A stretch of 63,237 nucleotides of DNA, filler included, from Globobulimina sp. (lineage: Eukaryota): assembly GCA_003354225.1 (NCBI GenBank). It is 25 parts of 25 records of this genome, joined end to end, with 100 filler letters (N's around TTAATTAATTAA, not from the genome) between each part and the next. Parts side by side here need not be neighbours in the genome. Positions count along the whole stretch, not along the records: positions 5,072 to 7,506 come from PIVH01006698.1; 24 more parts are not named here. One strand, given 5' to 3'. The notes beneath the pieces were generated by a model that was not told the DNA's origin, did no database searches, and saw only the letters and a list, made by a program, of their open reading frames with translations. The translations under genes were made by a program, and so were the position numbers. How positions within the stretch are numbered: position 1 is the first letter of the stretch; every line of letters begins with the position of its first letter. Shown here one piece after another: positions 1-63,237 of the stretch.

Positions 1-168
1 ATAAATTACATTCATACGCCCATAGGCTATAAACAGGCAGTGTTTCAAAAACGAAATGTTTTGAATTCAAACTGTAATTTTAAAAACAATGTGTTTCAAA
101 CAGGTCCTATTCTAAAGTATGTATTATATTTTGTTTAGTCAGCCAATCTGTACAATCCAAACAAAACA

Positions 169-2436
169 TTACTTGTCTTGAGTGACATTTGTTGTCTTTT
201 CATCTTTTGGATTTACCTGATTCCCCAATTCCACTTCATCCACAGTGGCGGGCTCAATTTTATTTTGTTTATATAGCCATACAAACTGAGTTGATACACA
301 TGGCATAAATATCAATGCATGCGCAGCTGAAACAATTACAATACCAACAATGACATAAAAGAATTTTGAAAATATGATGGAATTTGTAAATATCAATGTA
401 AATCCACCCAGAAATGTTGAAAATGCTCCTTTGAACACACTCCATCCAATGTTACCCATAACATATTTCAATACTTTTTGTTCCGTATCATACTCGTTTT
501 TCACATCATTTCCGATTTCAACAATAAAAAATTGTGTCATATGAATAATATAATCAACGGTAATACCAACGGTCATGATTGTTAATATAAATACAACTCG
601 ATCGACACCAATATTGCACAAAGCAAGCCATCCAAACAAATTGATATCAATCATTATAACCACTATTAATGTCAATAACGACACTCGAATTTCAATGAAT
701 ATAAATAAAATTATGCCAACTGCGATCAATGAATACGTCATATTTTTGAAAATCAACGATAATAAAACAATATCGACGTACCACGAATACTGAGAATCGA
801 TATACATAAAACCATGCAAATTATATTCATTTAAAATGTCATCAGATTCCTGTTTGAGAGACCATCGTTTATTATAATCAGTGTCCAAATGTCCATAAAT
901 TGTGAATACTGTCGCTTCGATTATATGTGGATTGATATCATCATCAAAAACTATGTCACTTTGGTATTTCTCATATCTGTCATCCTTCAAAAATGACTGT
1001 AAAACTCGATACAATGCGCTTTGATCCAAACTATTAATGTCATATAACTCATATTCCAAATACAGTATAAATTGTTGTAGCCAATTCTCAATGCTATATA
1101 ATGACCATTCAGCTCGCTCGAATTCAGCAATGCATTGCAATAAATTCTGCCTACTCTCTGCGTTATGTATGTCAATATTTTGAATGATTAGATCAAATCT
1201 ACTGATTCTAAATATTTAGTATTGTGTTCGTATTATACATAACAAAACATATAAAATTATAGAACATTAACGTCGTTGCTTCAAATTCCGATGAATATTT
1301 TTCAACAAATTCTCTCGACAATGTATCAAGTGGCAAATTGTCCAGTTCCTCCGTGCCGACATTAATATATTTCACAGAGTAGCCAGAAAAACAAGTCATT
1401 GCAATGAATAAAACAATCACAATCCAGCGGGCATAGCTTCGTTTAAATATTGATACGTAAACATTTTCAAACCATTCCTTAACTGCTTCGAATTTGTTAC
1501 TCGATACATTCGAATGTGGTCCATGTCGTATGCATGGAAGGAAACAATTCCTTCTCTGTTCTATTCTTTTTTCATCGTAAACCAAGAACGCATAAAACAA
1601 TAAAAACTGCAGTACATAATTTGCAAAAAAGGCAAAGACCGCATGAATACAGAAAGATATAATTCCATCAATATTACTAAATAAACCTACCAACAAAGCG
1701 CTCACTGTGCACAACGAAGTGACAGTGATTGACAAACCGGAGCGAGATAAGGCCATTGAATGTATTTCACTGGGTTTAAATGCATGCATTTCCCGTCGTA
1801 TTTGGTGGTAATAGTCCATAATAACAATATCATCGTCAACACCGATTCCAAGCAATAAGAAGGGGATCATAAACACCATCGAATTGGCCTTATATCCGCA
1901 CATAGCGCCCAATCCGAACGCCATGATCATACTGAATAGCAATGAAATTATAGAGGACAATGCCAGCCATAAACGAAAATGTATTTTGATCTCTGAGTAA
2001 TCACTCAAAGCAAAGATCAAATACAATAACATCAAAATGAATGCTATGCCCATAACGGGTGCGTTTCTGGCGATGATTGAGTTTTGTTCTTCTGTCAGAT
2101 TGCGGTCTGTGTAGAAATAAACATTGATGCTTTCGTACTTGTTTTTGTTTGCAAGCCAATACATTTTGAATGCTTCTTGGAATTCGTATTGAATGCTGCT
2201 ATAAATATCGCTGTCGTTGTATTGATGCAATGAATATGTAATCAATAATACGTTGGTGGCTCTGTGCCATTGCTCCAAATCAGATTGGCATTCGGTGCTG
2301 TTAACGTTGCTATTTTGGACACAGACATCTTGATAGCCATATATATGCTGGTTATATGTTACATTTATGTCATAAATAGAATCAAAAATGCGGTCATAAA
2401 TAGAATCATCAATATTGATATCGTCGTTAACTTCTA
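169..2436 (-). CDS. Patched/NPC1-like RND-family sterol-sensing-domain membrane protein, 5'-truncated, probably one intron near 1200-1265
   Basis: Two ORFs each carry a TM cluster with a GxxxD motif (LLGIGVDD; TVGITVDYIIH); 'GLSITVTSL' and 'GWSVFKGAFSTFLG' match the Patched/NPC1 pattern. Confidence 0.85.
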
Positions 2437-2536
2437 NNNNNNNNNNNNNNNNNNNNNNNNNNNNNNNNNNNNNNNNNNNNTTAATTAATTAANNNNNNNN
2501 NNNNNNNNNNNNNNNNNNNNNNNNNNNNNNNNNNNN
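2437..2536. other. Artificial contig linker (N-run + TTAATTAATTAA + N-run); first of 24 such linkers
   Basis: The same 100-nt six-frame-stop spacer recurs about every 2.53 kb: 4972, 7507, 10042, 12577, 15112, 17647, 20181, 22715, 25249, 27783, 30317, 32850, 35383, 37916, 40449, 42982, 45515, 48047, 50579, 53111, 55643, 58175, 60707. Confidence 0.99.
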
Positions 2537-2860
2537 CTCAAGAATATGATCACAGGTGCGTCACGCGCAACCGCGGCGTTTATCGTGATCGATGCACTTG
2601 AAGGTATACAAGAAAACTCGAAACGTCATGGGTATATGGCGTCTATGCTCGGTATCACGCAAGTCGCCGTATTGGTTAACAAGATGGATCTGGTCGACTA
2701 CGACGAGACAGTCTTCAAAAAGCTCGAGAAGGAATACTCTGACTTTCTAGAGAGATTCAATCTAAAGGCATTGACGTTCATACCGGTCAGTGCAATGAGT
2801 GGCGACAATATTGTAGAGCACGGAACGAATACGCCGTGGTACGACGGGGCTACAGTACAA
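2537..2860 (+). CDS. cysN: Bacterial sulfate adenylyltransferase large subunit (GTPase), internal fragment fused to retroelement DNA
   Basis: KNMITGASRA..A..VIDA.EG..ENSKRHGY...MLG....V.VNKMDLVDY...IPVSA..GDNI....TPWY is the CysN/EF-Tu-like G domain; GC is higher than the rest of the contig. Confidence 0.8.
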
Positions 2861-2861
2861 A

Positions 2862-4269
2862 ACCAATTCGACATCTTCGATAAATGAATTAATCCGACCA
2901 ATTAAATGCAAAATACCATCTTTGCCGAATCTAAAACAATATATAAAAACGTTAATTGACTGTAACTTCTTTGCAATTCGGGACTTGTCGGATTTCTTTC
3001 GTCAGATCGGTCTGTGTGAGGAGGACAGTAATTATATTTGTTACTCTCTTTTTGGTTTGGTTTGGAGAGATAGAAAACAACCTTACGGTGTAGCGTCTGC
3101 CCCAGCCAATAGCCAATATTTTGCGCAAATCTTAATATGGATATTGGAGAGGAAAAACACTTGTCCATATTGATGATTTTGTGTTGGGAGCACTGAAAGA
3201 AGCGGACTGTATTGAGATGGAGGCGAGATTTGACTCCTTGATGAAAGAGTTAAACGTCCAAGTTTCGTTAAAAGAGTCGGGGTTTATTCGGACCTGTCAG
3301 TCCGCTGTGATTTATGGGATAATGTTTGATTTGAAACATAAAATGGTGGGAATCCCCCCGGTGAAATATGCCAATTTCAAACAATTAATCCTATACACCC
3401 TAAAATATAGAGTCATCACTGGAGGTGCTCTTGAATCAATCTGTGGCACCATTATGCATTGGGCACAGTTAAAACAACCAACAAAAGCGTTATGTTGGAA
3501 TTTACTTCACTTTATTTATGACAATATCCGATCTGGAAAATATCCTAAAAATCACAATTTCATATTACCCCTTTCCATATTAAATGATCTGAAATATTGG
3601 TATTTCTATGCCGATCAGATTCTGAGAGTGCCAATGTCCGAGATATTAATGACCAAAAAAGTATCCATTTCAGCATCAACAGATGCCTCCTCCACCCATG
3701 GCGGCTATGTCATAGGTGGCTATTGGTCCAATTATCAATTTAATGAGAAGCATACTGCCGATTGGCATATTAACCAAAAAGAGGCTCATGTAATCCTGTC
3801 TGCGCTGTATACATTTCGTCATTATTTGACAGGAAAAACCATTCATTTGTTTGTTGACAATGAGTCCGTATATTATGCGATACGTAAAAAGTGGTCCTCG
3901 GCATATAATTTGATGCTATTCATAGATGAGTTATGTCATATGATGTTGGAATGTAAATTTTTGGTGTGGATCGATTGGATTTCATCCTCCACCAATGGTC
4001 TGTCAGACGCATTGTCCAGATGTAAATTGAATGATTTTTGGGCCATCGTAAATGATTATAATCTCAATATGGCGAATGGCAAAACAAAATCTGTCTATTT
4101 TGACCAATTCAAATTCCTAAATAAACAAATTAATAATAGTACAAATCCAATGGCTGACATCCAATATGACTTCAAAGAATATCAACAATTCATTACATTC
4201 TTGTGTCTTCCATTAAAGCAGCGAGCAAAACAAGGATACCCTAATTATGCGTCCAATTTCAAGATGTAA
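2862..4269 (+). pseudogene. Reverse transcriptase/RNase H of copy A, with a frame break at about 3135-3150
   Basis: The frame of ORF 2922 carries PYGVASAP. The frame of ORF 3181 extends upstream as YWRGKTLVHIDDFVLGA but meets a TAA at 3133-3135. Confidence 0.75.
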
Positions 4270-4314
4270 ACAACATTTCAAGTCGCTTAGAACTCTCCCA
4301 TTGTTAAAACATGT

Positions 4315-4971
4315 TTGTGTCATATTTTGTTAGATTGGTATCGAAAACGCTTCGCTCAAACACACTCGCTAGCCGCCAAACGACCAAAAACAGCGGAATT
4401 TATCGTAGAAACGAATGTATTGGATAAATGTATTGGGACCAAAGTGCAATACATCTCACATTTAAGAAATTGGGTGTTTTATTGCGTGACGCTAAAAGAG
4501 AGTCCCTTCCAATTGCCTATCAATGCATCGCTGGCATTATTCTGGATTGCGGATAGAATCCAACAGGCAAACAATACAAACTGTGTCCGCCAGGCGCAGT
4601 CTATGCTATTATGGCTCCACGATGTTGGTGACATTGATCCAATGTTCAACACTGATAATGAATATACCAGATTTAAATTGGCAGCAATGAAGCGGTTTGA
4701 CACACCGTCTGATTCTCGGTTGCCGCTACAGTTAAACCACATTATCCGATACGCACTAAAAGTAAACTGTGTCATTGACCATTATGACACCATTCCATTG
4801 GACACATTATTGAAAGTATTGCTGATTCAAATGTATCTCTTTACAATGTCCAGACCATCGGAGTTGCTCTTGTCCAGATATTCCGCGACCAAACAAGGTA
4901 TCAAATTTAAACATATAAAATTCTTTAAACCCAAACCCTCTGTTCCTTCCACTCACTTTCTCCGTATACAA
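4315..4971 (+). CDS. Tyrosine recombinase of copy A, 3'-truncated
   Basis: 'T...Y..HLRNW..YC' N-terminal core-binding region and catalytic 'LFTMSRPSELL', directly downstream of RNase H. Confidence 0.8.
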
Positions 4972-5190
4972 NNNNNNNNNNNNNNNNNNNNNNNNNNNNN
5001 NNNNNNNNNNNNNNNTTAATTAATTAANNNNNNNNNNNNNNNNNNNNNNNNNNNNNNNNNNNNNNNNNNNNAATGGCGAAATTCATGTGGAGAAAATTAG
5101 CACCGAGGTACAACAATCCGTTATAGAAAAGATATGTTGTATATAACTGAACAATGTACATAATCAGGAACAAAAATTCACTGTGACGGG

Positions 5191-5395
5191 AATAATAATT
5201 TATATGAGATAGTTTTCTCGGGACTTTTTACCGTTGGTTGATTGGTTGACATATGGCTTGGCTGCTTCGCATCCTAAGCAATATATCACAACAACAAACG
5301 AAAAAAAGACATTTCCGCCAACAAGTTGGCTTCCATTTCCCGAGAAAACTATCTCATATAAATTATTATGACTTTTTTATCTTGACGTCATGAGT
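5191..5395 (+). repeat. Left TIR containing an internal perfect 32-bp inverted repeat
   Basis: ATAATAATTTATATGAGATAGTTTTCTCGGGA at 5192-5223 and its reverse complement at 5338-5369; the TIR ends in TTGACGTCATGAGT. Confidence 0.95.
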
Positions 5396-5440
5396 AAATC
5401 CTAATCATAATTACTTTCAAGAAAAAACAGAAACACAATT

Positions 5441-5689
5441 ATGTCAATCATTACATTGATTTCAGAAACTCGGGCCTCACTCATTACACTGATTTTAGAT
5501 AATTATCGTGAAATCCTTGAAGTGATTTCAGAAACTCACATCAAAATCCTTAGAAGGATGGAAAGACTTCATTTAGCAATTAATGGTAGATTTCAGAACC
5601 ATACTGTCAGAATTATAGAAATTGAGAAGCAGTTAAAAGAACTTACGGCAGTTAAAAGCAGTAGTGGAAAAATTGATATAAATTTTTAA
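5441..5689 (+). CDS. Small helical/coiled-coil hypothetical protein (element unit 1)
   Basis: 82-aa ATG ORF preceded by a leader motif shared with unit 2. Confidence 0.6.
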   Translation: MSIITLISETRASLITLILDNYREILEVISETHIKILRRMERLHLAINGRFQNHTVRIIEIEKQLKELTAVKSSSGKIDINF

Positions 5690-5852
5690 TTATTCGTTTT
5701 CATTGTTATTTAAAATCAATTTTAATTTACGTTTTTCCGATATTGACGTCAAGACTTTGATGACTCATTGGAATTTCGGAAAAAGCACGAAAAAAAAAGA
5801 AAACAAAAAGGAAACTATTTATTATTGTCTGTTTTTAAATAATCAATCAATT

Positions 5853-6462
5853 TTAGTTTGGATTTTGCTCTTGAATGAATGATTCCAATCTTTGGATTTT
5901 CTTTTTTAAATAAACAACTTCATCTTGCAATAAGCCCACTTGCAACGCCAAATCTGGACAGCAAAAATTGTGTTTTTGGATTGGAGGTGGTAAGTTGGGT
6001 TTGTTTGGCATAATGGTGTACGGAAAAATTGAAATTTGCTGTTGGCTGTCACAATAATATGGGTTTGGCGATGGAAAAACAGCTGTGTCTTCCGGTGGTG
6101 AAGGTGTGTGACAATAAATGGATCGTTTTGAGGGTTGTTGCACTGTAAATTGTGGTGGCGATGGTCTTGGTTGTTGCTTTCTTTTTTTTTTGTTTGGTGG
6201 TGGCGGTGTCTTTTTTAACAATAAAATCTGAAATTTTAAAAACTCTCTTGATTACACCTTTAACTGACCGCATAATTTTTCCGTCTTGTAAAAAATTTAG
6301 CCAGAATTCACATTTGCAATCTTCTGGGCAAGGGCAAGGGCGAGTATGATATGTTTTCACATAACGTTCGCCGGATTGTAATTTTGTTAACATTCTTTCA
6401 TACGCATCGTCATCTACAAGAAAAAAAGGTTGTTCTTCAATTTTCTGTTTCCTTTTTGACAT
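5853..6462 (-). CDS. Hypothetical protein (element unit 2): Cys cluster, basic NLS-like and Pro-rich region, C-terminal leucine-zipper-like coil; two overlapping frames
   Basis: ATG at 6462 (MSKRKQK...CPCPEDCKC) follows the shared leader. Frame 5853-6221 (KKTPPPPNKKKRK...LQDEVVYLKKKIQRLESFI) overlaps it at an A-run, suggesting one gene with a frameshift. Confidence 0.5.
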
Positions 6463-6612
6463 TTTTTGTACTGTGTTTCTGTTTTTTCTTGAAAGTAATA
6501 GGAAGAGATGAAAGTGTTCCGAGTAATTATGATTAGGATTGACGTCAATATCGGAAATAATTTCGGAAAAAAACGGAAAAACGTAAATTAAGTTAAACAT
6601 TAAATAAATAAA

Positions 6613-6993
6613 TTAATTCCAATAAAGTTTAAAAAAAAACACTGGAGCATCGTGCTCCAAACTTTCATCATTCAATTTACAATCTCTTAAAGCCATTAAT
6701 TTAATAATGGCAAAGTCATCATTCTTTACCCTTTTCCGTCCAATGAATTTGCCTTGACAATCAATTGGAAATTCGTTTGATAGGCCCAATGAAATATCTT
6801 TAGGCGTTCCGTTTTCGCGGACAATATCATTAATGTTTCCTCGGATTTGCTGCACAATTTGTGCTTTTTTTCTATAATGCAACAATTCATAAAATGCACG
6901 AATATGCTCTGAAACATAGACTTTGCTCGGCATTGTTGGCTTGGTTTCTTCTTTACAATCTGAGGCTTCTTCTTCTTGTTTTTCTACGACCAC
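6613..6993 (-). CDS. Hypothetical protein (element unit 3); first ATG at 6933
   Basis: Open frame of 126 codons between TGACGTCA sites at 7050 and 6540. Confidence 0.5.
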   Translation of the reverse strand: MVVEKQEEEASDCKEETKPTMPSKVYVSEHIRAFYELLHYRKKAQIVQQIRGNINDIVRENGTPKDISLGLSNEFPIDCQGKFIGRKRVKNDDFAIIKLMALRDCKLNDESLEHDAPVFFFKLYWN

Positions 6994-7044
6994 AGCAAAA
7001 CCCGATCACGAATGATATTACAACTAAAATGTTATTGATGATTA

Positions 7045-7247
7045 ACTCATGACGTCAAGATAAAAAGTCATAATAATTTATATGAGATAGTTTTCTCGGG
7101 AAATGGAAGCCAACTTGTTGGCGGAAATGTCTTTTTTTCGTTTGTTGTTGGGATATATTGCTTAGGATGCGAAGCAGCCAAGCCATATGTCAACCAATCA
7201 ACCAACGGTAAAAAGTCCCGAGAAAACTATCTCATATAAATTATATT
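7045..7247 (-). repeat. Right TIR containing an internal inverted repeat
   Basis: Reverse complement of the left TIR with a few indels/substitutions; internal arms at 7070-7101 and 7216-7247. Confidence 0.95.
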
Positions 7248-7606
7248 GACGGGGTGGATCAACTTTTATTGGATTGGCAAACATGTCTTAATCCGAGAAG
7301 ATCGTGAACGATATCGTCGTTATGGTCCCAGAACAAATATTTGGCAAATCGTGGACGACGAGGATAAATTTGAAGATTATGCACAAGAATCCAAAGAAGA
7401 GAAGGAAGAGAAGGAAGAGAAGAAAACATTAATCGACAAAAAGACAACCAAAATCCGTAAACCATTTGGTGGATCTCTTGCGATGGACAATTTAAATTTA
7501 ACCTTCNNNNNNNNNNNNNNNNNNNNNNNNNNNNNNNNNNNNNNNNNNNNTTAATTAATTAANNNNNNNNNNNNNNNNNNNNNNNNNNNNNNNNNNNNNN
7601 NNNNNN

Positions 7607-9788
7607 TTTGTTATCATATAAATGATAAACAAAACAATGAAGCCCATCAAACAAATCCATGTAAAATAACAATTCATCATCACGTGCACCGCCATGGCTA
7701 TCTGTCGCTTGTCTGAGTTGTCTCGTTCTATAATGTCTAATTAAATAGGAACAATTCATTCCATTGCAATATTTTGAAATATTCTCATTACCTTTTCTCG
7801 ACATCAATTGATTAAACATATAATTCAGATCATTTTCAACATTGTGTTCTGTAACAAAATGAATATAATCATCTAATAACAACTGATATGAATGACAATA
7901 TTCTACTAATCGCTGTTTATTGTTTGTTTGAGTATCTTTCACCGAAAATTCGTAATATTTAATTGCTTCAATTAATTTCCCTATCGATTTACATTCAGAA
8001 AGTGCACAATTGTTAGTTTTTCCAGTAGAAATATTCTTATTTATATTATCTGGTAATTCATCTTTTGATTTTTCATCATGTTTTGTTTGCAAAATTGCCA
8101 ACTCAACTTCACTTTGACCAGAAAATGTATCATTGAACAAATGTTGAAAGTTAACTTGTCGTCGCTGAGCTTTTGTCATACAAATATTGCACTGACATTG
8201 ACAACATACTTTGTAAAGCCATAAATGGTTTGGATGCATCAAACAAATGCACCAAACAGCAATACTTAATTCAACGGATGAAAACCATGGATATGACAGA
8301 ATAATGAGTGACGAAATGAGTAATGATAAAATAAATATTGTCATTAATATCTTGTATTGTTGCTGAACAAATAGAGTTCGATACAACTTATGATTAAACA
8401 CCATATTTTGTGATTTTCTGATTCCAGTCGCATACCATATTTGTAAAAAGGGAAGAAACACATCATATAAACAATACAAATCTACAGAGAGTAAAACAAT
8501 CCAGATTAATATTGCCCCGTAGGAGGAGGAATCTGTATATTGTTGTCTGCAGTAATTCGCGTTTTCATGTTGGATTCCTAGACGTGCTTTCCGTGCATAT
8601 AATATATTACTAACCACTGCCACATAAAATGTTAAAGCAGCAAAAAAAACAACCACACAGAGGAAGAATATTTTCATTACATTCCATCTTCCATAACGAA
8701 TCCAATCGCTTTGCCACAAAGTAACAGTAATTGCAGTCATCACAACCGTTATGTGCAATGCCATAGCATTGGCAGCATGCATTGAACATTGCTTCCCATT
8801 AATATTAAACACCAAGAATATTAAACGATAGATCAGGAAAATTAACATCAAACCCAACACAAATATGTACTTGGGCAAGGATTTTGATTTTATAATTTTA
8901 AGTGGAAACGTTGACCGTGCCGTCGGTTCATAGTTTGAGGCAGTAATACTATGTTTGAAAAAAATAATAATCGCTATAAATACGTGTATGATTGCACATA
9001 ATATGAGAATTCTATCCAGCAGAATAGTTAATGTTGTGTTTAATTCTGGAATAACAAGAATATAATCAACCCATAGAACGAGAACAAGAACGATAACAAC
9101 ATAGGTGATGATTAGTGTCCCAATTTGACTTTTTAATGTTTTGTTTAAAGCAATTGTTTCTGGTTTATCGTCATTGGTTGCAGCGCGTATGTTATCTCTT
9201 CGGGATAATATAACTTTGGACACATACTCTGGATCAGAAACGCCTATCAGTGCTATTACTGAAAGGGAGGATACGTGTTTGTATGCGTCATATGTTTGTA
9301 TGCCATCATTAAATGTAATATCCAATGTTTTCAATGCATGACATTTCTTCACACAATCATCCGTTTTTACTGCTATCTTTTCAATGTTTTGTAACGGAAT
9401 TGATTTAACGCTGTTTGACCATTTGACCCAACAGCAACTATACCAAAATACATCACGTTTAATTATTAGATGTGTATTGGTGATCACAGCCTGTTAAACA
9501 TAAAAATAAACAGTATTTTTATTTTGTGATGTACTAAATTCAAAAGTGGGCATTCTATTTAACTTTTTGTAAAGCAATATCTCTCTTCTTTTGACACCAA
9601 CAGCCACCACATGGACACACACAAAAAGGGCAATTTGACGATCCGTCATCGAACTGTATTTTTATATGTTGTTCATTTGCGTTTAATTTTAATTCCACTA
9701 ATTCTTCGTTCGAACACTGCAAACCAATTGAATTAATTTTAAGGGGAATTGCTCCATCTGTTCCATCTCTACTTTTGGTTTCGTCCAT
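7607..9788 (-). CDS. Multi-pass membrane protein: PH-like N-terminus, GPCR-like TM bundle, and a lineage-expanded 'C.SI.KL...YY..LDDYIH..C..LIRHYR..D.LHC..YH' domain; intron about 9491-9563; 3'-truncated
   Basis: ORFs 9555-9788 and 7559-9487 join via GT..AG; about 8-9 hydrophobic segments. Confidence 0.65.
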
Positions 9789-10141
9789 GTACAGTAGTCA
9801 TTGAACACTGGAAAATGAAGGTAACTGAAAACTCAAAAAAAGAAAACAAAACGTACAAAAAAAAGCAAATTTAAATTTATTCAGTTGGCGGCGGTGTTTT
9901 GCTGGACACAATCTGCAATGCGCGAATAGTGCCCAATTTAAGAATATTATCTTCTTCTTTTTCGTCATACTTTGGTTTAAATCTCAAATACCTCGTATTA
10001 TTATTAAATGTGGAAGTAATTTGTTGCTTACCTTGATCATGNNNNNNNNNNNNNNNNNNNNNNNNNNNNNNNNNNNNNNNNNNNNTTAATTAATTAANNN
10101 NNNNNNNNNNNNNNNNNNNNNNNNNNNNNNNNNNNNNNNNN

Positions 10142-10697
10142 CCACAGTTAAAATTTCATCAATTAAAAATATATCAGCATCAGAATGGATGGCAATTGAA
10201 AACCCGAGTCGAAGGTTCATCCCCGAAGAATATTTTTTAACCGGTGTTGAAATAAAATCACTTAGTCCTGAATATTCAACAATTTGATCCATTTTTGATT
10301 TTATTTCACCAATGGACATTCCAAGAATAGCACCATTCATGAAAATATTTTCAGTTCCTGTTAAATCGGGATGAAATCCGGCTCCCAATTCTATCAAGGG
10401 AGCAATTCTACCTGTTACATTCACATTACCTGTTGTAGGTGAAATAACATTCGCTACAAGTTTTAAGAGTGTACTTTTACCAGCACCATTTGGCCCATAC
10501 AACCCAATACTTTCACCTTTGTGTACTGAAAATGACATGTTTTTAATGGCATAAAATTGATGTTCCTCAAGCACATTTTTGTTTGGTTTTCGTTTAAAAA
10601 AAGAGACAAGGTCATCTCGCAAGGTACCATGGTATCCTTGACCTTTTGAATAAACCTTACTGACATCATTAAACTGAATTAAAGGGTTAGATGGCAT
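10142..10697 (-). CDS. wzt: Bacterial polysaccharide ABC exporter ATP-binding subunit, 3'-truncated
   Basis: Walker A GPNGAGKST, PLIELGAGFHPDLTG.ENI, PVKKYSSGM, IDE; the start overlaps the wzm stop. Confidence 0.92.
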
Positions 10698-11460
10698 CGG
10701 CAAATGACCTCTCAAACCGAATAAAAAATTTATAGGCAATAAAAAACAAGGCGCTTACGAACACTGCTTCAATTGCGAATTGCCATAGGATAATCCCTCG
10801 TTCTTCTATAATAACCCGTCGGAAGTTTTCTATGATATAGGTGAGTGGATTTAAAAATAAAATGAATTTCATTTTTATACTGACCGAATCAATTGAATAA
10901 AACACCGGCGAAGCAAAAAACCATGCCTGGATTAAGAAACCGGATGCCAATTTGACATCTCGATAAAATACATTGATCGTAGCCAATATCAAGCATATGG
11001 CAGCAGTGAACAACAAAAGTAATATAAACAAGGGAATGGTCCACAAGGTATTAAGTGTAAGTGGGATATTATAAAATACCAACATTGCAGCCAGAAACAG
11101 AATTGATATTAAGAAATCGGTTACAAATACGCTGATTCTGGAAAAAATAATCAATTCTCGTGGAAAATATATTTTTGTAATCAGGTCTCTGTGTTCGGGT
11201 AGAGAACTAATGGAAGCAGTTAGAGATGCTGAAAAAAGTGTCCAGGGGATTAGTGCTGAAAAATAAAAAATTGATCTTGGATATCCGTTTGTTTCAATGT
11301 TTAACACCAACCCAAAAACAACGACAAACAAGAGCATCATGCTTATGGGTTGAATCAACACCCAGATCACACCAATTGTGGTCTGTTTGTATCGAATTAA
11401 AAACTCGCGCCATACAAAAATTAAAAACAGATCTCTAAAATTTTTAAGTCTTTCGAACAT
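10687..11460 (-). CDS. wzm: Bacterial polysaccharide ABC exporter permease
   Basis: RYKQT.IG..W..IQP, ITKIYFPRE, SPVFY, NPL, FADAI: ABC-2 Wzm signature. Confidence 0.92.
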   Translation of the reverse strand: MFERLKNFRDLFLIFVWREFLIRYKQTTIGVIWVLIQPISMMLLFVVVFGLVLNIETNGYPRSIFYFSALIPWTLFSASLTASISSLPEHRDLITKIYFPRELIIFSRISVFVTDFLISILFLAAMLVFYNIPLTLNTLWTIPLFILLLLFTAAICLILATINVFYRDVKLASGFLIQAWFFASPVFYSIDSVSIKMKFILFLNPLTYIIENFRRVIIEERGIILWQFAIEAVFVSALFFIAYKFFIRFERSFADAI

Positions 11461-11761
11461 TTTTTAGTCTATACTTTACAATATTTGTCAAATTATTTGA
11501 AATTGAATCAATCAAAAAGGTAATAAAGCCTAATCCATAATGGTTTTTACAATTATGGCATACCACACTCTTAGCATAGAGAGCAAATATCGTGCTAACA
11601 ATAGACTTTTTTGAACAGGTCTTGTCCCTTGGCATTTTTATTGCTGTTATTCTTATCGATAAGTATATTGACTTTAATTAATTTTGGATTGATAATTTAT
11701 ACATTTAAGCTAGGCATCGTGTTCGGAAAAAATAAATTCTATTTTTTACACTTGGAAATAA

Positions 11762-12304
11762 ATGATAAAAATTTCAAAAAATATCAGTGGCTTTACCCTA
11801 ATCGAATTAATGGTTGTAATCACCATCATTTCATTGCTTCTTATAATGGGTCCTAATTGGGGACAAATCATAGCTGATCAACGATTAAAAGGTGCGGCCA
11901 AAGATATCTATTCTAATCTGCAAAAGGCCAGATTAGAGGCGATCAGCCAAAATACAATGATTGGCATACAATTTAATGCCACACCCTATACCACCCAAGG
12001 AGGTGTTGGAAGTTATACAGTCTTTATTGACGATGGTATTGGTGGGGGGACAGCTGACGATTTGGTTAAACATAATGATGAGCTCACAAAAGCCAGTGTG
12101 ACCATGCCTAAAAAGGCAACCTTGATACAAGTAAACTTAACTGGCGGGGCAACAGCCCTTGGATTCAATAGTAGAGGCCTTCCTGCGAGAAACAGAATAG
12201 GAAATATACAAGTACGCAACAGTACGCGCTGGTATCAAATAATTCTATCGAGTGCCGGAAATATAAGGATTCTAGTTAGTGGTGACGGTGTGACATGGCA
12301 ATAG
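11762..12304 (+). CDS. Type IV minor pilin, FimT/FimU (GspH) family
   Basis: Prepilin motif GFTLIELMVVI; 'LQKARLEAI'; 'FNSRG'. Confidence 0.85.
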   Translation: MIKISKNISGFTLIELMVVITIISLLLIMGPNWGQIIADQRLKGAAKDIYSNLQKARLEAISQNTMIGIQFNATPYTTQGGVGSYTVFIDDGIGGGTADDLVKHNDELTKASVTMPKKATLIQVNLTGGATALGFNSRGLPARNRIGNIQVRNSTRWYQIILSSAGNIRILVSGDGVTWQ

Positions 12305-12576
12305 AAAAAAAAATTATTAGAAAAAATATAAAATATAAGAAAAATGGATTCACATTAATTGAAGTGATGATAACCATGGCAATCTCCACAATTGTTCTTG
12401 GCGGAATTTTTGCTATATACTCTAATCAGCAAAAATCCTATGTCAGTTCGGACCGTATTGCTGAAATGCAACAGAATATCAGGGCTGCTATGCTAATCAT
12501 GTCATCTGAAATAAGAGAAGCGAGTTCTGCCCCCAGTCAAAAAGCAAATGGAGGAATTTTATCTGCAAGTTCTGCA
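12295..12576 (+). CDS. Type IV minor pilin, PilW-like, 3'-truncated
   Basis: GFTLIEVMITMAI..IVL; 'EMQQNIRAAM..M..EIR'; overlaps the upstream pilin gene. Confidence 0.82.
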
Positions 12577-12676
12577 NNNNNNNNNNNNNNNNNNNNNNNN
12601 NNNNNNNNNNNNNNNNNNNNTTAATTAATTAANNNNNNNNNNNNNNNNNNNNNNNNNNNNNNNNNNNNNNNNNNNN

Positions 12677-13256
12677 ACAACAAAATATTAAACATAACGC
12701 AATCAATCAAGAAAATATTAATTTAAAACGAAATATAAAAACACTACAAAATGAATTATCACAAATTAATACCAAATATCAAGAATTAGAAGATAAGCGA
12801 ATGACAGATGCGCAAGAATTAGATTTTAGAAAATCGGAGTTTGATGCAATAAATATAAAATATAATGAAATCAATCAAAAAAATATTAATTTGACAAATA
12901 AAAATAATCATTTATTACAAAAATTAAAAAAGAAAGAAATGTTAATTAAAAGGCTTGGAAAGGAATATATTATGAATAAATTTAACGATCCGTGTTTATT
13001 AAAAATGAAATTTAAATATATTTATAGATCATGGGATTGGTTGCAAGTCTATCAATGGATCATCGGTGTGAAAAATGGTATATTTCAGAAATATGAAAAT
13101 AAGTTAATTGCAAAGTTAAGAAAACATAACATTGGAGGCAAGGATTTACAAACAATGATAACCAATCAAAATGATTTACAAATGATTGGAATTTCAAACT
13201 CAAGTGATAGGAAATTATTATTTGATGAAATACAAAAATTAATAAAACAAAATTAA
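12677..13256 (+). CDS. Coiled-coil protein with C-terminal SAM domain, 5'-truncated
   Basis: W....V.QWI....F.KY.......I.G.DL.....DL..IGI....DR..L...I..L is a SAM pattern. Confidence 0.75.
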
Positions 13257-13645
13257 GATTTAATTAGTAACAAAAAAATCGTGGAATTATGATGATAAAT
13301 TATATGAATTATACTGTCTGTATGTTACATTTTTTTTTATTTGATAATATTTATTAATTACAAACAACGATCATTTTTAATTGATTGGTGTATACATACA
13401 CAGAACGTGTTTTTTTCTGGTTTGCGAAAATGAACACTTTTTGTAATATATTGATGCTTGATAGGAAAGGACTGTCTCATCTGTTCCAAATACAAATCGG
13501 TTGTCTCATCTGGGCCTGTTACTGCAGCGGTTGTCTCTACATACGGAAGGAGGGTGTGGGTGTGTGTCATTCGGCATACCTCATACACACTAGTCAACGA
13601 ATTCACTTTAGTTACTGTTTTCTAGTTAAGTTGAGTAGGAAAACC

Positions 13646-14359
13646 ATGTTAAAATCAGAAACTTCAAATAAATTGGTATTTGTAAATACAAATGGATTAC
13701 AATACGTTGATGAAGAGTCACACTTGCTTGTTTTTGGATTTATTCGAAGGACTCAAATGTTGATACCATCGCCAATATTTATTGTATGTTTAGAATATTA
13801 TTATATTGGAATATATTTTGACAAACATGGAAAGCATATCAATATCAGTGGAGAATGCAATGATATATTGACAATTTACAAGGATAAATGTGATATCTGT
13901 AGTAAATACAACGGTGCCACAGCGTATGGAAATCATTGGATTGATTCTATGTGCAACAAAACGATAATATTTAAATTAAAGCTAAACCAATCAAGAGCAG
14001 ACTGTGATATTTCAATTGGAATTACCTCCAAAGATGATGTGGTTAATGGCGATTTTCATTGTGAACTTGATACGAATTGGTATGGATATATGAATGCAGG
14101 ATTTAAGATTTGCAGTCCAAGTGACATAGCAAAATATGGTGCGACATTTTTAACCAATGACATTGTTACAATGATTTTAAATTTATCAAACTCAACACTC
14201 CGTTTTGAAGTAAATGATGAAGCACAGGGTGTTGCGTTTGATAACATTGCAAAAGGGAAGCATATCAAGTATAAATTGGTGGTATCAGCATGGGCTGATG
14301 GAGATTCTCTATCCATTATTGATTATAAAATTAAAGATTCTCTGCTATATAATATGTGA
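13646..14359 (+). CDS. SPRY/B30.2-like domain protein with an N-terminal F-box-like motif
   Basis: ISIGI, YG..F..NDIV.M.LN.....L.F.VN...QGVAF, YKLVVS; N-terminal LLVFGFIR...IP..I...CLEYY. Confidence 0.75.
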   Translation: MLKSETSNKLVFVNTNGLQYVDEESHLLVFGFIRRTQMLIPSPIFIVCLEYYYIGIYFDKHGKHINISGECNDILTIYKDKCDICSKYNGATAYGNHWIDSMCNKTIIFKLKLNQSRADCDISIGITSKDDVVNGDFHCELDTNWYGYMNAGFKICSPSDIAKYGATFLTNDIVTMILNLSNSTLRFEVNDEAQGVAFDNIAKGKHIKYKLVVSAWADGDSLSIIDYKIKDSLLYNM

Positions 14360-14507
14360 TCGTGTGTCAATTCTCAAATATCAATATTATAGCAATGTAC
14401 TATAGCAGTGGGTCAAAATCCAGCCGGACGTAAAACCGACTCGGAGTTCAAAGTCAGCCGAAAGAGATTTTGGACTTCAACATTTAACTGTCTGTTGACA
14501 ACCGGCC

Positions 14508-15111
14508 ATGGCACAAGGAACGAGTGAAACAAAGGAGGAGTACCCACAAATTGTCCCAGCATCTTTTTTTACGAAATGCTACGAATGTAACAGTGATATT
14601 CAATTACTCAGTCACAGATTCTGTACAGAGTGTGGTTCATCGCTGCTCAAATGTTGCTCAAACTGTCAAGATACGAAACAGAAAATTACAAACAAATTCT
14701 GCTCAAATTGTGGGAAAATTTTAACACAAACCAAACAAAACAAAGTTAAGTCAATTGGAAGAACGAAATCTGTGCAAGATCTGGTGAGTAAAGATGCGAC
14801 GGTATGGGGTGTATTATCAAAGGCATTGTCGGGAGAACATTATATAGAAAGAACACAAACATACTAAAGGATGCTAGACACATCAAGAGAGCTATACGAG
14901 TATGTTGCAAGTGGCAAAAAGAATAAGGATGGTATCACTCTGAAAGCTCTAAGAGAGCAAGAAGAGCAGAAGCAGAAGGACTCGAGACCACCCTGGAGAT
15001 CAACTGGAGTAAGCAATGTACCCTCATGGAACAAGCCATCCAAGTATCAACTAAATTCCAATATTAAAGCCAAGGTTTACACAGGTTTAAATGAGCCAAA
15101 ATCTACCTCAT
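14508..15111 (+). CDS. Double zinc-ribbon protein with an in-frame TAA at 14865-14867
   Basis: Four CxxC pairs (FCTECG, FCSNCG). ORF 14871 continues in the same frame after the stop. Confidence 0.6.
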
Positions 15112-15307
15112 NNNNNNNNNNNNNNNNNNNNNNNNNNNNNNNNNNNNNNNNNNNNTTAATTAATTAANNNNNNNNNNNNNNNNNNNNNNNNNNNNNNNNN
15201 NNNNNNNNNNNAAAAAAAAATCGTTATTTAAAAAAAAAAGAACATATTCTAAATCAAATAAAGATTGGATTTACGGTTTTAATCCAATTAATATCGATGA
15301 CCGTCCA

Positions 15308-15727
15308 TTGCCAAATATGCCAACAACGTCAAAATCAGATAAATATTCGGAAATTAAAAATGTCACAACAAATCAGGAAAAAAATCTGGATGAAATTATT
15401 AGAAATAATGAAAGCGATAAAATCCGAAATATGGAAAAAATACCATGTGCAAATCCGTTGAAAATGGAAGAAAAAGAAGATGCGTTGTCAGCATATGATG
15501 GATATATTAATAAATATGGTCATATGCCACAAAATGCAACGCAATTAATGAAATTTAGTAAAATGAATAATAAATTTGCACCATTGTTGTTTAAGGAAGC
15601 ACGGAGTATATTGGCCATACACAAAAATAAAAACACATCAAAAGCAACTGCAGGTAATATAAATTTAGAGGAGAAAAATAAAAAAACGCCGATGTGTGCA
15701 TGGCCCATAAAAAAAATCAGTATTTGA
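15308..15727 (+). CDS. Hypothetical Lys/Asn-rich protein fragment
   Basis: ORF only. Confidence 0.35.
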   Translation: MPNMPTTSKSDKYSEIKNVTTNQEKNLDEIIRNNESDKIRNMEKIPCANPLKMEEKEDALSAYDGYINKYGHMPQNATQLMKFSKMNNKFAPLLFKEARSILAIHKNKNTSKATAGNINLEEKNKKTPMCAWPIKKISI

Positions 15728-15958
15728 TGATATAAAGTATCTGCACATTTTGCAAAGAAATTACAAATCTTTCTGTCCAATGTCTTATTAATTTCTGTAA
15801 TTATTTTCCCCTCAATAATACTAAATATATTTTAATATTTTCATCTGTTTTTTCTTTTGCAATTATTGAACCAAGATAGTCCAAACAAAATGTTTGATTT
15901 GGTCATACCAAAAACCTCAACTACTACTAAAGTAATCTTGAAATTCCGTTTACAAATC

Positions 15959-17305
15959 ATGACGACTCAAATAAACGTTATGCATACCCAGATCGAAAAT
16001 ACATTCAGTCAGATAGATAAATTACTGTCCCAAATAATGTTCGACTCAGAAATATGTATCACCAAAACCAAAAGCAGCTCGCATAGCAGCCCAACGACTC
16101 CAAATCCAATGTGTTGCACAGTTTGCAAAAAGGATGCCAACATCAAATGGACGCATTGCAGCCATCGCTATTGCGTCAAGTGTATGGCCCACGTAATAAC
16201 GCAACATCTATCCCTCGCAAACCAAATACCAAAATGTGTGTATCGAGGCTGCAATCAGTCATTAAATATACACACTCTCCATCAACAATACACATTGCAA
16301 TGGTCATATCCTCGCAAATACAGAATTACTCTCTCCTTTGCAGAATATAACAATATGGATAAATTAATCAAAGGATACATGCCGAAACCCACAGTCCCCC
16401 ACGGTATAATTTTATTAATCTTTGATTATTACCTTTTCAATTACGTGAAACCTATAAAATGTGACAAATGCAAATCATACACCATGTCCTATTCACCCTA
16501 TTCGCCATTCATCCATCATATGTCCTTAGCGCAGGCCTCAAAATTGACCGTTTCTGACAAAATCGACCACCGTGATCCTATCGGCAAGTTCACGACAGCC
16601 GCCATCGTGGGCAAAATGGGAAGCAATTTGAAAATCCATTACAATTCGCTACATTCGCGTGATATTTGGAGCGATTTTCGTGTCGAATTAGACCGATTTG
16701 CGAGCTATAAATCCATCTCTGCGCGACCGGCACATCGATTATCCACATTGACCAAAGGCAGCTACATCGATATAAATCCGATACAGACACATTATGGATG
16801 GAAGTACGCAGAAATCCGAGGCATGGATGGTAAATCCGGGCAGATTCAAGTGAGTTATCAGCATAATAATGCACATTATTTGTATTGGATGCATTTGGAT
16901 AACACGTTAGAAGTTGCTCCGTTTACTAGCATGTGCGGGACACAGTGTACTCAGCAAAGAAAAGGCGAATGTGAATGTGTATTGACATTAGATTTTAACA
17001 AATTGTGCCAGAAACAGTCGCTTTGTACCAAATGTAACGAATATTTCCCAAATAACAGTATCGTTCATTGGAACAAATGCTGCCATGTTTTGTGTATTCA
17101 TTGTTTAACATTTGAGGCAAAATCACAACTTTTGCAGCATAAAATTCCCGTTTGTCCCGTCGCGAATTGTCCGCAAGAAATTGCCTCCAATGACCGTGGA
17201 ATGGACAAGAATAACATCCGATTTTTGTGTAAATCGTGGCCGAAAAGTAACAAGTATTTGGAGGAGAGGTTAAAGTTATTATTCAAATGCGTATTGATCA
17301 GATAG
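15959..17305 (+). CDS. RING-like + F-box-like motif + tandem MBT/Tudor-like + RING-like protein
   Basis: Two C..C...C.H..C..C...C....C RING1-type clusters; 'L.V.DKIDHRD..G.F..A.I.....LKIHY....D.W' Royal-family-like domain. Confidence 0.65.
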   Translation: MTTQINVMHTQIENTFSQIDKLLSQIMFDSEICITKTKSSSHSSPTTPNPMCCTVCKKDANIKWTHCSHRYCVKCMAHVITQHLSLANQIPKCVYRGCNQSLNIHTLHQQYTLQWSYPRKYRITLSFAEYNNMDKLIKGYMPKPTVPHGIILLIFDYYLFNYVKPIKCDKCKSYTMSYSPYSPFIHHMSLAQASKLTVSDKIDHRDPIGKFTTAAIVGKMGSNLKIHYNSLHSRDIWSDFRVELDRFASYKSISARPAHRLSTLTKGSYIDINPIQTHYGWKYAEIRGMDGKSGQIQVSYQHNNAHYLYWMHLDNTLEVAPFTSMCGTQCTQQRKGECECVLTLDFNKLCQKQSLCTKCNEYFPNNSIVHWNKCCHVLCIHCLTFEAKSQLLQHKIPVCPVANCPQEIASNDRGMDKNNIRFLCKSWPKSNKYLEERLKLLFKCVLIR

Positions 17306-17814
17306 AGTTTACTCGAAAAGTAAAACTTCTTAATGCTGCATACCAAATAGTAGGAAACCTTCCCCAAGATAAAGTTAAATCAAAGAAAAATATGTACTTT
17401 TTCGAAAAAGACATTACTCTTCTTGTTTTTAAACAAATAGACGCTGTTAAGATAACTGTATACTTTTTTAAATCTCTTCTACAGCCTTTTTTAACGCATC
17501 CACTAATAAATTATGATGTATTTCTTCGGCAAGAATGCTTTTTAAAACACTTGACTTCTGGATCTTTTACTAAAGGAAGAACTTCTTTTAACTGCTCAAG
17601 CATTAAAACTTCAGCTTCTTTCATCCCTCTTATATATTGAAGATATNNNNNNNNNNNNNNNNNNNNNNNNNNNNNNNNNNNNNNNNNNNNTTAATTAATT
17701 AANNNNNNNNNNNNNNNNNNNNNNNNNNNNNNNNNNNNNNNNNNNNAGAAAATAGATATTTCTAATAGATAACAAGAATAGAAACACACTAACAAATAGT
17801 ATAGAGTAGATAAC

Positions 17815-19149
17815 ATGGCATCAGTCTTATGCGAACAGCAACAGTGGGTAGATACTTCAGGCGCTCCTTTAGTGGGAGGGTTTGTTTATATTGGCACGCA
17901 GGGTAATGACCCGGTTGCCAATCCTAAAGCTATTTTCTCTGATAGAGCCTTAACGGTAGCTCTTGCCAATCCACAGACTTTAGACAGTTTAGGACAATCA
18001 ACCAATAAGATTTGGACTGATGGCACGTATTCGATGAAGATCGAAGACCTTAATAATGTTCAAATATATCTGGAGCTAGACAACGGAGAGACGGCGGAGA
18101 CGGGGACAACAACGCTTTCTAACGTTCAAGGCGCGGATACCATCACGGCGGACGCTTCAGCTACTATAACAGCTTATACAGACCTGGAGATATATACTTT
18201 TACATCAGTCCAGGCTAATACTGGGGCTGTAACGCTTAATATTGATAGTGTTGGCGCTAAATCTGTCCTAAAGAATCATACTGAAGCAATAGAGGCGGGA
18301 GACTTTGAAGCTGATCAGGTTATCAGAGTTGCTTACAATGCCACGGATGATGTTTTTGAATGGACAAATCAGAATATAAAAAATGTCATTGCAGACATTG
18401 GCTTATTGCCTCAATCATATTTATCTAATGTTCAAATATCAAATAACGTAACAGATGCTGATCATGATTTAGATTTTACAGCGTTCTCAACAAGAGATTC
18501 AACAAACGCGGAAAATATAGTTAATATAGCGCTCACCAAACAGTTTGATACAGCATGGGCGGCGGGTACGGATGCGGGTGGCTTGGCATCCAGTCTTGTG
18601 CCTTTGGTGGCTGATACTTGGTATCATGTGTTTGCTGTTTTGATTGGAGGCGCTGCTGATATTATAGCTGATACCAGCCTAACCTGTGCCAATGGTGTTA
18701 CAGATGCGAGTGTTACTAATTTCAGGCGTATTTGTTCGTTTATGACGGATGGAACAACACCGGGTAACATTTTAGCTTTTAGACATTTGAACGACCAATT
18801 TTGGTGGGATGATGCGCCTTATGATATTAATGATACTTCAACAGGCACAGCGGCAAAAACAGATACTATTAGTACGCCGATTGATATCAAAACAACCGCT
18901 ATAGTGGCGGTGCAATACCTTTCGGGAACGTCTCCTACAACGTATGGCAATATATGGAATCCTGACCAAACCGACCCAGGAACACCGGGTCAAGGAAATG
19001 CTAATTTCACGCAAGTAGTGTCAAATAATTTTTCTACCCATAACATCCAGGTAATGACAAATACAAGTAGTCAAATACAATATCAAACGAGTGCGAGTGG
19101 TACGGTTAACGTTCAAACTGCTGGCTGGATAGACACGCGAGACAGATAG
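17815..19149 (+). CDS. Phage tail fibre/tailspike with a P22-type head-binding-like N-terminus
   Basis: G.PL.GG.VYIG....DP..NP......L.NP..LD..G....IW.DG.YSMKI.D; NTGA.TLNI..VGAK fibre motif; Thr/Ala/Asp-rich. Confidence 0.8.
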   Translation: MASVLCEQQQWVDTSGAPLVGGFVYIGTQGNDPVANPKAIFSDRALTVALANPQTLDSLGQSTNKIWTDGTYSMKIEDLNNVQIYLELDNGETAETGTTTLSNVQGADTITADASATITAYTDLEIYTFTSVQANTGAVTLNIDSVGAKSVLKNHTEAIEAGDFEADQVIRVAYNATDDVFEWTNQNIKNVIADIGLLPQSYLSNVQISNNVTDADHDLDFTAFSTRDSTNAENIVNIALTKQFDTAWAAGTDAGGLASSLVPLVADTWYHVFAVLIGGAADIIADTSLTCANGVTDASVTNFRRICSFMTDGTTPGNILAFRHLNDQFWWDDAPYDINDTSTGTAAKTDTISTPIDIKTTAIVAVQYLSGTSPTTYGNIWNPDQTDPGTPGQGNANFTQVVSNNFSTHNIQVMTNTSSQIQYQTSASGTVNVQTAGWIDTRDR

Positions 19150-19157
19150 GCTAAACT

Positions 19158-19289
19158 ATGGCTAAAAAACCACAGAGATTAAAAGGTAAGGGTAAGAGAT
19201 TAACCGGTCCTAAAAGATTAAAAGGAAAAGGCACACGTTTAAAAGGTAAGGGTAAGCGGTTATTTCCAAAAGGAACACGTAGCGCATGA
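19158..19289 (+). CDS. 43-aa highly basic repeat peptide (not in the ORF track)
   Basis: MAKKPQRLKGKGKRLTGPKRLKGKGTRLKGKGKRLFPKGTRSA; fills the intergenic gap and overlaps the next gene by ATGA. Confidence 0.75.
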   Translation: MAKKPQRLKGKGKRLTGPKRLKGKGTRLKGKGKRLFPKGTRSA

Positions 19290-19588
19290 AACATTTGCCA
19301 ACTATCTTAGCTGGAATCCAGATTGTCGCAGTATTTGTAGCTGTTGGTGTCTGGGTGGGAAGCCAAAATGATCTTAAAGAGATTATAGAGAGAGCCGATA
19401 ATCAAGTTATGCTCCAGGGTGAGCGGAATAACGATAATTATCAGTTATTATTAAAAATAGCTCAAAAGCAACAACAGCAACTTGACGAAATGTCTAGTTT
19501 TCTGACCTTCAAATATCCTGGGTATAAACCAAAAGGAAGTCCTGCAACTTTTTTTCCGTTAGAGTTAAACCCAGAATACAGGGATTAA
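19286..19588 (+). CDS. Phage membrane-anchored coiled-coil protein (lysis-region candidate)
   Basis: N-terminal TM helix then a Gln-rich coil; tightly packed upstream of the endolysin. Confidence 0.6.
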   Translation: MKHLPTILAGIQIVAVFVAVGVWVGSQNDLKEIIERADNQVMLQGERNNDNYQLLLKIAQKQQQQLDEMSSFLTFKYPGYKPKGSPATFFPLELNPEYRD

Positions 19589-19589
19589 A

Positions 19590-19892
19590 ATGACAACCAT
19601 GCAAAAGATAAGCACCGTAGGCGTTCTGGCAGCCATCACAGGCGCTTGGTTTGGTTTTGCGGGCCTTCCCCCTTACGCCTCGGCTACTGACCTTGCAGAG
19701 ACTAATGTGACGGCGCGTGCAGCATTACAACAGGCTATGGAGAACAGAGCGGACGCACAAAGGCAACGTGTTTTTGATCAACAGTTTTTTATAGCAAAGG
19801 CTGGCAGTACACCGGAACGCCAGCGGGAATTAAAAAGACTAAAGGCGGCATTGAAGAAATACGAGGAAGCTAAAGATAGAGCTTATAAGTAG
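19590..19892 (+). CDS. Phage membrane-anchored/secreted coiled-coil protein
   Basis: N-terminal hydrophobic segment and helical C-terminus; operon-like spacing. Confidence 0.6.
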   Translation: MTTMQKISTVGVLAAITGAWFGFAGLPPYASATDLAETNVTARAALQQAMENRADAQRQRVFDQQFFIAKAGSTPERQRELKRLKAALKKYEEAKDRAYK

Positions 19893-20180
19893 TGCTATAT
19901 GAACATTATTCACAAGTTGATTGGGATTCTGAAAGATGGCCAAACTTTAGTCCTATTGAGTTTGCTTGCTCTCTCACTTGTTGCGGTAGTGTCTATATCG
20001 ACAAAGCCATGCTTGACATGTTACAATCAGCTAGAAAACAATCCGGGCGCAGTTTTCGTATTAATTCAGGACACAGATGTATTAGGCACAACAAGGCCGT
20101 GGGTGGCTCCCCTAAAAGCCGACACCTTAGGTTGGCATTTGATATCTCCCTGAACGGACATCTCCACTTTGAACTCAAAC
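19892..20180 (+). CDS. Peptidase M15A (endolysin-type), 3'-truncated
   Basis: WPNFS..EFAC...CG, INSG.RC..HNKAVGG...S.H....D. Confidence 0.88.
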
Positions 20181-20280
20181 NNNNNNNNNNNNNNNNNNNN
20201 NNNNNNNNNNNNNNNNNNNNNNNNTTAATTAATTAANNNNNNNNNNNNNNNNNNNNNNNNNNNNNNNNNNNNNNNNNNNN

Positions 20281-20672
20281 GTATTAATGCAATTTGTACC
20301 ATTTATAATTTACCAAATGGTGGTTTTTTATATGATCCAAAATTGTTAGATTTGAGTTATTCAATTTGTAGGGAAGTTGTATCTGTTTATAAGGAATATT
20401 ATGCACAAAATATCTGCAATAAATCAGGTAATGATGAGGGTAATATGTGGATAGATATGCTTTGTGACTCTGAGAAACTATTTGATTCATGCAAAGAAAT
20501 TATGTTTTTAACAAAGGATAATTTATGTTCAATGAATAGAGATATTTATTATAAACGACAAACGGAAATACATGAAATAAATGGTTATATTGCAGGTTTA
20601 GCAAAGCAATATAATATCGAGGTTCCTCTCAATGAGTTGATGGTGCAAAAAGTAAGTCATCTGCATAAATAA
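20281..20672 (+). CDS. Ketopantoate reductase (ApbA/PanE) C-terminal domain, 5'-truncated
   Basis: N.CSM.RD....RQTEI..INGYI..LA....I.VP.N. Confidence 0.75.
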
Positions 20673-20882
20673 CTGCATAATGGTGTTGATTTCTCATTAA
20701 TTTACCTACAAATGTTTCCCTACAGAAATTTCTGCACCTCGTGGTCTGTAGCAAGGTATAAGTTTTTCTTCTTAAAATTGAGCAAAGTTTTTCGTCATAA
20801 ACTTTCAAATATCTTTTTTTTTCAACTTCAATCCACTCGTTTTATACAAATTCAAAGTCCAACTGCAAAATAAAAGACGAAG

Positions 20883-22714
20883 ATGGAAGAGAACAAACAT
20901 AACACATCAAATCCATTAGCAAACATCTTAGAAAAGAATAATTTACACGATGCGTTAAATGAAATATTAAGCAAAAATGGTTTGGATTTCGACTGCCTGC
21001 AACAGTTAACTGACGAGAAAGAAACCGATGATTTATGTCAAGAATTAGGTCTTAAAATTAGCCAAAAATTAAAATTAAAAAAATTAATAAAAAAAATACA
21101 TGAGGAGGCAGCACGCCACACACAAACTGATAAACATTACAATCGCATGCATATCGCAGACGAAGTGCATGATTATATAGAAATACCTGAAAATATTAGA
21201 GTTATTCTTGATACTCCAGAATTTCAACGTTTACGGTATTTGAAACAATTGGGGGCCACTTACTTTGTATTTCCAGGCGCCACACATAATCGGTTTGAAC
21301 ACTCATTGGGTGTAATGCATTTAGCGCGGAAATTGGTGCTTAATTTGAGAATGAACCAATCAGATTTACAAATAACAAATGATGAAATATTTTGTGTATC
21401 TGCAGCTGGCTTAGTTCACGATTTGGGACATGGCCCCTTTTCACATGTTTTTGACCATGAATTTGTTACGTTTTATTTTTTATATCTCTTAATTTAATTT
21501 GTGTACATAAATCATGCATTCTTTGTTGGCATTTATTGTTTCCAGGTGCCATCAATGACAAATCACTCTTTTCGCCACGAAGATATGTCGATTAAATTAA
21601 TAAAAAAATTATTTGCCGATAATGAAATATTTATTGAGAACAACTCATTGGAGCTAATATGTGCATTAGTATCGCCATCGACGCATAAAGAGATTGTGGA
21701 TGCCTATAAAGCAAAGGGTCGCGGGTTTTTATTTCAAATAATAGCAAACGAATCGAACGGCATTGATGTGGATAAATGGGATTATTTCTTGCGTGATTCG
21801 CATAATTTAAGTTTAGACATTTCCTTTAAATATACACGCTTATTAACCCATTGCCGAGTGATCAAAGACAACATTTGTTTTGCTGATAAAATAAATTATG
21901 ACGTGCAGATATTATTTAATACTCGCTACGATTTATTCAAACGGGTATACTCGCACAAGACCTCCAAAGCAGTCGAATATATGATTTGTGATATATTGCG
22001 ATTTGCCAATGATAAATTTAAAATTACTGAAAAAATTCAAAATGCAGGTTTGGAATAATATATATTTGAGAGTTGAGAGGTAGCAATTTCTGAATTACAC
22101 ATAGGTGATTTTATGGAATTAACTGATAATATTATTAGTCGTATCCAATGGGAACCGATCACCCTTTGTGATCATAATAAATCGGATCGGAAAGCAAATG
22201 AGAATTTATTGAAAGCGCAAGCATTAATAAACAGGATCTATATTCGCGACCTCTACAAATGTGTGGCATATATTTTGTTAGAATCACGAACTGTGGCAAT
22301 TCATGAAGCGATATTAAAGAAAAATAATGGCAATAATAAAATGCTTATGGAGTGTGATGATGATACCGATAATGATATAGATGCTAAAGAGGAGTTTGAT
22401 GATAGCAGCGAGGTATCATTCAGTAATAAGAAAATTGACTATCATTTTGTAGAAAATGCGTGGAGAAACGAGTTGTTTTCTATCGTAAGAGACGAAAATA
22501 AAACAGACGGATATGAAGGAATGGAGGAAACAGATATTATTTGTCAATTAATGAGCATTTCATACGGATCGGAAAGAGAGCATCCATTGAAAAACGTGTT
22601 TTTTTATAATGCGCGGGAGGCAGAAAGCAGTAAAACCATTGAAAACTATCGTTCTGTCTCATCCTTAATTGTGTCAGAAGGATTTCAAGAGGAAAAAATA
22701 AAAAAATGGAATTC
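20883..22714 (+). CDS. SAMHD1: SAMHD1-like dNTP triphosphohydrolase; introns 21465-21545 and 22048-22104; 3'-truncated
   Basis: SAM-like N-terminus; DTPEFQRLRYLKQLG..YFVFPGATHNRFEHSLGV, HDLGHGPFSH, DVDKWDY..RD, VYSHKT; the GT..AG introns restore the frame. Confidence 0.92.
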
Positions 22715-22960
22715 NNNNNNNNNNNNNNNNNNNNNNNNNNNNNNNNNNNNNNNNNNNNTTAATTAATTAANNNNNNNNNNNNNNNNNNNNNNNNNNNNNN
22801 NNNNNNNNNNNNNNACTCCCAGATTTTGTTCATGTTCGACCAGATAGATCTCACCTCATAAACTATGTAATTATAAGTTTCTTTATTTTCAACATACAGA
22901 GTTGGTGTGACTATACCTATAAATCTTACATGGAAAAACAAATAATTTGGTGGTGTTTCA

Positions 22961-24967
22961 TTATTTTTGGTTAAACGCAAAGTCAGATAAAGCATCAAAC
23001 CATTTCAGGTCATTATCTTTCCGATTCCTATCATTTATCACATTACTATTTCTATTCTGCGGTCCGTTTACATCATTTTGCGACTGGATTACTTGTGTTT
23101 GTTTAATATGATTTTTGTCAATATTTTCCAGAATATTTTGTAAATTTGTTCTAAATTTATTTTCCCCATTAATCCATCCTTTGTTTACGATTCCAACTGC
23201 ATTTATCTCATCCAATAACTCAATAATTTGAAAAGCGCGCCTTATTATATCTATACTATGAGTATGATCATCCTCCTCCTCCTCACAATAATAGCTGTCA
23301 TTATGTATATACTTAAATATTCCACCTTTACTTCCATTCAATTGCAATAAATGAATATTCTCACAAACAATACAATCAATAATATCCACGCAATATATTT
23401 CCATGAATTCCAAAGGTAAATTATTAATTATTTTAGTTAACATATCAAACATTCTCAAATACGCAGTTAACTGCAATGCACAAATTATACCATGCAATTG
23501 CAAATTATGCAATCCATTAATATACCTTTTAACATTACGATCACACAATAAATTGTTAATTAATTGCATCCATCGCATTGCATCCCCGCTATTATCCATT
23601 ACCAATGACTCAAAACATTGTATTGCGCCAAAATAATATATCAAATCATTTATTATTTGCAATGGTACACTCCCATCAGTCCCATGACCACTGGCTAATG
23701 ATTGCAACAACCATTCACATATTATATGCCACGAAGCAATGCTTAACTTACAATTGTTATTTGTTTCCCTTTCTGGCGTTGCATAATACTCAATAATGGT
23801 TTCAAAGTATTTCATATCATGCAATTGCACATTATTTGCATTCACGACATACCGATACGTATCTTGATGCTCACTCAACACACAATGCAATAAATTATGT
23901 TCAATACAATAAATAATTATATCTCCAAACTGCAGCTGGTCGCAGTTGTTGCATAGCTTCATAATCTCCAAAAACAATGCGTTATTATTTGCATTTATAG
24001 CCAACACCACTGCTTTCATAATGTATGTATCCTCCAATTTATTTAAAAAATGCACGATATTTTGCTGTTCTCCGTACCCGTTTTCATTTATCCATTCAAT
24101 GATAACTAATAACCGTTTTATGCTTTCATTCTCGACGCAGCTCTTCCATAACAACGCTAGATTTGTATTACTGAAAATGTTATTAATTCCATTAATATCC
24201 AAACCATGGCCGTGATCTCTCAAATTGATTAGTTTCAAAACTAACTCATCAAATAAATAAAATTGACCCTGTTTTATTATGATAGGAATTAATACGTTCA
24301 TATTATGATAAATATGATATAATAACAGTGTAATATCATTATCATTGTGCTTATTGGTTTGAGTCTGCAATGAATGCAATAAATATTCAAATACTTCGAT
24401 TTCGATTTGTAAATTGTGTCTTTCTGCGGCTGCTGTGCATAAATCACTGTATAATATATATTTATTTCCCATTTTTTTCTGGAACCATTTCATTAGAATT
24501 TTATACACAAAAATGATGTCATTGCGGACATAATATGTATCTAAAATGTGTCGAATGTGTTGTGTTGGGATCTGATTCCATTCGTTGTTGTTAAAACTAG
24601 CGAATAATTCACGTACTGCCCATATTGAATAGTTTGGGCGGGACAATAATTTCTCAATTTTCTCATTCAGATCCAATGCATCGGTATCATTCGACATCAG
24701 TGCATTTATTTGATGTCTGTTCAATGAGTGCGATTTTGATGGCTTTTTGTTTGGAGTGTATTTTGTAGGTTTATTATAATTATAATTAGATTGTGATTGT
24801 GATTGTGAGTCAGTTTGATGAAGTTTGAAGGTGCCATTTCTAATTTGTTGGATCTGTTCTTTTAATTCTTGTTTCCTGCCAATTTTATGCAACTGATGTT
24901 GATTGAGATTATGTCCATTCTGATGCAGATATTCTAATTCTTGTATTTGTTGCAATGTAAATTGCAT
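22961..24967 (-). CDS. Large alpha-helical hypothetical protein
   Basis: Open frame of more than 660 codons in AT-rich DNA; likely start MQFTLQQ at 24967; no recognisable motif. Confidence 0.6.
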   Translation of the reverse strand: MQFTLQQIQELEYLHQNGHNLNQHQLHKIGRKQELKEQIQQIRNGTFKLHQTDSQSQSQSNYNYNKPTKYTPNKKPSKSHSLNRHQINALMSNDTDALDLNEKIEKLLSRPNYSIWAVRELFASFNNNEWNQIPTQHIRHILDTYYVRNDIIFVYKILMKWFQKKMGNKYILYSDLCTAAAERHNLQIEIEVFEYLLHSLQTQTNKHNDNDITLLLYHIYHNMNVLIPIIIKQGQFYLFDELVLKLINLRDHGHGLDINGINNIFSNTNLALLWKSCVENESIKRLLVIIEWINENGYGEQQNIVHFLNKLEDTYIMKAVVLAINANNNALFLEIMKLCNNCDQLQFGDIIIYCIEHNLLHCVLSEHQDTYRYVVNANNVQLHDMKYFETIIEYYATPERETNNNCKLSIASWHIICEWLLQSLASGHGTDGSVPLQIINDLIYYFGAIQCFESLVMDNSGDAMRWMQLINNLLCDRNVKRYINGLHNLQLHGIICALQLTAYLRMFDMLTKIINNLPLEFMEIYCVDIIDCIVCENIHLLQLNGSKGGIFKYIHNDSYYCEEEEDDHTHSIDIIRRAFQIIELLDEINAVGIVNKGWINGENKFRTNLQNILENIDKNHIKQTQVIQSQNDVNGPQNRNSNVINDRNRKDNDLKWFDALSDFAFNQK

Positions 24968-25348
24968 CTTCCATTTTAAGGTATGAATATAATGATTACC
25001 TCGTTGTTTTTTTGTACTGAATGTGTGTTGGATTTGTGTTGTTATCGACAGATAATTGTGTATTATTAATGCGAAATAATAGCTTTTACGTCGTGTAGCT
25101 AACGCCATTGTAATTGTAGATGCATGTGTCCGAAGTTTTCGATGAGTGGGCATAATGGAAAATGATTCTGACACTTTGAACATCAACAATTTTGTGCATA
25201 AAGCATAATGCATTTGCTTTTGCCCTTGAAAATAGTACAATCATTCATNNNNNNNNNNNNNNNNNNNNNNNNNNNNNNNNNNNNNNNNNNNNTTAATTAA
25301 TTAANNNNNNNNNNNNNNNNNNNNNNNNNNNNNNNNNNNNNNNNNNNN

Positions 25349-25657
25349 AAAAAGCAAAGTGCCACTGGGTTTTACATTGGTGAGTATGTTGTGGGTGAAG
25401 CCACCTTGATGGATATTTGTGTTGCTCCAGCTGAGCAAGGGCAAGGCTTTGGTAAGGTATTGCTTAATCAATTTTTAGCGCAAGCTAAAAAATTAGGGGC
25501 GCAAAAAATATTTTTAGAAGTGCGCGCTAAAAATATTTCCGCACAAATGATGTATATGAACGCTGGCTTTATCGAAATTGACCGAAGAACTGGTTACTAC
25601 CCAAGTAGTTCAGGTTTTGGCTATGAAGATGCTATTGTTATGTCACTCAAGTGTTAG
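25349..25657 (+). CDS. rimI: Bacterial ribosomal-protein-alanine N-acetyltransferase, 5'-truncated
   Basis: GEATLMDICVAP..QGQG.G..LL, FLEVRA.N..A..MY...GF....R.GYY....EDAIVM. Confidence 0.88.
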   Translation, partial: KKQSATGFYIGEYVVGEATLMDICVAPAEQGQGFGKVLLNQFLAQAKKLGAQKIFLEVRAKNISAQMMYMNAGFIEIDRRTGYYPSSSGFGYEDAIVMSLKC

Positions 25658-25713
25658 TCTTTCTCTGCACCATTAACTCTGTAACATTAACTCTGCGCTA
25701 TTCACCTTTCCCA

Positions 25714-26130
25714 TCAGCGCTTATTAAATTTTGCAGTGTTATTAACAAATAACAACGTACACTTTGTGCAAGGATATGTGCATACTTTATATGAATGACA
25801 TTGACGATAAATGAGTGTGTCTTGGTACAGCCATTGTATTGCTTTGCTTATGTTGTTATTATTTATAGTTAATGCTAATCGTAACCATTCGTCGTCGAAC
25901 ACATTTCTGATGCACGACTTCATTGTACAAGTGTTGTTTTCTGATTGAAAAAATGTGTACATTGTTTTTGATGTTTTCATCATTGAATATAAATCAAATA
26001 TGTCAATAAATGATCCTATAAATCCCACGATATGATGAGGGAGTTGCTGTAACAACGTTCCATCGCCTTGTTCTGTTTTTGCATCGTCTGATACTGGTTC
26101 TTCTACTTGCATTGATTGAATTTGAGACAT
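25714..26130 (-). CDS. F-box-like protein, first exon/fragment
   Basis: LQQLPHHIVGFIGSFI...DL.....TSK.MY is an F-box consensus. Confidence 0.6.
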   Translation of the reverse strand: MSQIQSMQVEEPVSDDAKTEQGDGTLLQQLPHHIVGFIGSFIDIFDLYSMMKTSKTMYTFFQSENNTCTMKSCIRNVFDDEWLRLALTINNNNISKAIQWLYQDTLIYRQCHSYKVCTYPCTKCTLLFVNNTAKFNKR

Positions 26131-26150
26131 TTAAATTTTTGTGAAAAACT

Positions 26151-27164
26151 TTGAAGCGTATAATAATGGTGTTTTGTGATGGTAATATCTCAGATAATAT
26201 ATTATTTGCTGGATACACTTTGTTCAGCGCTATGCTACTCATTGTATCGGTGCTTGTGATGCATAAATTCATAATACATCAAGAAAATCACAAGGGATTA
26301 TCAACAATATTGTACTACACACAATTAATATTTTGCATAACCACATGCATCCATTTGATTGTCTCGTGCATATTTTATCCCTATATATTTTGTCATGGGT
26401 TTATATACAACGGCATAATCGGCGAATTGATGATATATTTCGGGAGTTATTTCATTCTTATTAATTTATTTTATCTTGTTCTCTTCATGAAATTATACTA
26501 TGTCTTCCAGGAAAGTGTATATAGAATGCATTCCACCACAGTCAAATTATGGATTGTTTTATTTCTTATATCGCCGTGCTTGTATGTTTTATGGTTGTTT
26601 TTAGACAAAGTGGGCTTACAAATAATTGATTTTGTGGTGATTTGGTTTTGGGGAATTATGATTCCGGTTTCTTTGCTCATTTCATTCATTCATAAACTAT
26701 TTAGAGTGTATCGCTTAGTTGAAATTCAATCGAGAATGATGCTAAATGATGAATCTGTTATGGATGACAAGATTTTATCCACCATCACGAAACAAACCAT
26801 CTTAGCATTGATATCCATTCCTTTTACGATCACTATGTCTGTAACCATGGTGTTGGTGCACGAGGACTATTATTTGATTGGATGGTGTATTTTGTTCGAT
26901 GTCTACACCAACTTTAGTTGTCTAATATTTTCATATGAGATATTTTCGCCATATTATATGAAAATGTGTGGATATATTGACATTCGATGCAGGATATGTT
27001 TTCGATATATTTCATATAAAAGCAAAAAAAGACGAATTCCCAGATATTCCTCTAGATCGCAACCAGTTATTATGACACCGACTGCTGATATTTATAGGGA
27101 TATTTGGACGCCAACTGCTGGCGATAAAGACAGTAAAGCTGACAAGTCATTTTCTGCTGATTAA
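26151..27164 (+). CDS. Seven-transmembrane GPCR-like protein
   Basis: Seven hydrophobic segments; C-terminal 'D...N..C...S......Y..MC...D..C'. Confidence 0.7.
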   Translation: MKRIIMVFCDGNISDNILFAGYTLFSAMLLIVSVLVMHKFIIHQENHKGLSTILYYTQLIFCITTCIHLIVSCIFYPYIFCHGFIYNGIIGELMIYFGSYFILINLFYLVLFMKLYYVFQESVYRMHSTTVKLWIVLFLISPCLYVLWLFLDKVGLQIIDFVVIWFWGIMIPVSLLISFIHKLFRVYRLVEIQSRMMLNDESVMDDKILSTITKQTILALISIPFTITMSVTMVLVHEDYYLIGWCILFDVYTNFSCLIFSYEIFSPYYMKMCGYIDIRCRICFRYISYKSKKRRIPRYSSRSQPVIMTPTADIYRDIWTPTAGDKDSKADKSFSAD

Positions 27165-27266
27165 ATCCAGCTGGATTTATACGGGAATCTATTCACAGAT
27201 AATTACATTCGAATTCCTGTGAACATATGTAAATTGTTTAAAAATATAATCTCTTGATAGTTAAAA

Positions 27267-27782
27267 TTAAACACCGATATATTTTGCATATAAAGGTGTG
27301 TCATCAAACACTAACATATTATTTCTCAACCATTCATTTCTTGCACTCTCATTCTCCTTTTTATCATCGCTATCGTCCGCTAATCCTGCAGCACAATGTT
27401 CCAATTGAAAACCATTTGAAGCCCAAAACTGTTCGCCATGCCCAGGAACAGCAGCAACAGACATTAAATCATAGCCATTCGCAATACAATATAATTCAAT
27501 CTCATTCACCATTTGTTTGCCATAATGATTAAATCTGACATGTTCGTAAGTGGATAGGAACACTGTTTCAAACATTAATCTCGTTGAATTTACCTTTTCT
27601 GTTTTTCCATGAACATATCTCCATATCAATGCACATAATAATTCCTCGTCTTTTCCATACATATTATCATATAAAGCCCATATATTTGTATCACCGATAT
27701 TTATCTCAACATTTGTATCGTAAATGAATACTTTCTTATTCTCAATACATGCCTTCATTAACGGTTCCATTGAATCATTAAA
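27267..27782 (-). CDS. GNAT-family acetyltransferase domain, 5'-truncated
   Basis: E..FLST....R..HYG..MV.........D...VAA......FW..NGF. Confidence 0.7.
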   Translation of the reverse strand, partial: FNDSMEPLMKACIENKKVFIYDTNVEINIGDTNIWALYDNMYGKDEELLCALIWRYVHGKTEKVNSTRLMFETVFLSTYEHVRFNHYGKQMVNEIELYCIANGYDLMSVAAVPGHGEQFWASNGFQLEHCAAGLADDSDDKKENESARNEWLRNNMLVFDDTPLYAKYIGV

Positions 27783-27882
27783 NNNNNNNNNNNNNNNNNN
27801 NNNNNNNNNNNNNNNNNNNNNNNNNNTTAATTAATTAANNNNNNNNNNNNNNNNNNNNNNNNNNNNNNNNNNNNNNNNNNNN

Positions 27883-28052
27883 GTGAGCGATTCTTTGATG
27901 AATTGGATGATAATATTACTGTATTTACAATTGGTGATACAGTTACATTTATATTGGATTTGTCAAATGCTAATTTTTTGTATAAAGTGAATGATAAATC
28001 TCCAATAATCATATTTGATGCAATTCAGATCGCTCAAGATATATTATGGTGA
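27883..28052 (+). CDS. SPRY-like C-terminal fragment
   Basis: 'FTIGDTVTFILDL' and '..V.D..P' on the + strand. Confidence 0.4.
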
Positions 28053-28296
28053 TTCAAATGAAAATGCCAAATGATTGTGTTACACTCACTAACTACACAG
28101 TACACAGTCTCTAACATGAATGTATTGTGACAGGCACTTCAGACTCGTAAAAATATCCTTGCACAATTATAACTATGTAAACCACATTGTTTATTCATAT
28201 GGATTGAAATGATATGATATGATTGTTCAAATGCATAAAACTTTACAATATATCATATGGGGACTAAAAGATTACAGATCTAGACTTATTTAAAAA

Positions 28297-28578
28297 TCAA
28301 TCCTTTACTACAGATGCAAATGAGAATGAATTCTGTATATGAATCTCCGGCGGGTTTTCTTCATTATCATCTATATTATATATATTATCATATTCGGTTG
28401 GCTTATGATAAGGTGTTTGTGCTCTATCAACACTTTTTTTTTTCCGCGATTTGTTCAATGATCCATACTGTTCTTTCAATTTTTCCTCATGCTTATGTTT
28501 TGCATGTGTATCGTCAGGAATAAAACAACAAATATTGACGTGCACAACTGAATCCTCAGATGTCAATACATTGCCCAT
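28297..28578 (-). CDS. Small hypothetical protein, possibly N-myristoylated/palmitoylated
   Basis: Starts MGNVLTS and has a CC motif; 93 aa. Confidence 0.45.
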   Translation of the reverse strand: MGNVLTSEDSVVHVNICCFIPDDTHAKHKHEEKLKEQYGSLNKSRKKKSVDRAQTPYHKPTEYDNIYNIDDNEENPPEIHIQNSFSFASVVKD

Positions 28579-28660
28579 TTTTCAACTTATTTTCAATAAA
28601 ATCAACACTTTAACTTTCATCTTTTTTCTACAGTTTTTTACTCTCAACGCTACTTAAATC

Positions 28661-30148
28661 ATGTTCCTGGCAACTTTACCATCTCTGCAGGGAGAAGAAC
28701 ATGACCACGACCGTACCTCTACCATCGACTTTTTAGAGTCACAATGGCGATTCGAGACAGATGGTCTGTTGAAAGAAAGCCTGGAAAGGAAATCCAAACA
28801 AATGCTTGCAGACAAAGAAAATGAATACAATGCACTAATCACCAAACAAAAGGCTGAGATCAAACTGCTGCATAAAAAGTTAAGGCAACAACAGCAGATC
28901 AGAATGGTGGATACCAAAATATTGAGGAAGGCACATTCTCTCAATACACGAAGACTGCTCATTATCACTAAACAAAGGACTCAAATCCAAGCATTCAAGA
29001 AACAGTTACAAAATAAAGCAAAATGCGACAATATTCGGCGACAAATAAAAATATGGAAAGATCGCTGTATGAATATGGAAGTATTAGCAATTGCGAGGTT
29101 GAAAGCAAATGAATGTCTAAAAAATAAACACAAAATACATCAAAATAAAATTAAAAAAAATGAAATTCGAAAATCATTTGGTTGGCAATGGAAAGACAAT
29201 GATAAAATATGGAGGTCATATCCCTATAATATAACAAAACGTGTTGAAGCATTGAAAAGTATGACATCAATGAAGTATATGGCACCAAAAGCGCCCAATT
29301 ATATGTATGAAATCACAAGGTTATCACAACATGCTGGTATACAGAAAAATATTCTGACCAATGTCTGCAGAAATGTCCGGCGTAGCTTTGTCAGTCAATA
29401 TGTGCTGAACGACGATGGCTATCCCGATTGTTGGCATCGTTTAAGTTGTGGTGAATATGGAACGCATAAATTGAATGAAATAGCATTGTCGCATCCCATT
29501 GGACAACATGTTTTAAACAAAGTGTATGAGAGCGTCTGCAAAAGTATTAAAATCGTTAAAATTGAAGCTGTACAAAATCAAATGTTATATGATTCGTATA
29601 TGAATGAGAGGAGAAAACTAATTAAGGTATCATTCCGATGAGGATTTAATATATAAAAAACGAAATTAAATATGTCACATTTCATGCAGTACAGTCATGT
29701 AGTTATATATTATAACTTTAATTTCGTTTTTTAGTATAAATTCTGACTGGAACCATACCAAAAGTTAAACAGAGGGAAAAATTTGAATGAGAAAGAATTA
29801 TTTCATGGAACCGCTGTGGCTGCGATGGAAAATATCCAAATTCAAGGCTTTCGCAAAGAATTTAGTAGCAGAGCGCGGTTTGGTGAGGGTACGTATTTTG
29901 CAAAAGATGCAAATTGTTCATTACATTATTCACAACCAACTACGAAGGGTATTTATAAACTGTTTTTATGTCATGTTATTTGTGGCGAAATGCATGTTGG
30001 TGATGAAAATTATACATTAACCACCTGGCCGCTCAAAAATAATGGATTGATGTACGATTCATTGGTTGATCATGAACAGTATCCGCATATCGTGGTTATT
30101 CATAAAAATGTTCGGGCATATCCTATGTTTGTTATTCATTGTAAATGA
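28661..30148 (+). CDS. Coiled-coil + WWE + PARP catalytic protein (PARP7/11/12-like mono-ART); intron about 29627-29764
   Basis: WQWKD....W..Y (WWE); KIEAVQN..LY..Y, NEKELFHGT, FGEGTYFA, YDSLVD...P.I.VI......YP. Confidence 0.85.
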
Positions 30149-30416
30149 TTTATATGTTTTTATATTGGTTTGAACGCAAATTGTACATTTTTTGAAATTG
30201 CTTCATTCAAATCAAGTTACATACCGTTGAGCTTTTCTTTCCTTTTTTTTTAGCAGTTTGTGAATTATGATGTGGGCCTTTTTTTTTTTTTATTGGAATA
30301 ATAAAAAAAATATCTTNNNNNNNNNNNNNNNNNNNNNNNNNNNNNNNNNNNNNNNNNNNNTTAATTAATTAANNNNNNNNNNNNNNNNNNNNNNNNNNNN
30401 NNNNNNNNNNNNNNNN

Positions 30417-30548
30417 TTATTTTGTTTATTCTTCTCACACACTAGAGCACATGGTTGATCCAGTTGTCTCCCTGAAAAATTGGTGGCGCGTCGTTAAACC
30501 CGGCGGATATTTGTGCTTGTATCTTCCGCATAGAGATTTGTATGAAAA
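30417..30548 (+). CDS. Bacterial class I SAM methyltransferase fragment fused in frame to a eukaryotic ORF
   Basis: FVYSSHTLEHMVDP..SLKNWWRVVKPGGYL.LYLPHRDLYEK. Confidence 0.7.
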
Positions 30549-31725
30549 GAATGAATTTGATATGAAAACACCAATGAATTCATTGCTAAAATTTTATGCG
30601 AAATTCGATGAACCCATAAAATTAATTGACATATTTAATAAATATGAGAAATACACGGATATTTATTCCTATTTTATTATTATAAATCACTACCTCACAA
30701 TGGATGATGTTGAAAATATGCTGAAATATATAAACTTATTCATTGACACTCAATTAATTGCACCATATTTTACAAAGAAAACGCTGCATTCATCCAAGGA
30801 ATTGTATTATAATCAACATATTCGCTTAAAAATACCAAATAATATAATTCTACCTATCGCCAACTATTATGCACAACATTCAAAAATAAATAGTTTACTG
30901 ATTTTAGTACAATATTTGCTGCGAAATGTGGATGTGATTGCTAAACGCGCAAAAACTATTGATTTGGATAAAGATTTGGATGAATTTATAAATTGGGACA
31001 TTAAAGATAATGATGACTTGTTTTTGAATAAATTTCTGAAAAGAATTGATATAAATTGGATAACTTACAAAAAATCCAGAGACCAGGTTCGAATTCAAAT
31101 GGATGTAAATATAGAACTTAGTTTTGTGTTTGAAACATGCGAACCAGATGAAAAAATATGGTTTTCTGTCTTAAAATGTATCGGAAATTGCATGGAAAAC
31201 AATAGTTTTTCGTTACAATGCAATAAAACGAGATGGGACTTAATTGATTGTATTGTAACAATAATGAGAAAACATAAAATATATTTTCATAATAATATGT
31301 TTTACGGATTATTTATTCATTTATGTTATAATGATCTGGACAAAGCCATGCATTTCTATCACAAAATAGTGTCCATTGCGCAGAAGAAGCAAAGGAATGC
31401 AGTACAAGAAACGCGGAATTTTTACAGAGATTTAAACAATTTATTTGTGGATGATTTTGAAACAATTTATCAAGTGAATACAAGGGATGGTTTGGAGAAG
31501 AATGTAAATAATATATTCTTATTTAAACCAACACATAGAGAACTTTTTAATTTGTTAAATGTTGGATGTAAACACCACTGTGATAATATAAAAAAGAAAC
31601 AATTGTTTTGTTTGTGGTGGATTAATGAATTGAAGCGGCTGAGTGTTAAACCAACTTTGACGGCATTACAACTGATCGCAGACGAATGTAACGTGGAAGA
31701 TTACACTCCAAAATTAATTGAATAA
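30549..31725 (+). CDS. PPR-like helical repeat protein, 5' end lost
   Basis: PPR-like segments PDEKIWFSVLKC, MFYGLFIHLC, KPT....NLL, VKPT. Confidence 0.5.
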
Positions 31726-31924
31726 TATCTGTGATAACTGCCTCATTATCAAATCGAGTTGAAACGTAGCAAAATGTGACAATTGTAATGGTAATTTATT
31801 TAATTTATTCCATTTCTTTCACACTGTACTAACGAACATAATTCATACATTGATTAAAGATTTTCCTAGTTTTCGATTCAAGAATGTGAAGAATACTATA
31901 GTACATTTAGTATATTCTTGTCCG

Positions 31925-32849
31925 ATGGCAAGGCACAAACGCAACAAGTTGCATTGTCTTGCAGTTTTTAAAAGGCGCGCACATTTATTTGCGTTGATGG
32001 TTATTATTGAATTAATCGTATATATTTTAGCAGAATGCATTATATTTAACAGTATGAATGGAAATACATTCATCAAATCGTTCTTTAATGTTCATCCACA
32101 ATGCAATGACAATCCATATCCGACAACTTATTATCGCAAACACATAAATGAAAGTGGTTATTCATATTACGTTTATAATATAGCAATTGGTACAATATTG
32201 CTTCGCTACCTGTCACAACAACAAATTGAAAACTATGCAACCGCGATTCAACAAGACTTATTACAAAATATCATGCACAACAATAAAACTTCACATTCGA
32301 AACTGGAAATGCGTAGATTGTATAATTTATATTATAATGAGTTTCATAGTGACTCGTATTTGAGAAAATGCAATGATAGATACACAACTAATTTCTTTGA
32401 CTTTATTCAGTATGGTACTCCATATATCGATGCAAACACAAATGAGTCGCTTCTCTTTTATGATTTGAGCTATTATGATAATGATAACGAGGTAGTGAAT
32501 AAGACAAGATATCGTTGTCCGAAATTATTTGCATACACAGTGAGTGTGGCTAAATCAGGCACGTTGAGTTCACTTGAATTTAGAATGGGAGAAATTAACG
32601 GATTGGACCAACATGACAACACTAAGCATTTATTGCTAAATGGTGTGCACAATCACCTATTATGGAGCGGTGAATGTTATTATGTTTATGATTATAAATA
32701 CCATCGATATACGATGATTTTGGATACAGCCTCTGGCCATTTTAAGCCAAAGATCTATGCAATACCTCATTATTTGGAATATATGTTAGTTGGGAGCTTA
32801 TTTCCTGATTATAATATAACTCATTTATATCAGAGTGATAGGTATAAAC
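31925..32849 (+). CDS. Type II membrane hypothetical protein, 3'-truncated
   Basis: Single N-terminal TM; C-terminal H..L.....SGE.......D..SGHFKP motif. Confidence 0.55.
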
Positions 32850-33323
32850 NNNNNNNNNNNNNNNNNNNNNNNNNNNNNNNNNNNNNNNNNNNNTTAATTA
32901 ATTAANNNNNNNNNNNNNNNNNNNNNNNNNNNNNNNNNNNNNNNNNNNNTATTTGTCCATATTGTGTTTGCAAATTAATGGTATTTACAGCACAATTGGT
33001 ACAAAGACAGACGCTCTACTTTAAGGTTTGCCGTACGTATTTCTAATTTCTTGCCATATGTACGGTATAGTATACAGTATAAATCTCTTTGACGATGAAT
33101 GCGGCATACAGTATATGGTTATGCTGACTGCTGACATGCAAGAGGTGATCATCTGGATCACCGGATAATGAGATGGTAAATCGATGATAATTCTCATAAA
33201 AAAAAACTGAAGGCGCAACTTAACTATGTCACAAACAGCAGCTGGTAAAATGACCATTGACTACGCCAAATCGCATCACCAAAAACAATTCAATTTGCGT
33301 CTGCAAATAATTAATTATTCATT

Positions 33324-35363
33324 ATGTTTCCAAACATTTATCATTTGTTTCATTTTCTGTTGATTAACTTGATTTGCATACAATTTGTGTCATGTTCCGA
33401 ATATGAGACCCTTCGACGTATTCCAAAATCAATGAACACAAATTCCATCATACAAATATTCCAATCGGATGATTTTGACTCGTACCATGTAAATATTAGT
33501 TTTTACATTGCAGCATCAAAAAAATGTGCTAAATTAACAGAATGTGATGAAATACAAATTATGGACACTCTTTTAACTTATTTACACATTCGATTTTGGC
33601 ATCATATCACAGAACAACATTTAATTCGATTTTTAAAACCTTTGGTATTCAAAACAACCAAAACAATGCAATTTTATGAGAAAATGTATCAAATTTACAG
33701 CTATTTCAACAAATATTTTTTACAAACACTGTTAGGAACAGCACAAACTTCAAGAAAAATTTTATCCGTATTACTTAGGAATTGTTTCACAAATCTTGAT
33801 GCAACAACTTCTTTATTGATATTGCATCAAATGCGTGCAACACAGACCATTGACCTAAAACAAATATCGAAGTTCGTTAGCATTTGTTTCCAAACCGATG
33901 ATATCAAGACTTTGATTCAATTCATACTTCAATTCAATGCCTATGGCCATCGTATGGTTACTGAGGTATTTGGTGATGTGTACAAAGTTGCACCTTCCAT
34001 CGCGATCAAGTACATTGGTAAATTATTTCGAGCATTACTCGATGAGCAAAGACATCAAACTGTGATTGATTTGGGTCAAGAAATGATGGAATTTAATTTG
34101 ATGATAAGTACAGAATTAATGCATTTTCAAACATTGGCCATGATTAATATTATCAAATCCAACCAAGATAACCAGAAAATTCCTCGATTGGAATCCTCAT
34201 TAGATTTGATTTCAGAAAATATTTATCGAGCAACACTGGTTCCTTCTCTTCAAACTGACGGAGAAGAAATTGCTAGGATGAAAACCATCATTCACTCGGA
34301 TATTATTGCAACAATTGAGTTATTTAAAAATAATGATTTGGGAAGAATAGTGTTGAAAATTGATAAATGGTGTTCTCATCCACAAAGATCATGGATATTA
34401 TTATTGGAACCTGGAAAATTTGATCTTCGCGGCTGGCAAACTGAAAATTTACCATTTTTATTGGAGTATATTGTGGGGTCTAAAAGCATTGATAGATCAG
34501 TACAATTGGAGTTATTTTTTGATCCATCGCAACAAAGTATAATTGAACGTATTTTATGCAACGCCATTGGATGCACGGACAGTCCCTATTTAATGCTCGA
34601 TGCGCTGTTTGCGACCTATTCTTTGCCAATTTCATCAAAGATTGGCCTGTATTTATTAGCATCAAAAAGAGCTCCAGATTTCCCAGACTTTGATATTTCC
34701 ATTGCAATCATGCAAATCCTGACAAACAATGTAAAAGCAGAATTTTGGGAAACTGTGAGAGAGCAGGAATTAATGCAATTATTACAACCAATGGCTGAGA
34801 GAACCACAAATCCCAAGGAATTCTATGAAAAATTGAGGCAAATTTATACTCTTTGTAAGAATGTTCAACCTTTGGGAATGTCAATGGAATCGCAATCCAT
34901 TTTAGAATGTTTGACTCAATCAACTCTTTCAAGTGGTGGTGATATCGAAACATTATTAAAACACAGATTGCTGCAGCAAGTTACCAGCGCCATTCACTTA
35001 TTTTCAACTGAAAACGATACAACTTTTATTATGCAATTAATTGATAGGTATCATGACAACGATGCATTTCATCAATTTTTAGTGTATCATTTGGTGCATC
35101 ATTTTACTGATTTTAGTAATAATGATAAAGGTGAAAGAAATGATGAAATCACAGCAAGAATCGCAGTTTTATCGCATGATTTATTCAATCAAAATAAATA
35201 CAGAATTGTTGTGCTTTTCGTTGAAGGAATAATTGAGTCCAAAGGTGTTTACATTGATTTGGCAATATTAAGATATCAGTTGTTATCAATCAATGAAAAG
35301 GCGCATAAAACACCAATCCACACACTTTATATGGATATTTTTCAAATAAATTACAAAAAATGA
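33324..35363 (+). CDS. Secreted helical protein with an internal domain duplication
   Basis: Signal peptide; two related blocks 'FW....EQ.L...L.P....T.....FYEK..QIY'. Confidence 0.7.
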   Translation: MFPNIYHLFHFLLINLICIQFVSCSEYETLRRIPKSMNTNSIIQIFQSDDFDSYHVNISFYIAASKKCAKLTECDEIQIMDTLLTYLHIRFWHHITEQHLIRFLKPLVFKTTKTMQFYEKMYQIYSYFNKYFLQTLLGTAQTSRKILSVLLRNCFTNLDATTSLLILHQMRATQTIDLKQISKFVSICFQTDDIKTLIQFILQFNAYGHRMVTEVFGDVYKVAPSIAIKYIGKLFRALLDEQRHQTVIDLGQEMMEFNLMISTELMHFQTLAMINIIKSNQDNQKIPRLESSLDLISENIYRATLVPSLQTDGEEIARMKTIIHSDIIATIELFKNNDLGRIVLKIDKWCSHPQRSWILLLEPGKFDLRGWQTENLPFLLEYIVGSKSIDRSVQLELFFDPSQQSIIERILCNAIGCTDSPYLMLDALFATYSLPISSKIGLYLLASKRAPDFPDFDISIAIMQILTNNVKAEFWETVREQELMQLLQPMAERTTNPKEFYEKLRQIYTLCKNVQPLGMSMESQSILECLTQSTLSSGGDIETLLKHRLLQQVTSAIHLFSTENDTTFIMQLIDRYHDNDAFHQFLVYHLVHHFTDFSNNDKGERNDEITARIAVLSHDLFNQNKYRIVVLFVEGIIESKGVYIDLAILRYQLLSINEKAHKTPIHTLYMDIFQINYKK

Positions 35364-35897
35364 ATTTTTTTTCATTTTTACANNNNNNNNNNNNNNNNNN
35401 NNNNNNNNNNNNNNNNNNNNNNNNNNTTAATTAATTAANNNNNNNNNNNNNNNNNNNNNNNNNNNNNNNNNNNNNNNNNNNNTATCATGTACAACGGAAG
35501 CGTTTCTTCGGTGCAATTACGATGCTATATACTACATATTCCGACCAAGAGATTTGCGATGGAAACATAGGAAGATGATATTGATGGCTATAGTTTCTTT
35601 CGTGATGAATACAGGAAGATTACGAATGAATTGATAATATCAATATGAATTTGACTTTGACTCAATATGACTCAATGTATTCTAAGATTTATTATTTGCT
35701 TTATTCTATGAAGCCCTTATGCGCAGAAGTGAGTAAGTCACCAAAGTGTATTTTTTTTGAATATTTTTATTTTGAAAAACCTTTTTTGCTTTTCCTTCTT
35801 TAATTTTATTATTTGATGTTTGTATATAAGGTTATGAGTTGTTTTAGATTGTTTTATTTTCTTTTGCATGCAAGATAGATCTCAGGCTTATGATGAT

Positions 35898-36893
35898 TAG
35901 GGGTGTCCGATATGTAAAAGGTTTTTTTTCTGTTTGAAAAGGTTTTTTTTTAAAGTACTGATCTTATCAAACACCTTGCAAAGCGGCACTATGCCAGTCT
36001 CACATCGTAATACATTGATGCTATTATTGTTAGTATGAATAACGAATGAAACTGCACAAGAACAACGAGAACAATCGGGAGGAAGCGAGTGCCATCGATA
36101 AGAAACACAAAAGTTATCGCAGTGCGTTTATGCAAGGAAAGGGCCACAAAAAAGGCAAAAAGAAGAAATACAAAATTGGTGAGAATAACGACGGGATCAA
36201 TGATCCGCGCTTGGATTTGGTGGCTGTGTTGAAACACATTATGGAGAAAGCAAAAAATGTGAATGATTCGGTGACATTTATGTTAGATCCGACCTGTTTG
36301 AATGGATACATTTAGAGGGTAAAAGAGCCAATGCTTTTGGACTGGATTCAGCAAAATATCCAATATACGGAAGAATGCATAAGCGCCGTACAAAGCGGCA
36401 TTGTCGCAAAATAATTTGATGGATTTGCCAAAATAATTTGATGGATAATTTGATGGGCAAACCGGATAAAAAGGAATATAAAACGAGCCTACACAAGTTA
36501 AATAGTCGCCTAAATAGTCGCATAGGTTTCCTAAATAGTTGACTAAATAGTCACCATTTTCCGTTTCTGTATTGAAATAGTCACTAAATAGTTGCCTATT
36601 TTCGTTTTTGTATTGAAATAGTTACTAAATAGTCGCCCCTTTTCGTTTTTGTCACTAAATAGTCACAAATAGTCACTAAATAGTCACATATTGACTAATT
36701 AACTTGTGTAGGCTCTATAAAACATTTGAGGCATTTAAAGCAGATATAAAATTTGTTTCCTTTACGTTTTGGCATATTATCGAATGACTTTTAACGCGCC
36801 GACTGACTTTGTACTGAAGTTATCGAACTGAATGAAAAAAAGTAAGCTGTTTGAAAAGTTTTTTAAAAAATCAGTACTTATCGGACACCCCTA
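35898..36893. mobile_element. ~1-kb non-autonomous element with short TIRs
   Basis: TAGGGGTGTCCGATA at 35898-35912 and TATCGGACACCCCTA at 36879-36893; contains a decayed basic ORF and a nested MITE. Confidence 0.7.
36485..36715. mobile_element. 231-bp MITE with 17-bp TIRs and 8-bp TSD
   Basis: GAGCCTACACAAGTTAA (36485-36501) / TTAACTTGTGTAGGCTC (36699-36715); TATAAAAC at 36477-36484 and 36716-36723; internal AAATAGT(C/T) repeats. Confidence 0.92.
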
Positions 36894-36966
36894 TTTGTAT
36901 GCTGTCCAAATTCTACAGCTGAAATACGTAGTGCGTTGACCTCGAACTTTAAATAGTAAAAGTTTA

Positions 36967-37587
36967 ATGGCTAATCGTATGATAATTAGTGAAAGTGACA
37001 TTAGCTATCATAAGGCTGCATGGGCTGCTTGGGTGACATTAGCGGAACAATTGTGTTTCCAAAAAGTGGTAATAATCAATCAAAAATATACGACTGTGCT
37101 TGCAGCCAATAAAGATGCAGATATAACCACATTGTTTCAATTTAAACCAACATGGAAGACTGTAATTTGTGGTGAATTAATATTATCAAATTGGTTTCGT
37201 ACAATTGCAGCTTATAAGAATAAGGATGATAAAGAATCAGTTTTTCCAATTGATGTTAAAAATTTATGCTTGCAATATGGATTCGCTGTAAATGAAATCG
37301 AAGAATTGAAAAAAGATTGGAAACTAAAAAATCGAAACGAATTAAAAGGAACCATACATTTATTTGGAACTAAATATTTCGTGGTGCATCGGGACGAACG
37401 AAATGGAGAATGGATTGTTGGCAGATTCGAAAATAACTGTGTTTTTGCATTGCAATGTAAAACTATTTGGTTTGTTGTTGCTGCACCAATTCAAGGAAGG
37501 AATTCAAAGAACGTGAAACCGATACAAAAACTATTTATGGATTTCATGACAAATATTGCATATCCATTGCTTGATGCCGATGTTTGA
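36967..37587 (+). CDS. Divergent profilin-like protein with an inserted F-box-like motif
   Basis: N-terminal W..WV, 'IHLFGTKYFVV', followed by beta strands and a C-terminal helix. Confidence 0.55.
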   Translation: MANRMIISESDISYHKAAWAAWVTLAEQLCFQKVVIINQKYTTVLAANKDADITTLFQFKPTWKTVICGELILSNWFRTIAAYKNKDDKESVFPIDVKNLCLQYGFAVNEIEELKKDWKLKNRNELKGTIHLFGTKYFVVHRDERNGEWIVGRFENNCVFALQCKTIWFVVAAPIQGRNSKNVKPIQKLFMDFMTNIAYPLLDADV

Positions 37588-38015
37588 ACAAAATGTGTTG
37601 CATGGATAATATTATTATAACAGGGTCTAAACTCTAAAGTGTGCAGTAATTTTATAAGCTATTTTCAGAGAATGCAGCTGTACTGATCTGTGAAAACCTT
37701 TCAAGTGAAGCCATCGCATTTTTGGCTTTATTTATTGGAAACAATAACAGATACGTACGGTCACTGTGATAGCTGACTGGTTAATGGCTCAAACTATTTG
37801 GAAGGAGTGAAACAAAATTTCTGTTTTCAAACAACCAATTGATGAATCTACAAACTAATAATTGCCACAGACATCAATAATTCTATCGGTATTTCCAAAA
37901 AAAAAGGCTGGGCCCNNNNNNNNNNNNNNNNNNNNNNNNNNNNNNNNNNNNNNNNNNNNTTAATTAATTAANNNNNNNNNNNNNNNNNNNNNNNNNNNNN
38001 NNNNNNNNNNNNNNN

Positions 38016-38320
38016 AAATGAGCGATATCATCCAAATAATTTGCATACATTTCACATAAAAACTCGCTAAATATGCTCTGACCGCTGCTGTCCTCATTTA
38101 ATATTTCATAATAAATCAACCCCGCAATTACTCGTTTTATTGCTTTACAGTCGTTCACTTTCTGCGTGCATTTATCGCTCTCATTATCCGTTTCATTTGT
38201 TTTGTTCTCTAAAAAAATATCAAAATCGATTAATGGTTTTGATGCATCATCGTTTTGTTTGTTTGTTTGTGTTGGCGGCACTGAGCGTTGTTTGTTTTCT
38301 TTTGACTGTTTACTGTCCAT
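38016..38320 (-). CDS. N-terminus of a second member of the 'C.AIKR...L.YY...YLDD..H' family, 3'-truncated
   Basis: DCKAIKRVIAGLIYY...YANYLDDIAH aligns with ECKSIGKLIEAIKYY...YQLLLDDYIH in ORF 7607-9487. Confidence 0.6.
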
Positions 38321-38552
38321 CGCGTATTTTAAGACATAATTAAAAAACAAAACTTCAAAAACACTTCATTTGTCGACCAAATGGACATATCATTCATTTA
38401 TGCTGTCGAGATAGAAAAAAACAAGTCGATTTCCGCAGTTGTCGTGAGAACGGTTTGTAAATTAAAAACATTAAATATTGAATTTATTAAGTTTACAATT
38501 AACACAACATATCGATTACTCATTAAATACCTTCTTTTACTGTTATATTAAT

Positions 38553-40420
38553 TTACAGTTCTCCTTTTCCCCAACAATTCACCCAACTGCTGATCATTTC
38601 TGACAGCATCCGAATTTCCCTGATATTGTTTGTACACATATATCGCAAAAAAGATGATCGAATGCAAACATCAGCGGAACACAAAACTTTGTCAACACCC
38701 ATTTTGTACCACCTTTGGGCAGCTTCAATATCAACAGCAACTCCTAAACCTTCCTCATACATAATAGCGACATTATTTGCACCATCAGAATTTCCATCCA
38801 TTGCTAATTTCCGATAAATAGCAAATGCCTTTGCATAACTTTGTAAAATACCTCCAGATCCACTAAAATAACAATCGCCAACTTTCAATGCAGACAATTC
38901 ATGCCCAGCTTGTGATGCCCTCTCAAAATATTGCAATGCCAAATGCATATTAATTGGAACATGATATCCTTTCTCATGCATTAAACCCAAATAATACCAA
39001 CTTTCTGCATTACCATTTTGCGATGCTTTCAAGAAATATTTAAATGCATTTTCGTGTTGGTTTTGTTTCAAAAACAAATACCCCAAATTGACAAATGAGG
39101 CAAAATAATTTTGCGACGCAGATTTGTTGTACCATTCAAATGCTTTGGATTCATTTTTTTGTAGACCTTTACCAAATTCATAGCAATGTGCTAAATTGTT
39201 TTGCGACGCAGCATGTCCTTTATTTGCTGATTCAGTCAAAACAGTAATTGCTTGATGATACTCTTTCGAATTCGAATCGGAATTATTTAATAAAATAACA
39301 GCTAAATTATTTTTTGCTTCTAAGTGTCCATTATCTGCTGCTTTTCGATACCATTTCATCTTTGTGAACGACCCACAGTGTCATATGTTTATAATGGAAA
39401 GAAAATGCACACTTAACAGATAATTGTATATCGGGTTGAAGATAATCAGCAATGCCACGTTCATATAAACCCGCCAATGCTGTTTGGGCCGCAGCATGAC
39501 CTCGTTCTGATGCCTTGATTGTTGCATAGAAGTGATAGAATACACAATAATAAACAGTGTTTGGCACAAATATATTTAACTTGTTTGTACAGCGTCAGTG
39601 CTTTAGGAATATCATTGTATATAACATGGCGATAGTATAAGTTGGCTAAATTTGTCATTGCGTCAAGATTTCTTAATTCAATTGACAATTTGTAATATTT
39701 TATAGCTTTCTCAATGCTTTGGATGCAGCCAATTCCTTTTTCATACATCATAGCCAAATGATTCATGCCATCGGAATTGTTTAGTTCTGCAGATTTTGTA
39801 TAAAATTCAACTGCTTTTTCATAGTTTACTTTTGATCCATGACCAAAATATGACCGATGGCCTGCAATGCACTGCAACTCACCGCGTGTTGTTTTGCTTA
39901 TTATTTTATTTAATTTCTTCTCCCCAACTAAGGCCATTTCCTGTTTGTATAAATCATATTTGTTTGCAATCAAACCAGTCAATAACTGAATAATGTGTTA
40001 ACTAAACCAGCGGAGTAATTCTGTTTCCAATGTCAATATTTAAGTGCTTTAATCGATCATTAAATAATGAATTTCGACGAAATCGCGCCTTCAATGCACT
40101 GTTTTAAAGCAAAATAGTTAACACAACAAAAACAAAAACAAAATGGCATAAATATATCTTTGTAACTTTTCAAGAATGTTTTTTGCAGAAATTAAAGTTT
40201 CGGAAATATTCATTATGCACTTATGTATATCCATATCGTTGTTTCTTCCCCAGAGCTCATCAACGTATTTGTCACTGAATTGCTACATTAAATGTAAAGG
40301 CATTTAGACTAAATTCGAACAGTAAACGAAATACATTAACATACATTAAACTGCATCATTGTTTGTTGTATTTGTTTGGATGACTTTGTTCTGCCATTAT
40401 CTCTTTGACATAACGCTCTG
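38553..40420 (-). CDS. Sel1-like repeat protein, multi-exon; boundaries approximate
   Basis: Repeated A...LA..YE.G.G......A..WY.KAA..G motifs across ORFs separated by short GT..AG introns. Confidence 0.88.
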
Positions 40421-42414
40421 ATTTGGTTTGATATAACTAATATATATANNNNNNNNNNNNNNNNNNNNNNNNNNNNNNNNNNNNNNNNNNNNTTAATTAA
40501 TTAANNNNNNNNNNNNNNNNNNNNNNNNNNNNNNNNNNNNNNNNNNNNCTATAGTTTAAATTGTAATTTTGGTAATAATGTTTTTATGATTTGTTTAGAT
40601 TTGGTTTGATTATGTAAATAATACATTAATATCTGTTAAATATACAATTCCCAATTCATTTGAAGCAATACAACAATATGAAACATTATTATTTATAAAA
40701 ACATTATTATATATTATTAAATTTTAACATATAATTCATACAATAATGATGGCTTTAATATGTATAAGGGATTACAAACACGTATACCGCAATTAAATTA
40801 ATTGAAGTTAGCTGTATTTACAATATTGGCATCTATATTCATTGATAAATTATGTGTTGTAATCCCAGTTGTATTTAAAACAATTTTTTTGATTATTATG
40901 TCGCTTATTACTCGTCTCGTGAATTGATACAATTATCGCAATTTATTATAAAATATCAAATCGTTTTTCTTGTTTATAGTCATTTGTATTAAAATTAAAG
41001 TCATTTTTATTAATAACGCGCTCATTGCCATCATTTCTTACGTTAAATAGATTAAATTTAGCTGCATTTGCATCATTTGCATCATTTGTAATGTTTTGCC
41101 ATAAAATTTGAATCAGAAAATGTTGTGTTGTTTGTGCGAATTTGCCGTATTGTTCTTTGTTTATACGCCGTATTTAAAACGTGATTAAAATGATACATGT
41201 CATTAAGCTCAGTGCAGTCTCATTATTTGCAAATGTTTTACGTGTTTTGCTGTTATATTATTTCGCATTGTATGTTTAAATGAATTTAAATGTTGTGCAG
41301 TTATTAAGGTACGGGTTGGATGTGAATTATAAGCAGTATTAAATTCATTTTTTGACATAGAATCATCGTCAAAATCAAAATCATTTGTGTGCATAAAGGA
41401 TTTGTATATAATATAACTATATTATAAGTTTGTTGTTGCTGTGATTTATATTATTAAACAAGCAAATTACTGCAATTTTACACGCGTATAATTTGCGAGC
41501 CGCCTTAAACATTGGTATGTAATGTAATGTTAAAAGTGTTTATATACGTAAACATCCTTCATTTTCTATAAAATATACACAGGCTCAACGGGTCTGTGGT
41601 CCATTAAAACGTTTTCAGAGAACGCTATGGAGTTATTATTGGATTTATGATTTGATTTTTTATTAACATGGCATACCGCCCTCAAGTTACATGTCAATAA
41701 ATACAAAATGGAGCGGACAATGGGATGTTTTATGGCAATGTTTTGAAGATATATAACATTTTTATTTTTATAGTTTATTTGCAAGTGAATATGTATGGAC
41801 CTCTACATATTCATTGACATTAATGGTACGTACCTGTGTAACATTTGTCGTATTGCATATGGTTTGATATGGTTTAAAGCCATTGATATTGTACTTATAT
41901 TGTACAGTAATTGTAATATTTGTTATATTAATACGTATTTGGATGGCAATGCAATGGAATCATTTAAAATATACATATTATAATCAATATTTATAATGTA
42001 TCATTTATAGATGGTTTGCAATCTGAATTCGGGGTTAAATATTTATTTTTAATTATCATCATATTTATTTTTAATCATATCATATCTCTCTGGACCACCA
42101 ATGGGCAGTGTTTCATATATTATTTATTACATTTTCTCGTATGTTTTATTATATATTATTTGTAGACATTTTCATTATTAAGTTAGGTTTGCATCGATCG
42201 GATTTTATTAAGTTTAGCAATCTGAATTATGTCAACACACACATATGCTTATGATAACCCTATCAAGCATGCGTTGTTGCACATATATTCAGTATATCTC
42301 ACAGGTGGACAATCACAAAGGTACCACCACTCAGTATTTCTATGGTTATGCCAACCCACACAAGCTATATCAAGCTGTGATGTTGCACATAACTGACATA
42401 TAATACTTATGTCT

Positions 42415-42660
42415 CGTCTGTGGGCCATAATGGTTACCACTCTCTCTCTGTACGTGGGCCATAAAGGTTATCCACCGTCTCTCTGTGGGCCGTAAAGGTT
42501 GCCACCGTCTAAGTATCTATCTGTGGGCCATAAAGGTTGTCCACCGTCTATTATATTTCTATCTGTGGGCCACAAAAGCTCCACAACTCACACTCGCTAT
42601 GGACCACATAAGGGAACCACGCTATCTCTCCGGTGGACCACGACCAAGGAACCACCACAA
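42415..42660 (+). repeat. Degenerate 30-45-bp tandem repeat, core GTGGGCCATAAAGGTT.CCACCGTCT
   Basis: About 5 good and 2 decayed copies in an otherwise very AT-rich non-coding contig. Confidence 0.75.
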
Positions 42661-43081
42661 CACACAACACGTACAAAGATACCAATGGGTCGCGACTCCC
42701 AATACAGTAAATTTGAATGGTATATGGATGTATCAATCAATCATAAATTTATATATTTTATTTCCTGGATTTGTTTTATTGGGTTTGGGTTTGGGTTTGG
42801 TTAGTTTGTACCAGGTTTTTTAGTGAGTTTTCATTTTTTTTTTGTATTTTTTTTTACATACTACAATAGCAACACATGCTAAAATTTATTGGTTTGGTTT
42901 TGTTAGTTTTGGTTTGGTTGGTTTTTAGTTTGTACCAGATTTTCAATCTAGTTTTCAACATTTTCAATCTGGTTTTCGTTTNNNNNNNNNNNNNNNNNNN
43001 NNNNNNNNNNNNNNNNNNNNNNNNNTTAATTAATTAANNNNNNNNNNNNNNNNNNNNNNNNNNNNNNNNNNNNNNNNNNNN

Positions 43082-44687
43082 TTTTGTCCTCGCACTATAA
43101 ACACAAAGAAAGGAACAATTTTTAGAATTTTGGCATAATTTACCAGCCAAATACCGTGAGAATGAGGACAATGAATCAGTGGCACGTCGCGACAGACACG
43201 CATTTATTGAACAACATTACACATTGAATGAAGATGCCTTTAAACATAATATTCATTCCTTACCAGACGATTTATCCACCAATGATCTAATTGTCCCGCC
43301 GCCACATACCATCATCAGAGACAAAATAAACACCGCAGTCCAACATTACATGCAATTAAATGATGAAAAGGAACAGCATCGCGATTATATGCATATGGAC
43401 GATAAAGAGAAAGGTTTCTCCATTAATGAGGAATTAACATCATTGACCATCACTCATTCCACTTCAAACCGAAAGAAACGAAAATTAAACCATAATAACT
43501 CGCGATCGTTTATTGTAAATGACTCTGATTCGGATTATTACAGTGATCTATGTTCAGATGATTTGGATTTAGAACCGAAATTATTCGGAGTTAAAATTGA
43601 AAACAATGAAAACCTAAATAATAATACAAGTGCACCATTAACACGCTCAAAAAGCAAAAAAAATGAAAACAACAAAGCGGAAAATGAGGAATCATACGAT
43701 ATATCCAATAAAATGGCATTATTACGCAATACAACCAAACCAAAACGCAAACGACGTAAAAGGAAAAAGAAGATGCCATCGTTAGAAAAGGATAAAAAAA
43801 ATACAAATAAAAATAAGCGTAGGAAGCGCGATGACCGTCCACATGTTTTATTTGCTGCCAATGTGGAGATGCCATTTTTTGATGAGCTGATACTTCCATT
43901 TAATAAATACCAAAACAAACGGAATGAGTTTAAAACGACCAATTCAAAGAAAGAGGTGAATTCCGTGACAAAATTGTCGCGTAATCATCGATTCCAAGAG
44001 ATTGAGAAAACAAAAGGTTGCAAATTACTGCGTGATAATGAATGTTTATTAAATGTGGCGATATTTCATAGTAATAAATCATCGGAGCGATATACCAAAT
44101 CGCACGAATACGTGGTACTGTCCACGCAGAGATTATGTGAATTACGCGATTGTTTTTATTGTTTAATGGATGAGACTCCCATCGGGCACCAAGTTAAAAA
44201 TTCATATTTCTTTATCGAGGATACGTTTTATGACGACAGCCGACATGACAATGCGCAGAGGATAAGCAATGATATTATTGATTGGAGTTTAAGGGAAGAA
44301 CATTGGCTACAAACTGGTGTTTATCAACATAAAGATATGCAAAATGTGCGTTTTTGTGATTTAAATATTCGATTAGGGTCACATTACTTATATGTGCACC
44401 AAGGGGACTGTCAACATGTGATTATATTCACACAGTGTAGGATTGCATCGAAATGGGATCAAAACAATTGTTATGTTTACCCGATTACAGTGTATAGACA
44501 GATATTGAAAAGACAAAAATGTGGTGTTTGTGAAATGTATCCTGCGAAATATGTAACGTATGGGGATAAATTGACGACACATAATCCATTCTTTTTTTGT
44601 GAACGGTGTTATTATCCATTTCATTATGATAAGAATGGTAAATTGTTATATCATGACTTTCAAGTCTTTGATTATATTCATGACTAA
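43082..44687 (+). CDS. SNAPC3: snRNA-activating protein complex subunit 3 (SNAP50), probably 5'-truncated
   Basis: Q.L.ELRD...C..D, S.FFIEDTFYDD.R, F.DL.IRLG..Y.Y.HQGDC.H, C..C...PA...T..D......P.FFC..CY..FHY...G. Confidence 0.92.
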
Positions 44688-44820
44688 TTTATGAATGACT
44701 TCTCTTTTTTTTTCTGAAAACGCGAATCTTAATAAATATGTATACAAGAATAAATATGTAACGCTCATTGTTAAAAGTAAGAATAAATATGTATACAAAA
44801 TTAATCAATGCTTGACACCA

Positions 44821-45514
44821 TCACAAACCGTCAGCTGTTGTATCATCCATTAATTGATACTGCTCCTGCTCATTATCAACCTGTTTTGAATTGAGAATTG
44901 ACAATTCTTCCATGTTTAAATCAGTCATCTTCTTCTGAGTATATTCCACACCAAATCGGTTCACAATAAAATGCATTCTTTTGCATAATTTATCATAACA
45001 TTCTGAAGAATGTATGAAATACGAATACGACAAATAAACACTGGCTAATTCGAGAAATAAACAAATGTTATAAAGTACACGAATAATCGGACCGATTGTA
45101 TACTTCTTTCTCGGATCATGACTTTTCTCCAATTTATGCATTGTTAATCTAGCAACCACATACAACATAACATCCAAATTCCTGAACAAAATTGCAAAAA
45201 CACTTAGTACCACATTCCTCGTAATTGCTTCAATAATTACTGTTTGATGCGGATTCAATGGAATTTTGCTAACTGCCTCATACTGCACAGACGGTGGGCT
45301 ATGTAATAATGGCACATCATTTAGTTTTGTGCGCGATGCCATTATCACTCGAAATAATTTTTTAACCAATAGAAAAGACAAAAATAATCCAAATAATACG
45401 CTTGAAATAAGAAACGTGATCAAAAGAGCTACATGATCTGAGGTGTAAAGCTTATAATTTATTAATATTCTCTCAAATAAGTGGAGTGATTCTATTATCG
45501 CAATAATACAAATT
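44821..45514 (-). CDS. 7TM-like protein, C-terminal part
   Basis: TM segments and the 'LSY......Y.KLC..MH' tail shared with the other 7TM ORFs here. Confidence 0.55.
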
Positions 45515-45615
45515 NNNNNNNNNNNNNNNNNNNNNNNNNNNNNNNNNNNNNNNNNNNNTTAATTAATTAANNNNNNNNNNNNNNNNNNNNNNNNNNNNNN
45601 NNNNNNNNNNNNNNC

Positions 45616-46143
45616 AATGCCAGCATATTTAAACACTGTCGTCGAGACTCAGATAATGAAGAACTTGCATGCTGTGCTGCCGCATGTTGCTGTTTTCTGT
45701 TTGCAATGTGTTTGCTCGGTGGTGGTATCACGCAATATAATTACAATGAAATCCAGGATGGAGTTGTCACTCAATGTAGATATTACATATCAGAAATAGA
45801 TTCTTGTGAAGGAACCAAACGTGTTGGAAAGACCACACATTCCTGCACTGGGGAACAGACATTGCATTATTACCATGTCAACCAAACTGAATGCGATCTG
45901 GTATATTATTCCACAGTGTGCGAATGTTCTGATTTGGATCTGATTGAGCCAGAACCCGCCAAACATAGTGATGCTCTCTGGCATGAATGTGTGGTATCTA
46001 ATTGTTATGACAATGGATTCGAATTTGTGGATAATTTGCATGAAATACAAACTGGATTGACTTTGCTTTGGATTGCTGCGGCAATCTATGGCTTTTGTTG
46101 TTGCTCAATGGGTTGCTACGCTGTAAAAGATGAATTGTGTTAG
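45616..46143 (+). CDS. Two-TM protein with a Cys-rich extracellular loop, 5'-truncated
   Basis: Frame open from the contig start (ACCAAACCCFLFAMCLLGG..., loop, LTLLWIAAAIYGFCCC). Confidence 0.6.
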   Translation, partial: NASIFKHCRRDSDNEELACCAAACCCFLFAMCLLGGGITQYNYNEIQDGVVTQCRYYISEIDSCEGTKRVGKTTHSCTGEQTLHYYHVNQTECDLVYYSTVCECSDLDLIEPEPAKHSDALWHECVVSNCYDNGFEFVDNLHEIQTGLTLLWIAAAIYGFCCCSMGCYAVKDELC

Positions 46144-46288
46144 TTTTATTGAGTTATATTTTTTTTGTTGTTGCATGTATTTATTTTATGTTTGTTAATT
46201 AAGATCGATTCTTTTTTGTGTTTTTTATTGATTGAATTTTAGTTTTGTTGCATACAAATGGTATTCATACATCATTCATGAAACTTTT

Positions 46289-48046
46289 GCAGTCAAAACT
46301 GTGACTTTTATGATGAACTTGGACCAACTTGAAAAGGAGGTCAAAAGGCGGAAACAGGGAATGATTACGTTGGAGAATGTTTATGTGGTCTTGTTGGTCG
46401 CAGCTTGGGCGTCTATTGTATTATTAGTATGTAATAACTTATTTTCATTTTTATTACACATCAATTCAATGATTTCAATCCAACCAGGCGATAATTCTAA
46501 TAATTGGAGTGGTGATCGCTTTAAATTTGCCACCAAATTTCGGTAGAACTATAACAGACGGATATAAGTTTTTTGATATAATAGCGACCGGATGGAATGC
46601 TGGGTTTGTAATTTATTAAATCGCACGCACTTTTTTGTCGACAATAATTATGCATTTACATACAGAGTGCATGAAATATCTGAACATTCACCAAACTCGC
46701 AATCACCATCAAATATCGAATTGATGATATCTGAATTAGTTCAACTTATCCATGGATTGGATGTGCCTGCACTGCTCCAAATATGTCCCACTCAAAACAT
46801 CCTGCATTCGACAGACGTTTTACTTGAAATACCATCAATTGTACAGACGCTAAAAGTTACGACATTTAATCCATTTTATTCTTGCATTCAAAATGTTTTC
46901 TAAACAGGACATAATATCATTTGCAACAACAAAAGTGTCTTTGTTGCCGCTCATTGGCGCTATAATGCCGTTGGAATATTACTTTCCAACCAATAGAAAC
47001 TCGCCACGTTAACTTATCTTCTTTTAATTTTTGACAATCTGTTTTTTTGTTTTTTTTTGATTAACAGCAACCACACAACTTGAGATACAAAATGTTGATG
47101 GTAAAATTGATGGATTTTGGACAGATTCCAATATTGTTGAATTTGTAAGAAACGGATCCTATTTAGACAACAATACATGGCGATTACATGACAAATATTC
47201 ACTATTTTATGACGATAAACAATGCATTGTCTATGAAATAGAAGAATATTTAGTGGCGTACGGATATCATAGCATAAAACCAGTGATACAGAAAAGATAT
47301 CAGTCAGATAATGGCAACACTGCACATCAGCAAAACTCAAATAGTACATTCAGTGGCGATGTCTTTATGAATTACGCCTTGCAGTTTGGCATAAAAATGA
47401 ATAATGAGATAAACACAAATAATTTGAAAATATTTCATTTAAGCTTTGATTCAGTAAAGTTTTATAACCCCAAAATTGTGAATGGAGTGGAAACATTTGT
47501 ACCAATCACGTTAAACAAAGTAATCTCTCCTCCTCCATCTCAGCCATCTGTGCTGTTTGAAAATGATTTGTGGCGATTAAAATTTAATGAATCTGTGGTT
47601 AGATGGCAAATTTATAAAAAACAATATGAAGGATATATTTATGACCGGTTTAGAGATATTTTGCCGTTGGACTTACATGAAGAGAGTATGCAGAGATTAG
47701 CACATAACAAAATGGATAATGTGAGCATAGACAGTATCACTGTTTCGACCATTCCTGGCCATGGCAGTGGCACTACTCAATGGAATGGGAAATATGCATT
47801 ATACGAAGCACAGCACAATGAGCCAATGAGCGGAATTAAAATGAATGTGCTATCCCAACATCAAACGGTTTATTTCCGAGAGGAAATCATTAGTAATCAC
47901 AGTATAATGCACTATCAATTAATACATGAAATGAATGGTGGAATATTACATAAGTGGATGTTGAAGAGGTTTGCAGTCAAAATAAGATCCAAACAATATG
48001 AGCACGGCTGTTACCAACAAATGGCCCCTGACTCATTGCAGTTTAA
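46289..48046 (+). CDS. Multi-exon hypothetical membrane-anchored protein, 3'-truncated; boundaries approximate
   Basis: Successive coding-like blocks (46289, ~46487, ~46665, ~46908, 47253+) separated by short GT..AG segments. Confidence 0.45.
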
Positions 48047-48146
48047 NNNNNNNNNNNNNNNNNNNNNNNNNNNNNNNNNNNNNNNNNNNNTTAATTAATT
48101 AANNNNNNNNNNNNNNNNNNNNNNNNNNNNNNNNNNNNNNNNNNNN

Positions 48147-50297
48147 GATATCGACGATGAAAAGAAAACAAATTGGAAGGAAAGCGGGACATTTTCAAAC
48201 AAGCACACTTATTTATGTTCCAATTTAGAACGGGATCGATCCTATAAAATGAGGGCGAAATATAAAGATTACGAGGGATATGGCGCGGTGCAACAATTCA
48301 AAACCAGTGCCAGTTGGAGCGACATTTTAGGCGCCGAAGAATGTACAAAATTGCAAGAATTAGTCGATTCGCACACAAATAATGAATACAAGGCAGAGTG
48401 GAAGTGTTTGTATCGAGCTTCGGAGCACGGCTTCACGGCGCACCATTTTTATAACAAATGCCACATGAAAGCCAACACAATTTGCATGGTGCAATGCGCC
48501 AAAACAAAGAATATCTTCGGTGCCTTCACCACCTGTTTTTGGGACAAATCGCAGGCAAATTGCCAGGACAAACAGAGCTTGACTGATTCGGACGCATTTA
48601 CGTATTTACTGCGCTCTGAGCACGGCTCGCAAGCCGCAATATTCCCGGTACGGCGGGCCTGGAGAAGTGCGGTGGCGCAGCAAAGTGGGTACTTTTTAAT
48701 GTTTGGCCACGCGGACAGCGACGATCCGAATGTTATTCTGCAACTATCAGACGACTGCGATTTCAATGAAGATTCGTACGCCTTCATTGACGAAAAAGGA
48801 GACGAATCGTATGCAGTTCCGGATGGATACCAGCTGACAGAAGACGGCTATTTTCGCGTTCAAGATGTCGAAGTCTGGCAATTGTTTGGCAAAACACGCA
48901 AATACAATGGAGGCAATAAGCTGCAATGGCAAAGCAGCAAAGTGGAGCAGTGGGACAACGACGACATCATTCATTGGCTGACCAGTCTTACTCTTCCATG
49001 TATGGCCGATGAGGATTACTATTCGTTGCTGCAGGAAGTCAAAGAATGTTGCTGCATCGGAGAGGATCTGGTGATGTTGGAATCCGCGCAGGACTTTTCC
49101 GAGTCGTTTGCCATTGACAATGATGAATTATGCGATGCGTTGTTTGAGCAGATTGGAGAATTGGTGGCAAACTGTGCGGAGTGGAAAAGCACTGCAATGG
49201 AGGAGTGGAGCAATGAGGACATACTGAGCTGGATAAACAGTATGAATGTGGAGCAGCAATACAGTGCGATGATCGTCAGCGTGTTGACGGACAATGGCTG
49301 CGTTGGAGAGGACCTCGTGTGCTTGGAATGTGCGCAAGAGATTGGTGAGGCGTTTGGCATTGAGGGCAATCAGCTGTTGTGCGAAGAATTATTTTCTGCG
49401 ATTTTGTCGATTCGAGCGAGTTCCAATGTGCAGCAGCAGCAGAATGACGATGTGGATGCCGATGCGGTGTATGGTGGCCATGAGACAGCAGGCAATGTGG
49501 TGGTGGAGGCTGTCGAGGTGGAACCGGAGCGTAAATACGAGAGCGAACTGGATTATTCGTGGAAGGCAAAGCGGATTAAACATTGGAGCAATGCGGAGAT
49601 ATTGGATTGGATAAAATGTATGAATTTGGGGACAGCGTGGAATGCGAAAATATTGAATGTGATTGCAACGAATGGCTGTACCGGAGAGGATATTGTCGAG
49701 TTGGCGTCGGCTGACGATGTTGGCGAAGCGTTTGAAATCGAGGATGCTGAGATCAGTCAGAAGATCTGTGAGGAAATGCAAAATTTGAAAGCGGAGTTGG
49801 ATGGAAATGATGACGGACTGCGGATTACTGTTTTGTATCAGAATGAAAATGTGGTGATTGAGGAAGTTGCGTTGACGGATAAGATTAAAAAAATCAAAAC
49901 TTTGTTTCGCGCGCAGGTTCGGATTGATTTTGAATTAAAGCATATTCATTTTAAATATAAGAAGCAGGAATTGTCCAATAATAAAACATTGCGACAGTGC
50001 GGCATCACGAAGGAGACTCATGTGATCAATGTCAAATTGGACGACGTGTTTGCAGTTTATATTAATGCGCAAGGCAACACTTTGATTTTGGAGCAAAAAG
50101 TGACAAAGAAATGCAAAATTCTGAAAATTAAAAAAATGTATAAAAAGCAATCTGGAGTTTTTGCGGGCATCGACGAGATTCAATTTTATTCGAAAAGCAA
50201 ATTGTTGCAATCCAGCAAAACATTGGCGATGTGCGGCATTGTCGACGATAAACATTTGATTTCGGTCAAGTTTGAAACTGACGGCGGCGGAAAGTAA
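48147..50297 (+). CDS. (FN3 remnant)-TLDc-3xSAM-like-2xubiquitin-like protein, 5'-truncated
   Basis: LYRASEHGF....F...C....NT......IFGAFT...W, V.DVEVW (TLDc); three W...DI..W....C.GEDL repeats; two 'L...KTL..CGI......I.V' UBL repeats ending GGGK. Confidence 0.85.
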   Translation, partial: DIDDEKKTNWKESGTFSNKHTYLCSNLERDRSYKMRAKYKDYEGYGAVQQFKTSASWSDILGAEECTKLQELVDSHTNNEYKAEWKCLYRASEHGFTAHHFYNKCHMKANTICMVQCAKTKNIFGAFTTCFWDKSQANCQDKQSLTDSDAFTYLLRSEHGSQAAIFPVRRAWRSAVAQQSGYFLMFGHADSDDPNVILQLSDDCDFNEDSYAFIDEKGDESYAVPDGYQLTEDGYFRVQDVEVWQLFGKTRKYNGGNKLQWQSSKVEQWDNDDIIHWLTSLTLPCMADEDYYSLLQEVKECCCIGEDLVMLESAQDFSESFAIDNDELCDALFEQIGELVANCAEWKSTAMEEWSNEDILSWINSMNVEQQYSAMIVSVLTDNGCVGEDLVCLECAQEIGEAFGIEGNQLLCEELFSAILSIRASSNVQQQQNDDVDADAVYGGHETAGNVVVEAVEVEPERKYESELDYSWKAKRIKHWSNAEILDWIKCMNLGTAWNAKILNVIATNGCTGEDIVELASADDVGEAFEIEDAEISQKICEEMQNLKAELDGNDDGLRITVLYQNENVVIEEVALTDKIKKIKTLFRAQVRIDFELKHIHFKYKKQELSNNKTLRQCGITKETHVINVKLDDVFAVYINAQGNTLILEQKVTKKCKILKIKKMYKKQSGVFAGIDEIQFYSKSKLLQSSKTLAMCGIVDDKHLISVKFETDGGGK

Positions 50298-50724
50298 ATA
50301 TATAATATCAGATTATAAGTATGAGTGTGTTTTGTTTTGTTTTGTCGTGTCATTCAATTCATTTATAAACTTGTTCATATATAGACTTGATAACAAAAGT
50401 GGTGGGTTGTATGGGTTGTGGGGTGACTACATTTGACTCACTTGCTCACTGTCTAATTTATAACTGTGGTATTTGTATTTTTAATCTAGAAAGCAATAAT
50501 ATTGCAAAAAAGATGAAATTGTTACACTTAAGGAATCTTACACTCACTAAATCCATAACAAATAACAGGACTGTATTTNNNNNNNNNNNNNNNNNNNNNN
50601 NNNNNNNNNNNNNNNNNNNNNNTTAATTAATTAANNNNNNNNNNNNNNNNNNNNNNNNNNNNNNNNNNNNNNNNNNNNCCCTGGGGTCCTTGGAGATCCT
50701 AGTTGGAATTTTTGGCCTGAGTAG

Positions 50725-51022
50725 GTGGAAGGGTGCAGCCTGACCAACTATATGAAACAATTGAAATGGTCAGGCAAACGGTTCGACCTAGATGAAACCT
50801 TGACCATTAGTGCTCAGGTAGCCGAAGGTCTAGCTTATGCCCACCAACGGGGCATTATCCACCGCGACATCAAACCGGAAAACATCTTGCTCAAACTGCG
50901 TGATGGCACCACCGGCGCCCCGCGACAAGCAGTTATCAGCGATTTTGGCCTGGCTATCCTCCTCAAAGAAGGAGATGAATTAGCCACCAATCCTTTTATG
51001 GGTTCTTTGGCTTATATGTCAC
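50725..51022 (+). CDS. Bacterial-type Ser/Thr protein kinase fragment
   Basis: [38 protein letters not shown]; ends abruptly at subdomain VIII; higher GC. Confidence 0.8.
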
Positions 51023-53110
51023 CTTAATACTGTCAGTACTCTCTGTCAAATTCACCGGCGAATAATGAAAAAGTTTCTTTTTATCCTTGTTATCTCCCAA
51101 ATATTCATCATTATCATCACCACTCTCCTCCTTTGTCTCTGTACGTGTAACCTCTCCCGATTTAGACTTAGACTTTGAATTCGTACACGTTTTCGTGGCT
51201 GATTCATCCACCAAATGTCCGTGTAACTTTGCTCGCGAATACGGCGTCACGCTCTGTGTCATCGACGCGGAGTGCACGCGCTGCGATTTCCGCTGTGAGT
51301 GAAGTGTGCCAATATTAATATTTTCCTTTTGTTTGACGCGCGCATTTTTATGATAACCCGCCGGGAAAAAAGCAACGTTCTTATTTGCCTCCATGATCCA
51401 AATCAGCGCTATAAACGATATAATCAACAAATAAAACGCGGATAAATGAGCTAAGAAATCGATACTGCCGTCCTGTGCTTTGATGACATAATATCCAAAT
51501 ATCGGCCCAATGATCCTTCCAACGGAGGACACTATGAAAAACCATGACATTCGAATACCGATATTCTTCAATTTGGTGCCAGTTATCAAGCAAAATATGG
51601 CGGGGATTTGCAACGTAGCAATGCCAAAACCAATGCAGATGAAAAAAGTAGCACAGATTAACTGTGTCAATGGGATGGAATATGGCGAACTTTCACTGTT
51701 ATAAATGCCAAATGTAGTCAATAAGAAATAGCCAATGCACTGGAATTGTATCGCAACAATGACGCGTTTGTCAAATGAGATGGAAGTGAATATTTTATAA
51801 TTTAATAATCGATTGATAAAGAAAGATAATATAAAAAATATCCCAATCACTGCAAAAACGCCATATATGACAGTTTGATTGTATTTATTTGCAATGTTGT
51901 TATCATTGTTTTCGTTGTAAGCTCCGATGGGAACTATGACAGCGCTGAAGGACCAAAATGGAAACAAACAGGAAATGTATAAAAATAATAATAATATCAC
52001 ATATTTATTGCGAAACAAGGAATGGTTTTTGCGTTTGTTGCTGGATAAGATCGCAGCATAATATTCCTCCGAATGTTGCTGTCTTTGAGTGATTTCATCG
52101 CTCGAACTACGAAATAAATGCTGTGGATTTGCCACATTATTAATAGTATATTTTCCAGCTTGCTTGGCATGCATAGCTTGGATAGAAGATCCATTCTTTT
52201 TTTTCTTCTTTTTCTTGGATGACACGAAGTAATTATACGCCAAATACAGCACAAACAAAGCCAAGTATACCACACTGAGACAGGACATTATGAACGACCC
52301 GGCATTGGTATCGGTAATGGTCCATAGCTGCGCGATATTGAATTGCTTCAATGACAGTAATAAACCAATCAGAGGGCCGATAACCATACCGATGGAGGTA
52401 ATAAATCTAAAAATCACAATCAACGACTCTCTGTTTAGTATATTCGAACATAATGTAATCACCGAATAGCCCACAACCAATATGCTGCCAGATATGCCAC
52501 ACATGGCTCGACCCACAAACAGCAAAAAGATGCTGTCGCCTACAGAGATGCCGTGAGTGTATAACAGATTGCCAAAGAACAAAAAAGTGCACAAGATGAC
52601 TAAGATCCATTTGTTGCGTTCATAGTTCATGAAGCAAGAGATGACTAAGGATGAGATGATCTGAAATATCACGTAGATGACCAAGATCCATATGAATGAA
52701 TTGTCGAACCCATCGCACGCCTTGTATAAGGTGGGGATATTTATCATTAAATCTGTGTGTGTTCGATCACCAATGAGTGCGAGGATAGGATATCCGTTTT
52801 TTGATAATGTATAGGTATACCTATTGAGCATAGGAACGCGAATATATTTGTGCTGTATAATTGGCCGCGGACACTGAGATCATAGACACCGGGTTTTAGG
52901 GAGCCTGCAGTGGAGGACTGGTCATCGACGTTGGCGTCAAAGGAATGTCGGGTTTTGGTGGGTACAATCTCGATGGACACTTTCTCGTCATTTTGGTGGA
53001 TGCTTTGTTGGTTAATATGGTTGAAAGCAGGTATCCCATCGCCAATGGTATTGATCATTCTGAAGCCACTGTTTACGCCTCTTTTTCTCAGAACTGTATA
53101 GGATTAAATA
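50996..53110 (-). CDS. MFS transporter (MFSD8/SPX-MFS-like); intron 52753-52820
   Basis: About 12 TMs; GN.LY, VGRA.CG, G..IGP.IG, GRIIGP.FG. The 3' end runs into the chimeric kinase fragment. Confidence 0.82.
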
Positions 53111-53210
53111 NNNNNNNNNNNNNNNNNNNNNNNNNNNNNNNNNNNNNNNNNNNNTTAATTAATTAANNNNNNNNNNNNNNNNNNNNNNNNNNNNNNNNNN
53201 NNNNNNNNNN

Positions 53211-55642
53211 TGTTGATTTGCTCTGATTACTTCCGTATGTTCTTTCATAATAATCGCATTTTCCAAATCAGATTGAGGCAAATTACTCGGCTCAATATTA
53301 AGAGATTTGATTTCATTTAACACCACTTTTGCATCTTTAATAACATTGGCGGGAAAGCCAGTGATCTCTGCCATAATTATTCCATAATCGTCTGTTTTTT
53401 GTTCGCCATTCGCATCAAAATCAAAATCATCCTCATCGTCAGTATACAATTTGTACGAATATTGAATTTTATTATTTTCAGTCTTCATTTTAAATTTGGA
53501 ACAAACAACATTTGGATACATTTTTAATTTGTTCAAATCGAAATGTGTCACAAACAAAGAATACGCTCGCTTAAATTTCAAATATTCGCACGTCGACCAT
53601 GCGAATGCAAAGGCGTCGATAGTCGATGTGGACCGACCTAACTCGTCGATAATAACCAAGCTATTTTGAGTGCAATTGTTCAAAATATAATTGATATCCT
53701 TACATTCATTGAAAAACGAAGATTGATTCAATTGCAAGTTGTCATTGTTGGACAATCTGGAAAATATTTGGTCGATTAACTTCAATGAAGCATATTCTGC
53801 GGGGATATGACAGCCGATATGGACCATAATAATCAGCAAAGCGCATTGTTTGATATACGTCGACTTTCCCGACGCATTCGGCCCATTTATTATGTGTAAG
53901 TTGCGCGATTGGTGAATGTTGATATTATTTGCCACAAAGTTATGATTGGATATTTGCTGCAAAATGGGGTGTTTGCTCTGTAAAAAGGTGATTGGCCCCG
54001 TATCGTGTCGGACGATTATCGGCTTACAGGTTTGTGTGGCGATGGAATAGGAATATCTCGCAAATGAATATAACATATCTAATTTGGCAATATATTCGGA
54101 TAAAATATGCAATGCCGTCATGTATTGCTGCAATTGCACCAACAGCGAATTTAACACCTTTTGACTGTGTCGCATAATGTTACAATATGTTTTTTGCAAT
54201 GATTGGTTCAATGTTTTCAATGCGTGCGTGGTGCAGTAAATATTTTTCCTTTTCTGACTGCATTCTATAAAGGATTCATTCGCAGTGATTTCAGTTTTAT
54301 ATTGCGATGGGATGCAAATATGATATCCTCGCGACACTGTAAAATGTAATTTCATTGCAGCAAAATTCGTCTCTCGATATTCTTTATAACTTTCGAATGT
54401 ATTATGTATTGTTTCTTGTATATCTAAATATAATTTCTTATTCAAATCCAAATCACCGTCAATGCCAACCCGTATTGTCTCAATTATGGCATCGCGCTGT
54501 TTATGAATGGATTGCTTTCCATTGAAAGTACCATTTCCTTCAATTTTCCTTCCGATTTCAGCTAAAATTTCTTTATATTCTTCATCTTCAAATTGCTGTT
54601 TCCAACCATATAATAAAATGGATTCATCTCTTTCATTCGCCGGTATTTCATCCAATATTTCCACCAAATTTGGTAATATTGACAAGTTATGCTGCAACTT
54701 TATGACATTTATAATAAATAATTGATAATTTACGCCAATGTTATTGCTATTTCGCGGTATGCGCGATAACGAATTGTTGATTGTGTCTAAGTCATAAAAC
54801 TTTTTTAAAATGTCTTCCAAGCCGAAATAAAAAGTTTCATTGTTGAGCAGAATCTGAATCACTTTCTGTCTCTCTTCAATAGACCGTCGATCACATAATG
54901 GCTGATACAAAGAACTGCGTAGCAGCCGTTTCCCCATTTTGGTTTGACAAAAGTCCAACGATTTCAGTAAAGTCCCTTTCTTTGACTTTGCATTTTTTAA
55001 ATTGGACACCAATTCCAAGTTTTTAATGGTATCAAAATCCAATTTCATATATCCATCCATGGTTTTGTAGCTCAATCGGACTGTATTTTTACTGAAATTC
55101 GGACCGCAATGATTTAGCCACGAAATGGCGGCGCCAATGGCAGACAATGCTAACCACATTGTATTGTCGTGAATGTTTACCTGTTTTAAGGAGTCCCGCG
55201 TACAAATCTCATCTAAATAGCGAATGCCTTCGCAATCGTTAAAATAGCGCCGGGACAATGGCTGTAAACGAGTTCTGCCGCCAACCACTGACAATATGCC
55301 TGCGTCGCGGTCCGTTAATGTGGCAATTAAACCGGATGTATGCTTTGCATTTGTGGAGGGGTACAAAACGTGCTTCGGCTGCAGACTTGTGATTAATTGC
55401 ATGCTGTCCACATAGGCGGCTTTATCTGTAAATTGATACAATTCGATATTTGGCGACGACAGATCTATGACACCGGCGCCAATTTCATGTCTATTCCGAT
55501 ATTCCAGGATGGCTAATACGACATGTCTGGCATCGCCGGGCTCCCTTATCATCGATGAATGGCCACTCGATCTCGGCGCTGCTTGGTTTCGTAGCGGACT
55601 TCTTTGGACCTGCCGTTGTGGCCGTTGTTGGGGTATGGTATC
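53211..55642 (-). CDS. MSH4: MutS homolog 4 (meiotic), both ends truncated
   Basis: No mismatch-binding domain I seen; EIG...ID, D.DTIKNLELV.N, T.MG.RLLRS.L.QPL, GPN.SGKSTYIKQ, N.SSF..E...I.YIL, IIDELGR.T, FVTHF. Confidence 0.8.
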
Positions 55643-56557
55643 NNNNNNNNNNNNNNNNNNNNNNNNNNNNNNNNNNNNNNNNNNNNTTAATTAATTAANN
55701 NNNNNNNNNNNNNNNNNNNNNNNNNNNNNNNNNNNNNNNNNNTAACTTAGGACAGATAATGTGGCACAGATGTTTAAACATTCATTTCTTTGCCATGTAT
55801 TTGTTAACACTGTGAATTTAGAATTTGTGTTTTGTTTTTGGTTTTTGCTCATTTTATAAAATATTGCCATATGAACCATCCGATGCCCAATGTCCTTCCA
55901 CATGATGTTTGAAATAGCAGTTTTTGTTTGGATAATAATTGTGTGCAAACTGTTGAGAGAGTGTTTGTTTGTAATTCGGTTGCCATTACAAACCATAATT
56001 ATGCATAGAATACCATTTGTGTTTAATATTATTGATGGCGAATATCTGAGGCGTTGATACATAGTAAATACTTAAAGTGATTTTTTATCTGATCCAATGT
56101 GGTTGGTGTTGTTGCGTTGTGTTTAATTAATAAATCTTTGACAGATTCCAATCCATTTTGTGTTAAAAACCATTCCCATCGATTTATAATCTTTTTGTCA
56201 CAAGATGTGACTTTTCGAACTGAATGCAAAAAAGAAGTTAGTCCAAGAAGTTTTTTAAAATTTGCAGCATTATCGGAGAGGCCTATTTTTAACAAATTCA
56301 ACAAAAAAAAAAGGGTAGATGCTATCGAAAATGGTCATATATTCAGCGAGATGAAGTTTGTTGGAAGTCTGCACCGAGTTATGTTTTTCTATAATGTTGC
56401 CGATATAAAAAATGGCGCAACCTCTAGCAACTTGCATAGGCATAGCCATATATGGCTGGTTACTTGTTCTGGTTACTGGCTACTGCTAGTAATTGATAAT
56501 TATAATACGATAAAGAATAATTTAACAAAAAACAAAAAAACAAAAATCAACTGAGAA

Positions 56558-58030
56558 TCAGACAGCAAATTTATTTTTATCTCCATCATTTATAATATGT
56601 CCACTTTGTTGTGGTGCTTGTTGTGGCCCACTTGATCCCTTACCATAACTGCTAAAAACCTGTGCAAATTCTGGTTTTGCGGCAGTAATACGATGATATT
56701 CTTCCGGTCTGTTTTGATTTAAAGCAGCTGGATCTTCAGAATAGCAGACAAACAAACAAATAATTGATGAATGCACAACATACAACACAGTCGAAGTTAA
56801 TATTAAACCAATAAAAAATCCATACGTCGCCAATGCAATTGGAACACCAACGCGTATGTCATGATCACTTGATCCATTGTAAAATAAATACCCTACAAAG
56901 TAACCAATTGCTGCCGATATAATAGCGCCAATTAAGGCCCCTGCAAATATTGCCAAGCCAGTTAAATCGTCGTTAATTAATGCTAAAATGCCCCGTTTTG
57001 CAAATAAATCGAATGTGCGCGATGCTGCGGTCAGAAAACTAACGCCATAAATGGCACATTGTGCGTATGCATACTTATTAAAATACCGCACCATTCGTTC
57101 AATGCAAGCTAATAAACATAATGCGATACATTTTAATAGGTTATGCTTATTATTTTGTGCGGATCTTATCATTGCTCGGATTGCCTGCAATATGGCCACA
57201 ATTAACGAGCCTAAACAAACGGAACCAAATGATGTGGTCATTGTGCGTTTGAATGCGGCTGCGGTGGCTTTAGGATTGGTATTATGATCGCTGTCCGTTG
57301 CAAAATACCAAGCGGCGGTAACACCGCAAGTCGTGGTATGCGAAATGTTTTGATTGACTTGAAATCCCCAATATAATGAGACTAATAATAAAAATATAAC
57401 ACCATTTGATGGCTGTGACTCGACGATGAAATAAGCAGAACAGCAGCAACCCCAAATAATAAGCCATAATATATCAAATAATATGACAGACAAAGATAAA
57501 AATACAGTACCACCATAGCTTGACGTTATTGATGAAGAGACTGATAATAAGGCGGAGGAAAAAGGTATCCGCTTCCATACACACCAGGTATATAAGACAT
57601 AGATCAATGCAAATATGCCACCAATTATAATCAATACGATTTGCATCGTAATTAAGCCGACCACGGCCACTAAACACCACATTGCTACATTTAAAAATAA
57701 CATCGATTTAATGATCTTCGATGCAAATCGTTTCATAATCTCCAACCAAAATAAACCAAACACAATACCTGCAATTAAACATAGTCCGATACCACAAAAT
57801 ATTCCGGTCAGCGATATGTCTGATTGCCAATCATCATTATCATCATTATCAATATCCGGATATTTGACTATCCATAAATATGCACCAGCTACAATTACAA
57901 TTAATAAATGGATATAATACAAAATAGCAAATACGACATCACGATACTTGGGTTTTTTATACTCCAAACGTTTACCAAATTCAAATTCTGATGCACCAAA
58001 TTGAGATGATGTAAGTGGTTGAGAACTCAT
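56558..58030 (-). CDS. Choline transporter-like protein (CTL/SLC44/PNS1 family)
   Basis: YRD..FA.L...H, RIPF....L, WYF, T.SFGS.CLGSLIVA, YFNKYAY...AIYG..F, FVCY.EDP. Confidence 0.92.
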   Translation of the reverse strand: MSSQPLTSSQFGASEFEFGKRLEYKKPKYRDVVFAILYYIHLLIVIVAGAYLWIVKYPDIDNDDNDDWQSDISLTGIFCGIGLCLIAGIVFGLFWLEIMKRFASKIIKSMLFLNVAMWCLVAVVGLITMQIVLIIIGGIFALIYVLYTWCVWKRIPFSSALLSVSSSITSSYGGTVFLSLSVILFDILWLIIWGCCCSAYFIVESQPSNGVIFLLLVSLYWGFQVNQNISHTTTCGVTAAWYFATDSDHNTNPKATAAAFKRTMTTSFGSVCLGSLIVAILQAIRAMIRSAQNNKHNLLKCIALCLLACIERMVRYFNKYAYAQCAIYGVSFLTAASRTFDLFAKRGILALINDDLTGLAIFAGALIGAIISAAIGYFVGYLFYNGSSDHDIRVGVPIALATYGFFIGLILTSTVLYVVHSSIICLFVCYSEDPAALNQNRPEEYHRITAAKPEFAQVFSSYGKGSSGPQQAPQQSGHIINDGDKNKFAV

Positions 58031-58105
58031 TAGGGATCTCCGATAAGTACTGATTTTTTCAAAAACTTATCAAACAGCTCTCAAAAATGCAATCAGTTCG
58101 ATAAG
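58031..58105. repeat. Diverged copy of the terminus of the 35898-36893 repeat family
   Basis: TAGGGATCTCCGATAAGTACTGATTTTTTCAAAAACTTATCAAACAGCT...TCAGTTCGATAA matches the reverse complement of ~36819-36893. Confidence 0.8.
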
Positions 58106-58294
58106 TATTTTCATTTTTTTTAAATCACAGAATCTTACCAACACACATAAGAATGAGTAAGATGACTTAGATAANNNNNNNNNNNNNNNNNNNNNNNNNN
58201 NNNNNNNNNNNNNNNNNNTTAATTAATTAANNNNNNNNNNNNNNNNNNNNNNNNNNNNNNNNNNNNNNNNNNNNCAGTGGTTGATGTGAAGCAA

Positions 58295-60706
58295 ATGTAT
58301 CTCACACTGTTCACAAGTTGCATTTTTATCTCATTTATCCTCGTATCGTCAAACCCTTACGAATATCAACAATACACGTTTTATTACGAAACCTCAGTAT
58401 ATCCATTAAAAACGCAAAATGAATTTGATCCAAACACTTCACCTGATTCTAACCAGTCCCATTCCGCTTCATCACTCAACACAAGCCTCAATATCGACAA
58501 CCTCTCCATTGATATTTTAAAAAGCTCAGATCGACCATATATTATCAGCATAAACAACAACATGAATCAACAACTCTCGCTCAACTACGATGCCGATGAA
58601 GAATTCAATTCCATTGAAATCTGGTACACCCCGCATCGACAAAAGCGACGTTTACGACTTTGCACTTGGCGGCATACCTATCGCTGTGGGTGGTGGGGTA
58701 GGAGTCGTTGCAGCCATCACCATCATCATTGGTGTGCGCCTATTGCCCCTCCCAGACATGGTACGGCATAAAACAATATACATAATATAATATGCGATTT
58801 TGCGATAGCTAGCATACTGAAAACATAATATACTCCATATACTGTATACTGTGACAGATAAATATTGGAATGCCAGAGAAAAGCGCGTGGGCAGATTCAC
58901 AGCTTACTATCCAGGCAAACACCGCATGCATTGGTACCATTACTGGGGCTGTGCCCATCACTGCAGAGTGAGTAGAGGCGGCCTGGCCTCTATCCACAGC
59001 AAACACGAAAACGACCAAATGAAGGCCGCCTGTTACGACGTGCACGTCAACCCGCACGCCTCCAACCAACGCGACTATTCGGGCGTGTGGCGCGGCCACA
59101 GCTGCTACATCGGTTTGGTGCGGCCCTTCCATCACTGGGATAACCGCAAAAAGGTGTCCTTCACCCATTGGTACCCGGGCGAACCCAACAATGTATGTAC
59201 TATGTACTTGTCTGTGTGTTGTGTACTGATAAACGTCTATTGTCACAGTGGGGGCATAGTGAAGATTGCACCGAATCCTATATCTGGCACGACGGCCGCT
59301 GGAACGATCTTAGTTGCCATCACAAGCGCAGCTGCGCCTGTCAAGACCCTCGCGGCATAGTGCACGGCAAATATGTGGGCGTACAAGCGGTGCGGCCGCA
59401 GCATAGCGCCAAGTTGATTTGCAACCAATTGTATGGCACGGAGCTGGCCACCATCACTTCAGATGAGGATAACAAGCAAGTCAAGGAATTGTGTGATAAA
59501 ATCTGTATGAAATTCTCGCATTGTGAGTGTTATGTCGGTTTGAAACATCCTTTTGAAGAATGGGAGGATGGAACGAGTGCAGAGGACAAGTACACGAATT
59601 GGTATCCGCGGCATCCGTGGCAAGGACATTACCATCAATGTACGACTGTGGTGCCATTCAATCCGTGGGCGGGCAGATGGAACAATTTGCATTGCGCCTA
59701 TCAGCGCTATTTCATCTGTAACGCGCAGACCGCGATAGAACGCATGGATTACCACGAAAGGGAGCAGCTGATCGCAAAGAGGATGCAGAGACATAAGGTG
59801 CGGTGGGGCAGGTACCAGGAGGCTGCGCGGAGGAAGAAAATCCGGAAAGCGTTCTTCGAGAAGTTGAAGGCACAGAGGGCCGAGATGCGGAAACATCGAC
59901 GCGAGCAGCAGCAGAAAATGAGGGAGTATTACAGACAAATGGCGTTCAAATCTGCCATGTCGAATTCGCAGAGCCAGTTTAATTTTGGCGCCGCGCAGAG
60001 CGGCGGGTATCAGCGTGGTGGGTATGGCGCGTTTGGTGGCCATTCGGCGTTTTATGGCGATCGCTATAATAAGAGACGAAGGCTACGGGCGGGGATTGAG
60101 GAGAACAGCGAGGCGTATCAGAGGAAGAAAGATTTGCGACTACAGATTGAGAATAAGAAGCGAAGGAAGACGGAGCTGTTCCGTGCGGATAAGAAGAAGA
60201 TGCGTGAGACTGATGATGATGCCATGTTTTATGAGCGGGTGTTTGGTTTGGATGAGTTTGCCAATATCGATGAGGAGCTACGTGAGGCGGAGGAGGACGT
60301 GAATCCGTCGCCGATGAGATGTGTCATTGTGAGGAATGAAGGGAAATTGTATGAGTTGTGTTTGAATGATGATAAGTTGGAGATTGCTAAGTATATGAAA
60401 AAGACATTGCGATATGAGGGGAATGAGAGTGTTGGTTATTATCCGCCGGAACCTCCGGATGTGTATGGTAATGATGGAGAGGTTCCACATAAAATAGTTA
60501 ATTTTGATGAATTTGAGCAGTTTGGATATGGGGAAGCAATGCGGATAAATGATTTGGGCAACGATTCGTTGTCAATATCGAAGATGGAGATGGTGCAATA
60601 TTTGCGCATTAATGAGTTCATATATGACCATGAGAATAATCACAAGAAACAATGCTATGCCGACGAGGATAATGAGTATGAGATATGTTTGGAGTTTAAA
60701 GAGGAT
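58295..60706 (+). CDS. Secreted protein with two C-type lectin domains; introns 58761-58857 and 59193-59248; 3'-truncated
   Basis: Signal peptide; LASIHS..EN, W.PGEPNN..EDC....WNDL.C; second CTLD LATITS..DN...WNNLHC....FIC; the introns restore the frame. Confidence 0.85.
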
Positions 60707-60997
60707 NNNNNNNNNNNNNNNNNNNNNNNNNNNNNNNNNNNNNNNNNNNNTTAATTAATTAANNNNNNNNNNNNNNNNNNNNNNNNNNNNNNNNNNNNNN
60801 NNNNNNGCGCCAGCGCCAAAAATACGCTGTGTGTGGAACACTATATATTTTTATGTTATTTTTGTGTTTGTTCCTTTCGTTACATCTATTTAATATTATA
60901 AGTACTTTGCCCACTTTCGTCAAAGCAAAAAACCTCTCTGTACACACAAGTCACTCTACACACACTACCACCATATAACACACACATAACACAATAG

Positions 60998-62836
60998 TTA
61001 CGTTTAAAAAACGAGTGGCTCAGCAAATTACAGCGCTTACCATCCAAAACAGTCCTTCAACGAAAAATCTATAATTTAAATGCTTGGAAAAAAGAGGCCA
61101 AAACACATCGGTCCAAATTGGCGATCGAGAAGCTGATGGTAGAATTAGAGCTCGGCTTTGATTTAGGTTTTGACATAAAAAATCGGCCAGAGCCCCGACA
61201 TAAAGTCCGTAACCCACCAGCTGATTGTAACACTAGTATCGGTCTTTCGAAAACCGTTTTTAAGTGGTATACAAAAAACCAGTTACTTGGCCCGTTTACC
61301 ACGGAAGAAGCCAGAAAAATTGGTGTCACGGTAAGCCCCATTCACGGTGTACCAAAACCAGACGGATCAACACGACCCGTCATTAACCACTCTTACCCGA
61401 AAAGACGTTTTGAAACATCTGTCAATGGACATCTTGACGAAGATCTATGCACCGTCCAATACATTAACTTGCAGGCAATCGTGGCAACCGTACAAAGAGA
61501 AGGCCCCGGGGCTTGGGTATGGACACGTGACTTGGAAGATGGTTACTTCAACTGTATCCCTAGACAAGAACAAATGAAATTTTTAGCCTTCCCATGGGCC
61601 GGAAAAATATGGATACCAACAGTCATGACGTTCGGTTTAAGCTCTGCTCCAAAAATTTTTACTGACTTTATGACGGTACCCTTAAAAGCTATCCGACAAT
61701 TGGATCCAGCAATCTCATATCGAGAGTGCAAAGACGATAAGGTTTTTCCGATATTGATGAAAAACGAGCCGGATAAAATTGTCAGTTTTTGCCACAATAT
61801 TTACCCCTTAATTCGAAGCTACGTCGACGATATCATAGGGGTCCATAAAAATCACGAGGCAGCCTTGCGACAATTTGAGAACGCCGGGAGAAAATTAGAG
61901 GAGCTTAACCTAAGACCAAAAATTAAAAAAGATCAACACCCCTCGCAAGCAGCGATAGTTTTAGGTGCGTTGATTGATACCGTTAGGCAGCGAGTATTTT
62001 TACCAGACGAAAAAAGAAAACGGTACATCACAGATATTGAGGAAGTCCTTCAACTTCACAGGGTACATAAATCCCGGATTCATACAATCATTGGCAGAAC
62101 ACGACATAGTGCCCAGTTTTCACGACCACTTGCCGTGTTGGCTCGTAACTTAGACGCTTTTGTGTATGCAACCCCACCAACACAGCAATATGTCGATATG
62201 AACAACGACCTGCGCGATGATTTACGTTTCATCATCTGGGGAATTAATTTCGCAGCCGATACCGGCTCATCCTTTGATTATGTTGTAAAACCAGCGAATT
62301 CTGCTGACATCATCGGATATACAGATGCAGCCAAGGTTTATGGAGGTGTTGGTGGCTATTTACATGAACAAAAAGGAAGTTGGTTTCAGTGTCATTGGAA
62401 TAATATAGAAATGTCAGATCCCACTAAACGGGATATACAGTGGAGAGAGTTGGTCGCTGTCTATATTCTGTTAAAAATTAACAAAGAGCGACTACGCAAT
62501 AAAGCAATTACTGTTTATTGTGACAATGAACCCGTGTGTTGGATGATTAGTAAATTTCGGGCGGTTTTAACTAGACCCGACTTGCAGTGTGTCCTGCGAA
62601 AAATTGGTCAACTATTGATTGAGAACGAAATTCATTTATGGATGGAACATATCGCAGGAGAGAAAAATATCACTGCGGATAGATTATCTCGGTTTTATTA
62701 TAACCCTCTGAGTGAGTGTGCTGTGCCACTTAAAAACAGAGCTACCAGATGTCAGAAGGAAGTACAAGAGATCACTACATTATGTGAAAAATTCGAGATT
62801 GACCGACAGTATTTGATAAAAGACAAACAAGACTGA
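60998..62836 (+). CDS. Reverse transcriptase/RNase H of copy B (frame open from 60998, no ATG at its 5' end)
   Basis: GPF, SPI.GVPKPDG..R...NHS.P...SVN, DLEDGY, FGLSSAP.IF, YVDD, YTDA, ELVA, CDN, N..ADRLSR. Confidence 0.92.
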   Translation, partial: LRLKNEWLSKLQRLPSKTVLQRKIYNLNAWKKEAKTHRSKLAIEKLMVELELGFDLGFDIKNRPEPRHKVRNPPADCNTSIGLSKTVFKWYTKNQLLGPFTTEEARKIGVTVSPIHGVPKPDGSTRPVINHSYPKRRFETSVNGHLDEDLCTVQYINLQAIVATVQREGPGAWVWTRDLEDGYFNCIPRQEQMKFLAFPWAGKIWIPTVMTFGLSSAPKIFTDFMTVPLKAIRQLDPAISYRECKDDKVFPILMKNEPDKIVSFCHNIYPLIRSYVDDIIGVHKNHEAALRQFENAGRKLEELNLRPKIKKDQHPSQAAIVLGALIDTVRQRVFLPDEKRKRYITDIEEVLQLHRVHKSRIHTIIGRTRHSAQFSRPLAVLARNLDAFVYATPPTQQYVDMNNDLRDDLRFIIWGINFAADTGSSFDYVVKPANSADIIGYTDAAKVYGGVGGYLHEQKGSWFQCHWNNIEMSDPTKRDIQWRELVAVYILLKINKERLRNKAITVYCDNEPVCWMISKFRAVLTRPDLQCVLRKIGQLLIENEIHLWMEHIAGEKNITADRLSRFYYNPLSECAVPLKNRATRCQKEVQEITTLCEKFEIDRQYLIKDKQD

Positions 62837-62949
62837 CTTTCTTGATAGCATTTTACTTGTTTAACTAAAAAATTGTTTTTTTTTTTTTTATATATTTTCA
62901 TCTCATTTTTTCACATTTTCAAAACACTAACATTCCTTCACATTTTCAG

Positions 62950-63237
62950 TTCGCACTCGAAGACAGGACAGCATACGATTTAGGCTTAGCGGCTGACGCA
63001 GAACGAACGAAAAAGAATGATGCATCATACATCCGGTACTATTTCAAATTTTGCAAAATAAAACAGTTACACACTTTGAATTTCGTTACCGAGATGACAC
63101 CGGAAAAAATGATGGGTCGGTTTTTAGGTTGGTTATATTGGGAAAAAACCTTCAAAGGTAAAGATATACCTCACGGAGTTGCTAAAGTTTGCCTAACAGC
63201 TCTAGGCAAATATTGGAATGATAATGGATTAACTTTC
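62950..63237 (+). CDS. Tyrosine recombinase N-terminus of copy B (not in the ORF track; runs off the window)
   Basis: Open frame FALEDRTAYDLGLAADAERTKKNDASYIRYYFKFC...MGRFLGWL...LTAL..YW...G, resembling a YR core-binding domain, in the expected position. Confidence 0.65.

Follow-up and report, generated by a model that had tools for sequence, protein, structure and literature searches.

Positions 5191–7247 of the analysed window (the whole stretch of 63,237 nucleotides from the Globobulimina sp. assembly GCA_003354225.1) are occupied by an element of 2057 bp with inverted ends of ~210 bp and a direct GACGGG repeat on both sides, and an insertion-like unit with long terminal inverted repeats (TIRs) and a direct 6-bp flank repeat is thus supported. 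One of its three genes encodes a domain of an accessory protein family of polinton-like viruses (PLVs). The reading that we tentatively prefer, giving it a little less than an even chance, is that of a recently inserted, non-autonomous, virus-derived element of the PLV/virophage/Polinton gene pool, moved in trans by a retroviral-type integrase; in other words, the element may be a hitch-hiker of PLVs. The window is built of 25 unplaced contigs of 2431–2436 bp each, chained via artificial N44-TTAATTAATTAA-N44 linkers. The element nearly fills its contig (5072–7506; 2435 bp), a short, unplaced piece of an AT-rich eukaryote assembly, which is a mixed one, with bacterial and phage-like contigs also among its pieces in the window. 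A search of sequencing runs gave three, all from one sample and study; one of them contains 0.93 of the sampled words and may itself be the source, and no RNA run was among those listed.

Near-perfect inverted copies at both ends had been predicted originally, and they are indeed present. The arms 5195–5377 and 7062–7244 (183 nt each) are 99% complementary without gaps, and if one gap is allowed, 5195–5400 matches 7040–7244 with 203/206 identities. Inverted pairs of at least 60 nt are only two in the 63-kb window, and the other one (74 nt, 82%) lies between different contigs. The left TIR (5191–5400, plus strand) starts with AATAATAAT, and the right TIR (7040–7247, minus strand), when read inwards, starts with AATATAAT. 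The GACGGG copies at 5185–5190 and 7248–7253, delimited by sequence and frame analysis, represent a putative target-site duplication (TSD). As anticipated in the original prediction, a 7-bp repeat TGACGGG may also be read (5184–5190 and 7247–7253), and both readings are present in the sequence; the 6-bp TSD is preferred because under this reading alone both termini start with AATA. The termini then read AATAAT... and ...ATATT, the left one being a triple AAT.

Moreover, each end is a foldback, where a 32-bp stem encloses a 114-nt branched interior (arms 5192–5223 and 5338–5369 in the left TIR, 7070–7101 and 7216–7247 in the right TIR). The DNA fold of the left end reaches −50.8 kcal/mol (z −10.3), with 0/200 shuffles being equally good, and the foldback interior by itself gives z −4.35. 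It is very improbable that such an arrangement is an assembly or amplification artefact, whether through inverted chimerism or through the collapse of a repeat on a small leftover contig. The contig is indeed a ~2.43-kb leftover piece of a mixed assembly, but an inverted template-switch chimera would give a right flank that is the reverse complement of the left one, whereas here we see a direct flank repeat and a right flank of unrelated sequence that carries an open frame; further evidence comes from the unique 1.64-kb interior and the real homologues of ORF2. An introner reading was rejected upon inspection of the boundaries: no AG is found at the right end or immediately behind it, and the nearest GT..AG pairing would leave in-frame stops.

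The insertion was originally placed in a host exon whose frame is restored upon removal of the element. The continuity of the frame holds, since deletion of the element plus one repeat gives an uninterrupted ...NQEQKFTVTGWINFYW... across the junction (frame analysis), while insertion into a host exon is plausible, judging from the sequence. The left flank (5072–5184, plus strand), where the contig begins after a linker, has a possible exon (5072–5107) followed by a 60-nt GT..AG intron (5108–5167) and an exon from 5168; unless this intron is assumed, only 17 codons are open to the left of the junction. In the right flank (7254–7506, plus strand), a frame that counts 86 codons from 7249 stays open through the end of the contig. 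The term "host exon" is therefore founded on flanks of just 119 and 253 bp, and the flank protein has no homologue (0/142 candidates scored). Comparable short introns are found in another contig of the window.

The interior of the element (5401–7040) harbors stop-to-stop frames of 187, 132, and 130 codons as the longest ones, and none of the three values was reached in 2000 mononucleotide shuffles. ORF1 (5441–5689, plus strand) was found by ORF scan and repeat analysis; it encodes 82 aa, with the N-terminal half made of 11-residue (33-nt) repeats and coiled-coil-like. ORF3 (6613–6933, minus strand; ORF scan) encodes 106 aa from the ATG at 6933–6931 (130 codons from stop to stop) and is an orphan. 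No relatives of ORF1 emerged from the Atlas, where the best score was 0.86 with a lead level of 0.9, or from viral contigs, where 26 pattern matches gave 0 confirmed, and there is one weak PHROG match (E 0.0041). For ORF3, there was no word-sharing candidate, 0 of 11 pattern matches in viral contigs were confirmed, and the Atlas contained no usable match. A 677-aa tandem-repeat protein retrieved for ORF3 by a full HMMER scan (E 1.7e-5) is unconvincing as a relative and was rejected because its score is built from repeated 37–49-residue matches.

Pfam (5 translations) and PHROGs (4 translations) searched at E ≤ 1 gave weak unrelated matches only, with no recombinase, transposase, integrase, or polymerase among them, which agrees with the initial impression that the three cargo units bear no recognisable DDE, integrase, or YR motif. 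Helicase, Zn-ribbon, NS1/Rep, capsid, and ATPase families also had no match for the element ORFs in Pfam/PHROGs; capsid families are poorly covered by Pfam, but a major capsid protein would not fit into ORFs of 82, ~200, and 106 aa. Exact look-up of six ORF variants in a protein collection found 0/6, and no match was obtained in phage records (tblastn), plasmid records (blastn), or Rfam.

ORF2 is split over two frames of the minus strand. The first one, starting with the ATG at 6462–6460, encodes an ~80-residue domain of the PLV accessory protein family (ORF2-N; 6217–6462), which was recognised by homology search, alignment, and AF2 modeling. The second frame (5853–6251; ORF scan) bears a basic KKKRK stretch, a proline-rich linker, and a C-terminal leucine zipper (L at i, i+7, i+14, and i+21), with the stop at 5853–5855. 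The frame changes somewhere in 6180–6229, where there are A6 and A10 runs, and the first frame itself stays open until it reaches the stop at 6049. The idea that a 37-nt intron connects the frames has been rejected because the PLV homology spans that stretch, including the invariant R66, G70, K73, and V75. The N-terminal 80 residues show 43–54% identity to an accessory protein of 17–18-kb PLV contigs; residues 10–81 share 53% identity with a 241-aa protein encoded by an IMG/VR contig of 18 kb (40/76 identities, E 2e-24). The family is represented by 9 distinct contigs and 6 protein clusters, and in an alignment of 10 sequences, the window copy keeps 15/15 invariant columns, including 3 cysteines (F, D, R, L, K, C, C, C, N, L, G, R, G, K, and V in a core of ~70 residues). 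For the C-terminal frame, 20 pattern matches in viral contigs gave 0 confirmed, and no similarity to the tails of the PLV proteins was found.

The contigs with the ORF2-N family encode AEP_C962R/D5 primase-helicase, GIY-YIG, Peptidase_S74, Lipase_3, and a Pox_A32-type ATPase. With these viruses (17–18-kb aquatic contigs, e.g., L008, L009, and L029), the element has one protein domain in common, but apart from it there is no shared gene or DNA, and the primase-helicase, A32-type ATPase, and lipase are encoded by the PLV contigs and not by the element. The genes by which a PLV is defined, those for the double jelly-roll major capsid, minor capsid, and packaging ATPase, are likewise absent from the element as judged by Pfam/PHROGs. 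Even among PLVs, the ORF2-N homologue is a variable accessory gene: it is present at 3/22 loci compared and absent from both circular genomes (L020 and L025). Two of the PLV contigs form circles upon assembly, with sizes of 16.8 and 17.6 kb, and the PLV contigs that carry the homologue are without TIRs.

Polinton termini, as Kapitonov and Jurka are said to have described in 2006, read 5′-AG ... CT-3′, and retroviral-type ends are TG..CA, whereas the element has AA..TT termini; we know of no parent element with these ends. Since the termini are unlike AG..CT and there is no capsid, pPolB, or integrase gene, the element is not itself a Polinton. The combination of a 6-bp TSD with long TIRs is a signature of Mavericks/Polintons and of PLVs with an rve integrase, according to several papers (PMC8969392, PMC12220804, PMC8547959, PMC7805220, PMC3014272). 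The 6-bp TSD and a TIR length of hundreds of bp, given for Polintons/Mavericks in two of these sources (PMC8969392, PMC3014272), are found in the element, and its link to the PLV gene pool counts as a further likeness; at the same time, Polintons/Mavericks are 15–40 kb long, while the element is 2 kb and lacks genes for pPolB, rve integrase, capsid, ATPase, and protease. The initial hunch of a Polinton/Maverick connection has thus gained indirect support because ORF2-N belongs to a family present on PLV contigs.

The fact that the PLV contigs have nothing else in common with the element, and that the homologue is so variable among them, speaks for another explanation, which we consider somewhat unlikely: an ordinary non-autonomous cut-and-paste DNA transposon from an unassigned DDE superfamily with 6–7 bp duplications, the PLV-like domain reflecting gene capture or exchange only. 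Superfamilies with 6–7 bp duplications include the foldback-type P/Galileo, Dada, and IS3EU. Like foldback or MITE-like non-autonomous transposons (FB, Galileo of the P superfamily), which are characterised by palindromic ends, a short TSD, and no transposase, the element combines TIRs and a TSD with the lack of a transposase, and the possible 7-bp TGACGGG repeat as well as the foldback ends would suit such an origin. However, it differs from them in that it contains three genes, apparently intact and provided with promoter-like modules; each ORF lies behind an element-specific motif, and two have the same leader, which argues for a coordinated gene set rather than captured fragments. Terminal symmetry is better under the 6-bp reading, and MITEs, which occur in many copies per genome, are usually shorter than 1 kb and have no coding capacity, which does not fit 2057 bp with three above-chance ORFs. 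Should the element be an ordinary transposon nevertheless, it would still be a clean case of a TIR element with a virus-derived gene.

The element-specific motif is an octamer, TGACGTCA, whose 4/4 sites in the window are inside the element, with 0.83 expected for the whole 63 kb. Three of the four sites are upstream of ORF1, ORF2, and ORF3: 5383–5390 in the left TIR, 6540–6547, and 7050–7057 in the right TIR, respectively. The ORF1 leader (5394–5440, plus strand), defined by repeat matches and oriented contexts, is common to ORF2: 5394–5415 matches 6522–6543 (22 nt, 95%), and 5410–5437 matches 6472–6499 (28 nt, 100%), so that the two leaders are near identical, both running into ATG TCA A. According to repeat matches, the module upstream of ORF2 (6472–6607, minus strand) comprises repeated TTTCCG motifs, the octamer, and the shared leader with a 27-nt extra segment. 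Its part 6539–6607 is repeated in an intergenic near-palindromic module (5706–5800, no strand assigned) with the fourth octamer in the centre (5744–5751) and TTTTCCGA on either side. The octamer was not found in 7 PLV-type loci (L001–L007). Another candidate promoter, AAAATTGA, a mimivirus early-promoter motif, was rejected: 5/23 window sites are in the element, none of them is placed as a promoter would be, and their number in the window does not exceed chance. According to the proposed mechanism, the ends would serve as inward-facing promoters, the left one for ORF1 and the right one for ORF3, with the internal copy driving ORF2, and a host bZIP/CREB-type factor might read them. Foldback ends together with TGACGTCA cassettes form a compact candidate set of cis-elements.

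The genes at both ends point inwards and are preceded by TGACGTCA sites that lie within or next to the repeats. This arrangement, the long branched hairpin into which each end folds, and the triple-AAT terminus may also be seen as traits of an episome or virus-like replicon that is linear, very small, and hairpin-ended, and of which the element would be an integrated copy. It would be ambisense, with promoters in the inverted ends (cf. ambisense densoviruses), gene-poor like a transpoviron, replicated by a helper virus or host enzymes, and integrating only occasionally. Terminal reiterations are typical of protein-primed linear replicons. Ambisense parvoviruses (densoviruses, 4–6 kb) have branched terminal hairpins in inverted repeats and genes reading inwards from both ends, as the element does, but the latter is 2 kb and has no NS1/Rep (HUH endonuclease plus SF3 helicase) or capsid gene, and a clean TSD is not usual for parvoviral integration. 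We regard the replicon as quite unlikely: no Rep/NS1, helicase, polymerase, or capsid gene is present, and complete ends with a clean direct repeat argue for the action of an integrase or transposase and not for illegitimate recombination.

Transpovirons, linear plasmid-like elements of mimivirus factories, are ~7 kb long and have long TIRs. According to their description (PMC3671162), they possess 6–8 genes, including those for a superfamily 1 helicase and a Zn-ribbon/transposase DNA-binding subunit, and two genes are shared with a virophage. The element resembles them in being small and gene-poor and in having a gene in common with virophage-type viruses, which is also compatible with the replicon explanation (PMC3671162). 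It differs by the lack of both helicase and Zn-ribbon genes (no Pfam match) and by integration with a TSD in eukaryotic-looking DNA. A bolder version of the virus-related reading, which we hold to be unlikely, combines these traits in a satellite-like replicon with 2 kb and three genes that belongs to the Polinton/PLV/virophage world, the "mini-transpoviron" of a eukaryote that is uncultured or has been little studied. Its features would be hairpin ends for helper-dependent replication or packaging, CRE-type promoter cassettes, an ambisense genome, a PLV-family domain fused to a leucine zipper, and integration with a 6-bp duplication via the helper's integrase. If true, this would be the first example, and parasitism would have a third tier beneath those of PLVs and virophages.

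Returning to the preferred explanation, a non-autonomous element of the PLV/virophage/Polinton gene pool, the involvement of a retroviral-type integrase fits the 6-bp duplication because such an enzyme makes 5–6 bp staggered cuts. A DDE integrase (rve) of a co-resident Polinton, PLV, or virophage would act in trans and integrate the element by recognising its inverted ends and cutting with a 5–6 bp stagger, while the foldback ends and the AAT-AAT-AAT terminus could serve helper-driven replication or packaging. The cargo (the PLV-type domain with a nuclear-localisation-like stretch and a leucine zipper, the coiled-coil protein, and the orphan) might act on the helper or host and not in transposition. 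Several findings count against this explanation: only one copy is seen, the homologue-bearing PLV contigs are assembled as circles lacking TIRs and have no further gene or DNA in common with the element, TGACGTCA is absent from the tested PLV loci, the termini are AA..TT, ORF2 is spread over two frames, both ORF1 and ORF3 are orphan genes, and the contig is a 2.4-kb unplaced one from a mixed assembly. Nothing similar was found in the other 24 contigs of the window, the terminal 29-mer had 0 matches in viral contigs, and there were no rve, pPolB, or capsid genes among 35 other window ORFs scanned. Among the literature listings and passages covered, no description of a small PLV-related TIR element of this kind was found. 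If the preferred explanation is true, non-autonomous hitch-hikers that carry genes and are integrated in eukaryotic DNA form part of the Polinton/PLV/virophage mobilome, a tier so far known mainly from mimivirus transpovirons.

The element also offers a handle on the PLV accessory family because the domain is fused here to a nuclear-localisation-like stretch and a leucine zipper. Of the two AF2 models of ORF2-N, the first was too weak (pLDDT 59.4), and the second reached pLDDT 80.4. With the latter, Foldseek gave no match at E ≤ 0.001 in PDB or BFVD, and 0/48,161 chains reached Z 5 in VIA-align. The best VIA-align match was the WWE domain of TRIP12 (Z 4.6, rmsd 3.6, 61 residues aligned), and WWE appears in the title of 8 of the first 14 rows, all at Z ≤ 4.6.

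The element is a discrete unit of 2057 bp (5191-7247), bounded by almost identical inverted ends and flanked by a direct 6-bp repeat; it lies in a contig of 2435 bp and 33.8% G+C (5072-7506). The near-perfect terminal inverted repeats (TIRs) of the original prediction are borne out by an ungapped pair (5195-5377 and 7062-7244) that is 99% complementary over 183 nt and, if one gap is allowed, extends to 5195-5400 and 7040-7244 with 203/206 identities. The only other inverted pair of at least 60 nt in the whole window (74 nt, 82%) joins different contigs. The predicted duplication of GACGGG is found as well: it abuts both ends in direct orientation (5185-5190 and 7248-7253), and since T precedes both copies, a 7-bp reading is also possible (TGACGGG, 5184-5190 and 7247-7253). 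The 6-bp target site duplication (TSD) is the better reading because both termini then begin with AATA (left AATAATAATTTATATGAG; right, read inward, AATATAATTTATATGAG), whereas with 7 bp the tips mismatch. That the structure is an assembly artefact is very improbable: an inverted chimera would yield an inverted flank, but the flank here is direct, and the unique interior with its conserved gene would be left unexplained. The target TGACGGG starts with TGACG, a half-site of the octamer TGACGTCA that recurs within the element (see below); for a single insertion, this is indistinguishable from coincidence.

The anatomy of the ends goes beyond what was originally noticed, as each of them folds back on itself. 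On the left, 5192-5223 and 5338-5369 form a perfect 32-nt stem enclosing 114 nt, as do 7070-7101 and 7216-7247 on the right. Folded as single-stranded DNA, the left end reaches -50.8 kcal/mol against a shuffle mean of -16.8 (z -10.3; not equalled by any of 200 shuffles). Taken by itself, the 114-nt interior gives a long imperfect arm and a small GCCAAC..GTTGGC arm (z -4.35; 0/200 shuffles), and thus the whole end is predicted to be a branched, Y-like hairpin. Protein-primed and hairpin replicons provide an analogy for the triple-AAT tips and foldback ends, and one may speculate that these features help to replicate the ends or to package the element.

Between the ends (5401-7040), the three longest stop-to-stop frames comprise 187, 132, and 130 codons, and none of 2000 mononucleotide shuffles reaches any of these lengths. 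The three above-chance ORFs have their own repeated upstream modules and an ambisense layout: reading inward, the left end is followed by ORF1 and the right end by ORF3 and next ORF2. ORF1 (5441-5689, 82 aa) consists of 11-residue repeats that appear at the DNA level as three 33-nt units; binding-site iterons are another possible reading of these units, although the leader and start shared with ORF2 favour translation. ORF3 (6933-6613, 106 aa) has no relatives. ORF2 occupies two frames: the first, with the start at 6462 and the stop at 6049, encodes a conserved domain followed by low-complexity sequence, and the second, open from 6251 to 5853, contains KKKRK, a segment rich in proline, and a leucine zipper (L at positions 2, 9, 16, and 23 of DLALQVGLLQDEVVYLKKKIQRLESF). 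The frame change must lie within 6180-6229, a stretch with A6 and A10 runs, and may reflect an error of assembly, slippage, or a genuine frameshift. A 37-nt intron joining the two frames was ruled out, as viral-protein homology continues across the stretch.

The octamer TGACGTCA, the classical CRE/ATF target of bZIP factors, has four sites in the window against 0.83 expected, all of them within the element: one lies in the left end 50 nt ahead of ORF1 (5383), one ahead of ORF2 (6540), one in the right end ahead of ORF3 (7050), and one in the space separating the 3′ ends of ORF1 and ORF2 (5744). ORF1 and ORF2 have a common 28-nt leader (5410-5437 and 6472-6499, 100%) and a second match of 22 nt (5394-5415 and 6522-6543, 95%). 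Both leaders continue into ATG TCA A, with an extra segment of 27 nt in that of ORF2. Moreover, the module upstream of the ORF2 octamer (6539-6607) is found again, inverted, at 5706-5757; TTTTCCGA stands beside the octamers of both modules, with three of its six window sites falling within the element. Transcription would be host-driven and proceed from the ends inwards. Another motif, AAAATTGA, has five of its 23 window sites in the element (5669, 5716, 5847, 6025, and 6437), none at a promoter position, and these may simply follow from A+T-rich composition.

One of the ORFs belongs to a conserved family of polinton-like viruses (PLVs). A scan of IMG/VR with the N-terminal part of ORF2 revealed a 241-aa protein on an 18-kb contig that matches ORF2 residues 10-81 with 40/76 identities (53%, E 2e-24). 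Further searches with this domain of about 80 residues (ORF2-N) gave six protein clusters, drawn from JGI, ENA, Logan, NCBI, and Tara, and the relatives lie on nine distinct contigs: contigs from IMG/VR, Tara, and lake metagenomes, plus two binned into bacterial MAGs. The two binned members (L030, 605-1048, and L031, 4817-4948) are probably on mis-binned viral contigs; the former adjoins a 747-aa ORF in G+C-rich sequence. The domain occurs alone (86 and 105 aa), after an N-terminal extension (147 aa, L030), or with differing fused tails (171 to 248 aa). An alignment of 10 sequences has 15 invariant columns, including three cysteines, all of which are preserved in the window copy. The family may already be listed in published PLV supplementary tables, which cover TIRs, TSDs, and protein clusters.

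The carrier contigs encode an AEP_C962R and D5-type primase-helicase, two GIY-YIG nucleases, a Peptidase_S74 fibre, a class-3 lipase, a methyltransferase, a RING protein, and a Pox_A32-type ATPase (26.8 bits at a cut-off of 22.8) that adjoins a 436-aa candidate capsid gene. Two related PLV contigs (L020 and L025, 16.8 and 17.6 kb) carry an identical sequence of 121 nt at both ends and therefore assemble as circles. These features agree with what has been described for aquatic PLVs, among them abundant circular genomes of ~17.8 kb and lipase and endonuclease clusters (PMC7805220), the capsid gene being a candidate only. The ORF2-type gene lies in a variable region downstream of the primase-helicase, is missing from both circular genomes, and occurs in 3 of 22 loci, many of them partial, fetched with a conserved 301-aa protein; it is thus an accessory gene in PLVs. 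Comparison of the element with the PLV contigs gave no relative of ORF1, ORF3, or the ORF2 tail, and DNA similarity is at most 56 nt, within the domain. None of seven PLV-type loci (L001-L007) contains TGACGTCA.

An AlphaFold model of ORF2-N built on the 10-sequence alignment (pLDDT 80.4, pTM 0.67) predicts the order strand-helix-strand-strand-strand-strand. A Foldseek search of PDB and BFVD gave no match at E<=0.001. In the exhaustive VIA-align comparison, the best hit was the TRIP12 WWE domain (Z 4.6, background level according to the tool; rmsd 3.6 over 61 aligned residues); WWE domains fill eight of the first 14 rows, and Z stays below 5 for all 48,161 chains. Binding of nucleotides or ADP-ribose in the manner of WWE domains is a lead, no more.

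As originally claimed, the cargo includes no recognisable recombinase: Pfam and PHROGs searches of all frames found no recombinase, polymerase, helicase, or capsid, only weak rows of unknown function, so that the element is devoid of any recognisable movement or replication enzyme. It is not a Polinton, PLV, transpoviron, or parvovirus, because the defining genes of each are missing by the same searches; structurally, it is a non-autonomous TIR element. The enzyme behind the insertion would cut with a 6-bp stagger and use the inverted ends as its substrate. The combination of long TIRs and a 6-bp TSD is described as the hallmark of Mavericks/Polintons (PMC8969392; PMC3014272), rve integrases of PLVs and mavirus are reported to give 5-6 bp (PMC12220804; PMC8547959), and 5-7 bp are seen for integrated PLVs (PMC7805220). 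Since this signature coincides with a shared gene, a helper from the Polinton/PLV world is the most economical source of the integrase, a reading to which we give slightly less than an even chance. An ordinary non-autonomous cut-and-paste transposon from a superfamily with 6-7 bp TSDs, having captured a viral gene, is a less likely alternative. Still more doubtful is the integration of a very small helper-dependent episome with hairpin ends, similar to transpovirons, which are described as having 6-8 genes, two of them common to a virophage (PMC3671162). The element, seen in one copy, is genuine and unusual: a small piece of mobile DNA whose link to PLVs can be demonstrated.

The proposed insertion in a host exon stands in part. 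Removal of the element with one repeat does restore an open frame (...NQEQKFTVTGWINFYWIGKHV...) up to the contig end, but left of the junction only 17 codons are open, more if one invokes a 60-nt GT..AG intron at 5108-5167, and comparison of the 86-residue right-flank protein with longer proteins gave 142 candidates, none of which scored as a homologue. Insertion in an exon is therefore plausible.

Within the window of 63,237 bases, TTAATTAATTAA occurs 24 times at ~2535-base spacing, every copy within N runs; the linkers are 100 nt long (N44-TTAATTAATTAA-N44), and cutting at the N runs yields 25 pieces of 2431-2436 bp sorted by falling size. The window thus consists of small unplaced contigs strung together, not of one genome stretch, and any feature crossing a linker is artificial. 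Genes of eukaryote type are found on most of the other pieces (Patched/SSD, HD, PARP, SNAPC3, TLDc-SAM-ubiquitin, MutS, choline-transporter-like, C-type lectin, and RT/RNase H). At least two, 10142-12576 and 17747-20180, are probably bacterial or phage-derived: one encodes an ABC-2 transporter (ABC_tran and ABC2_membrane) with a GspH/N_methyl pseudopilin, and the other has a Peptidase_M15_3 gene adjoining a 449-aa fibre-like ORF at 42% G+C. The assembly is of mixed origin. Contigs 2537-4971 and 60807-63237 bear retroelement ORFs with RT_RNaseH and RVT_1 matches and long ORFs downstream, which may be DIRS/Ngaro-like. At 28658-30148, a 327-aa ORF with no Pfam match precedes a PARP catalytic-domain ORF and has a W..W..D..W..Y pattern that resembles a WWE domain on visual inspection. 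Finally, the SAMHD1-like HD-domain gene (20874-22766) contains two short GT..AG introns of ~80 and ~56 nt, whose donors, GTTACG and GTTTGG, serve as a guide to host intron style.

Follow-up and report, generated by a model that had tools for sequence, protein, structure and literature searches.

Integrons and shufflons, both bacterial, depend on a tyrosine recombinase encoded next to them. The cassettes of an integron lack promoters, all point the same way and carry attC at their 3′ end only, and the segments of a shufflon supply one gene with alternative ends. Pack-type elements usually carry host-gene fragments and are bordered by 9-10-bp duplications. Parvoviruses and densoviruses have promoter-bearing hairpin terminal repeats, with genes running inward from both ends and transcripts converging in mid-genome. 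Polinton-like viruses, virophages and transpovirons place the same short promoter motif before each gene, and many genes are followed by a common 3′ signal (PMC11788076; 10.1101/2022.07.28.501842), and the mimivirus-type early promoter AAAATTGA is used by a Polinton-like virus too (10.1101/2022.07.28.501842). The transpoviron is a linear episome of ~7 kb with terminal inverted repeats (TIRs) and a helicase, which uses the promoters of its giant virus (PMC11788076). Viruses also cluster CRE-like and TRE-like motifs in repeats, forming enhancers that act via host bZIP factors (PMC13513840).

The window considered here, the whole stretch of 63,237 bases that was analysed, consists of 25 concatenated contigs of ~2,435 bp separated by spacers of the form N44-TTAATTAATTAA-N44, and comes from an AT-rich, intron-poor eukaryote. 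A single contig of 2,435 bp (5072-7506) carries an entire element of 2,056 bp (5191-7246), which lies between TIRs and is flanked by a 7-bp target duplication, TGACGGG. Its interior is divided by four copies of the palindrome TGACGTCA into three units. We favour, with a probability of about 0.5, the reading that this is a non-autonomous element whose genes would be served by virus-style promoter and terminator modules arranged around a CRE/ATF-type site. The palindrome is most likely the mark of on/off signals that the genes share, not of gene shuffling.

The boundaries of the element are sharply defined. The left copy of TGACGGG (5184-5190) is exact and adjoins the left end, and the right copy (7247-7253) adjoins the right end; these account for two of the three matches to this heptamer in the window. 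Complementary arms delimit a left TIR of ~210 nt (5191-5400, plus strand), which includes the first palindrome copy, and a right TIR (7040-7246, minus strand) with a foldback of its own (stems 7067-7101 and 7216-7250). The arms are 99% complementary over 183 nt (5195-5377 with 7062-7244), and a 27-nt extension pair (5374-5400 with 7040-7066) is 96% complementary. In either TIR the outer 179 nt form a self-complementary foldback. On the left (5192-5369), 32-nt stems at 5192-5223 and 5338-5369 are 100% complementary and enclose a 114-nt loop; folded as DNA, this structure reaches -51.4 kcal/mol (z-score -11.3), which none of 200 shuffles matched. A second inverted repeat, 5706-5752 with 6539-6607, is nested inside this outer pair.

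TIRs flanked by a target-site duplication are the hallmark of class II TIR DNA transposons, and the element has both; it encodes no transposase or integrase. Within the window, the TIR end is present in contig 5072-7506 only, and it had no match in the viral, metagenome and prokaryote genome contig collections. Compared with 35 loci and with the rest of the window, the contig showed nucleotide similarity limited to short chance matches, and Rfam returned no match.

Inverted repeats and symmetry in so short a contig could also reflect a chimera formed during assembly or amplification. The assembly is highly fragmented, as the 25 contigs of ~2.4 kb illustrate, one reading frame breaks near homopolymer runs (see below), and the contig sequence was found in only one of three sequencing runs (share 0.93), the other two, from the same sample, holding next to none. 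A chimera, however, would not flank the element with a 7-bp direct repeat, nor place exact palindromes at four gene boundaries, nor leave nested repeats that contain small indels. The right flank of the element, moreover, runs on in a coding frame with host-like codon usage. We therefore judge an artefact to be highly improbable. With the empty site reconstructed, the frame of the right flank extends over the junction for just 14 open codons, which is not significant.

A sequence-only reading of this DNA had placed TGACGTCA at 5383, 5744, 6540 and 7050. These four positions are the only exact matches in the window, and all fall in the one 2,435-bp contig. The other 24 contigs contain none, and the palindrome is therefore not visibly in general host promoter usage. 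Shuffling gave a mean of 0.83 matches window-wide, with four reached in 0 of 100 shuffles; one-mismatch variants showed no enrichment (15 seen versus 20.1 expected). With the composition of the other contigs as background, a Poisson estimate (lambda 0.022 per 2,056 bp) puts P(>=4) at ~9e-9, and counting the sites as two independent events, an inverted-repeat pair and a 19-nt duplicated block, puts P(>=2) at ~2e-4.

TGACGTCA is the CRE/ATF consensus palindrome, and three of its four copies are promoter-proximal, as is expected of this 8-bp site. Site 1 (5383-5390) lies within the TIR and precedes the unit 1 ATG by 50 nt; site 3 (6540-6547) precedes the unit 2 ATG by 77 nt and follows the unit 3 stop by 65 nt; and site 4 (7050-7057), again within the TIR, precedes the unit 3 ATG by 116 nt. 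Site 2 (5744-5751) sits between converging 3′ ends, 54 nt past the unit 1 stop and 101 nt past the unit 2 stop. It has no gene to drive, which is a point against a regulatory reading. The 3′ flank of unit 2 contains an AP-1/TRE-type site, TGACTCA (5761-5767), 9 nt away from site 2; it is the sole match in the contig and one of 16 in the window. A bZIP-type variant, TGAGTWAATC, adjoins sites 1 and 4. The palindromes had been described as sitting exactly at the unit boundaries. There is indeed one per boundary, but sites 1 and 4 lie inside the TIR rather than at its edge; because the inverted repeat runs through both and 10 nt beyond, these two are a single duplicated sequence.

The matches listed from literature on TGACGTCA and terminal inverted repeats were unrelated, and among the matches listed from the giant-virus literature we found no TGACGTCA. 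An 18-mer over site 2 matched a contig from a giant-virus bin (L006); we ascribe this match to chance, as it falls inside a 215-aa ORF and the contig contains a single palindrome.

The spacing of the palindromes could alternatively record serial insertion into a palindromic hotspot, in which case the TGACGTCA copies would be target-site duplications of 8 bp. Without 5391-7049, the two arms and a single TGACGTCA between them make up a near-perfect palindrome of ~390 bp with one 1-nt indel, and the segment sits at the exact centre of it. This segment has 10-nt inverted ends (TGAGTWAATC) that abut sites 1 and 4, as expected if a transposon with short inverted ends had duplicated 8 bp of its target, and the outer duplication TGACGGG starts with TGACG, which could mean the same target preference. 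Unit 2 (5752-6539), however, lacks inverted ends of its own, which leaves sites 2 and 3 unexplained, and these lie in a 19-nt inverted block. The 10-nt ends could just as well belong to the long TIR as its inner portion, and no transposase is present. We consider such a history quite unlikely.

Each interval between palindromes holds one ORF, in the orientations +,-,-, and our ORF search agrees with the sequence-only reading on this point. The flanks it had quoted as common to units 1 and 2, 1 and 3, and 2 and 3 all proved exact and unique to the contig. On the 5′ side, a 19-mer (5397-5415) and a 28-mer (5410-5437) recur as the reverse complements of 6522-6540 and 6472-6499. On the 3′ side, an 18-mer (5722-5739) recurs as the reverse complement of 6574-6591. 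A further 19-mer, common to sites 2 and 3, occurs at 5734-5752 and, as reverse complement, at 6539-6557, and a 13-mer is found at 5772-5784 and 6559-6571, both times on the minus strand. All five matches are exact and unique to contig 5072-7506.

These repeat pairs, together with flank comparison, define modules at the unit ends. The 5′ module of unit 1 (5391-5440, plus strand) consists of TGAGTAAATC followed by the 19-mer and 28-mer common with unit 2, and the 5′ module of unit 2 (6463-6539, minus strand) contains the same two blocks with a 28-nt insert between them. The 3′ module of unit 1 (5706-5743, plus strand) is T-rich, ends in TTTTTCCGATAT and is common with unit 3, whose version (6548-6612, minus strand) has an internal tandem duplication of a TTTCCG motif. 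The two ends are the only DNA that units 1 and 3 have in common, and their proteins gave no alignment; the coding sequences are unrelated, as had been proposed. In all pairwise comparisons, the flank homology begins or ends 0-7 nt from the palindrome. A recombination joint would look alike, and this counts against a regulatory reading, as do exact identities of 28, 19, 19 and 18 nt, which exceed what a short binding motif needs.

The same layout invites the view that the units are recombination cassettes, integrated, excised or inverted at the symmetric TGACGTCA core by a recombinase encoded elsewhere. The symmetry of the core would allow either orientation, and the conserved bases next to it would be recombinase-binding arms. 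Such exchange would account for the single palindrome at each unit boundary, the mixed orientations, the homology that stops 0-7 nt from the core, and the likeness of units 1 and 3 at both ends around unrelated coding sequences. It would also account for half-sites that look mosaic: site 3 combines the left half of site 2 (3′ module) with the right half of site 1 (5′ module). Several observations argue against it. No ORF of the 2.4-kb contig contains a recombinase or other Pfam domain, three of the four cores lie at promoter distance from an ATG, two cores belong to the TIR, and the motif is familiar as a site for transcription factors. That the shared blocks extend to the start codon fits leaders better than recombinase arms, and relatives on viral contigs (see below) show similar block sharing without such a core. 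On balance we regard recombination cassettes as unlikely.

We next consider the encoded proteins. Unit 1 encodes 82 aa (5441-5689, plus strand) and contains three in-frame 33-nt repeats, corresponding to 11 residues of coiled-coil-like character; it has no homologues. Unit 3 encodes 106 aa from its first ATG (6613-6933, minus strand), in a frame that is open back to 6993, and likewise has no homologues; a single-sequence model of it reached a pLDDT of 54. Unit 2 is split over two minus-strand frames, which run from 6462 to 6052 and from 6221 to 5856. In the first (6052-6462), residues ~10-85 form a conserved Cys-rich domain, and the second (5853-6221, 122 codons) contains a basic NLS-like stretch, a Pro-rich linker and a C-terminal Leu zipper of four heptads. 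The frame change falls between ~6221 and 6052, possibly at one of two T runs, 6211-6216 or 6182-6191. Judging from this arrangement, unit 2 would be either a frameshifted gene or the product of a homopolymer assembly error, and a frameshift could mean that the element is in decay.

By host-like codon score, the annotated frame of each of the four ORF segments is the best of six. The scores are 0.08 (unit 1), 0.15, 0.26 (second frame of unit 2) and 0.26 (unit 3), compared with 0.21 +/- 0.07 for the host, and by this measure the ORFs look real. Pfam, PHROGs and NCBIfam returned nothing for the element's proteins, bar a weak unit 1 match to a PHROG whose function is not known (E 0.004), which we took as coiled-coil noise. 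A word-based protein search found no relatives of unit 2 or unit 3, an Atlas protein search gave no usable match, and the fetched loci held no relatives of units 1 and 3 or of the unit 2 tail.

These features also bear on whether the element is the remnant of an old palindromic duplication, in which a gene and its flanks were copied in inverted orientation and then diverged, leaving dead ORFs and a motif copied along without function. The nested inverted-repeat architecture, the frameshifted unit 2, the lack of homologues for units 1 and 3 and the low codon score of unit 1 (0.08) would all fit. Uniform decay, however, is a poor fit to TIRs that are 99% identical, implying recent origin or homogenisation, yet enclose unit 1 and unit 3 coding parts that share nothing. 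By an estimate from stop-codon frequency, ORFs of 106-126 and 122 codons are improbable by chance at 33% GC, and the unit 2 domain keeps all of its family-invariant residues. We regard a decaying duplication as unlikely.

The C-terminus of unit 2 has Leu at four heptad positions in succession. Modelled as a parallel homodimer, the zipper scored 0.40 versus 0.02 for the best control. Of 30 proteins solved as pairs, 21 attained that mark, against none of 23 solved as single chains; coiled coils resemble many solved zippers, however, and the pass may come from the model's memory of these. Across three runs, at least 90% of contacts agreed and the partner pLDDT was at least 74. We therefore describe this region as a predicted dimerising leucine zipper. 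In bZIP proteins, a basic region that contacts DNA directly precedes the zipper; in unit 2 the residues just before the zipper are not basic, and there was no bZIP Pfam match even at E<=10.

The Cys-rich domain of unit 2 (~75 aa) has 97 relatives, counted as 50%-identity clusters, at E<=1e-3 and 29 at E<=1e-10, and belongs to a previously unnamed family. The invariant residues of the family, C44, C50, C52 and R66, are all kept in unit 2. The domain is modelled with a pLDDT of ~95 and, with Cys or His at positions 44, 46, 50 and 52, is probably zinc-binding. Searched with the family profile, PDB sequences yielded no relative; the model gave no fold match in the PDB (best E 0.29) or BFVD (best E 0.13) and matched no known DNA-binding fold. 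The word-based search contained no longer fused forms of the family, the prokaryote genome scan contained no members, and scans with the family protein P0100 and a second subfamily alignment added no viral loci. The members of the family clusters bear no informative names.

Two family members are encoded on IMG/VR contigs of 17.4 and 18.1 kb. These contigs are of Polinton-like-virus type and encode an AEP primase with D5 helicase, a Pox_A32-like ATPase, a lipase, a GIY-YIG protein and a fibre protein. On them, the family gene and an unrelated neighbour have identical upstream blocks of 19 and 21 nt around AAAATTGA. The blocks precede two genes in one locus (L001), and in another (L002) three copies of the module lie upstream of two genes. 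Neither contig contains TGACGTCA; the motif there is a different one.

The sequence-only reading had offered two alternatives, an integron- or shufflon-like array and a virus-like shared promoter/terminator grammar. The first is without support, because the contig encodes no recombinase domain and the units have their own 5′ flanks and mixed orientation. The second is better supported, because three of the four palindromes lie 50-116 nt before an ATG, with the CRE/ATF motif itself and an AP-1-type site near site 2, and because the relatives on viral contigs have neighbours that share blocks around AAAATTGA.

From this arrangement we infer how the element, if transcribed, bound by a factor and mobile, might work. 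The element encoding no transposase or integrase, its TIR ends would be cis sites for an enzyme supplied in trans. The interior would form an ambisense mini-genome of three small genes, with unit 1 reading inward from the left end and units 3 and 2 from the right. Each gene would be driven by a 5′ module made up of the palindrome, AATCCTAATCATAATTACT and then the 28-nt leader, and the T-rich 3′ module, with its repeats of TTTTTCCG, would terminate the transcripts. The four TGACGTCA copies are predicted CRE/ATF-type binding sites of a dimeric transcription factor; because the site is palindromic, it could serve genes on both strands. Two of the four copies would be present because the TIR extends through them, and the copy at site 2 would be part of the 19-nt block duplicated along with the terminator module. 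Within the element, the modules may have spread by duplication or by gene conversion between the nested inverted repeats.

A host bZIP protein might act as this factor. The unit 2 product itself is a more speculative candidate; it would unite the Cys-rich domain with a basic stretch and a leucine zipper predicted to form homodimers. A further step would make the element a cassette system of a virus-related eukaryotic element, with TGACGTCA acting both as the joint for exchange of single-gene units in either orientation and as the operator of the dimeric unit 2 zipper protein; we think this very unlikely. If true, it would amount to a eukaryotic counterpart of integron-like gene shuffling. A cassette reading would matter far more than the one we prefer, and the evidence for it is now the layout.

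If the promoter/terminator reading holds, this would be among the smallest gene-carrying inverted-repeat elements with uniform expression signals of their own, and a mobile element in which all promoters are built, independently of orientation, on a host-type CRE palindrome. Through the Cys-rich family, it would connect an insertion in a eukaryotic genome with the Polinton-like-virus gene pool, and it would offer a simple system for the expression and mobilisation of tiny enzyme-less elements.

Set against described systems, the element resembles integron cassettes and shufflons in having single-gene units split by a recurring, partly palindromic site, and shares mixed orientation with shufflons. 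An integron comprises an intI tyrosine recombinase with attI and a Pc promoter; the ORFs of the 2.4-kb contig contain no Pfam domain. In place of promoterless, co-oriented attC cassettes, the units here are oriented +,-,- and have 5′ flanks of 50-116 nt with shared blocks. Shufflons have alternative C-termini, sfx repeats and Rci; here the three ORFs are complete and unrelated, and there is no recombinase.

With Pack-MULE-like and foldback elements, the element shares long inverted ends, a target duplication, the lack of a transposase and unrelated genes in mixed orientation. Unlike Pack-type elements, it has a 7-bp duplication, its ORFs look complete and have shared flanks of their own, and the remaining 61 kb of the window contain nothing similar to it. 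Its hairpin-forming terminal repeats and genes directed inward from both ends recall the ambisense layout of parvoviruses and densoviruses. In contrast to a parvovirus, it lacks both Rep/NS1 and capsid genes, has integrated with a target duplication and, at its size, is half as large as the smallest parvovirus.

The small elements associated with giant viruses are similarly small, with TIRs and compact genes on both strands. The present element differs from them in using TGACGTCA instead of AAAATTGA or TATATA, and in being 2 kb long, integrated with a target duplication and devoid of capsid, ATPase, helicase and polymerase genes. The capsid, packaging ATPase and replication genes by which a Polinton-like virus or virophage is recognised are absent from it and present on its relatives' contigs (L001/L008); with the Polinton-like-virus contigs it has one accessory gene family in common and no more. 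From a transpoviron it is set apart by its 2-kb length, the lack of a helicase and its integration with a target duplication. Finally, baculovirus homologous regions cluster CRE and TRE sites (PMC13513840), and the element likewise has an 8-bp palindrome identical to the CRE, with an AP-1/TRE-type site close by, in repeated non-coding DNA of a mobile or viral genome; here, rather than forming a tandem enhancer array, the candidate sites are placed one at each gene boundary.

The palindrome TGACGTCA, a CRE/ATF-type motif, has four matches in the window, all in the contig at 5072-7506 (sites 1-4, at 5383, 5744, 6540 and 7050), as the sequence-only reading had counted; 0.83 were expected, four or more occurred in 0 of 100 shuffles, and none was found in the remaining 24 contigs. 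One-mismatch variants appear at chance levels across the window (15 observed, 20.1 expected). For the 2,056-bp element that carries the sites (5191-7246), composition of the contigs other than its own predicts 0.022 sites, giving P(≥4) of ~9e-9, or P(≥2) of ~2e-4 if only two independent origins are counted. Each interval between palindromes holds a single small ORF, in the claimed orientation +,-,-: unit 1 (plus strand, 5441-5689), unit 2 (minus strand, 6462 to 5853) and unit 3 (minus strand, 6613-6933). The five flanking blocks reported as shared are all exact, each absent from the rest of the window, and the coding sequences proved unrelated as stated, with units 1 and 3 alike at both ends only and having nothing in common between them.

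These sites and units lie wholly inside one contig. The 63,237 bases comprise 25 separate contigs of ~2,435 bp each, joined by N44-TTAATTAATTAA-N44 spacers; long-range repeats that take in these spacers are artefacts, and the window represents several loci, not one. Other contigs contain long, uninterrupted ORFs for SNAPC3, a Patched-type sterol-sensing domain, a choline-transporter-like protein and further eukaryotic products (MSH2-like MutS, TLDc-SAM-ubiquitin, reverse transcriptases). Together with a GC content of ~30-44%, these ORFs indicate that the host is an AT-rich, intron-poor eukaryote. Retroelement ORFs in two other contigs (3181-4269 and 61118-62836) have an RT-associated RNase H domain and an RVT_1 domain; one contig carries a 41-nt tandem repeat in three copies (36542-36664), and a TTTGGG-rich direct repeat lies near the end of another (42760-42964).

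The element is bounded by a 183-nt inverted repeat (5195-5377/7062-7244, 99%) that continues past a 1-nt indel through 5374-5400/7040-7066. The terminal inverted repeat (TIR) is therefore ~210 nt long and includes sites 1 and 4, which had been placed exactly at TIR/unit boundaries and instead are followed by 10 further TIR bases, TGAGTWAATC. Each outer end is directly flanked by the 7-mer TGACGGG (5184-5190 and 7247-7253; two of just three window copies), which marks 5191-7246 as a transposition-type insertion. The first five bases of this 7-mer are those of the internal palindrome, and the sequence at the right junction is ATATTGACG, the same as at sites 2 and 3; this resemblance could hint at a target preference or could be coincidence. 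The right flank (7254-7506) carries a threefold GAAGAGAAG repeat and continues in a frame whose codon score, 0.245, is host-like. In the reconstructed empty site this frame is open leftward for just 14 codons; insertion into a coding exon is possible. A search with the TIR ends found no second copy in the window or in viral, metagenome and prokaryote contig collections.

Within the element, each TIR arm forms a foldback with perfect 32-nt stems and a 114-nt loop (-51.4 kcal/mol, z-score -11.3), and a second inverted pair (5706-5752/6539-6607) brackets unit 2. The resulting order is nested and symmetric: TIR and promoter part, unit 1 reading inward, 3′ module and palindrome, unit 2, palindrome and 3′ module, unit 3 reading inward, promoter part and TIR. 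Palindromes lie 50, 77 and 116 nt from the start codons and 54, 101 and 65 nt from the stops. The 5′ flanks of units 1 and 2 match, except that the unit 2 copy carries a 28-nt insert and lacks seven palindrome-adjacent bases. A TGACTCA site is found 9 nt away from site 2.

Host-like codon scoring ranked the annotated frame first among the six for every ORF segment (unit 1, 0.08; unit 2 domain, 0.15; unit 2 second frame, 0.26; unit 3, 0.26; host ORF chunks, 0.21 ± 0.07). No ORF has a meaningful Pfam, PHROGs or NCBIfam match, and searches detected no relatives of units 1 and 3. Unit 1 encodes 82 aa and contains a 33-nt repeat in three in-frame copies. The unit 2 reading frame shifts between 6221 and 6052, a stretch with T6 and T10 runs; the gene either is frameshifted or contains a homopolymer error. 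Its second frame encodes a basic stretch, a Pro-rich linker and four Leu heptads, and residues 78-122 were modelled as a homodimer, a parallel in-register helix pair, at 0.40 against 0.02 for the best control (at least 90% of contacts agreeing between runs, pLDDT at least 74). Of proteins solved as pairs, 21 of 30 attain that mark, against 0 of 23 solved as single chains, though the pass may reflect likeness to solved zippers. A bZIP protein is ruled out, because no basic region adjoins the zipper.

The Cys-rich domain of unit 2 has 97 relatives at E≤1e-3, 29 of them at E≤1e-10, in a full HMMER scan of 1.84 billion representatives, with 32-56% identity across residues ~10-85. C44, C50, C52 and R66 are invariant in a 66-sequence alignment, and position 46 is His in most members and Cys in the window protein; this pattern suggests a metal site. 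AlphaFold with this alignment gives the domain a pLDDT of ~95, with no fold match among solved or viral predicted structures and no PDB sequence or Pfam family match. The members are unnamed metagenome proteins, and the domain, a by-product of this analysis, is an undescribed, widely distributed small Cys-rich family. One member, on a 1.6-kb metagenome contig (58% GC), has TGACGTC (181-187) upstream, ~45 nt from its first conserved residue, and TGAGTCA (531-537) downstream, 9 nt past its stop, mirroring unit 2 with CRE upstream and TRE downstream, a post hoc likeness at a single locus.

The family has two members on IMG/VR contigs (17,449 and 18,065 bp), whose other products are an AEP primase with D5-type helicase, a lipase, a Peptidase_S74-domain fibre protein, GIY-YIG, a RING protein, a cytosine methylase fragment and a Pox_A32-like ATPase. 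For a neighbouring gene on one of them, relatives occur on 28 further IMG/VR contigs (29 loci with the query's own), 8 of the 29 contigs being 16.6-18.3 kb long, which fits complete small genomes of the Polinton-like-virus kind. Primase-helicase, Pox_A32-like ATPase, lipase, GIY-YIG and fibre genes recur across this ~17-18-kb group (L001, L002, L008, L010 and 25 further loci among L007-L035). The family gene occurs on just these two contigs and the 1.6-kb metagenome contig among 35 compared loci, which makes it an accessory gene.

In viral loci L001 and L002, identical blocks precede the family gene and an unrelated neighbour: one of 19 nt containing AAAATTGA and one of 21 nt lying directly before the ATG. 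Two genes share them in L001, and three module copies stand upstream of two genes in L002. AAAATTGA is described as a mimivirus-type early promoter preceding five Polinton-like virus genes (preprint 10.1101/2022.07.28.501842) and is reported from transpovirons (PMC11788076). In the two loci examined, the reused ~60-nt module (AAAATTGA, 23 nt, then a TATAGCATCAAAACAA leader) stands before a few genes close to one genome end; in a third, L008, AAAATTGA occurs within 120 nt upstream of only 2 of 19 ORFs, the primase-helicase and family genes. The contig at 5072-7506 has 5 of the 23 window matches to AAAATTGA, none upstream of the three ORFs, one in unit 2 codons 7-9 and two overlapping the ends of units 1 and 2; such matches could have arisen by chance in AT-rich DNA or could be relics.

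The most economical account, at even odds (about 0.5), is a non-autonomous TIR element whose three genes share one expression grammar. This is the virus-like alternative of the sequence-only reading, which we favour to the same degree given the block sharing upstream of unrelated genes in viral relatives. The promoter/leader module would open with the palindrome, and the 3′ module is T-rich. Two palindromes duplicate each other because the TIR runs through both, and the one between converging 3′ ends would have been copied with the terminator block. A palindrome would act on both strands, and so would suit an ambisense element. As a precedent, some viruses are described as gathering CRE-like and TRE-like sites into repeats that recruit host bZIP factors (PMC13513840); a tempting guess has the palindrome recognised by the element's own dimeric unit 2 protein.

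Several observations argue against such a grammar. Binding sites need neither the length nor the exactness of the shared blocks, each pairwise homology starts or stops 0-7 nt from a palindrome, site 2 drives no gene, the palindrome is absent from the other 24 contigs, and the viral relatives use a different motif, TGACGTCA not being found on viral contigs that carry the unit 2 family. These five points keep alive both an integron/shufflon-like array of recombination cassettes, the other alternative raised initially and one we consider improbable, and serial insertion, whereby a foldback palindrome would have TGACGTCA at its centre as an 8-bp target duplication. Block sharing on the viral contigs shows that long exact blocks before unrelated genes are normal in the nearest relatives, where they are promoters. 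Under the expression-grammar account, the element would combine two known kinds of system, a gene-carrying TIR element and virus-style per-gene signals.

Follow-up and report, generated by a model that had tools for sequence, protein, structure and literature searches.

A structurally unusual transposon-like element in a Globobulimina sp. contig, with an inverted copy of the tip inside each terminal inverted repeat

One contig of a Globobulimina sp. assembly carries an element that is a single, probably non-autonomous copy of a structurally unusual transposon, and each of its two long terminal inverted repeats (TIRs) contains, inward of the tip, a second and inverted copy of that same tip sequence (Table 1). 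Because a 7-bp target-site duplication (TSD) flanks the element, with host DNA on both sides, the element is an integrated cut-and-paste insertion and not a hairpin-ended replicon. A first-pass annotation of this sequence had proposed that the element was either a composite transposon, built of two inverted MITE-like modules that had captured cargo, or a molecule whose fold-back ends served self-primed replication; the sequence evidence leans away from both proposals. The explanation favoured here, to which about even confidence is attached, is that of a long TIR carrying a second, inverted copy of a transposase-binding tip at each end of a non-autonomous cut-and-paste element that would move as one piece.

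Table 1. Positions of the element, its terminal parts and its interior features, counted along the analysed stretch of DNA
Feature	Position	Strand	Description
Whole element	5191-7246		2,056 bp, between the two TSD copies
Left TSD	5184-5190		7 bp, TGACGGG; direct reading of the sequence
Right TSD	7247-7253		7 bp, TGACGGG; direct reading of the sequence
Left TIR	5195-5400	+	206 nt; hairpin module plus 31 bp with a TGACGTCA motif; self-BLAST
Right TIR	7040-7244	-	Contains TGACGTCA motif 4 and the right module; self-BLAST
Outer-left arm	5192-5223	+	32 bp
Left spacer	5224-5337	+	114 bp; imperfect palindrome, with a hairpin of about 85 nt and a small 5-bp hairpin
Inner-left arm	5338-5369	-	32 bp; full-length inverted copy of the tip
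Right hairpin module	7070-7246	-	Inner arm 7070-7101, spacer 7102-7215, outer arm 7216-7246
TGACGTCA motif 1	5383-5390		Inside left TIR, 51 nt upstream of the ORF1 ATG
Leader unit	5394-5437	+	Upstream of ORF1; inverted copy at 6472-6543, upstream of ORF2
ORF1	5441-5689	+	82 aa, inward-reading; three 33-nt tandem repeats; orphan
Unit 3' of ORF1	5706-5752	+	Inverted copy at 6539-6607, 3' of ORF3
TGACGTCA motif 2	5744-5751		In the unit 3' of ORF1
ORF2	5853-6462	-	Orphan; exon 1 6462-6256, exon 2 6227-5853; 193 aa if spliced
Putative ORF2 intron	6255-6228	-	28 nt, GT..AG; removal joins two open frames
Inverted cassettes	6472-6607	-	Inverted copies of the leader unit and the 3' unit, directly upstream of ORF2
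TGACGTCA motif 3	6540-6547		In the inverted cassettes directly upstream of ORF2
ORF3	6613-6933	-	106 aa, inward-reading from the right TIR; orphan
TGACGTCA motif 4	7050-7057		Inside right TIR

Assembly setting, element bounds and insertion site

The window, by which is meant the whole 63,237-bp stretch of DNA that was analysed, consists of 25 contigs of 2,431-2,436 bp each, placed in size order and joined by linkers of the form N44-TTAATTAATTAA-N44 (for example at 4972-5071 and 7507-7606). Several long inverted repeats and one repeat family returned by the repeat finder span N44-TTAATTAATTAA-N44 and were discarded as artefacts of the linkers. Because other contigs encode plainly eukaryotic proteins, including SNAPc subunit 3, a Patched-type sterol-sensing domain, a choline-transporter-like protein, MutS and reverse transcriptases, the window is considered to represent a fragmented assembly of an AT-rich eukaryote. 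Pieces of retroelements lie on neighbouring contigs (3136-4266 and 60998-62833), with a reverse transcriptase-associated RNase H domain and a sub-threshold match to RVT_1. The G+C content of the 25 contigs ranges from 30% to 47%, and given this spread more than one organism may be present in the window. The contig with the element occupies positions 5072-7506 (2,435 bp, 33.8% G+C), and all evidence on the element comes from this one short contig. Sequencing run X1 contains 0.93 of the contig's sampled words, and runs X2 and X3, from the same sample, contain next to none.

The bases adjoining the two TGACGGG copies differ on both sides. The earlier estimate of a 6-bp TSD is therefore replaced by one of 7 bp, the length of the direct repeat that lies outside the ends; a 3-bp TSD of GGG, with TGAC assigned to the element, was also considered and is less parsimonious. 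The insertion probably interrupts a coding region, as is suggested by an empty site created in silico by removal of the element and one TSD copy, where one frame is open across the junction for 99 codons; it is bounded by a stop that lies 13 codons before the insertion point and by the end of the contig. An in-frame stop at about position 5146 splits this flanking frame from a further open stretch upstream, and no GT..AG intron of a length divisible by three that would remove the stop was seen in the flanking frame. A word-indexed search for homologues of the flanking ORF yielded 142 candidates with common words, none of which scored at E<=0.01.

Terminal inverted repeats and their hairpin modules

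In a self-BLAST alignment the left and right TIRs are 98.5% identical over 206 nt, with two mismatches and one 1-nt indel, and because of these differences the two ends cannot be regarded as an assembly duplicate of one another. The tips themselves are slightly unequal, in that the left end is 2 bases longer than the right before the common sequence starts. The TIR had initially been equated with a hairpin unit of about 178 bp. A hairpin unit of this kind does lie within the TIR, but the TIR runs 31 bp further inward to its full length of 206 nt, so that what is repeated at the two ends exceeds the hairpin in size. Self-comparison detected no tandem or direct repeats within 5195-5400.

The description of the left module as a pair of perfect 32-bp arms around a spacer holds, the arms being 100% complementary with 114 nt between them. 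Its proposed mirror image at 7070-7247 agrees with the reverse complement of the left module at 175 of 178 positions and so stands in substance, except that base 7247 belongs to the TSD and not to the module. On the right, the arms pair perfectly for no more than 29 nt (7073-7101 / 7216-7244), and at 94% over 35 nt. Four copies of the terminal sequence, as first reported, are indeed present: the window contains four exact matches to a 26-nt core of the arm, as against a mean of 0 matches in 100 dinucleotide shuffles, none of which reached four. No further copy of this core was found elsewhere in the window, even when three mismatches were allowed.

Modelled as single-stranded DNA, the module folds with a free energy of -50 kcal/mol (z = -12.2), and none of 200 shuffled sequences was as stable. 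The 114-nt spacer folds as well (z = -4.35, again with 0/200 shuffles as stable), and does so alike on both strands, with z-scores of -4.4 and -4.8. On the plus strand the base pairs of the spacer are exclusively Watson-Crick, and on the minus strand 38 Watson-Crick pairs are accompanied by two G-T pairs, which points to a symmetry at the level of DNA and not to an RNA with G-U pairs. Nearly the whole 178-bp unit is self-complementary, with the spacer palindrome nested inside the arm pair.

The element thus has two terminal modules, each with inverted repeats of its own (arms of 32 nt on the left and 29-35 nt on the right), as is expected of a composite-type transposon. Evidence that the modules inserted independently, in the form of unrelated inner flanks or of duplications belonging to each module, was not found: reading of the sequence revealed no direct repeats at the boundaries of either module, and 31 bp of homologous sequence adjoin the two modules on their inner sides. 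The lack of module TSDs and these homologous flanks speak against a composite formed by separate insertions of two MITEs.

The other 24 contigs (about 58 kb) contain no further copy of the element or of its module, and no solo module occurs in the window, all four arm matches belonging to the element. An exact 23-nt arm pattern retrieved no loci from collections of metagenome, viral and prokaryote-genome contigs, in which this organism is not represented. A gapped hairpin pattern (12 + 12 nt) likewise retrieved none from the viral and prokaryote-genome collections, which also do not include the organism, and two from the metagenome collection, L001 and L002. These two loci were rejected as relatives of the element, being palindromic arrays that are richer in GC and do not otherwise resemble the arm; the dense arrays of short palindromic GGCCAGAGATAG-type repeats at L001 200-460 and L002 2440-2692 are chance matches to the pattern. 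Since the organism is absent from the collections, the blank results say little about copy number. A search of the contig against Rfam gave no matches.

Open reading frames and repeated cassettes of the interior

Between the TIRs lie three candidate genes, ORF1 to ORF3, each of which is downstream of a TGACGTCA motif. The tandem repeats of ORF1, at 5446-5537, have a 33-nt period corresponding to 11 aa and are 77-85% identical to the reference copy. ORF2 may contain a 28-nt intron, which is proposed on the strength of its GT..AG borders and of the two open frames that its removal would join.

Pfam searches at E<=0.1 assigned no family to any of the five frames examined (ORF1, both frames of ORF2, ORF3 and the flank ORF), and the only match listed up to E=1 was that of ORF3 to Cnl2_NKP2 (E=0.13; 12.8 bits versus a cut-off of 27). 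Transposase, recombinase and Rep families were all missing from the Pfam results for the element's proteins, and because of this the element fits the description of a non-autonomous one. Searches of the ORFs against PHROGs produced nothing better than E = 0.004, the listed matches being weak and unrelated, and neither a Rep/NS1-type nicking endonuclease nor any other replication protein appeared among the Pfam and PHROG results. A word-indexed search returned no homologues of ORF3 or of ORF2 exon 1, a full HMMER scan of 1.84 billion representatives returned 0 matches to ORF2 exon 2, and the ESM Atlas offered no usable match for ORF3 or ORF2. Single-sequence AlphaFold models were poor, with a mean pLDDT of 54 for ORF3 and 56 for ORF2 exon 1. 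A codon-usage score trained on the long ORFs of the window did not separate the three ORFs from other open frames; this score mostly reflects the absence of stops, and was not counted as evidence.

Inverted duplication of short cassettes is a recurrent feature of the element's interior. An inverted copy of the sequence that extends from TGACGTCA as far as the ORF1 ATG, with a perfect 28-mer in it, lies directly upstream of the ORF2 ATG, and the segments of the leader-unit repeat comprise 28 nt at 100% identity and 22 nt at 95%. The repeated stretches may represent duplicated promoter/leader and 3' cassettes, and it is these duplicated cassettes that would provide the best evidence for ORF1-3 as real genes. 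The TGACGTCA octamer itself is confined to the element, which holds four of its four occurrences in the window (0.83 would be expected in the window), two of them in the TIRs (5383 and 7050) and two in the internal inverted pair (5744 and 6540). The TGACGTCA sites may be an element-specific promoter motif, or may mark a recombination junction. The octamer is a CRE-like palindrome and is found at mosaic junctions between different flanking cassettes; an AP-1-like TGACTCA site follows motif 2, at about position 5760.

Comparison with known elements and competing explanations

Terminal inverted repeats, and a TSD directly outside the ends, place the element with class II TIR transposons, for which an encoded transposase or an autonomous partner would also be expected; none was found, either in the five reading frames or, in the case of the partner, within the window. 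In the favoured explanation, each 206-bp TIR would act as one functional unit, composed of the 32-bp tip, the 114-bp spacer, the inverted copy of the tip and then 31 bp, and the four 32-bp arms would be binding sites for a transposase supplied in trans, with the predicted outer and inner sites about 146 bp apart at each end. Cleavage would occur at the outer arm pair, the inner arm pair would assist in the assembly or regulation of the synaptic complex, and the element would move as one piece. The three small orphan genes, with their common promoter/leader cassettes, would be cargo or accessory genes and not a transposase. Two aspects of the sequence count against such a double-site arrangement. 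Internal binding sites are usually diverged or shortened, but the inner arm repeats the tip perfectly and over its full length, down to the outermost bases, and in this it resembles the terminus of a self-contained MITE-like module more than it does a typical internal site. Furthermore, the paired sites are inverted, and not direct as in elements with IR/DR ends, and they are seen in one copy of the element.

Inverted pairs of subterminal binding motifs are present in the ends of En/Spm and Ac, and Tc1/mariner elements of the IR/DR type generate a TA target-site duplication. The long TIRs of the element, with their predicted outer and inner sites, resemble those of Sleeping Beauty and other Tc1-like IR/DR elements, and in Sleeping Beauty both sites are needed for transposition (PMC4229213). 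The IR/DR sites are direct repeats of 15-20 bp in that account, whereas those of the element are inverted and 32 bp long, and neither repeats in direct orientation within the TIR nor a TA TSD is present here. The same text describes an engineered sandwich vector in which two complete units are placed head to head around a cargo and only the outermost ends are used (PMC4229213); this vector shares its head-to-head double-unit design with the element, but is man-made. Long, structurally complex TIRs on cut-and-paste elements are also known from foldback-type transposons, namely Galileo of the P superfamily (PMC4168063) and Tm1 of Meloidogyne (PMC3169594), both of which have many non-autonomous copies. 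Galileo further resembles the element in having a 7-bp TSD, but its target consensus is the palindromic GTANTAC (PMC4168063), as compared with TGACGGG here. Foldback TIRs consist largely of tandem direct subrepeats (PMC3169594), and no such subrepeats make up the TIR of the element, where one inverted pair encloses a unique spacer. Pfam revealed no THAP or P-type transposase in the ORFs, and the 7-bp TSD is compatible with P-like elements without defining them.

Drosophila FB pairs can mobilise the genes that lie between them. Among published architectures the closest is that of KolobokP of animals, in which, as described by Kojima and Bao (2022, PMC9587614), an internal region lies between two long terminal repeats; each repeat is itself bounded by TIRs and can excise as a solo repeat, a layout that the authors term composite-like and unlike any other DNA transposon. 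Two long terminal modules with short TIRs of their own, and a terminal sequence that occurs four times, are common to KolobokP and the element. As described there, however, the modules of KolobokP are direct and about 450 or 660 bp long, with TIRs of up to 18 bp and a TTAA TSD, whereas the element has inverted modules of 178 bp, with 32-bp arms, and a 7-bp TSD; KolobokP also encodes a transposase and a nuclease, whereas no transposase was found in the ORFs of the element. Bacterial composites of the IS-cargo-IS type are alike in that two small mobile units, inverted or direct, mobilise the interior, but in the same account (PMC9587614) IS units encode transposase and insert independently, whereas the modules here are non-coding and their inner flanks are homologous. 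A limited search of the literature, much of it in excerpt, turned up no naturally occurring element in eukaryotes that repeats its complete terminus, inverted, within the TIR and with a unique spacer between the two copies. The layout is unusual but not unprecedented.

Several features of the modules would also be explained if the element were a natural sandwich or composite, in which a foldback MITE of 178 bp with 32-bp TIRs, free now or until recently, flanks the three-gene segment as a head-to-head pair, and the transposase acts on the two outermost arms, so that the whole would move as one element. This possibility, the main competitor of the favoured explanation, is a doubtful one, yet the anatomy of the module is MITE-like in its small size, its strong foldback and its perfect 32-bp arms that extend to the tip bases, and the four termini are identical; there is precedent, too, in the terminal repeats of KolobokP, which have TIRs of their own and also occur solo (PMC9587614), and in the engineered head-to-head pair of complete elements, which transposes well (PMC4229213). 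What weighs against it is that independent MITE insertions should differ in their inner flanks, and that module-level duplications are lacking; a weaker objection comes from the count of 0 solo modules in the other 24 contigs and of 0 true matches in collections from which this organism is absent. If one end arose as an inverted duplicate of the other, or if the two ends were later homogenised, the common inner flank could be explained and the composite model rescued, and the terminal sequences may be foldback modules complete in themselves, or descendants of such modules. The fuller scenario of a natural sandwich transposon, in which two head-to-head foldback MITEs would have captured a three-gene unit complete with its own TGACGTCA-type promoter cassettes and would move it in one piece, is considered unlikely.

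The strength of the module's fold, together with the nested imperfect palindrome that the spacer forms on both strands and the self-complementarity of nearly the whole unit, raises the question of whether the hairpin structure is itself functional, either in self-primed or hairpin-transfer replication similar to that of parvoviral ITRs, or as a source of stem small RNAs that would regulate the element and would arise from read-through transcripts of the 32-bp stem. A functional hairpin of either kind has only a slight chance of being correct. A 7-bp TSD in host DNA indicates integration at a staggered cut and does not fit a linear molecule with hairpin ends, the ORFs gave no match to a Rep/HUH protein, polymerase or other replication protein in Pfam or PHROGs, Rfam is silent on the contig, and the spacers at the two ends are plain mirror images, as in any TIR. 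The palindromes, moreover, are not at physical ends, as they would be in a hairpin-ended linear replicon, since host-like sequence continues on both sides, and hairpin-ended replication is unlikely. A final explanation, that the structure is an inverted chimera or a mis-join at a repeat introduced by amplification or assembly, is the least credible of all and would be surprising if true. The short length of the contig, the high fragmentation of the assembly and the presence of the contig in one run only would be in keeping with such an artefact, but the substitutions, the indel and the unequal tips that distinguish the two ends, the clean flanking 7-bp TSD and the frame that is open for 99 codons across the in-silico empty site are not, and an independent re-assembly of the run contains 93% of the contig's sampled words, though it derives from the same sample.

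The double-site TIR is retained as the preferred explanation on no more than the even terms given above, and what the element contributes depends on which explanation is correct. If the arms are ordinary paired binding sites, the element is a modest addition to the known range of TIR architectures, from a poorly studied protist genome. Composite transposition has the larger consequences. IS-style composite transposition is textbook knowledge in bacteria, and only a few families of eukaryotic DNA transposons are well described as picking up and moving host genes. For composite transposition in eukaryotes, a limited literature search found one documented lineage, KolobokP (PMC9587614). If the element is a composite, it would be a second and structurally different case, with inverted modules, a 7-bp TSD and gene cargo, and the route would be more general; as a sandwich it would correspond to KolobokP, but with inverted modules, and would be a eukaryotic analogue of the IS composites of bacteria, and its four identical termini would also permit excision of a module only and inside-out rearrangements. 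A composite of this kind would, finally, be a small and simple model in which to ask whether a terminus that is repeated internally promotes transposition or impedes it.
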